31,991 nt of DNA, from contig JAFVWD010000090.1 in NCBI GenBank assembly GCA_017501865.1, positions 1 to 31,991 on the forward strand, given 5' to 3'. The DNA is from Clostridia bacterium. Lineage in GTDB: Bacteria; Bacillota; Clostridia; Oscillospirales; Acutalibacteraceae. A model generated the notes under the pieces. That model did not search any database. It was not told where the DNA came from and worked only from the letters and a program-made list of their open reading frames with translations. Positions 1-31,991 of the stretch are shown piece by piece (the first letter of the stretch is position 1; each line of letters begins with the position of its first letter). The position numbers and the translations under genes are program-made.

Positions 1-63
1 AAGTAAAACACCTATTGTACTTTTACCTGCCGCGGGCATACCTATAAGCACTATATTTTTCAT
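1..63 (-). CDS. aroK: Shikimate kinase, 5' end only (runs off the window; not in the ORF track)
   Basis: Manual translation of the minus strand from ATG at 63 gives MKNIVLIGMPAAGKSTIGVLL, a Walker A motif (GxxxxGKST) in the typical shikimate kinase N-terminal context. RBS-like GAAGGTGAAGG lies just upstream. Confidence 0.8.
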   Translation of the reverse strand, partial: MKNIVLIGMPAAGKSTIGVLL

Positions 64-182
64 AACCTTCACCTTCTTTGTGCATAAAATTGAAAAATGC
101 ACAAATTTCCTGTCGTTTTTATTTGATTTTATCACTCTTTTTTAGAAAACTCAAGAATGGGTTTTTATAACCTCAATATCTA

Positions 183-211
183 TTGACAAAAAATATTGAG
201 TGCTTTATAAT
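183..211 (+). promoter_or_regulatory. Sigma70/SigA promoter of pflB-pflA
   Basis: Perfect consensus TTGACA(183-188)-N17-TATAAT(206-211). Confidence 0.85.
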
Positions 212-358
212 TTAGTTAATAAACCAAAAATCAACCCTCGGTTTTGTGCAATTTTTACATAAACCAAAAAACATTTTGAGTAGAAATTTTTCACTTGAAA
301 TTTCGGTTGATTTATCCACATTTTGATTTGCGTTTTACGCAGTAAAGGAGAAAACAAA

Positions 359-2593
359 ATGAATTTTGAACAATGGAACGGCTTCGTTGACGGTGAATGG
401 CGTCATATTATTGACGTAAGAGACTTCATTCAGAGAAACTACACTCCTTACCACGGCGATTCTGAATTTTTAAAGGGTGCTACTGAAAGAACAAAGAATT
501 TAACTAAAAAATTCTATGACCTCTGTGAGGAAGAGAAAAAGGCCGGCGGCGTGCTTGATATTGATACTGAAAACGTATCCTCTCTTTGCAGTTATGCACC
601 CGGCTACCTTGATAAAGAAAACGAGCTTATAGTCGGTGTTCAGACAGATGCACCTTTAAAAAGAGGGGTTCATCCGTTCGGCGGTATAAGAATGGCAAGA
701 GATGCCTGTAAGGCTTATGGCTATGAGCTTTCTCAGAAGGTTGAGGATTATTTCAAATACAGAACTACCCACAATGACGGTGTTTTCAGAATTTACACCG
801 ATGAAATGCGTGCTGCCCGTCACTGTGCTCTTTTAACAGGTCTTCCTGATGCTTACGGTCGCGGAAGAATAATAGGCGACTACAGAAGAATTGCACTCTA
901 CGGTATAGATGCACTTATTGAAAAAAAGAAAGAGGATAAGCGCTTAATCGGCTTAGAAAATGCTTCTGCAGAATCTATGAATTTACTCGAAGAGCTGTAC
1001 AAGCAAATTGAGTTCTTAGGTCTTCTTAAAGAAATGGCAAAAATGTATGGCTTTGATATTTCAAAACCTGCTTCAAATGCAAAAGAAGCAATTCAATGGA
1101 CATATTTCGGTTACCTCGCTGCTAATAAAGAGCAGAACGGTGCTGCTATGTCATTCGGCAGAACAAGTACCTTCTTCGATATTTATATCGAAAGAGATAT
1201 TGCTGCAGGTGTTCTCACCGAGGAGCAGGCGCAGGAGCTTATTGATGATTTAGTTTTAAAGCTTCGTATGTGCCGTCACTTAAGAACCCCTGAATATAAT
1301 GAGCTTTTCGGCGGAGATCCTATGTGGATTACAGAAAGTGTCGGAGGTATGGGTGAGGATAACCGTACTCTCGTTACAAAAACATCTTTCCGTATGCTTA
1401 ACACTCTTCGCACTCTCGGCCCTGCTCCCGAACCGAACCTTACTGTTCTCTGGAGCTACCGTTTGCCTGACGGCTTCAAAAAATTCTGTGCAAAGCTTTC
1501 TATAGAAACAGATGCAATTCAATATGAAAATGACGATTTAATGAGAAACGATTACGGCGATGACTATGCTATTGCCTGCTGTGTTTCTGCAATGAAGGTC
1601 GGCAAGCAAATGCAGTTCTTCGGTGCAAGAACAAACCTTGCAAAGCTTTTACTTCTTACTCTTAACGGCGGTGTTGACAATGTTTTCGGCACCAAGGTCG
1701 GTCCTCAGATGGATGTTATGGATGATGATGTTCTCGACTTTAATACTGTTATGGAAAGATTCAGAATTTACCTTTCATGGCTTTGCAGACTTTACGTCAA
1801 TACAATGAATACAATTCACTTTATGCATGACAAGTATGCATATGAAAGAACCCAGCTTGCACTTCATAATACCGATGTTGAACGTCTTATGGCTTTCGGT
1901 GTTGCAGGTCTTTCAGTTATTGCCGACTCACTTTCTGCAATTAAATATGCACGTGTTACTCCTATAAAGGATGAAGAAACAGGCCTTATTGTAGACTTTA
2001 AGGTTGAGGGTGATTTCCCTAAATTCGGTAATGATGATGAAAGAGTTGACCTGATTGCTCAGAACCTTATACGCGATACTATTACTGAGCTCAGAAAAAC
2101 TCCGACTTACAGAAATGCTATTCATACACTTTCTGTTCTTACCATTACTTCTAATGTTGTTTACGGTAAGAAAACAGGTGCTACTCCTGACGGCAGAAAA
2201 AAGGGTGAACCATTTGCTCCGGGTGCTAACCCGATGCATAACCGCGAAACGAACGGTGCGCTTGCTTCACTTAACTCTGTTGCAAAGCTTTCTTATTGCG
2301 ATGCGCGTGACGGTATTTCGAACACCTTCTCTATTGTTCCTGAGGCTCTCGGTAATAATATGGATGACAGAGTCGAAAACCTCGTAAGCATTCTTAACGG
2401 TTACTTCCTTAATAATGCCCACCACATAAATGTAAACGTTTTAAACAGAGAAACTCTCCTTAAGGCATATGAGCATCCGGAAGATTACCCGAACCTTACT
2501 ATACGTGTTTCAGGTTACGCGGTTAACTTCTGCAAGCTTTCTAAAGAACAGCAAAAAGAGGTTATTATGAGAACCTTCCACGAAGCAGTATAA
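359..2593 (+). CDS. pflB: Pyruvate formate-lyase (formate C-acetyltransferase)
   Basis: Contains the active-site Cys-Cys (IACCVSAM) and the glycyl-radical motif RVSGYAV. Start moved from 323 to ATG 359, which follows the RBS AAGGAG. Confidence 0.97.
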
Positions 2594-2595
2594 TT

Positions 2596-3294
2596 ATGAC
2601 AGGTAAAATTCATTCTTTTCAAAGTCTTGGTACTGCCGACGGACCCGGTGTCCGCTCAGTTGTATTTTTACAAGGATGTCCCTTAAGATGTGCTTGTTGT
2701 CATAATCCTGACACATGGGATTTCAACGGCGGAGAAAATGTCTCTGCCGATGAGATATTCAGAAAAATCAAGCGATTCAAGAACTATTTCGGTAAGGAGG
2801 GCGGTGTAACCGTTTCAGGCGGTGAGCCCCTCTTACAGCCCGAATTTATAATAGAGCTTTTTACACTTTGTAAAACAGACGGTATAAGTACAGCTGTTGA
2901 TACCTCAGGCTGTGTTCTGAACGAAAAGGTAAAAGAGGTTTTAAAGCTTACAGATGTTGTTTTGCTTGATTATAAATATGTTACCGATGAGCTTTATAAA
3001 GAAAATGTCGGTTGTGAAAAAGCTCACGTAGATAAATTTTTAGAATACCTTAATTCTCAGAATACAGATACCTGGATAAGACAAGTTATTATAAAAGACC
3101 TTAATAACAATGCTGATTCTGTAAAAGCACTCAAGGAATTAAAGAAAAAATATAACTGCATAAAAAAAATAGAGCTTTTACCATTCAGAAAGCTCTGCAT
3201 TGAAAAATATAAAAACCTCAACATTCCTTTTCCGCTTGCCGAAACAGAGGAAACAAGCAAGGCGGAAATTGAAAACCTTGAAAAATTCTTATAA
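2596..3294 (+). CDS. pflA: Pyruvate formate-lyase activating enzyme (radical SAM)
   Basis: CPLRCACCHNPDTW (CxxxCxxC) and SGGEPLLQ motifs; starts 2 nt after pflB. Confidence 0.96.
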   Translation: MTGKIHSFQSLGTADGPGVRSVVFLQGCPLRCACCHNPDTWDFNGGENVSADEIFRKIKRFKNYFGKEGGVTVSGGEPLLQPEFIIELFTLCKTDGISTAVDTSGCVLNEKVKEVLKLTDVVLLDYKYVTDELYKENVGCEKAHVDKFLEYLNSQNTDTWIRQVIIKDLNNNADSVKALKELKKKYNCIKKIELLPFRKLCIEKYKNLNIPFPLAETEETSKAEIENLEKFL

Positions 3295-3299
3295 AAATT

Positions 3300-3342
3300 A
3301 CTCAGGTGCATACCAAATAATATGCACCTGAGTTTTCTTTTT
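3300..3342 (+). terminator. Intrinsic terminator of pflBA
   Basis: ACTCAGGTGCATA / TATGCACCTGAGT perfect stem followed by TTTCTTTTT. Confidence 0.85.
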
Positions 3343-3368
3343 GTTGTTTTGTTTTCTATTCTTACAAG

Positions 3369-3589
3369 ATGATTCAAATTTAATTTTAAATGCAAAAGCC
3401 TTTTCTTTACTTTAAAGACATACAAAGATATGTCCGAGTAAATAAAAGGCTCTTTTGCTAAAATTATTTTGTTTTCTGATATATGATTCAAATTTAATTT
3501 TAGATGAAGAAGCCTTTTTCTTTACCCCGAAGGCGTACAAAGGTACGTCGAGCGGGTAAAAAAATGGCTTATTCGCTAAAATTATTTTG
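3369..3589. repeat. Two tandem imperfect ~105-bp copies (3369-3471, 3483-3589) of a long hairpin element
   Basis: Both copies start ATGATTCAAATTTAATTTTA and end GCTAAAATTATTTTG. Each has nested inverted repeats that are preserved despite sequence divergence. Confidence 0.85.
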
Positions 3590-4487
3590 AAGCATTTATT
3601 GCCTCTTGTAATTTTTCATTAGCCCTCGCCTGCGCAGCTTTTCTTTGCGCCTTTTTTTGGCGGGATTTGTAGGTCATAAGGTCACTTACGCAATCGTCGG
3701 GCAAATCGCAGTCACCGACAGAAAGAATATGCTTGTTGTAGAGACCTTTAAAGTTTGAACCACCTGTTGTGAGTAATTTGTGTGCCTTTGCGTACTTTAT
3801 AAGCTCCGCTTTTTGCTCTGCAGTCATATTTGGTGTGTAAACCTCTATGCCGTCAAGACCTGCCTCTACGAGCTTGTCCAGCAAATCAGGATTTTTTGAG
3901 CGATACGGATGAGTGAGAACAGCTATACCGCCTGCATCGTGAATTGCCTGAAGAACATCAAAAACGTCTTCATACTGAGGTGAATGATTTACAGACTTTT
4001 CACCATCGGGGCTGAAAAGCTCATCGTAAAGATCGCTGTAAATTTTATCTGCGAATCCCATTTCAATGAGTGCCTGCATTATGTGAACCTTATAAACGTT
4101 AGTTGAACCTGAAGCACATTTTGTAATGAATTCAGGTGTAACGGGATAACGTTGAGCCACCTTGAGCATCATAAAATGAGAAGATCTTTTTCTTAATTGT
4201 GAGTTTCTGCTGCAAAGACCTTCAAGTCTGTCAGGAAAATCAGGTAAATAACACATTAAGTGAATTTCTTGATTATTTGTTTTGTCTGTAGCCGAAAGCT
4301 CGACTCCCGGTACTACATTTACTCCCATTCTGTCTCCTATAATTTTCCCCCTGACAGTGCCTGCCAAACAATCGAGATCTGTAATGGCAATTGTTGAAAT
4401 ATTGCGTTTTTTAGCAAGTAATATAAGATCTTCAATTCCGAGTGAGCCATTAGAGAGTCTTGTATGGCAATGTAAATCCGCTGACAA
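3582..4487 (-). CDS. PHP-domain (YciV/TrpH-like) protein with degenerate metal-binding motifs
   Basis: Motifs DLHCHT, IAITDLD, GVELS, LTHP, DGIEVY, TGGSNFKG. Probable TTG start at 4487 after AGGA; the ORF track start is 4505. Confidence 0.85.
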   Translation of the reverse strand: MSADLHCHTRLSNGSLGIEDLILLAKKRNISTIAITDLDCLAGTVRGKIIGDRMGVNVVPGVELSATDKTNNQEIHLMCYLPDFPDRLEGLCSRNSQLRKRSSHFMMLKVAQRYPVTPEFITKCASGSTNVYKVHIMQALIEMGFADKIYSDLYDELFSPDGEKSVNHSPQYEDVFDVLQAIHDAGGIAVLTHPYRSKNPDLLDKLVEAGLDGIEVYTPNMTAEQKAELIKYAKAHKLLTTGGSNFKGLYNKHILSVGDCDLPDDCVSDLMTYKSRQKKAQRKAAQARANEKLQEAINASK

Positions 4488-4626
4488 AATAATCCATCCT
4501 TTCATAAACCTGTAAGGTAACTGTCACCTTGTACAAAATTTTAATAAAAATATAACTAATTTAACGGAGAAATGAGACTTTTTTAGAAAAAAAGCACACA
4601 ACCCCCTAATATATGATAGTGTATAT

Positions 4627-4655
4627 ATTTTATAACATTTTTTTAAAAATTTCAA
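4627..4655 (-). promoter_or_regulatory. Putative SigA promoter of the PHP gene
   Basis: Minus strand TTGAAA-N17-TAAAAT. Confidence 0.5.
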
Positions 4656-4745
4656 GAGGTTTCTTTTTCTTTTTTCTTAAAAAGACTTTTTTTGGATTAA
4701 ATTAATGGTAATATAGTCGGCTATAATAATTCCTTTCACACTAAA

Positions 4746-4774
4746 TTGATTTTTTCTGTTTTTTATGGTAAATT
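4746..4774 (+). promoter_or_regulatory. Putative SigA promoter of mnmA
   Basis: TTGATT-N17-TAAATT with a TG extension. Confidence 0.45.
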
Positions 4775-4806
4775 AACTTATATAATCCTGAAACCGAGGT
4801 ATTTTT

Positions 4807-5838
4807 ATGTCAAAAGTTTGTTATGTTGCTTTAAGCGGTGGTGTTGATTCTGCCGCGGCAGCACTCGTTTTAAAAAAACAGGGGTATGAGGTCAGAGGTG
4901 TTACTCTCCGATTAAAGCCCGACAATTCAGCAGATAAAGATATTGCCGATGCTAAAGCTGTTGCAGACTGTCTTGGCATTTCTTTTACCGTTCTTGACAG
5001 ACGCGAAGAGTTCAAAAGAATAACCGACTATTTCTGCAATGAATATTTAAAGGGCAGAACCCCAAACCCGTGTGTGGTATGTAACCCTACTATTAAATTC
5101 GGTGAGTTGGTAAAATACGCAAAGGAAAACGGTGCAGAATTTCTTGCGACAGGCCACTATGCCGATATTCTGAAAGACGAAAACGGAATTTTTTATATAA
5201 AAAAAGCTCCGTCAAGGAAAGACCAGAGCTACTTTTTATGCAAGCTTAATCAGGAAATATTATCCTTTGTACGATTCCCGCTTTCTGCCTATACTAAAGA
5301 AGAGGTTCGTGAGCTCGCACAACAGGCAGGGCTCAATGTCGCGGAAAAAAAGGACAGCCAGGAGGTTTGTTTTATTCCTGATGATGACTACATTTCTTTT
5401 ATAGAAAAAGAGAAAAGTCCGAAAGAAAATTTCGGAAGCTTCATTTCTTCAGATGGCGATATTTTAGGTGAGCACAAGGGCATATATAAATACACCATAG
5501 GTCAGAGAAAAGGACTCGGCGCATTTGGAAAGCCTATGTATGTTTTAAAGCTTGACGCAATAAATAATACTGTCACCGTCGGTGATAACAACGAGCTTTT
5601 TAAAGAGGAAATTGTTTGCGAGGATGTTTCATTTGTTTCGGGAACTATTCCTGAAGGCACACTTTTCTGTGATGTGAAAATCCGGTGTGCTGCAAAGCCT
5701 GCTCCTGCAACATTAACAATGGTAAAACCTTCCTCGTGCGTTATTAAATTTTCTGAACCTCAACGTGCGGCAGCCGCAGGTCAAACTGCCGCTATATATA
5801 ACGGAGATATACTCCTTGGTGGCGGAACAATAATATAA
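4807..5838 (+). CDS. mnmA: tRNA-specific 2-thiouridylase
   Basis: PP-loop SGGVDS, NPCVVCN, ATGHY, KDQSYFL, DSQEVCF, YTIGQRKGLG; RBS GAGG. Confidence 0.96.
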   Translation: MSKVCYVALSGGVDSAAAALVLKKQGYEVRGVTLRLKPDNSADKDIADAKAVADCLGISFTVLDRREEFKRITDYFCNEYLKGRTPNPCVVCNPTIKFGELVKYAKENGAEFLATGHYADILKDENGIFYIKKAPSRKDQSYFLCKLNQEILSFVRFPLSAYTKEEVRELAQQAGLNVAEKKDSQEVCFIPDDDYISFIEKEKSPKENFGSFISSDGDILGEHKGIYKYTIGQRKGLGAFGKPMYVLKLDAINNTVTVGDNNELFKEEIVCEDVSFVSGTIPEGTLFCDVKIRCAAKPAPATLTMVKPSSCVIKFSEPQRAAAAGQTAAIYNGDILLGGGTII

Positions 5839-5868
5839 ATACTAAACCCTGTAAAAAACAGGATATAA

Positions 5869-5907
5869 CAAGGGTTCTGTAGGCTTGTTAAGCCCACAGA
5901 ACCCTTG
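5869..5907. terminator. Palindrome between convergent mnmA and the LRR gene (probable terminator or REP-like element)
   Basis: CAAGGGTTCTGT-A-GGCTT gtt AAGCC-C-ACAGAACCCTTG. Confidence 0.65.
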
Positions 5908-5949
5908 ATGCTTATATTTTTTACTTTCTGCGTTTTTTACAGTCCCGCT

Positions 5950-8463
5950 TTATTTTTTAATGCTTTTACTTGCAGTGTAGCTGCTTGAGTTTTTTGCATT
6001 GAAGGCACGAACCGTGTACTTATATATCTTGCCTTTTTTTGCAGTCTTATCTGTGTATGCAAATGTTTTACTGCTGACATCGGAAAGAATACTCCATCCT
6101 GTCCATTTGCCGTTTACATATTCATTTCTGTAAACTCTGTAATTTTTAGTTCCTGCAACCTTGTTCCAGGTTACTTTAATACCGCTTGAAGCTTTTGTAA
6201 CTGTTACTGTAGGATTCAGCAAACGAATTACATTTGATGAAGCCTTGTAGCTGCTCTTTTTATCACCGTAAACAGCACGAACAGTATATCTGTAATATGT
6301 CCCTGCTTTTGCCTTTTTATCTACCCAGGCAGTTTTGTCAGCTTTTGCTGTACCACGGTTAGTCCAACCCGACCATTTTTTTGTCTTTGCATTGTAGGTT
6401 GAAGAGTAAACCGTATAGCCTGTTGCATTTTTGACTGTACTCCAGGTAACTTTTATACCATTGCTTACATTCTTTGCAGTTACCACGGGGGTTACATCAT
6501 ATTTCATACCCTTGGTAGCCTTGTACGGACCGTAATAGTCATAATTAACCGCACGAACTGTATAGCTGTAATAATTACCTATCACAACACCCGCATCTTT
6601 TAAAGTGGTTGCCTGAATGTTCGAGCCGTATTTCATCCAACCCGACCATTTTTTGGTTTTAGTGTTGTAGGTCCTTCTGTAAATTGCATATTTTTTTGCG
6701 TTTTCAATTTTATTCCAGCTTACAATTATTCCATCGGGGGTAATTTTTGTTTTTACTATAGGCATTTCTAAAGTGAATTTTTCTGTTTCGACAAAAGTGA
6801 ATCCATTTTCTACAGCATACTGTTCAGCACTACTGCCACTTACACCATATATTACAAAGTCCTCGACCTTTTCATATCCATTTATAGGATTTTTGATATA
6901 ACCAACGGATTTTTCGCCTATATTTATTACTGACGATGGAATAGTTACCGCTTTTAAGCTTTTACAATTTATAAAAGCTTTGTCGGCTATTGCTTCGGTT
7001 CCGTTTTTAACCATATAATGACCGCTTATATTATCATTTTCTGCACTGATGAGGTATTTGCTTATATAGATTGCGTGTGCACCCTTGGCTAATGCAGATT
7101 TACTGTAAGATGTATTATTAAACGCAGTTTTCTGTATGTGCTTTGCATTACTGTCGATTGAAACCGTAGTAAGGTTACTGCCGTCAAATGCGTAGTCACC
7201 TACATAAACAACATTCGCACCAATTCTGACATTATCAAGATATTGACAACCGCTGAATGCGTATTTCTCAATTCTGATTTTTGAATTCTCGTCAATTTCG
7301 AGTTCTTTGAGATAGCTTCTTGTAAATGCATGTTCTCCTATTACATCTACATTCTCGTGTATAACAATCCTGTTTAAGCTTTTAACTTCAAGAAAAGCAG
7401 AATCACCTATTGCTGTAACTGTTTCAGGTACTTCATATGTTCTTACCTCTTTGCCTAAAGGATACAATAATAATTTTGTCTCATCCTTGTTAAAAAGAAT
7501 ATTATCCTTTGCAGAAAAAACTGTATTTTCAGGTGATACCGTTAATTCCTTAAGCTCTTCACAATATCTGAAAACAGATGAACCTAATTCTTTAACACCT
7601 GCTGAAATTTCAAAGCTTTTAAGGCTCACGCAATTGTTGAACGCACTGTCACCGATAACCTCAACACCTTCGCCCAACTCAATGCTTTCAATTTTTTTAC
7701 AACTCTCAAAGGCATAGCTTCCTATTTCCTTCAAGCTACGGTTAAATGTGATTTTTTCTAATTTACGACACTCCTGAAATGCCGCTCTATCTATTTTTTC
7801 AAGATTTTGCGGCAGCTCTAATTCTTTAAGTCCGCTGTTGCAAAATGCATTACTGCCAATATTCTTTAAACTGTCAGACAAATCTATTTCTTCAAGATTA
7901 GCACAATACGCAAAAGCAAAGCTACCTATTTCAGTAACTGCATCAGACATTACGACCTCTTTAAGGGGCACACTGTAAAATGCATTACTGCTTATTTCTG
8001 TTACACTTTCAGGAATAGTAAAGCTTTCACCTTTTTTGCCTTCCGGATATTTCCTTATTTCTGTACCATCCTTACTGAATAACACACCATCTATTGCAGT
8101 GAGATGCTGATTTTCTTCTGATACGGTTATCTCCTCTAAGGCTATACAATTCTGAACACTGCACCAACTGACGTTCTTACCTAAATTCAATTTTTTGAGG
8201 GTATCGCATATATCACTATCATAATCCTCATCCGACTGCCAATGAAAAGCACCTGTTACAGGTAAGCTGTTATATTCATCGGGCACGGTTATTTCTGATG
8301 CTGAGGTATTATACCAATATGCCACATATGAATTCTCATTCTCACTTAAAACAAAGTTCAGCACATCATCTTCGAGGGCATAACCCTCTAAAATCATACC
8401 GGGTGAAAAAATGCCCGATATTATAAACAGTAAAAGTACACTTAAAGAAATAATTCTTTTCAT
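5950..8463 (-). CDS. Secreted BspA-type leucine-rich-repeat surface protein with C-terminal fibronectin type III-like repeats
   Basis: Signal peptide MKRIISLSVLLLFIISGIFS; many TpLRR/BspA repeats (e.g. IPESVTEISSNAF, LKNIGSNAFCN); three C-terminal repeats with WxKV...Y.VYR...W..W...YxYTVRA. Confidence 0.88.
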   Translation of the reverse strand: MKRIISLSVLLLFIISGIFSPGMILEGYALEDDVLNFVLSENENSYVAYWYNTSASEITVPDEYNSLPVTGAFHWQSDEDYDSDICDTLKKLNLGKNVSWCSVQNCIALEEITVSEENQHLTAIDGVLFSKDGTEIRKYPEGKKGESFTIPESVTEISSNAFYSVPLKEVVMSDAVTEIGSFAFAYCANLEEIDLSDSLKNIGSNAFCNSGLKELELPQNLEKIDRAAFQECRKLEKITFNRSLKEIGSYAFESCKKIESIELGEGVEVIGDSAFNNCVSLKSFEISAGVKELGSSVFRYCEELKELTVSPENTVFSAKDNILFNKDETKLLLYPLGKEVRTYEVPETVTAIGDSAFLEVKSLNRIVIHENVDVIGEHAFTRSYLKELEIDENSKIRIEKYAFSGCQYLDNVRIGANVVYVGDYAFDGSNLTTVSIDSNAKHIQKTAFNNTSYSKSALAKGAHAIYISKYLISAENDNISGHYMVKNGTEAIADKAFINCKSLKAVTIPSSVINIGEKSVGYIKNPINGYEKVEDFVIYGVSGSSAEQYAVENGFTFVETEKFTLEMPIVKTKITPDGIIVSWNKIENAKKYAIYRRTYNTKTKKWSGWMKYGSNIQATTLKDAGVVIGNYYSYTVRAVNYDYYGPYKATKGMKYDVTPVVTAKNVSNGIKVTWSTVKNATGYTVYSSTYNAKTKKWSGWTNRGTAKADKTAWVDKKAKAGTYYRYTVRAVYGDKKSSYKASSNVIRLLNPTVTVTKASSGIKVTWNKVAGTKNYRVYRNEYVNGKWTGWSILSDVSSKTFAYTDKTAKKGKIYKYTVRAFNAKNSSSYTASKSIKK

Positions 8464-9425
8464 TATTCTTCCTCCTTTATATCGTTATATATTGTAAAGT
8501 TGAAGCTTAAACCTTCGTAGCTTACTGTTACTATAATCTTCTGACTTTCGTCTGTAGTAATTTTTCCGGTAGTTATTTCACAGCTTTCCTTCGGAATTTC
8601 CTTTTCACTTCCGTCACTGTAAATACCGATAACACGAAAATCCTCTATAATATTTCCGTTTTCAAAATTACCATAAATTGAAATAATTTTTACTTCCTCA
8701 GAATTTTCAGAGTTTAAGGTACTCTCTTCTTCGCCATTAGCATTATTAGTTTCTCCCTGAGTTGTCTGCTCTTCTGTATATCCTTCAAGAGTTACAGCGG
8801 TAAGGTCATTATCTTTGTCAATACTTTCTTTATTCTCCGTCCACTCAGACACATCTGCCTCAGAAGTTAAATCTGTACCGTTATTATTGTCACCCTTCGA
8901 CGGTTTTTTATTTTCTTCAACTGAGGGCTTACCCGGTTTTTTTGAGGGATAAAAATTCCCCGGTTTGTAGTATTCTTCTGTAATATCCGCTTTTTCTTTT
9001 TCTGTAGTTGAAGGCTTCTCTTTGTTTTTGTCAGCTTGCGACGTGATTACCATAGCTGACTCACTCTCTTTTTCAACCTCAGGTGTCTCAAAATCAGAAA
9101 AATGAAGTACGCCTATTACCAGAACCAATGCCGCGGCAATAAAGGGTGCGTATTTTACAAGCATCCTACTTTTTCTCAAACGATATCTTCTGAAAAAGAT
9201 TTTTATATCAGGCGGTGCTACTTTAAGTGTGGCAGATTTGTTTTCTAACTCCTCAAGTAAAGAAATATACTCCTCTATTTTTGAAGCATCTGCTTCCTCG
9301 GGAGACTTATTCGTTTCTTCCGTCAGCAGTTCATTAATTTCTTTTATTACGGATTTTGTATATTTTTCATCATTCAGATTTTCTTCATTGCAAAAAGAAT
9401 TTTTAAGTGAATCCTTCAAGCTCAT
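8463..9425 (-). CDS. Single-pass membrane protein, probable anti-sigma factor with a low-complexity linker and a C-terminal Ig-like domain
   Basis: Overlaps the upstream ECF sigma gene by 4 nt. One TM segment (FIAAALVLVIGVLHF), an E/K/S/T-rich region, and a C-terminus YSDGSEKEI...IIVTVSYEG resembling a bacterial Ig-like fold. Confidence 0.65.
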   Translation of the reverse strand: MSLKDSLKNSFCNEENLNDEKYTKSVIKEINELLTEETNKSPEEADASKIEEYISLLEELENKSATLKVAPPDIKIFFRRYRLRKSRMLVKYAPFIAAALVLVIGVLHFSDFETPEVEKESESAMVITSQADKNKEKPSTTEKEKADITEEYYKPGNFYPSKKPGKPSVEENKKPSKGDNNNGTDLTSEADVSEWTENKESIDKDNDLTAVTLEGYTEEQTTQGETNNANGEEESTLNSENSEEVKIISIYGNFENGNIIEDFRVIGIYSDGSEKEIPKESCEITTGKITTDESQKIIVTVSYEGLSFNFTIYNDIKEEE

Positions 9426-9952
9426 TCGCCCCCTTCTAATTCAAGAGTTATAAGTTCCTTTGTTTTCATTCGCATACGCGAAAGTCTTTTGGCTGCAGCT
9501 GAAAATGAAATGCCCAATTTCTGTGCGATTTCATTAATTGACTTCTTTTCTATATATTTAAGCTTATAAATTTCTAATTCCTTTTCATCTAAAGCAGTCA
9601 GTACCTTTTGTGCCAGCACATCATAATCTGTATCTGAAAAATCAAATTTCTGCTGAATTACAAGTGTTTCTTTTATTTCCTCAAGCTGTAAAATATTCTG
9701 TTCCCTTTTGTTTTTGCGCCATTGCGCTTTTACGAGATTGTCAGCTATTTTGTATAAATAACCGCCGACATTCACTATTTCCTCACCCTGTAATATACGG
9801 TCATAAAAAACACAAAAGCTTTCCTGAACACAGTCATATGTCTGTTCTTCATTTTTCAGTTTAAGAAAGCAGAAGCGACACAGGTTTTCATAATACTGCT
9901 CATATGCAGCACTAAGCTTTTCGCTTGCTGTTGTATTCAATTTTTGTTCCAC
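9422..9952 (-). CDS. ECF-type RNA polymerase sigma factor
   Basis: Region 2 (YDCVQESF, GGYLYKIADN) and region 4 HTH (KSINEIAQKLGISFSAAAKRLSR). Probable GTG start at 9952 after AAAGGGTGA. Confidence 0.88.
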   Translation of the reverse strand: MEQKLNTTASEKLSAAYEQYYENLCRFCFLKLKNEEQTYDCVQESFCVFYDRILQGEEIVNVGGYLYKIADNLVKAQWRKNKREQNILQLEEIKETLVIQQKFDFSDTDYDVLAQKVLTALDEKELEIYKLKYIEKKSINEIAQKLGISFSAAAKRLSRMRMKTKELITLELEGGE

Positions 9953-10161
9953 CTGCTCACCCTTTCTCAAGCCCCTTCTGTTTATTAGTGTCAGAAATAC
10001 AAAAACTTGACAAATTTTAGTATATTATTTCTCTATTGCTTTGTCAAAACCAATTTCCCCCATTTTTCATCATTCAGTTATATATTTTTTCTTCTGTTGT
10101 ATAAATTTTCAAAAATGCATTTAAAAACTTAATAAATTCACAGTTAAGAAACATTTAACCC

Positions 10162-10190
10162 TTGTAATGTGTGGGGATTTCTGCTATACT
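10162..10190 (+). promoter_or_regulatory. SigA promoter of the acyl-CoA ligase-mnmG-GH2 operon
   Basis: TTGTAA-N17-TATACT with an extended -10 (TG-C-TATACT). Confidence 0.7.
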
Positions 10191-10292
10191 TTCTGTGTGT
10201 GTGACTTTATATGAAAGTGCTGAAAATTCTAATCCGCTTTCTATCTGAATTTTTATAATTCATTTTATAAGTCCACCGGATTGGAGAAAAAT

Positions 10293-12050
10293 ATGAGCAT
10301 AATCCACTATGAAACAAGGCATGTTAATAACTTCAAAGAAGTCCTTGAATCAAGTGCTCGTCTCTTCCCTGCACGTCCTGCGTTCAAAATCCGTGAAAAG
10401 GACGGCAGCATAGTAGAGATGAAATACCCTAAGCTTTTACAGGTTGTTAATGCTTTAGGTACTGCACTTTGTTCTTTGGGACTCAAAGCCAAAAATATTG
10501 CAGTTATGGGTAAAAACTCCCATAAATGGTGTATTGCATATTTTGGCATTACTAACGGAACAGGTGTCGTAGTTCCCGTAGATAAGGAGCTTATGGCTGA
10601 CGATGTACTTAACATCTTAACTGTTTCAGAAGCAAAAGCTATGTTTGTTGATGACAAAGCATACGAAAAGCTTCAGGCTGTTAAAGACCGTCTTCCTCAG
10701 GACTTTACTTTCATAGGCCTTGATGAAATCGAGGGCATCAGAAATATTGATGAACTCATTAAAGTCGGAGAAGAACTTTTGGAGAAAGGGGACAGAACCT
10801 TTGTTGATGCTGAGGTTGACAGTGATGCTTTAGGCTCGCTGCTGTTTACTTCAGGCACTACAGGAATGGCAAAGGGCGTAATGCTTTCTCAGCGTAATAT
10901 TGTCGAAGATATTATGGCTGTTAAAAAGGTTGTTAAAATTACTCCGGATGATACCATTCTTTCAGTGCTTCCGCTTCACCATACCTACGAAAGCTCTCTT
11001 TGCTTCGTTCAGCTTATGTACACAGGCGGTTGCTACTGCTTCTGCGAGGGTCTTCGTTATATCACACGTGATATGCAGGACTATCAGCCTACAATTTTCG
11101 TTACTGTTCCTTTAATGCTTGAAAAAATGCACGCAAAAATCCTTAAAAAGGTTCACGAGAAAAAGGTTGGTAAATTCGCTCTTACCTTAGGTAAAATGGT
11201 TCAGGACGGTTTCGTTGCAAACCTTATGGAAAAAATCTTTGCCGAGGTTAAAAAGACCTTCGGCGGTAAGTTAAGACTTATTATAGTTGGTGCTGCAGCT
11301 CTCAACCCTGAGGTTGCAAAAGACTTCAAGACATTTGGTATTCCTACATATATAGGCTACGGTCTTACTGAATGTGCTCCGCTCGTTATAGGTAACAATG
11401 ACCATATTATGCTTCCTGACTCAGTAGGTGTTCCGCTTCCGGGTGTTGAAGCTAAAATCCACGACCCTGACGACAACGGTGTCGGCGAAATCTGGGTTAA
11501 AGGTCCTATGGTTATGCTTGGCTACTACAATGATGAAAAATCAACCAGAGAGGTTCTTACCGAGGATGGTTGGTTCAGAACCGGTGATATGGGTACAGTT
11601 GACGAAAACAACTGCTACAGAATTGTTGGCAGATGTAAAAACGTTATTGTTACTAAAAACGGTAAAAACATTTACCCTGAAGAGGTTGAATATCATCTTA
11701 ACAACCACCCGTTCGTTTCAGAATGCATTGTATTTGGTGCAGATTGTGACGAGGCTGAAGAGGGTACACAGGTAGTTGCTAAAATCTTCCCTGACATTCA
11801 GGCAATCACAGCAAAGCTTAAGGATAAGCAAGCACCTACAAAGGAAGAGCTTCAGACAATTATTGGTGATGTAATTAAAGAAGTAAACAAAAAGCTTCCT
11901 AAATACAAAAACATTCATGATTTTGACATTCGTGAAATTGAATTTGTTAAAACTACTACTGCAAAAATTAAGCGTCAGGCAAATCTTAACGAAGAACAAG
12001 AGGTTAATGAAGCAAATGATGCTACTGCTCCTGAAGCTCAGGAAAACTGA
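10293..12050 (+). CDS. Long-chain fatty acid-CoA ligase (AMP-dependent synthetase)
   Basis: LLFTSGTTGMAKG, YIGYGLTE, WFRTGDMG, GRCKNVIV, KNIYPEEVE. Start at ATG 10293 after GGAG. Confidence 0.92.
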   Translation: MSIIHYETRHVNNFKEVLESSARLFPARPAFKIREKDGSIVEMKYPKLLQVVNALGTALCSLGLKAKNIAVMGKNSHKWCIAYFGITNGTGVVVPVDKELMADDVLNILTVSEAKAMFVDDKAYEKLQAVKDRLPQDFTFIGLDEIEGIRNIDELIKVGEELLEKGDRTFVDAEVDSDALGSLLFTSGTTGMAKGVMLSQRNIVEDIMAVKKVVKITPDDTILSVLPLHHTYESSLCFVQLMYTGGCYCFCEGLRYITRDMQDYQPTIFVTVPLMLEKMHAKILKKVHEKKVGKFALTLGKMVQDGFVANLMEKIFAEVKKTFGGKLRLIIVGAAALNPEVAKDFKTFGIPTYIGYGLTECAPLVIGNNDHIMLPDSVGVPLPGVEAKIHDPDDNGVGEIWVKGPMVMLGYYNDEKSTREVLTEDGWFRTGDMGTVDENNCYRIVGRCKNVIVTKNGKNIYPEEVEYHLNNHPFVSECIVFGADCDEAEEGTQVVAKIFPDIQAITAKLKDKQAPTKEELQTIIGDVIKEVNKKLPKYKNIHDFDIREIEFVKTTTAKIKRQANLNEEQEVNEANDATAPEAQEN

Positions 12051-12082
12051 TTTAAATTAATTACGAAAGGTCCGAAGAAGCA

Positions 12083-13087
12083 ATGAAAAAAACAGTTCTC
12101 AATAATTTTAAAAGATACATCTCTTTAATACTTATTGTGTCTGTTGTTGCTTCTTCGGGCATTTTTTCGTCATGCTCAAGACTCTCTTCAGACACAGTTG
12201 CGCTTACTCTGAACAATGTTAAAATCAGTAATGATGTTTTTACCTATTTTTTAGATTGCGCTATGAATGAATTGGGTATTAATGCAGACGAAAACTCCCT
12301 TTACTCAAAAGCTGTGCACCTTACAGAAATTTATTTTAAAACTAACTCTCTTGCACATAAAAGAGGAATTAAGCTCTCTACCGCAGAAAAAGCCTCTGTT
12401 TCCGAAAAAGTAAATGCTTACTGGGGTATTTACGGTGAATATTATTCAACTATAGGTGTAAGCAAGGAAACACTCACAAAGATTTTCACCGCTGAAAGCT
12501 ACAGAAATCAGCTTCTTGTGCACTACTACGGCGAGGGCGGTGAAGAGGAAATAGGCGTTGCTACTATGTATGCTTATTTTAAAATGAATTACATTGTTTT
12601 CCAGGCAATAAACGGCTACTTTACTTATATGGATGATGCCGGTATTACAAGAAGGCTTACCGAAAACGAAATTGAAGAAATTATTCTTAAATTCCAGAAT
12701 ATGGCTTCCCTTATAAATGCAAAAGAAAAAACTATGGAAGAAGCGGCAGATTTTCTTGCGGCTTCAGGCTACTCAAGCTCGGTTGTTACTTTAGTTCTGG
12801 GTAAAAATGACACCTCTTACCCGGCAGGATTTTTTGACAAAGTCAAATCTACAAAATCAAGAGTTGCAACCGTTATAGGTACAGGCGAATACATTTTTAT
12901 TGTATTACGCGGTGATGCAGGTGTTAATTCAGAATATTACTTAGAAAAAAAAGAGGAAATTTTAACTGCCCTGGTGGGTGATAAAATTGACGTTAAAATA
13001 GAAAATTCAATAAGCGTCGAAAGCTCATTGGATGAAGCAAGTAAACAAAGCATTTATCTTTTATTAAAACAACAAAAGGCGGAGTAA
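12083..13087 (+). CDS. Putative lipoprotein, possibly SurA/PrsA-like chaperone fold
   Basis: Positively charged N-terminus, hydrophobic stretch and a weak lipobox (FSSC). Mostly helical; only a loose resemblance to PrsA-type foldases. Confidence 0.5.
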   Translation: MKKTVLNNFKRYISLILIVSVVASSGIFSSCSRLSSDTVALTLNNVKISNDVFTYFLDCAMNELGINADENSLYSKAVHLTEIYFKTNSLAHKRGIKLSTAEKASVSEKVNAYWGIYGEYYSTIGVSKETLTKIFTAESYRNQLLVHYYGEGGEEEIGVATMYAYFKMNYIVFQAINGYFTYMDDAGITRRLTENEIEEIILKFQNMASLINAKEKTMEEAADFLAASGYSSSVVTLVLGKNDTSYPAGFFDKVKSTKSRVATVIGTGEYIFIVLRGDAGVNSEYYLEKKEEILTALVGDKIDVKIENSISVESSLDEASKQSIYLLLKQQKAE

Positions 13088-13088
13088 T

Positions 13089-13631
13089 ATGAACGAAATA
13101 ATCAACAATATAATGACTCGTCAGACAATAAGAGAATACACCGAAGAACAGGTGCCAACAGAGCTTCTCAGCATTGTTTTAGATGCTGCTATAAGAGCGC
13201 CGAGCGGCAGAAATACACAGCCCTGTCATTTAAGAGTCTTAAGAAGCAGACAAAGGCTTGACGAAATGAATACTGATTTTAAAAACATTGTCGGTTGGGA
13301 TACCCCTGCATACACAGGTTGGGACATTCGTCCCGTTTACCATAATGCTCCGACATTTATTTTTATTTTTGCTAAAGATAAAAGTGATATGGCAGCCGGT
13401 CTTATGGCAGAGAACATAGCACTTGCAGCAAAAGCTCTCGGCCTCGGTAGCTGTATGGTCGGCTCAATAGGCGGTCTGTTTGACAACCCTGACGGAGCAA
13501 AAAAATGGAAGAAGATTTTAGATGTTCCCGATGATTGGTGCTTTTTACTCGGTATGACTCTCGGATACCCGAATGAAGCTCCGCCAATGAAGGAACGCGA
13601 AGACGGACACATTAAAATTATTGAGGATTGA
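13089..13631 (+). CDS. Nitroreductase family flavoprotein
   Basis: IMTRQTIREY, RAPSGRNTQP, ALGLGSCMVG, LGYP motifs. Confidence 0.9.
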   Translation: MNEIINNIMTRQTIREYTEEQVPTELLSIVLDAAIRAPSGRNTQPCHLRVLRSRQRLDEMNTDFKNIVGWDTPAYTGWDIRPVYHNAPTFIFIFAKDKSDMAAGLMAENIALAAKALGLGSCMVGSIGGLFDNPDGAKKWKKILDVPDDWCFLLGMTLGYPNEAPPMKEREDGHIKIIED

Positions 13632-13641
13632 TTTTTGAATT

Positions 13642-15510
13642 ATGAAATATTTTGCAGGAGAATATGATGTTGCGGTAATCGGCGCCGGTCACGCAGGAAT
13701 TGAAGCTGCTCTTGCTTCTTCAAGACTCGGTGCAAATACTATTGTTTTTACAATAAATCTTGACTGGATAGGAAACATGGCTTGCAACCCCTCTATAGGC
13801 GGTACCTCAAAGGGGCACCTGGTAAGAGAAATTGATGCCTTAGGCGGTGAAATGGGTAAAGCGGCAGATGCTACCTTAATACAAAGCCGCATTTTGAATT
13901 TAAGAAAGGGACCTGCCGTTCACTCCTTAAGAGCACAGATTGACAGACGCGAATACACAAAATATATGAAGCACTGTCTCGAAAATCAAAAAAATCTCGA
14001 CTTAAAGCAAGCAGAAGTAGTTTCTCTTAATAAAACAGATGACGGTCTTTGGGAAATGAGCACACAGTTAGAAGCTGTTTACAGAGCAAAAACCGTTATT
14101 ATTGCAACAGGTACCTTCTTAAAGGGTAAGGTATATGTCGGAGATATCTCTTACGAAAGCGGTCCTGACGGAATGTTCCCTTCAAACGCACTTTCTGAAG
14201 ATTTAAACAAACTGAATGTAGATTTAAGACGTTTTAAAACAGGTACTCCTCCGAGAGTTAACAGAAACAGTGTGGATTTTTCTGAGCTCGAGGAGCAAGT
14301 GGGTGACAATGAAATTACTCCATTTTCATTTTCTACCCCGTCAGATTCCTTAGAGAACAAAGAGGTTTGTCACATTACTTACACAAACGAAAAAACCAAA
14401 AAAATTATTCTCGACAACATCGAGCGTTCGCCTCTTTATTCAAAAAAAATTGAAGGAACAGGTCCGAGATACTGTCCGAGTATTGAAGATAAAATTATGC
14501 GTTTCTTTGAAAAAGAGCGACACCAGGTATTTATTGAGCCTTGCGGTCTCGACACTCAGGAGCTTTACCTTCAGGGGCTTTCTTCATCATTACCCGAGGA
14601 TGTTCAATTAGAAATTTTAAAAAGTGTCAGAGGACTTGAAAACGTCAAGGTTATGAGAACAGCTTATGCTATAGAGTATGACTGCGTTAACCCTCTTTCA
14701 TTAAAATCAACTTTGGAATTCAATGATTTAGAAGGTCTCTTCGGAGCAGGTCAGTTCAACGGCTCTTCAGGCTATGAGGAAGCAGCGGCACAAGGACTTA
14801 TTGCCGGAATTAATGCCGCTCACAAGGTTCAGAACAAGGAACCCTTCATTTTAGACAGAAGCACGTCTTACATAGGAACTCTCATAGATGATCTTGTTAC
14901 AAAGGGTTGCTCTGACCCTTACAGAATGATGACATCGAGAAGCGAATACCGTCTTATTTTAAGAGAAGATAATGCTGACTTAAGACTCACTGAAATGGGC
15001 TACAGCATAGGACTTGTAAGCGAAGAGGCACATAATGCTTTACTTAGCAAAATTGACGGAATAAAAAAAGAGACTGAAAGAGTAAGCGCACAATCTCTTG
15101 CTCCGTCTGAGGAGCTTAATAAAGTCTTGGAAGAAGCGGGCACTGCACCTCTGAAAACAGGCTGCAAGATGTCCGAGCTTTTAAAAAGACCTCAGGTAAC
15201 TTACAAATTACTCGAAAAATTTGACAAAACCCGACCTCAGATAGCAAAAGAAATTTTTGAACAGGTTGAAATAAACTTCAAATATGAGGGATATATCAAA
15301 CGTCAGAAGGCTCAGGTGGATGAATTAAAGCGCCTCGAAGTCAAAAAAATCCCTCAGGATATTGACTACAAAAAAATCACTAATTTAAGACTTGAAGCAA
15401 TAGAAAAATTAGAAAAAATACGTCCGGAAAATGTCGGACAAGCATCAAGAATAAGCGGAGTTTCTCCCGCAGATATTTCCGTTTTACTTATACATTTAAG
15501 GAGTAATTGA
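13642..15510 (+). CDS. mnmG: tRNA uridine-5-carboxymethylaminomethyl(34) synthesis enzyme MnmG/GidA
   Basis: VIGAGHAGIEAA, CNPSIGG, RFKTGTPPR, GPRYCPSIEDK, AGQFNGSSGYEEAAAQG, YRMMTSRSEYRL. Confidence 0.97.
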   Translation: MKYFAGEYDVAVIGAGHAGIEAALASSRLGANTIVFTINLDWIGNMACNPSIGGTSKGHLVREIDALGGEMGKAADATLIQSRILNLRKGPAVHSLRAQIDRREYTKYMKHCLENQKNLDLKQAEVVSLNKTDDGLWEMSTQLEAVYRAKTVIIATGTFLKGKVYVGDISYESGPDGMFPSNALSEDLNKLNVDLRRFKTGTPPRVNRNSVDFSELEEQVGDNEITPFSFSTPSDSLENKEVCHITYTNEKTKKIILDNIERSPLYSKKIEGTGPRYCPSIEDKIMRFFEKERHQVFIEPCGLDTQELYLQGLSSSLPEDVQLEILKSVRGLENVKVMRTAYAIEYDCVNPLSLKSTLEFNDLEGLFGAGQFNGSSGYEEAAAQGLIAGINAAHKVQNKEPFILDRSTSYIGTLIDDLVTKGCSDPYRMMTSRSEYRLILREDNADLRLTEMGYSIGLVSEEAHNALLSKIDGIKKETERVSAQSLAPSEELNKVLEEAGTAPLKTGCKMSELLKRPQVTYKLLEKFDKTRPQIAKEIFEQVEINFKYEGYIKRQKAQVDELKRLEVKKIPQDIDYKKITNLRLEAIEKLEKIRPENVGQASRISGVSPADISVLLIHLRSN

Positions 15511-15511
15511 T

Positions 15512-17233
15512 ATGATACCAAGAAATGAACATCCAAATCCGAATTTTAAAAGAGCAGATTATGAAATATTAAATGGCGAATGGGAATTTGAATTTGATTT
15601 TGGAAATTCAGGCATAAATCGTGAATTGTTTAAGGAAGATGCTGTATTTTCTAAAAAAATTACTGTACCCTTCTGCGTTGAGAGTGAGCTTTCAGGCATT
15701 GGCTACAAAGATTTTATTCCTGCCGTGTGGTACAGAAGAAAAATCAATATTACAAAAGAGCAGTTACAAAACAGAGTTTTCATTGTTTTTGGAGCAGTAG
15801 ATTTTCATTCTAAATTATATGTTAATGAAGTCGAAGCAGGTGAGCATTTCGGCGGATACACCTCTTTCAGAATTGAGCTTACAAAATATCTTAAAGAGGG
15901 CGACAATACTCTTACTCTTTACGTTGAAGATGATACACGTTCTTTTATGCAGGCAAGAGGAAAACAAAGTGAAGAATTTTACTCACACGGTTGTGACTAC
16001 ACAAGAACGACAGGCATATGGCAAACTGTTTATCTTGAATTTGTAAAGACAGATTACATAAAAAGCTTTAAGGTTTTCCCTAATGTTGAAAATGCTACTC
16101 TTACAATTACCGCCGATGTAGTAGGCAACGGTAATTTCAGCGCAGCTGCCTTCTGGGATGAAAAAGCTGCCGGCTTTGTTGAAAGCAAGGTACTCGGTCA
16201 GACTGTGACTGTTACACTTAACCTTTCTGAGAAGCATATATGGGAGGTAGGTAAGGGCGGTCTTTACTCTCTTACTCTTAAATTCAATGAAGACGTAGTT
16301 ACAAGCTACTTCGGACTTCGTGAGGTTTCTCTTTCAGATGGTGTTTGTAAAATAAACGGAAAACCTGTTTTCCAGAGACTTATTCTTGACCAGGGCTTTT
16401 ATCCTGACGGAATATACACAGCTCCTACAAAGGAAGCTCTGAAAAATGATATTCTTCTTTCAATGAAAGCCGGTTTCAATGGTGCAAGACTCCACCAAAA
16501 AGTATTTGAGCCGTTATTTTTACATTACTGTGATGAGTTAGGCTACATTGTATGGGGCGAGCACGGCAACTGGGGTCTTAATTGGACAAAGTTTGAATCA
16601 TTAAGATATTTCCTTTTAGAAATAGAAGAGGAAATCGAAAGAGATTTTAACCACCCATCTATTATAGGCTGGTGTCCTTATAACGAAACTTGGGAAATAG
16701 ACAGGGCTTTTCAGGATTCTGATGTATTGAAGATTGTTTACAGAACCGTAAAAGCTCTTGACAAAACACGTCCTTGTATTGACACAAGCGGTAACTACCA
16801 CGTAGAAACCGATATTTTTGATATTCACGACTACGAACAGGATTACAAGGTATTCAAAGAAAATTACGACAAGCTCTTTAAAGAAAATGAGCTTTACGAC
16901 CGTTTCCCTGACAAACAGCAATGGAAGGGCGAACCTGTATTTATGAGTGAATACGGCGGAATACGTGTTGTACTCCAACAGGAAAATGCTGAAAATACAA
17001 AAGAAGCCTGGGGTTACGGTAATGCCGCACGTTCTCTTGAGGAATTTTACGAGAGATATGACGGACTTACAACCGCTCTTATAGACAACCCTAAAATGAT
17101 TGGATTCTGCTATACTCAGCTTACTGATGTTGAACAGGAATTAAATGGTATTTACAACTACGACCGAACAGAAAAATTCGACTCAGAACGACTCTACAAA
17201 ATAAATACTAAGGTTGCGGCAATTGAAAAGTAA
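15512..17233 (+). CDS. Glycoside hydrolase family 2
   Basis: LNGEWEF, FGAVD, TGIWQTVY, LDQGFYPDG, GFNGARLHQKV, acid/base motif WCPYNETW and nucleophile motif MSEYGG. Confidence 0.9.
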   Translation: MIPRNEHPNPNFKRADYEILNGEWEFEFDFGNSGINRELFKEDAVFSKKITVPFCVESELSGIGYKDFIPAVWYRRKINITKEQLQNRVFIVFGAVDFHSKLYVNEVEAGEHFGGYTSFRIELTKYLKEGDNTLTLYVEDDTRSFMQARGKQSEEFYSHGCDYTRTTGIWQTVYLEFVKTDYIKSFKVFPNVENATLTITADVVGNGNFSAAAFWDEKAAGFVESKVLGQTVTVTLNLSEKHIWEVGKGGLYSLTLKFNEDVVTSYFGLREVSLSDGVCKINGKPVFQRLILDQGFYPDGIYTAPTKEALKNDILLSMKAGFNGARLHQKVFEPLFLHYCDELGYIVWGEHGNWGLNWTKFESLRYFLLEIEEEIERDFNHPSIIGWCPYNETWEIDRAFQDSDVLKIVYRTVKALDKTRPCIDTSGNYHVETDIFDIHDYEQDYKVFKENYDKLFKENELYDRFPDKQQWKGEPVFMSEYGGIRVVLQQENAENTKEAWGYGNAARSLEEFYERYDGLTTALIDNPKMIGFCYTQLTDVEQELNGIYNYDRTEKFDSERLYKINTKVAAIEK

Positions 17234-17301
17234 GCTTTTATACTGAAATATAAATAGCAAATTCTACAAAAAACAATCTTAAAAATTTATCTTCTGAATG
17301 A

Positions 17302-17329
17302 TTGAAAAGAATATAAAATATGCTATACT
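17302..17329 (+). promoter_or_regulatory. SigA promoter of fucI
   Basis: TTGAAA-N16-TATACT with an extended -10 (TG-C-TATACT). Confidence 0.65.
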
Positions 17330-17347
17330 ATAAGGTGTACTTTTAAA

Positions 17348-17362
17348 ATTTGCATTGCAAAT
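17348..17362. promoter_or_regulatory. Candidate operator palindrome before the fucI RBS
   Basis: ATTTGCA-T-TGCAAAT, a perfect 7+7 inverted repeat between the promoter and AAAGGA. Confidence 0.45.
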
Positions 17363-17378
17363 GAAAGGATGATATAAA

Positions 17379-19175
17379 ATGGCAGAAAACAGATTTATAG
17401 GAGATTACCCTGTAATTGGTATCCGCCCTTGTATTGATGGCAGACGCGGTCCACTTAAGGTAAGAGAATCTCTCGAAGAACAAACAATGAATATGGCTAA
17501 GGCTGCTCAGAAGCTCCTTACAGAAAATCTTAAATATTCTAACGGCGAACCTGTAAAGGTTATTATTTCAAGTACAACTATAGGTCGTGTTGCTGAAGCT
17601 GCTCAATGTGCAGATGAATTCAGAAAAGCCGGTGTTGACATTACTCTTTCTGTTACACCTTGCTGGTGCTACGGCTCTGAAACTATGGATATGGACAAAA
17701 ACACCATTAAGGGTGTTTGGGGCTTTAACGGTACAGAAAGACCGGGTGCTGTTTACTTGGCATCAGTTCTTGCTGCTCATGCTCAGAAAGGTCTTCCTGC
17801 TTTTGGCATCTACGGTAAAGATGTTCAGGAAGCTACTGCTACTGATATTCCTGAAGATGTACAGGAAAAAATCCTTCGCTTTGGTCGTGCAGCAGTTGCT
17901 GTTGCTACAATGCGCGGTAAATCATATCTTCAGATTGGTTCTATATGTATGGGTATTGCAGGTTCTTCAATTGACCCTGATTTCCTTGAAGAGTACCTCG
18001 GCTTACGTGTTGAATCTGTTGACGAGGTTGAAATTATCCGTCGAATGGAAGAAAACATTTACGATGAAGCTGAATATCAGAAGGCTTACAAATGGGTAAA
18101 AGAAAACTGCAAAGAAGCATTTGACAAAAACCCTGAATTTGTAAGAAAATCAGACGAACAAAAAGAAAAAGACTGGCAGTTCACAGTTAAGATGATGTGC
18201 ATCATAAAAGACCTTATGAACGGTAATAAAAATCTTCCTGAAGGCAGAGAAGAAGAAATGGTTGGTCACAATGCCATTGCTGCCGGCTTCCAGGGCCAGA
18301 GACAATGGACTGACTTCTACCCGAATGCTGACTTCGCAGAAGCAATGCTTAACACATCCTTCGACTGGAACGGCGCAAGAGAGCCTTACATTTTAGCTAC
18401 CGAAAATGACGTTCTCAACGGCATTAGTATGCTCTTTATGAAATTACTCACAAACCGTCCTCAGATGTTTGCTGACGTAAGAACCTACTGGAGTCCTGAA
18501 GCTACAAAGAAAGCTACAGGTTATGAATTAGAAGGCAAAGCCAAAGAAGGTAAGGGCTTTATTCACCTTATTAACTCAGGTGCTTGCTGCCTTGATGCTT
18601 GCGGTGAGGTTAAAGATGAAAACGGCAACGGTGTTATCAAAGAATGGTACAATGTTACTGATGAAGACATCAAAAAGATGACAGAAGCTACCACATGGGC
18701 ACCGGCTGACAACGGTTACTTCCGTGGCGGCGGATATTCAAGCCGTTTCCTTACAAGAGCTGAAATGCCTGCTACTATGATAAGACTTAACTTAGTTAAA
18801 GGCCTTGGACCAACAGTTCAGATTTGTGAAGGCTACACTGTTGCTCTTCCTGACGAGGTTTCTGACAAAATCTGGAAGAGAACTGACTACACCTGGCCTT
18901 GCACATGGTTCACACCTATTCTCACAGGTAAGGGTCCTTTCGTTTCTGCTTATGAGGTTATGAATCATTGGGGCGCAAACCACGGTGCTATTTCTTACGG
19001 TCACATTGGTGCAGATATTATTACTCTTTGCTCAATGCTCCGTATTCCTGTTTCTATGCACAACGTAGCAGAAGACAAAATCTTCCGTCCTGCAGCATGG
19101 AATGCATTTGGCACAGCTGAGCTTGAAGGCGCTGACTTCAGAGCTTGCGAAGCTTACGGACCACTTTACAAATAA
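17379..19175 (+). CDS. fucI: L-fucose (D-arabinose) isomerase
   Basis: [70 protein letters not shown]. Confidence 0.96.
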
Positions 19176-19197
19176 AATTTAATACGCTATAAAACAA

Positions 19198-19244
19198 CAT
19201 CCTATCATTTTCAGCTAACACTTTAAATGATAGGGTGAGTTTTT
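19198..19244 (+). terminator. Intrinsic terminator of fucI
   Basis: CATCCTATCATTT / AAATGATAGGGTG stem (one G-U pair) followed by AGTTTTT. Confidence 0.7.
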
Positions 19245-19364
19245 ATGCCTATGCAACAAATTATAGCAATATGAAAATCAGATTTTTACTTGTTTTTTGT
19301 TTTGGGGATTATATAATGAATTCAGAGAATAAAATATTCTCGTAAAACAGAAAGGAGAATTACT

Positions 19365-19694
19365 ATGAATGAAATTTTTGCGTCATATCTGCAATTTGCT
19401 GAAAACTTTTTAGTATTATTTATATTACCGTTTTGTATCGGTACTATTCTAAGAACCGTTTTCAGAAAAAAGAAAAAGGGGGTTATTATAACTATTGTTC
19501 TCGGAGTAATTTCTGCAATAATGTATTTTATGGTTTATACAGATTCGGCTGCCACCGTTTTTGGTATCACTTTACGAGAATCGTTTGCATTTTTTTCAAT
19601 GGGGGTTTTAATGGTCTTTGTAGGTTCACTTATAACAGAAATAGTCTTGGCAATTATTAAAAGAAAAAAGGATAACAACAGCATTTCTGCATAA
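19365..19694 (+). CDS. Small membrane protein (about 3 TM segments), function unknown
   Basis: RBS GAAAGGAG; three hydrophobic segments separated by lysine-rich loops. Confidence 0.7.
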   Translation: MNEIFASYLQFAENFLVLFILPFCIGTILRTVFRKKKKGVIITIVLGVISAIMYFMVYTDSAATVFGITLRESFAFFSMGVLMVFVGSLITEIVLAIIKRKKDNNSISA

Positions 19695-19717
19695 AATCCT
19701 AAAAAAATCCAATACTA
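19689..19717 (+). promoter_or_regulatory. Possible forespore sigma (SigG-like) promoter
   Basis: GCATA-N17-AATACTA, compared with the Bacillus SigG-type consensus of roughly GCATA-N17/18-CATACTA. Confidence 0.35.
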
Positions 19718-19743
19718 CTAAAAACAGTAAAGGAGTTTTCAGT

Positions 19744-20178
19744 ATGATTGAACAAGATACTATTAAATTACTTCGCGAATGTGATGCGGGTGTTAAAATG
19801 GGAATTGCATCAATTGATGATGTATTAGATTATGTTAAAAGTCAGAAATTAAAGGATTTTTTAATTGACTGCAAAAATGAACATGTAACTTTGGACAGAG
19901 AAATTGGTGAAGAGCTTAACAGATTTAAGGATGAGGGTAAAAATCCAAATCCTATAGCAAAAACTATGTCTTCTATGAAAACAAATATGAAGCTTGCTAT
20001 GAAAGAATCTGATAAGACTATCGCAGACTTAATGACTGATGGTTGCGATATGGGAGTTAAATCCCTCAATAAATATTTAAACGAATATGAAGCTGCAGAA
20101 GAATTTGCAAAGGATATTTGCAAAAGACTTATTAAATTAGAAGAAAAGCTCCGTAGTGAAATAAAACAATATTTATAA
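19744..20178 (+). CDS. Conserved helical hypothetical protein, possibly ferritin-like fold
   Basis: RBS AAGGAG. All-helical 144 aa with two internally similar halves (LLRECDAGVKMGIASIDDVL / LMTDGCDMGVKSLNKYL). Confidence 0.65.
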   Translation: MIEQDTIKLLRECDAGVKMGIASIDDVLDYVKSQKLKDFLIDCKNEHVTLDREIGEELNRFKDEGKNPNPIAKTMSSMKTNMKLAMKESDKTIADLMTDGCDMGVKSLNKYLNEYEAAEEFAKDICKRLIKLEEKLRSEIKQYL

Positions 20179-20185
20179 CAAAAAT

Positions 20186-20222
20186 ACGGGATATGAAGCC
20201 TTTAAAAGGTTTTATATCCCGT
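20186..20222. terminator. Bidirectional terminator between convergent genes
   Basis: ACGGGATATGAAGCCTT / AAGGTTTTATATCCCGT, flanked by A-rich and T-rich tracts. Confidence 0.75.
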
Positions 20223-20230
20223 TTCTGTTT

Positions 20231-21076
20231 TTATCCTTCAGCTGCTTTTATTTCTGCCTCTTTAACAGATTCCTGCTCTTCATGGTATTCGTGGGCTTCC
20301 TTGTTTGCTTTCTTTACTTTTTCAAGCAAACCGTCCTCGTTAATATCACTGTAGAGGAAATTTCTTACTTCAACAAAATTGTCATAATCAGAAGCAATGC
20401 CCTCTTCCATTGGTGGCTCTAACCTACAATCAATACCTTTAAAGGTAACACCTGCTTTATCAAATCTTTCTTTTATTTCTAAAAGAATTTCACTGAGCTT
20501 TTCTTCGGTTACAGCTTCATCATATACACTAATAATAAGCTTACCTGATTTTGCACCTAATTCTCTTATATCATAAGTTTTGTCGAGTACAAGTTCTTCT
20601 TTCTGAAGTGCGAAATCCGGGTGTTTCTCATCTACGGGGTAATCACTTAAAACACAAGGTATTTCACCATAGGCTATAAAGTAATTTTTAGGAAAATCCT
20701 TTGACTCGGTAACACTTTTCACCAAATTTCTGTAATCCTCATCAAGTCTGCAGGCTGTGTTCCATCCGCTTGTAACATCGTCGTAGGTGTCTAGTGTAAG
20801 CTTGCCTGTAAAGTTAAATGATAAAGTAAAATGACTGTCAATACTTGTAGGTGATGTTATTTTTGCACTATAATCACATGTTTTAAAGTCGTAAATTACC
20901 TCTTCAATCTGAAAATCGGTTGAGCCGTATGTTTTTTCTAAATGCGCTTTAGCTCCTTTAGTTGCTAAATACTTTGAAACGGGATTTCCGACAAACGCGT
21001 TTGCAAAAACGCCAACACCTATAATTAATATAATTGCTAATACCATTGCTATAGCTTTTAATATTTTCTTTTTCAT
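20231..21076 (-). CDS. Membrane-anchored exported protein (YfjL-like N-terminus), third gene of an ECF operon
   Basis: N-terminal TM/signal anchor followed by FVGNPVSKYLA...HLEKTY; RBS AAGGAG; 2 nt from the anti-sigma gene. Confidence 0.7.
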   Translation of the reverse strand: MKKKILKAIAMVLAIILIIGVGVFANAFVGNPVSKYLATKGAKAHLEKTYGSTDFQIEEVIYDFKTCDYSAKITSPTSIDSHFTLSFNFTGKLTLDTYDDVTSGWNTACRLDEDYRNLVKSVTESKDFPKNYFIAYGEIPCVLSDYPVDEKHPDFALQKEELVLDKTYDIRELGAKSGKLIISVYDEAVTEEKLSEILLEIKERFDKAGVTFKGIDCRLEPPMEEGIASDYDNFVEVRNFLYSDINEDGLLEKVKKANKEAHEYHEEQESVKEAEIKAAEG

Positions 21077-21078
21077 AA

Positions 21079-21627
21079 TTATTTCTCCTTTCTAAGAGCA
21101 AACTCAATTAAACCTGCTATTAAAATTCCTATAAATACAAATATTGTGAAAATTGCTGTCCAGAAGAAAACTCCTGAAAATTCAATATCTACCCAGCCAA
21201 ACTGACTTGCTAAAAAGTTGATTAGCAAAAGAAGCACAGGCAATTTGTAAAATGCGCTGAATCTGAAAATTATATACCCGAACACTCCTACAACAGGCAT
21301 TATTATGCTGTTGTAAAAGACGTTTTCGTTATCCATTGAAAGGAAACCGAAAAATATGAAAAATATAATGAGCAAATAAGAAATGCTGTGCATTTGCAAA
21401 TTCATTTTTTTCATTATCTTCTTAAATGGCTTACCCTTTTGTGCATCTGTCACTTTTTCATCCTTTATTACGGGTGTAAAATCATCCTCTTTAAAAACAG
21501 AAAGCTCTGCTTTACATTCCGGGCATTTCTCTAAGTGTGCTTCTATGAACTCACTTGTTTCCTTGCTCACCATCGACTCCAGGTACAACGGTAATAAATC
21601 CATAACTATTTTACATTCATTGTTCAT
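21079..21627 (-). CDS. Zinc-binding (zf-HC2/ZAS) anti-sigma factor with about 4 TM helices
   Basis: CKIVMDLLPLY...HLEKCPEC (HxxxCxxC); hydrophobic C-terminal half; ATGA overlap with the sigma gene. Confidence 0.88.
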   Translation of the reverse strand: MNNECKIVMDLLPLYLESMVSKETSEFIEAHLEKCPECKAELSVFKEDDFTPVIKDEKVTDAQKGKPFKKIMKKMNLQMHSISYLLIIFFIFFGFLSMDNENVFYNSIIMPVVGVFGYIIFRFSAFYKLPVLLLLINFLASQFGWVDIEFSGVFFWTAIFTIFVFIGILIAGLIEFALRKEK

Positions 21628-22121
21628 TTTCTCGCTTCCTCCAATCTTTGTTTAATCTTACTTCTTGCGCGGTGATAAGTGACACAAGCCCAATTTTCAT
21701 TTTTATTGAAAATTTGTGCTATTTCCTTAAAGCTCAACTCAGCGTAAATACGCCACATAAAAACCTCTTTGTACGGTTCTTCAAGAGCTTTAACTATTTC
21801 TCTTATTGCATCCGCTTCAATTTTACTTGCAACCTCTTCTGCAACATCCTTGCTGTAATCTGTTATATTTACAAGCTGTTCTTCGTCAGAGGTCTCTATT
21901 TTAGAATTCTTTTTCAGGTAAGTGAAATAACTGTTTTTTGCTATCTGACAAAGCCAGACTCTTACTTCACACTCACCTCTGAAGCTGTCTATTGACTTTA
22001 AGGCTTTGAAAAATGTTTCACTTGTTATTTCCTCCGCAATATGCTCATTACCTGACAATCTTTTTATATAAAGATAAACATCATTAAAATATTCTTTATA
22101 CACTTTCTCAAAATCTGTCAC
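21624..22121 (-). CDS. ECF-type RNA polymerase sigma factor
   Basis: AEEITSETFFKA, VWLCQIAKN, LSFKEIAQIF...YHRAR; GTG start after GAAAGGGGTG. Confidence 0.92.
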   Translation of the reverse strand: MTDFEKVYKEYFNDVYLYIKRLSGNEHIAEEITSETFFKALKSIDSFRGECEVRVWLCQIAKNSYFTYLKKNSKIETSDEEQLVNITDYSKDVAEEVASKIEADAIREIVKALEEPYKEVFMWRIYAELSFKEIAQIFNKNENWACVTYHRARSKIKQRLEEARK

Positions 22122-22142
22122 TTTTTCACCCCTTTCACCTAT

Positions 22143-22170
22143 ATGACTACTGAGATTAAAAAATCTTACA
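22143..22170 (-). promoter_or_regulatory. Possible autoregulatory ECF promoter
   Basis: Minus strand TGTAAG-N16-AGTCAT just upstream of the RBS; loosely resembles ECF -35/-10 pairs. Confidence 0.35.
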
Positions 22171-22205
22171 ACTTTTTTAAAATTATATCATATTTTTTAA
22201 AAATT

Positions 22206-22245
22206 AACAGCCCGACGAAAGATTTTTACCTTTCATCGGGCTGTT
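22206..22245 (-). terminator. Terminator after the isochorismatase-family gene
   Basis: AACAGCCCGA / TCGGGCTGTT outer stem with an inner GAAAG/CTTTC stem; T-rich tract on the minus strand. Confidence 0.7.
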
Positions 22246-22251
22246 TATTAA

Positions 22252-22803
22252 TTACTTTATACAAGCGATTCCTTGTAAATCTTCGAGTGTTTCTATCTTT
22301 TTATGAACTATGCATTTCTCGCCAATCATTTTTTCAATGAATTTTATACCTTTCATATGTGTAATGGCAGAGCCGTCATAAGGTATGCAGTAATCAGCAA
22401 GAACCAGCGGTTTGATATCTAATTCAAAAAGGTCAAGTGCACTTTTTAAAATTGATGTGTCTGTACCTATACCGCAAAGGAATAATTCAATCGGACTATC
22501 TCCGTCATTGATTTTAGTAATTTTTTCTACAAAATCTTCTGTAACACAAGAATAAACACTTCTGTTAATAACTAAATCGGCTGTAAGCTCATCTATTAAC
22601 TCAATTTCCTTTCCCTTGTGCATATCATAATATCTGTGATATTTCGGGAATACACCGTCATCTCTGTTAACAAATTTTACACAAACAACTCTGTCAAAAA
22701 GCTTTTTATGATCTAACTCAATTACTTTTGCAGCCAAAGCTTTCTTTTCGTCTGTATTAACAATTCCGTTTTGCATATCCATAACCAATAAAATATTTTT
22801 CAT
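22252..22803 (-). CDS. Isochorismatase/cysteine-hydrolase fold protein with an atypical active site
   Basis: LLVMDMQNG, RSVYS, GIGTDTSILKSALDLFE, LADYC; RBS GAGG. Confidence 0.82.
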   Translation of the reverse strand: MKNILLVMDMQNGIVNTDEKKALAAKVIELDHKKLFDRVVCVKFVNRDDGVFPKYHRYYDMHKGKEIELIDELTADLVINRSVYSCVTEDFVEKITKINDGDSPIELFLCGIGTDTSILKSALDLFELDIKPLVLADYCIPYDGSAITHMKGIKFIEKMIGEKCIVHKKIETLEDLQGIACIK

Positions 22804-22904
22804 ATAAACCTCACAAATGTATATTTATTTTTAAAACCGGATAGTAAAAGGGATGTGCTGACAGCATTTATGCTGTTTAAAATAGGAAATTGCGTATTTT
22901 AAAA

Positions 22905-23072
22905 TTATTCTTTATTTTTATTGTCAGCCATAGAACCGAATTTATTAAGTAAAACTATACTTAAAATTATGATTCCGACAACAATAAATATTCCTGCCAT
23001 ACCTGCTGCTGAACACAGCAATGATTCTATAAATTCAGGAGCAGTAAAAAGCTTTATAAGTTTATCTAACAT
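22905..23072 (-). CDS. 55-aa single-TM protein, OadG-like (decarboxylase gamma subunit); not in the ORF track
   Basis: Manual translation: MLDKLIKLFTAPEFIESLLCSAAGMAGIFIVVGIIILSIVLLNKFGSMADNKNKE*. RBS GAGGTG; starts 19 nt after the oadB stop; GMxGIF TM signature. Confidence 0.75.
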   Translation of the reverse strand: MLDKLIKLFTAPEFIESLLCSAAGMAGIFIVVGIIILSIVLLNKFGSMADNKNKE

Positions 23073-23091
23073 AATTTACACCTCTTATTTA

Positions 23092-24252
23092 TTAACCAAA
23101 GAAATTAAGAATCATACCGCCGGCAATAACCGAAGCAACCTGACCTGAAACGTTAACACCTGTTGCGTGCATAAGAAGGAAGTTCTGATTATCTTCTTCA
23201 AGACCCATTTTATGAACAACACGTGAAGACATCGGGAAAGCAGAAATACCTGCCGCACCTATCATAGGATTGATTTTTTTGTCCTTTGGTAAGAAAAGGT
23301 TTATAAGCTTTGCAAAAAGTACACCGCCTGCTGTGTCGAAAATGAAAGCAACAAGACCAAGACCAAGAATGAGAGCTGTTTCCCATTTTAAGAATTTTGC
23401 CGCATTCATATTTGTTGCAACAGTAATACCTAAGAGAATTGTTACAAGATTTGCAAGAACCTTCTGTGCTGTTTCTGAAAGTGAATCGAGAACACCGCAT
23501 TCTCTTATAAGGTTACCGAACATAAGGAAGCCAACAAGTGCAACTGACTGTTGAGAAACAAGACCAACAATTACTGTTACTACTATCGGGAAGAGGATTT
23601 TTGTTCTCTTTGAAACTGCCTTACCTTCATATTTCATTCTTATAAGACGTTCTTTTTTAGTTGTAAGAAGCTTAATAACAGGTGGCTGAACAATAGGAAC
23701 AAGAGCCATATAAGAATATGCTGCAACAATAATTGCACCTATGTTCTGTGAGCCTAATTCGTTAGCAACGAAAATTGATGTAGGACCGTCTGCCGCACCT
23801 ATAACAGCTATTGAAGCAGCCTCTTTAATAGGGAAGCCTAAAAGAGTTGCCATTGAAAGTGTGAAGAAAATACCAAACTGTGCCGCTGCACCGAAAATCA
23901 TAAGCTTCGGGTTAGAAAGAAGCGGACCGAAGTCAATCATAGCGCCTATGCCTATGAAAAGAAGGAGAGGGAAGAGTTCGTTTGCAATACCTGCATTATA
24001 AAGAATTTTTATAGCGCCCTCTTCACTTATAACACCTACCATTTCTGCAAGTGGTAAGTTTACAAGAATTGTACCAAATCCCATTGGCAAAAGAAGTGTC
24101 GGTTCCATATCCTTTGCAATTGCAAGATAAATAAGAAGACCGCCGATTGCCCACATTACTACCATTGGAATTACCTCTGAGGTAAAATCCATTTGCATCG
24201 TGCCGTCAAAAATTGCAAGAATTTTCTGACCGATATTAATAAGAGTTTCCAT
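23092..24252 (-). CDS. oadB: Sodium-translocating decarboxylase beta subunit
   Basis: MEPTLLLPMGFG, LFPLLLFIGIGAMIDFGPL, IGAADGPTSIF, NPMIGAAGISAFPMSSRV, HATGVNVSGQVAS. Confidence 0.95.
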   Translation of the reverse strand: METLINIGQKILAIFDGTMQMDFTSEVIPMVVMWAIGGLLIYLAIAKDMEPTLLLPMGFGTILVNLPLAEMVGVISEEGAIKILYNAGIANELFPLLLFIGIGAMIDFGPLLSNPKLMIFGAAAQFGIFFTLSMATLLGFPIKEAASIAVIGAADGPTSIFVANELGSQNIGAIIVAAYSYMALVPIVQPPVIKLLTTKKERLIRMKYEGKAVSKRTKILFPIVVTVIVGLVSQQSVALVGFLMFGNLIRECGVLDSLSETAQKVLANLVTILLGITVATNMNAAKFLKWETALILGLGLVAFIFDTAGGVLFAKLINLFLPKDKKINPMIGAAGISAFPMSSRVVHKMGLEEDNQNFLLMHATGVNVSGQVASVIAGGMILNFFG

Positions 24253-24308
24253 AATATCTTTCCTTTTCTGTTTTTTTGATTTGTTAACACCAAATCATCG
24301 CATTCTAC

Positions 24309-24337
24309 ATTATATTACATTTTTCCCATTTTTTCAA
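24309..24337 (-). promoter_or_regulatory. SigA promoter of oadB-oadG
   Basis: Minus strand TTGAAA-N17-TATAAT. Confidence 0.75.
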
Positions 24338-24511
24338 TACCAAAGTAATCACAAAAAATTATTGACAAAACATTGACTATATATACAAAAAGACTACTAT
24401 AACGCAAAATATTGACTCATATGTATAAACTACCGAAAAACAACTGATTTTATGTCGGGTAGCAGTGCTCTTTAAATTCCGGAATTCTCTTTTCCGTATA
24501 TTTTCATAAGT

Positions 24512-24548
24512 TAAGGGTTCCTGCAGGTAAGTCCTGCAAGAACCCTTA
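24512..24548. terminator. Palindrome downstream of GH38 (terminator or REP-like)
   Basis: TAAGGGTTC-C-TGCAGG taagt CCTGCA-A-GAACCCTTA; no clear U-tract on either strand. Confidence 0.55.
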
Positions 24549-24583
24549 GGCTATGTTAAATTTTGTTGACTGCGATTTTACAA

Positions 24584-27052
24584 TTAAACTATTCCTTCAA
24601 GGAAATTTGTTTCTAAAACTGTTAAATCCTTTCTTACGCGGAATGTTTTCACTTCATGCTTTGAAATATCAAACCAGAATCCGTTGTCGAAGAGCTTTGA
24701 CATTAACATTCCTCTTGTTCTTTCTTCGCCCTTTGTTTCATAAAGACGTATAATCAAATCTCCGCTACCGTCTTCAGAACGTTTTACTGCAGTTATTAAT
24801 ACGTTGTCACAATCTGTGTACATAAAGCTGTCAGTCGGATCAAGAGGACCTTTATGGTAGCTTTCCGGAACTACCGCAACATTATTGTTAAAAATGTGTG
24901 CTTCTTTAACAACCTCACTGCTTTCTGCTTCACCATTGTGAAGATATATTCCGTAAGAGAATCTGTTCATACCTTCATCAGTAAAATCGAAGTTTGCTTC
25001 AGGACGGTCTGAGTAGTGGTCGGCAAAAATAACATTTCTTAATACAGTAAGTCTCAGCTCTGTATCAGGACAGTCATAGCTGTATTTTGAATCACTCATT
25101 ATAGAAATACCTGTTCTCTTGCCGTTTTTGGTAACGGTTAAATCTGCCCAGTTAAGTGCAGGCTCTTCTTCACCGTTACACGGGCGTTTTATAAATCCGC
25201 CGGGAACCTCATAGGTAGAAATTTCTTCACTGCCACCTACAGGGAATGCCATTTTGAGCATAGAGAATTTTTCCTGCCAGAGTGCTTTGCAATCTACTCT
25301 TAAAGTCTTCTGACCCTTTGCAAGAATAAAATCCTGAGTAAGGTAAGACTCGTTAAACGAATGTACCGTACGAATAACACTTCTGAGCGGACCTTCTTCA
25401 ATACGTTTTATTGAAACGAGCTGCATAAGTCCCTTAATATCGTGGAATTTAAACACATTATGTGCCCAGGTGTCTGTTTCTAAATCATTTATAACTGTTG
25501 GTATAGCAACAAAATTGTCACCTGCAAACTCAACACCGTTTTCTTTATTGACAAGATTTTTAATGTAGCCTGTGGTTGTGTCGAACGAAACCATAATATG
25601 CTCATTTTCCATAAAGAAATTCTGTTCAACGGTTATTTCTTTTTCTGCTTTTTCGTCAACAGCCTTTTCAAGCCAATATGTAGCATAACCCAAAGGCTTA
25701 ACACTTGCCATAAATAATGTGTCAAGATGACTGTCGTTTGAACGTGATGCTCTTACATTCTGAAAAACAACATCATTACCGTCGCTGTCCTTAACACCTT
25801 TTGATGCGTGGTGAACTCTTACAGGAATTTCTATATTGTAAGAATGAGGATTAAACACAACAACAGGGCGCGGAAAGCCTTTTTCCAAAGCCATCTGATT
25901 AGTTGTATTTTCTAAAACGGCTTCATCTACACCGTCTATCCATGTATCAATTTTTCTTGCAATTCTGAGAACCGCATTGTTATATGCTTTCGAAGCAACT
26001 GTCAGAGCATAGCCCTCAGATTCTTTTACATCTTCATAAGCCTCTCTTATTGAGCAGCCGCATAAAATGTCATGGAACTGATTAAAGCAAACCTCCTGCC
26101 ATGCCTTTTTGAATTCACAGGTTTCTGCCTTTGAATCTACAACTATTGAAGAAACAGTATCCCACTTTTCAGCAGCAGAAAGAAGATTTTCTGCTTTTCT
26201 GTTAAGCTCTTTTACAAGCGATGTTGCACTGTAGCAGCCACTTGCATGGTGTTGCATTTCATCATTCCAGGACGGTAAATCAAGAGGCTGAGTCATTAAC
26301 TCCTCAAAGAAATCGTCCGGTGAGCTGAATTCAAGGTCATTAAAGCCTTCTCTTTTAAGGTTAAGCTTTAAGTACTCAATATCTCCCTTTGTAGGTCCGC
26401 CGCCGTGGTTTCCTACACCGTAGAAGAGCATCATTCCGTGGCCTGTTTCATTTGCTCTTTCTTCCATATCTGCCATTTTTCTGTCGAGTGCTTCCTTGCC
26501 GTTTGAACCATAGCCGTCAGGAATTCTGTATGTCATAATTCTCGAACCGTCAGCACTGTCCCACCAGAAAAGGTTTTCAGGAATTTCTTTATTTTCGTGT
26601 GTTCCGGGGCGATGCATTACATAACCGGTCATTCCCGATTTTTTAAGGAATTGAGGTAAAAATGCACTATGTCCGAAGGAATCTACATTGTAGCCTGTTT
26701 TGCAGATTTTGCCGAATTTTTCATAATAGTAAAGCTGGCTGTAAAGCGCCTGACGTGCAAAGCTTTCGCCGCTCGGCATATTGCAGTCGGGCTGAACCCA
26801 CCAACCGTTTACGGGTACCCATCTGCCTTTTTTTACCATCTTTTTTATTTCTTCAAACATCTGCGGGTCAATATCTTCAACCCATTTATAATATGCGGCA
26901 GAGGAGCAGGTGAAAACAAAATCGTCATATTCCTGCAATCTGTCAAGTGCACTTCTGAATGTCTGTAAAACCTCACCGCAGCCCTCTTGCCAGCGCCAGA
27001 GCCATATTGGGTCAAGGTGAGCATTACCTATAAGTCTTATGTTTTTATCCAT
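24584..27052 (-). CDS. Glycoside hydrolase family 38 alpha-mannosidase
   Basis: GNAHLDPIWLW (zinc ligands), QPDCNMPSGESFARQ, nucleophile motif VDSFGH, YGVGNHGGGP, NQFHDILCG. Start at ATG 27052 after GGAGG. Confidence 0.93.
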   Translation of the reverse strand: MDKNIRLIGNAHLDPIWLWRWQEGCGEVLQTFRSALDRLQEYDDFVFTCSSAAYYKWVEDIDPQMFEEIKKMVKKGRWVPVNGWWVQPDCNMPSGESFARQALYSQLYYYEKFGKICKTGYNVDSFGHSAFLPQFLKKSGMTGYVMHRPGTHENKEIPENLFWWDSADGSRIMTYRIPDGYGSNGKEALDRKMADMEERANETGHGMMLFYGVGNHGGGPTKGDIEYLKLNLKREGFNDLEFSSPDDFFEELMTQPLDLPSWNDEMQHHASGCYSATSLVKELNRKAENLLSAAEKWDTVSSIVVDSKAETCEFKKAWQEVCFNQFHDILCGCSIREAYEDVKESEGYALTVASKAYNNAVLRIARKIDTWIDGVDEAVLENTTNQMALEKGFPRPVVVFNPHSYNIEIPVRVHHASKGVKDSDGNDVVFQNVRASRSNDSHLDTLFMASVKPLGYATYWLEKAVDEKAEKEITVEQNFFMENEHIMVSFDTTTGYIKNLVNKENGVEFAGDNFVAIPTVINDLETDTWAHNVFKFHDIKGLMQLVSIKRIEEGPLRSVIRTVHSFNESYLTQDFILAKGQKTLRVDCKALWQEKFSMLKMAFPVGGSEEISTYEVPGGFIKRPCNGEEEPALNWADLTVTKNGKRTGISIMSDSKYSYDCPDTELRLTVLRNVIFADHYSDRPEANFDFTDEGMNRFSYGIYLHNGEAESSEVVKEAHIFNNNVAVVPESYHKGPLDPTDSFMYTDCDNVLITAVKRSEDGSGDLIIRLYETKGEERTRGMLMSKLFDNGFWFDISKHEVKTFRVRKDLTVLETNFLEGIV

Positions 27053-27053
27053 A

Positions 27054-28850
27054 TTATTTGCCCTCCGCAATAAATCCGAAATATCTGCCTATCCAATAAG
27101 CAAAGGTGTATGGGTAACAGCCTTCAACAACACCTGCACCGCCACTGTCTTCATTTTTAAATTCTAACGGATTACGATCATATTTTGCTATGAATCGTTC
27201 ATCATTAGGAAGAAGTGCCGAGGTTTCCTTGTAACCGCCCATAAATAATTTCTGCGGATAGTCAACTCTCATATTCAATGAAACACCGCTTGCAATTCTT
27301 GTTGCACCAAAGCGGTAGAACCATGTTCTGATTCTTTCCTCATCAGGCTTTGCATTTTCAGGGTCTGAAAGGAAGTAAATGAAGTCATAGCCTGCATTAT
27401 ACTCAGGAGCAAGTGAATAACGCCAGCTTCTGAAGCCCTCGCGGTAAATTTCTTTTAATTCAGGGTCCTGCTCAAGAGTTACAAGTCCCCAGAATGACAA
27501 TACCGCCAGCATATGGTCACCGTACATAATTTCTTCACGGTCATCAAGACCGCCTGCCAGAGCTACCTGGTGGAATCTGTCAAAATGCTTTGTTACTAAA
27601 TCTTTATAACCGTCTTTAAAAAGGAGCTTGTTATATTCCTCTTCCCATTTACCTGTTTCACCGGTAACTCTCATTGTTACCTTAAGGTACATTAAAAGCT
27701 CTGCTCCGTTAAGACAAGCATCTGCCCAACCCATATAGCTGTTGAAATAATCTAAATTCCATTTTGCCCAGGTTGTAGGCTTACCGTCAATTTCAATTAT
27801 TGCATAACCACCCTCAATAATATGATTCATTGTATTGACAGCTGCTTCTTTTATAATAGCATCTAATTCAGGGTCTTCTCTGCCTAAAAATTCGTGTGCT
27901 ACTAAAAGATGTATGTAATGGTGGGTTATTTCATCACTGCTTGTGTCACCCTTATAAACAATATCTGTATCAGAAAATCCTTCACTTGTGTAAAGTTTTC
28001 TGAGTCTTTCAGGAATAGGTGCATCTGCTTTTATTTCTTTACCTACGAGCTTTTTCTTTTGCGAGTCTGTTGTGCTGACACAAACTGCAGTCTCGCCGTT
28101 TTTCTTATAGAACAAGCCGTCATCAGGTATGGGCTCTGCTGTTGTAAGATATGAACGTGCAACAAATCCGTTACCGCGACCTGCAATGTACATTAAAAGA
28201 AGATTTGCTTCGCACGCACGTGTTGCAGAAGCTCTTGCTTCAAGAGTTTCTTTTGCATATTCGCCCTTTTCTTTTTTAAGAGTAGCATAACGGAAGATTT
28301 CGCCAATGGCAAAGCCAACGGTAAATGATCCGTCATTGTCAGAGTGTCCGTAAGAAACTGCAGATTTGAGATTGCCCGGCTCTGCTAATTTCTTCTGGCT
28401 TGTCATACCGCGCCTGTCAACATATTTATGAGTTTCTTCTGTGAGGAGATATGCTTTTTCTTCCATACTCATTTTTGTCATTTTAATATGAGTTGCACCT
28501 TTTTCGGTAAGCACCCACACACCGTTATTACCGTCGCTTTCAAGCGCAATAACATTATTATCAAGCAAATCGCGTCTTGCGCTAAAGTGCATAATAATAT
28601 CATCTTTTCTGTCAGCATTTTCTGCATAACGGGTTACACCGCCGTTTGAACCATACCATATAACCCCGTTTTCGCCTTCACAAAAACAGGTGTAGTCAGA
28701 TTTTTTTTGCGGTAAAGGATAGGGGAATCCTTCAAGATTTGGTTTTTTCGGTGTTTTTTCGTGCAGACTTTTCGGTACTTCAATGTCATATCTTTTATAA
28801 TGACTTGAAGATTTTGTAAGTCGGGGAAAAAGAATAACTGGATTTTTCAT
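27054..28850 (-). CDS. Unknown 598-aa protein: short beta-propeller-type repeats plus a helical C-terminal domain
   Basis: Repeats EGENGVIWYGSNGGVTRY and ESDGNNGVWVLTEKGATHI; RBS AAGGAG; stop lies 1 nt from the GH38 start; no signal peptide. Confidence 0.75.
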   Translation of the reverse strand: MKNPVILFPRLTKSSSHYKRYDIEVPKSLHEKTPKKPNLEGFPYPLPQKKSDYTCFCEGENGVIWYGSNGGVTRYAENADRKDDIIMHFSARRDLLDNNVIALESDGNNGVWVLTEKGATHIKMTKMSMEEKAYLLTEETHKYVDRRGMTSQKKLAEPGNLKSAVSYGHSDNDGSFTVGFAIGEIFRYATLKKEKGEYAKETLEARASATRACEANLLLMYIAGRGNGFVARSYLTTAEPIPDDGLFYKKNGETAVCVSTTDSQKKKLVGKEIKADAPIPERLRKLYTSEGFSDTDIVYKGDTSSDEITHHYIHLLVAHEFLGREDPELDAIIKEAAVNTMNHIIEGGYAIIEIDGKPTTWAKWNLDYFNSYMGWADACLNGAELLMYLKVTMRVTGETGKWEEEYNKLLFKDGYKDLVTKHFDRFHQVALAGGLDDREEIMYGDHMLAVLSFWGLVTLEQDPELKEIYREGFRSWRYSLAPEYNAGYDFIYFLSDPENAKPDEERIRTWFYRFGATRIASGVSLNMRVDYPQKLFMGGYKETSALLPNDERFIAKYDRNPLEFKNEDSGGAGVVEGCYPYTFAYWIGRYFGFIAEGK

Positions 28851-28964
28851 ACTTTACTCCTTACAATGAAATATACACATTAATTTTAACAAATCACAGT
28901 ATAAAGTGCAACACAATTATTTAAATATTTCTTTTATTTTTAATATATTTTTTTCTTTATACTA

Positions 28965-28993
28965 TTGGAATATTTTAAATATTGTGATACAAT
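28965..28993 (+). promoter_or_regulatory. SigA promoter of the ectB-like gene
   Basis: TTGGAA-N17-TACAAT with an extended -10 (TG-A-TACAAT). Confidence 0.7.
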
Positions 28994-29085
28994 ATTATGT
29001 TGTACGAAGTGTTTTGCTTTTATGTGAAATACTGAAGAATTTATTCCGGTAAGACTTTCTTACCTTTATGAAAGGTATTGTGTTT

Positions 29086-30345
29086 ATGGATACTTCTATT
29101 TTTGAACAGTACGAATCAGAAGTTCGCTCATATTGCAGAAATTTCCCGGCAGTTTTTCTGAAGGCTAAGGATGCCATTATTACAGATGAAAACGGCAAGG
29201 AGTACATTGACTTCTTCTGCGGTGCCGGTGCTCTTAACTACGGTCACAATAACGACTATATAAAAGAGAAGGTTATTTCATATCTTCAGAATGACGGAAT
29301 TATTCACTCGCTTGATATGTTTACTTCCGCAAAGCGCGATTTCATTGATTTTTTCCAGAAGAATGTTCTTATTCCGCGCGGATTTGATTATAAAATTCAA
29401 TTTCCCGGACCAACAGGCACAAATGCAGTAGAGGCTGCTTTAAAGCTTGCAAGAAAGGTTAAAAAGAGAAACAACATTTTCGCTTTTATGGGCGCATTTC
29501 ACGGTATGACCTTAGGCTCACTTGCTATGACTACTGACAGAGATGCACGAGAGGGTGCCGGTGTTGTTCTTACTGACGTTACTCACATTCCTGCTCCTTA
29601 TATGTTCCCTGAGCTGGATGTTATAAACTATATGCAGACTCTTCTTGATGATGACCACTCAGGTATAAGCAAGCCTGCAGCTGTTGTTATAGAGCCTGTT
29701 CAGTCCGACGGCGGTATTCACGTTTTTTCAGTTGATTTCTTAAAACGCCTTCGTGAGTTCTGCACTAAGAACGACATACTTCTTATATGCGATGATATTC
29801 AGGTTGGTTCTTCAAGAACAGGCTATTTCTTCTCATTTGAAAGAGCCGGAATTGTTCCTGATATTGTTACTCTTTCAAAATCAATAGGCGGCTACGGTAT
29901 GCCTTTTGCACTTACCCTTTTCAAGCCCGAAATTGACATATGGAATCCGGGCGAGCATAACGGTACATTCCGCGGCAGTCAGCTTTCTATAGTTGCAGCT
30001 AAAGCCGGACTCGAGCTTATGCTTAATGAAAAAATTGAGGAAAATGTAAGAAGAAAAAGCGCAATTATTGAAAAATATCTTAAAGAAATTGCTTCTCTTA
30101 ATGAAAAAATTGAAGTTCGCGGAATCGGCTTTATGTGGGGTATTGACTGCAACAAGCTTTGTCCGTCAACTCTTTCAAAGCAAATTGTTCACGACTGCTT
30201 TGAGAATGGACTTATATTGGAAAGAGCAGGAAGAAATAATGACACAGTTAAATTAATGCCTGCACTTGTAATTGATGAAGAGACTCTTGAAAAAGGTCTT
30301 AAAATCCTTCTTGATGTTGTCAGAAATTTAGTAAATAATTTATAA
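29086..30345 (+). CDS. ectB: Diaminobutyrate-2-oxoglutarate transaminase (class III PLP aminotransferase)
   Basis: ESEVRSYCRNFP, DFFCGAGALNYGHN, GPTGTNAVEAALKLARK, DDIQVG, PLP-lysine motif LSKSIGG, PGEHNGTFRG. Start at ATG 29086 after AAAGGT. Confidence 0.88.
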   Translation: MDTSIFEQYESEVRSYCRNFPAVFLKAKDAIITDENGKEYIDFFCGAGALNYGHNNDYIKEKVISYLQNDGIIHSLDMFTSAKRDFIDFFQKNVLIPRGFDYKIQFPGPTGTNAVEAALKLARKVKKRNNIFAFMGAFHGMTLGSLAMTTDRDAREGAGVVLTDVTHIPAPYMFPELDVINYMQTLLDDDHSGISKPAAVVIEPVQSDGGIHVFSVDFLKRLREFCTKNDILLICDDIQVGSSRTGYFFSFERAGIVPDIVTLSKSIGGYGMPFALTLFKPEIDIWNPGEHNGTFRGSQLSIVAAKAGLELMLNEKIEENVRRKSAIIEKYLKEIASLNEKIEVRGIGFMWGIDCNKLCPSTLSKQIVHDCFENGLILERAGRNNDTVKLMPALVIDEETLEKGLKILLDVVRNLVNNL

Positions 30346-30350
30346 AATAT

Positions 30351-30382
30351 AAAAGCCGTCTTTTTGTGACGGCTTTTACTTT
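30351..30382 (+). terminator. Intrinsic terminator after ectB
   Basis: AAAAGCCGTC / GACGGCTTTT followed by ACTTTT. Confidence 0.75.
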
Positions 30383-30405
30383 TAAATATTTAAGGAGTTG
30401 TTTTT

Positions 30406-31194
30406 ATGCAGGATGTATTTTGTGATTTAAAATTAACAGGCATTGCTTCATCTCTTTGTAATGCTTTAGGAGTAAGCGCTCCTGAGCAGAGTGAAAAGTC
30501 TGTTGAGGTACTCGATAAATTTACTGAAAATAAAAAAACAGACAGAATTTTAATGTATAATCCTGATGCCGTTGCGCTCTGGATTTACGAAAAATATACC
30601 GGTCTTTTTTCTGATGTAATGCTTAATACACAGCTTACATTACCGTTAAAAACAGTTATGCCTTCTGTAACACCTGTTTGCTTCGGTACAATGTACACAG
30701 GTGCAGAACCTGCAGTTCACGGTATTCAGAGCTACACAAAGCCTGTTATTAAAACCGATTCGGTTTTTGATGCACTTATAAGAGCAGGTAAGAAGCCCTG
30801 CATAGTTTCAACAGGCAACGACAGTATGTCTAAAATCTTTTTAGAGAGAAATATGGACTACTTCATTGTTGAAAATCCTGATGAGGCAAATGAAAAGGCA
30901 ATAGAGCTCATAAAAGAAGATAAATATGATTTTATTGCCGTTTATAACGGGAATTACGACGGAACCATGCATAAATTCGGTCCCGAGCATGAAAATTCAA
31001 TAGCTGCTTTAAAACATAACATTGCGGCATTCAAAGCTCTCGCAGAAGCAGTTAAGGAAAACTGGAAGGATCACAACACATTAATCGGTTTTGCTCCCGA
31101 CCACGGTTGCCACGAAATTGACGGCGAGTGCGGCAGTCACGGACTTGATATGCCCGAGGATATGAACATAATTCATTTTTATGGGATAATATGA
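30406..31194 (+). CDS. Alkaline phosphatase superfamily protein (NPP/phosphodiesterase-like), cytoplasmic
   Basis: Nucleophile loop MPSVTPVCFGTMYTG, DGTMHKFG, PDHG, GSHG; RBS AAGGAG; no signal peptide. Confidence 0.82.
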   Translation: MQDVFCDLKLTGIASSLCNALGVSAPEQSEKSVEVLDKFTENKKTDRILMYNPDAVALWIYEKYTGLFSDVMLNTQLTLPLKTVMPSVTPVCFGTMYTGAEPAVHGIQSYTKPVIKTDSVFDALIRAGKKPCIVSTGNDSMSKIFLERNMDYFIVENPDEANEKAIELIKEDKYDFIAVYNGNYDGTMHKFGPEHENSIAALKHNIAAFKALAEAVKENWKDHNTLIGFAPDHGCHEIDGECGSHGLDMPEDMNIIHFYGII

Positions 31195-31204
31195 GATAAG
31201 ATGT

Positions 31205-31434
31205 GTTTGCCTGACGGCAAGTGATGTTACTGCGTAGTGATGTTACTTCGTAGTGATGTTGTTTCACAGTGATGTTGTTTCACAGTGATGTTTTGCCTTT
31301 GGCAAAGTAATTTCAAAAACAACTAAGTTTGCCTTTGGCGAAGCGAATGGCAAACTTAACATCACTTTGCACCGCAGGTGTAAAACATCACTATGCTTTT
31401 GCATAACTTCACTTTCGTCTACGAAAACATCACC
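31205..31434. repeat. Composite element: 5x AGTGATGTT, a central hairpin and 4x AACATCACT, with hairpin spacers
   Basis: AGTGATGTT at 31220, 31236, 31252, 31268 and 31284; AAGTTTGCC/GGCAAACTT stem; AACATCACT at 31358 and 31384, AACTTCACT at 31405, AACATCACC at 31426. Confidence 0.92.
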
Positions 31435-31450
31435 AAAAGGAGTTAGTTTT

Positions 31451-31576
31451 ATGGAAAAATCAGAATTGAGGCAACGAGCTAAAGATTTAGCTATTAAAAT
31501 TTTTTCTATTTGTGATAGCATCGACACTAAAAAAGGTCGTGGCGTTTTAGTAAATCAAATAACTGAGTTTGCCTGA
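31451..31576 (+). pseudogene. Truncated four-helix-bundle protein (TIGR02436/IVS/Avd-like), N-terminal 37 aa only
   Basis: RBS AAAAGGAG. MEKSELRQRAKDLAIKIFSICDSIDTKKGRGVLVNQI resembles the family N-terminus and breaks off where RSxxSIxAN is expected, reading into the second repeat copy (TEFA*). Confidence 0.65.
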
Positions 31577-31699
31577 CGGCAAGTGATGTTGCTTTATGGT
31601 GATGTTACTTCGTAGTGATGTTGTTTCACAGTGATGTTTTGCCTTTGGCAAAGTAATTCAAAAACAACTAAGTTTGCCTTTGGCGAAGTAATATTACTT
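31567..31699. repeat. Second copy of the left arm (4x AGTGATGTT-type units), ending in the palindrome AAGTAATATTACTT
   Basis: 31567-31688 matches 31205-31343 with one 16-bp unit missing, a 1-nt deletion and one changed spacer. Confidence 0.92.
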
Positions 31700-31712
31700 T
31701 TATATCAAAATC

Positions 31713-31752
31713 AAAAAGGATGTAAAAATATTTGTTTTTACATCCTTTTTTT
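31713..31752. terminator. Bidirectional intrinsic terminator
   Basis: AAAAAGGATGTAAAAA / TTTTTACATCCTTTTT perfect stem. Confidence 0.85.
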
Positions 31753-31851
31753 GTACATTTATGTGTGTAAATAAACCCTGTTTCATCAAGGAAAAAAGCC
31801 TATCAAAGCCAGAAAGACAAACTAAAATTCAATAAAATTTACCGAAATAAC

Positions 31852-31991
31852 TTATTTGAATTTTACTATTTCATTAGGTGTGCAATCTATAATTTTACAA
31901 AGTTTTTCAAGTGTGCTCATTGTTATATTTTTATTATTTTTTAATGAATTTAAAGTTCGGTTGTCAATCCCATTTTTCAATAATCTATACT
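31852..31991 (-). CDS. XRE/Cro-C1 family helix-turn-helix regulator, 3' part (begins outside the window; not in the ORF track)
   Basis: Manual translation from 31989: YRLLKNGIDNRTLNSLKNNKNITMSTLEKLCKIIDCTPNEIVKFK*, with the typical TLEKLCxxxDCxPxEI ending. Confidence 0.85.
   Translation of the reverse strand, partial: YRLLKNGIDNRTLNSLKNNKNITMSTLEKLCKIIDCTPNEIVKFK

Follow-up and report, generated by a model that had tools for sequence, protein, structure and literature searches.

The stretch of DNA analysed here, referred to as the window, is an entire contig (C50; 31,991 nucleotides) of a metagenome-assembled genome (MAG) of 2.06 Mb in 383 contigs, with 37% G+C and a completeness of 81%. Towards its right-hand end a mirrored repeat array follows the stop codon of a phosphodiesterase-family gene and leads into a truncated gene of the four-helix-bundle (4HB) family (Table 1). 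There is no terminator between the upstream gene and the array, unlike in 37 of 44 array pairs of relatives. The left arm is built from five copies of the unit AGTGATGTT, which start at positions 31220, 31236, 31252, 31268 and 31284 and keep a strict 16-nt period, while the right arm carries its unit inverted, with three hairpins of 7, 4 and 5 bp between the copies. Read in the sense of the Gut-1 motif discussed below, the right arm lies on the minus strand, and the two arms of the window pair therefore converge. The 3' half of the centre stem mirrors the start of the left arm, as it does in all relatives, and its 5' half repeats the arm-start motif AACTAAGTTTGCC for the third time. Relatives with other sequences keep this inverted repeat between arm start and centre.

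Table 1. Features of the array region in the window.
Feature	Position	Strand	Basis or remark
Promoter-like site, TGAACA-16-GATAAT with TG	31163..31190	+	within 3' end of phosphodiesterase-family gene
Opening hairpin GTTTGCC-TGAC-GGCAA(G)	31205..31220	+	aligns to Gut-1 hairpin 1
Left arm, five AGTGATGTT units = four 13-nt mini-hairpins + GAT linkers	31220..31305	+	sequence, Rfam match
Closing hairpin of left arm, TTGCC-TTT-GGCAA	31293-31305	+	sequence
Centre, 9-bp stem AAGTTTGCC / GGCAAACTT	31325-31333 / 31349-31357 (31325..31357)	+	repeat comparison
Right arm, four inverted units at 31358, 31384, 31405 (AACTTCACT), 31426 (AACATCACC)	31358..31434	-	sequence
Shine-Dalgarno AAAAGGAG	31435..31442	+	directly 3' of last right-arm unit; ATG at 31451
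Truncated 4HB gene, 41 codons	31451..31576	+	family HMM built here, BLAST
Second left-arm copy, direct, 4 units, one spacer changed, + arm-start motif	31567..31690	+	repeat comparison
Terminator, perfect 16-bp hairpin, A and T runs on both sides	31713..31750		bidirectional intrinsic, closes region

The mirrored layout given in the preliminary description (five left units at a 16-nt period, four inverted units, the centre stem and the ribosome-binding site) was confirmed in the sequence. The 7-nt spacers, which it regarded as self-complementary at their ends, are better read as parts of 13-nt mini-hairpins joined by GAT linkers: GTTAC-TGC-GTAGT, GTTAC-TTC-GTAGT and GTTGT-TTC-ACAGT, the last of these occurring twice. 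Each of their stems consists of three Watson-Crick and two G.T pairs, in comparison to the far stronger stems of 6–9 bp found in relatives. The two pairs of near-identical spacers indicate a recent slippage by 16 nt. As for its extent, the limits first given for the element, 31205 and 31450, leave out half of it, since the second left-arm copy also belongs to it. The two arm copies are non-coding, differ by a one-unit indel and form a direct repeat of ~125-140 nt that encloses the right arm and the gene stub.

The array is singular in its genome. Clusters of at least three copies of the 8-mer GTGATGTT occur nowhere else in the 2.06-Mb assembly, and of the 35 copies of the 9-mer unit in the genome, 10 fall within the window array. 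The 250-nt array region folds with -86.1 kcal/mol (z = -6.4). The promoter-like site upstream would start transcription at about position 31197, the first base of the array, and is a weak lead only, as the region contains two such sites where 3.7 are expected by chance, i.e. no excess. The Shine-Dalgarno sequence directly follows the last right-arm unit, and there is no space before it for the extended -10 promoter that most relatives have there. Unitigs from three independent studies match positions 31314-31628 exactly, and those of a fourth match 31457-31942; these exact matches from independent metagenomes show that the junctions in the window are genuine and no artefact of assembly.

The gene downstream of the array resembles its family only up to the residues ..VNQIT, corresponding to helix 1 and the start of helix 2, and then runs into the second arm copy and stops. 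Thirty-eight of its residues are family-like; positions 2-31 of our own 4HB HMM are matched (E 5.5e-7), and the best BLAST matches are class-B proteins. A Pfam search at E <= 0.01 gave no match and a TIGR02436 search of the genome missed the gene; TIGR02436/PF05635 proteins are recognised by a match over the curated cut-off that spans about 105 positions. The family motif R-S-x-x-S-I-x-A-N-I-x-E falls past the break. The junction of stub and second arm copy is reproduced in the three independent assemblies. The window copy is a relic with a dead gene, and the locus has lost the ability to make the protein; a ribonucleoprotein, which had been proposed for it, therefore cannot be made from it either.

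Which family does the array belong to? The Rfam model of Gut-1 (RF01706) matches the window at 31198-31264 with 25.5 bits (E 0.01-0.02) and at 31560-31626 with 22.4 bits, both below its gathering cut-off of 50 bits. The right arm is detected neither by Rfam nor by R1, a covariance model built here, which scores the window arrays at about 10.5-10.9 bits (E 0.25-0.35), the level of noise; R1 detects relatives and is useful for these only. When the window arms were compared by BLAST with all fetched loci and with the remainder of the genome, the ortholog L038 alone was returned, and hence there is no family at the level of sequence. A naive detector of 7-mer chains with hairpin spacers gave 805 matches in the same genome and was dropped as too permissive.

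The structural hallmarks of Gut-1, on the other hand, namely an opening hairpin followed by at least three variable hairpins on a constant short linker, are present in the window: its left arm consists of the opening hairpin, four mini-hairpins and one 5-bp hairpin on GAT linkers, and its right arm of three hairpins with the unit inverted. A bona fide Gut-1 arm (L087:7187-7267) opens with the near-identical hairpin ATTTGCC-TGTC-GGCAAGT. In the R1 alignment, the family is a string of hairpins whose stems begin with AT and end with GT or AT, joined by a 3-nt linker GAA, GAT or TAT, and the window fits this grammar with the linker GAT, stems that begin with GT and reduced left-arm stems. Moreover, sister arrays of the same genome and genus score 48-90 bits on the Rfam model. 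Both full-length TIGR02436 genes of the genome have mirrored arrays with other units upstream, as have about a dozen of 31 4HB genes sampled from genus and order. In such sister arrays the left arm, on the gene-sense strand, reaches 67.9, 64.4, 61.9 and 56.8 bits and the right arm, on the opposite strand, 30-51 bits, while an array of the same genome with the unit AGTGATATT (C265; 60.6 bits) bridges to the AGTGATGTT of the window. Because the window array fails the model scores, its assignment rests on grammar, intermediates and synteny with L038, and judged by these three it is a divergent, partly decayed copy of Gut-1. It had been put forward as a candidate undescribed element, to be refuted by a match to an Rfam family; at the level of the class there is such a match and the element is a described one, the sister arrays being bona fide RF01706 and the window copy a sub-threshold match of 25.5 bits. 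A match to CRISPR-DR18 at 18.7 bits was noise, and a CRISPR reading was rejected; by eye the units do not fit the GTTRRRY of integron attC sites.

The carriers of Gut-1 are, by their collection labels, Clostridia/Oscillospirales MAGs (Acutalibacteraceae, Oscillospiraceae, Ruminococcus, Eubacterium sp. CAG:180 and Christensenella) from ruminant, bird and human guts, with 1-37 matches per genome, many of them at contig ends. The 118 arms that we collected from 66 loci form 44 convergent pairs, two divergent pairs and no tandem pair. In general, one arm of a pair is strong (G+C 0.45-0.5) and its partner weaker and AT-rich. The strong arm adjoins a hairpin and T-run in 37 of the 44 pairs, and in 30 of 60 loci the end of a tRNA gene (of many kinds) or tmRNA gene lies no more than 45 nt away; in L002 and L030 the array follows a 5S rRNA and a tRNA gene. 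An inverted repeat of 11-13 nt has one half at the start of the strong arm and the other in the centre of its pair, and it covaries between loci. The weak arm is usually followed by an extended -10 promoter and then a gene. Units are uniform inside one array and different from array to array. Some arms are highly similar across families, which could reflect purifying selection on a host function instead of spread.

In the ortholog L038, from another species whose upstream gene is 89% identical, the outer array is homologous to that of the window and counts one unit on the left and four on the right, and its closing hairpin shows a compensatory change from C-G to T-A. Into this array a cassette of 524 nt is inserted between perfect 19-nt direct repeats that contain the hairpin, and the cassette comprises a mirrored GCGATAT array and a full-length 4HB gene of 113 aa. 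L038 also shares the remnant ATG and the right-hand junction with the window, from which it follows that the truncation took place before the two species separated. Close relatives show the site to be hypervariable: no array follows the upstream gene in L035, L036 or L039, and one further relative has heptamer arrays there and no gene. The comparison of filled and empty sites that the preliminary description had called for thus lends support to its idea of a cassette, an array-plus-gene unit having been inserted in L038. As a conserved feature, its long helix between left and right arms finds no such support: it folds well, which follows trivially from the inverted arms, and the unit numbers of the relatives do not match (one left against four right units in L038), and the conserved inverted repeat encloses the left arm alone.

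Arrays and 4HB (TIGR02436/PF05635) genes are strongly linked, both in position and in phyletic distribution. Among 74 class-B 4HB loci of Oscillospirales MAGs with enough flanking sequence, 69 (93%) have a plus arm 140-270 nt upstream and a minus arm adjoining it, and two of the five loci in which no pair was detected do have arrays, whose unit was missed by R1. The distance from arm to gene was 141-243 nt, on the same strand, in 12 loci drawn from order and genus. Seen from the side of the arrays, a 4HB gene adjoins no more than about one in ten of the best Gut-1 matches. When 150 genomes with a completeness of at least 90% were drawn evenly from the order, 47 had both Gut-1 and 4HB, three Gut-1 alone, 22 4HB alone and 78 neither (odds ratio 55, Fisher p = 4e-18), although these genomes are related and the counts not independent. 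Within the families of which roughly half the genomes are carriers (f16, f17, f19, f20 and f24), Gut-1 and 4HB are found in the same genomes. The link of such arrays to 4HB genes, anticipated from the window, is thereby borne out.

A reverse transcriptase or an HUH enzyme had also been suggested as the trans-acting partner, and neither a reverse transcriptase nor an HUH/Y1 enzyme tracks the arrays. RVT_1 occurs in 17 of 50 Gut-1-positive and 19 of 100 Gut-1-negative genomes (odds ratio 2.2), Y1_Tnp (PF01797) in 19 of 50 and 23 of 100, respectively (odds ratio about 2.0), and a search of the window's own genome (81% complete) found neither domain. The other sampled 4HB genes of the genus form class A, in which plain heptamer arrays precede the gene and their reverse complement follows it. 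The solved structures closest to the 4HB protein are 2RLD and 2GSC, with five chains each. In the literature searched, we did not find the Gut-1/4HB partnership.

Do the arrays act as RNA or as DNA? Stem interiors are 97% Watson-Crick and, outside one conserved position, contain 10 G.U and 21 A.C mismatches; there is no excess of G.U, and these counts are too small to name the strand. The conserved position, a U.G at the base of each stem, holds 233 of the 243 G.U pairs and varies only with Watson-Crick pairs, and one such stem-base position has no A.C among 115. In 188 of 200 distinct hairpins the loop is closed by C-G. Loops are rich in pyrimidines on the Rfam strand (TTC 48, TGC 15, TAC 11, TTGC 15, TTAC 15), so that the opposite strand reads as GAA/GCA/GTA triloops and GNRA tetraloops; GNRA-type loops number 39 on that strand and one on the Rfam strand. 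These triloops and tetraloops are classic stable loops of RNA, and C-GNA-G is also one of single-stranded DNA. The asymmetry suggests either that Rfam models the wrong strand or that the acting form is single-stranded DNA. Taken together, the U.G at the stem base and the strand bias of the loops indicate a single-stranded, strand-specific form, which could be RNA. Transcript context differs between loci: in the window, the inner cassette of L038 and L017 the array abuts the ribosome-binding site with no promoter between, and must therefore be within the leader, whereas in most loci an upstream terminator and a downstream extended -10 promoter place it outside the 4HB mRNA. On account of this terminator/promoter bracket and the Watson-Crick stems, we lean towards DNA or single-stranded DNA as the acting molecule.

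These observations bear directly on the possibility that Gut-1 is a structured RNA, transcribed as a read-through tail of stable RNAs or as a 5' leader, folded into hairpins like beads on a string and bound by a pentameric, Avd-like 4HB protein. The protein would then autoregulate its own message, and solo arrays would titrate it or be processed with it as a ribonucleoprotein similar to that of intervening sequences (IVSs). Avd, a relative of the protein family, binds RNA, which fits such a role, as do the strong fold of the window and the three loci with the array in a leader. The stem-base U.G, which alternates with Watson-Crick pairs only, and the strand-biased loop classes point the same way, and both Rfam and Weinberg et al. 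(2010) class Gut-1 as RNA on the basis of covariation. Yet the bracket of terminator and promoter keeps most arrays out of the 4HB mRNA, no internal promoter was recognised in them, and the stems proper have no G.U excess. Moreover, the arms are opposite in sense, so that a single transcript would always contain the two in different structural orientations, and the GNRA/GNA loops lie opposite to the Rfam strand, which for the strong arm is antisense to read-through. We regard a structured RNA as rather unlikely. Operator or insulator arrays of double-stranded DNA, whose units, stacked upstream of promoters, would bind a regulator (the 4HB protein or another factor), repress these promoters and block read-through from strong stable-RNA promoters, strike us as improbable. 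The protein would in this case repress its own promoter and those beside solo arrays, and the outermost weak-arm unit does overlap the -35 hexamer: the strict pattern TTGA[AC]A-N16-18-TANNNT was found in 15 of 74 class-B loci, where 0.65 were expected, and most of the others have extended -10 boxes. Mirror symmetry would be natural for DNA-binding sites, and the uniformity of the units inside one array, together with their change from array to array, also speaks for this view. The omega repressor of pSM19035 recognises arrays of 7-bp heptads, with one dimer per heptad, and its heptad WATCACW resembles AATATCACT.

Binding to double-stranded DNA, however, leaves unexplained why the spacers vary in sequence and yet stay palindromic, and the loop-class asymmetry implies a single-stranded form. 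The protein family is also without a recognised DNA-binding motif (the charge of the class-B protein P0002 looks near neutral by eye), and many arrays, that of the window included, lie between convergent features or away from promoters. Finally, the arrays might have no function and represent slippage-prone hairpin junk behind terminators, with 4HB genes hitch-hiking in permissive intergenic sites. The window, with its dead gene, its left arm recently slipped by 16 nt (five against four units, duplicated spacers) and a site hypervariable among close relatives, would be compatible with this. It hardly accounts for an architecture that recurs in stereotyped form in many families (start motif, loops closed by C-G, 44 convergent against two divergent pairs), for a pair at fixed distance from 93% of class-B genes, or for a genome-level odds ratio of 55 in comparison to about 2 for other markers of mobile elements, and we consider it very improbable.

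Our preferred reading, which we hold to be evenly poised between right and wrong, is by analogy that the window preserves a relic of an array-plus-protein repeat system of gut Oscillospirales comparable to REPIN-RAYT. One part of the system would be the Gut-1-type array, short GC-rich hairpins on a constant linker of 3-7 nt in two converging arms, and the other a small class-B 4HB protein (TIGR02436/PF05635) whose gene lies directly downstream of one or a few arrays per genome. The arrays would be the cis-acting repeat and the protein the trans-acting partner, much as REPINs go with RAYT or as in BIME mosaics, with a different protein. Solo arrays would spread or persist, mostly at safe sites behind the intrinsic terminators of tRNA, tmRNA and 5S genes, while array-plus-gene units would move as cassettes with direct repeats of a hairpin module at their ends. 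In the window, recombination between array copies may have produced the left-arm repeat of ~125-140 nt that flanks the right arm together with the gene's first 38 family-like codons, and the left-arm hairpins may have shrunk to three Watson-Crick pairs and expanded through 16-nt slippage; if still active at all, the locus would act as a solo array. The common architecture, the association in position and phyletic distribution, the convergent pairs, the terminator context, the cassette inserted between 19-nt direct repeats and the truncated gene are observed; from these we infer that the arrays would depend on the protein, that they may be mobile and that they probably act as DNA or single-stranded DNA. 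We identified no nuclease or recombinase able to move the arrays, and we know of no catalytic activity of the four-helix-bundle protein.

The 23S-IVS/Avd-like four-helix-bundle family is large and has, to our knowledge, no function assigned outside diversity-generating retroelements (DGRs). Gut-1, for its part, was described from human gut sequences in a paper that gives no function, context or protein link (Weinberg et al. 2010, PMC2864571), and since 2010 it has been in Rfam as an orphan motif with no organism, context or partner. It now gains hosts, the Oscillospirales of animal and human guts, a genomic grammar of convergent pairs behind the terminators of stable-RNA genes, and, in the protein with which it co-occurs at an odds ratio of about 55, a candidate for a specific partner. 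Two unexplained objects thereby become one testable system, for binding tests of which a protein of 115 aa and an array of 200 nt suffice, and the loop asymmetry raises the possibility that the Rfam model of Gut-1 describes the wrong strand. As for the window copy, its main value lies in recording the decay and recombination of such units.

Compared with Gut-1 as modelled in Rfam, the window has the start motif, the opening hairpin, variable hairpins with loops closed by C-G and a constant linker (UGAAAU in the model, GAU-GUU in the window). It differs in its unit AGTGATGTT, in scores below the cut-off, in stems of three Watson-Crick and two G.T pairs, in its fixed 16-nt period, and in following a protein-coding gene instead of a terminator. 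The ORF-bearing 23S rRNA IVSs of Coxiella and Leptospira (S23p/PF05635) and the heptamer-armed 4HB cassettes have in common with it the protein family, inverted arrays of short units that go with the gene, a linkage to stable-RNA genes, and cassette-like gain and loss. Unlike in both of these, the two arms in the window lie upstream of the gene, with hairpins between the units; unlike an IVS, the Gut-1 element is not located inside rRNA, and most Gut-1 arrays have no gene. The same genus also contains class-A cassettes, in which inverted heptamer arrays enclose the gene. The element in the window is neither such a cassette nor an IVS, as its downstream left-arm copy is direct instead of inverted and no rRNA is near.

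REP/BIME and REPIN-RAYT of proteobacteria and Avd of DGRs are established systems. The likeness to Avd lies in the distantly related, pentameric four-helix-bundle fold. A DGR was rejected, as no reverse transcriptase was found in the window's own genome or in 33 of the 50 Gut-1-positive genomes, and there is neither a pair of template and variable repeats nor a coding variable repeat; REP/BIME with RAYT calls for a Y1 transposase co-distributed with the repeats, and PF01797 was not found in the same genome or in 31 of those 50. The features that the arrays share with REP/BIME and REPIN-RAYT are extragenic palindromes in alternating orientation, which lie at the 3' ends of transcription units and number in the tens per genome, and a single-copy protein gene that is flanked by its own repeats and co-distributed with them. 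A wider and more tentative extension, which we think doubtful, is that 4HB proteins are the dedicated partners of Gut-1, of plain heptamer arrays and of the arms of rRNA IVSs alike. They would form a protein-repeat symbiosis not recognised before, a non-HUH analogue of RAYT-REPIN in which each protein lineage recognises its own unit as a single-stranded hairpin, probably on the strand with the GNRA/GNA loops, opposite to the current Rfam model. Two differences set Gut-1 apart from the proteobacterial systems: its palindromes vary while its linker is constant, the reverse of what is seen in REPs, and its partner is a non-catalytic-looking four-helix bundle in place of the Y1 (HUH) transposase of RAYTs.

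At L038, an ortholog locus in another species, a cassette of 524 nt is bounded by perfect 19-nt direct repeats (TGTTTTGTCTTCGACAAAG) and is inserted inside the array orthologous to that of the window. It carries a mirrored GCGATAT/ATATCGC array and an intact four-helix-bundle gene encoding 113 aa. L038 is a clean filled site, and the window is the empty state. At L034 the same site, which lies downstream of the gene orthologous to 30406-31194 of the window, is occupied by several plain heptamer arrays (AATTCGG-type together with its reverse complement, TTCTTAA-type and CATCACT-type). The four-helix-bundle gene is absent at this array site, which looks like an "empty" heptamer-armed element. 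At L041-L044, L046-L048 and L050 the orthologous gene is followed, approximately 200-450 nt downstream, by a separate arrangement: a ~45-nt module (..aaagaaagggtgagtccaatgtacaagtaaaaacc..), present in three or four tandem copies, and after it a conserved hairpin-rich leader, a terminator and a gene starting MKAKITLAKE. This module may be a tandem cis-regulatory RNA.

Loci compared, with their coordinates and strands
Locus	Coordinates	Strand	Contig or source
L038 cassette	L038:926-1469	minus	G063:C6
L034 array site	L034:~2300-2700		G018:C50
Mirrored Gut-1 pair after two tRNA genes	G000:C80:~600-1500	minus	window's own genome
L193	MT835590.1:13539-15674		unverified "Bacteriophage sp." contig, human faecal virome
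L194	MT835815.1:3712-5859		unverified "Bacteriophage sp." contig, human faecal virome

Just past the weak arm of several solo Gut-1 pairs, in different genomes (L053, L054, L062, L065, L081 and L096), there is a conserved stretch (..gagggttcgaattcatacgcaaaaa..caaaaatatcttttttgtagcccata..), the start of which resembles a tRNA T-arm; it may be the leftover of a duplicated tRNA 3′ end. On contig C80 of the window's own genome, two tRNA genes precede a mirrored Gut-1 pair, the final ~20 nt of the tRNA recur ahead of a terminator, and a promoter and a gene of another type than the four-helix bundle come after the pair. This is a solo array exemplifying att-like duplication of a tRNA end.

Both virome contigs encode class-B four-helix-bundle proteins, with 64% (L193) and 53% (L194) identity to the C335 protein, and in both a Gut-1 arm lies upstream of the gene at the usual distance (59 and 45.5 bits, respectively). 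A second arm, on the opposite strand, was detected in L193 alone (23.3 bits). These contigs could represent a transfer vehicle, or could be bacterial DNA within the virome.

In nearly all cases, the terminators upstream of strong arms have an A-run 5′ of the stem and a T-run 3′ of it, and are therefore bidirectional; they would also halt antisense transcripts exiting the array. The loops of Gut-1 itself were surveyed in 118 arms (alignment A2, loci L003-L112). Because the loops on the Rfam strand are pyrimidine-rich and closed by C-G, it is the strand complementary to the Rfam model that displays GNA triloops and GNRA tetraloops (39 vs. 1). The orientation of Gut-1 as published may thus be reversed, or single-stranded DNA may be the acting form.
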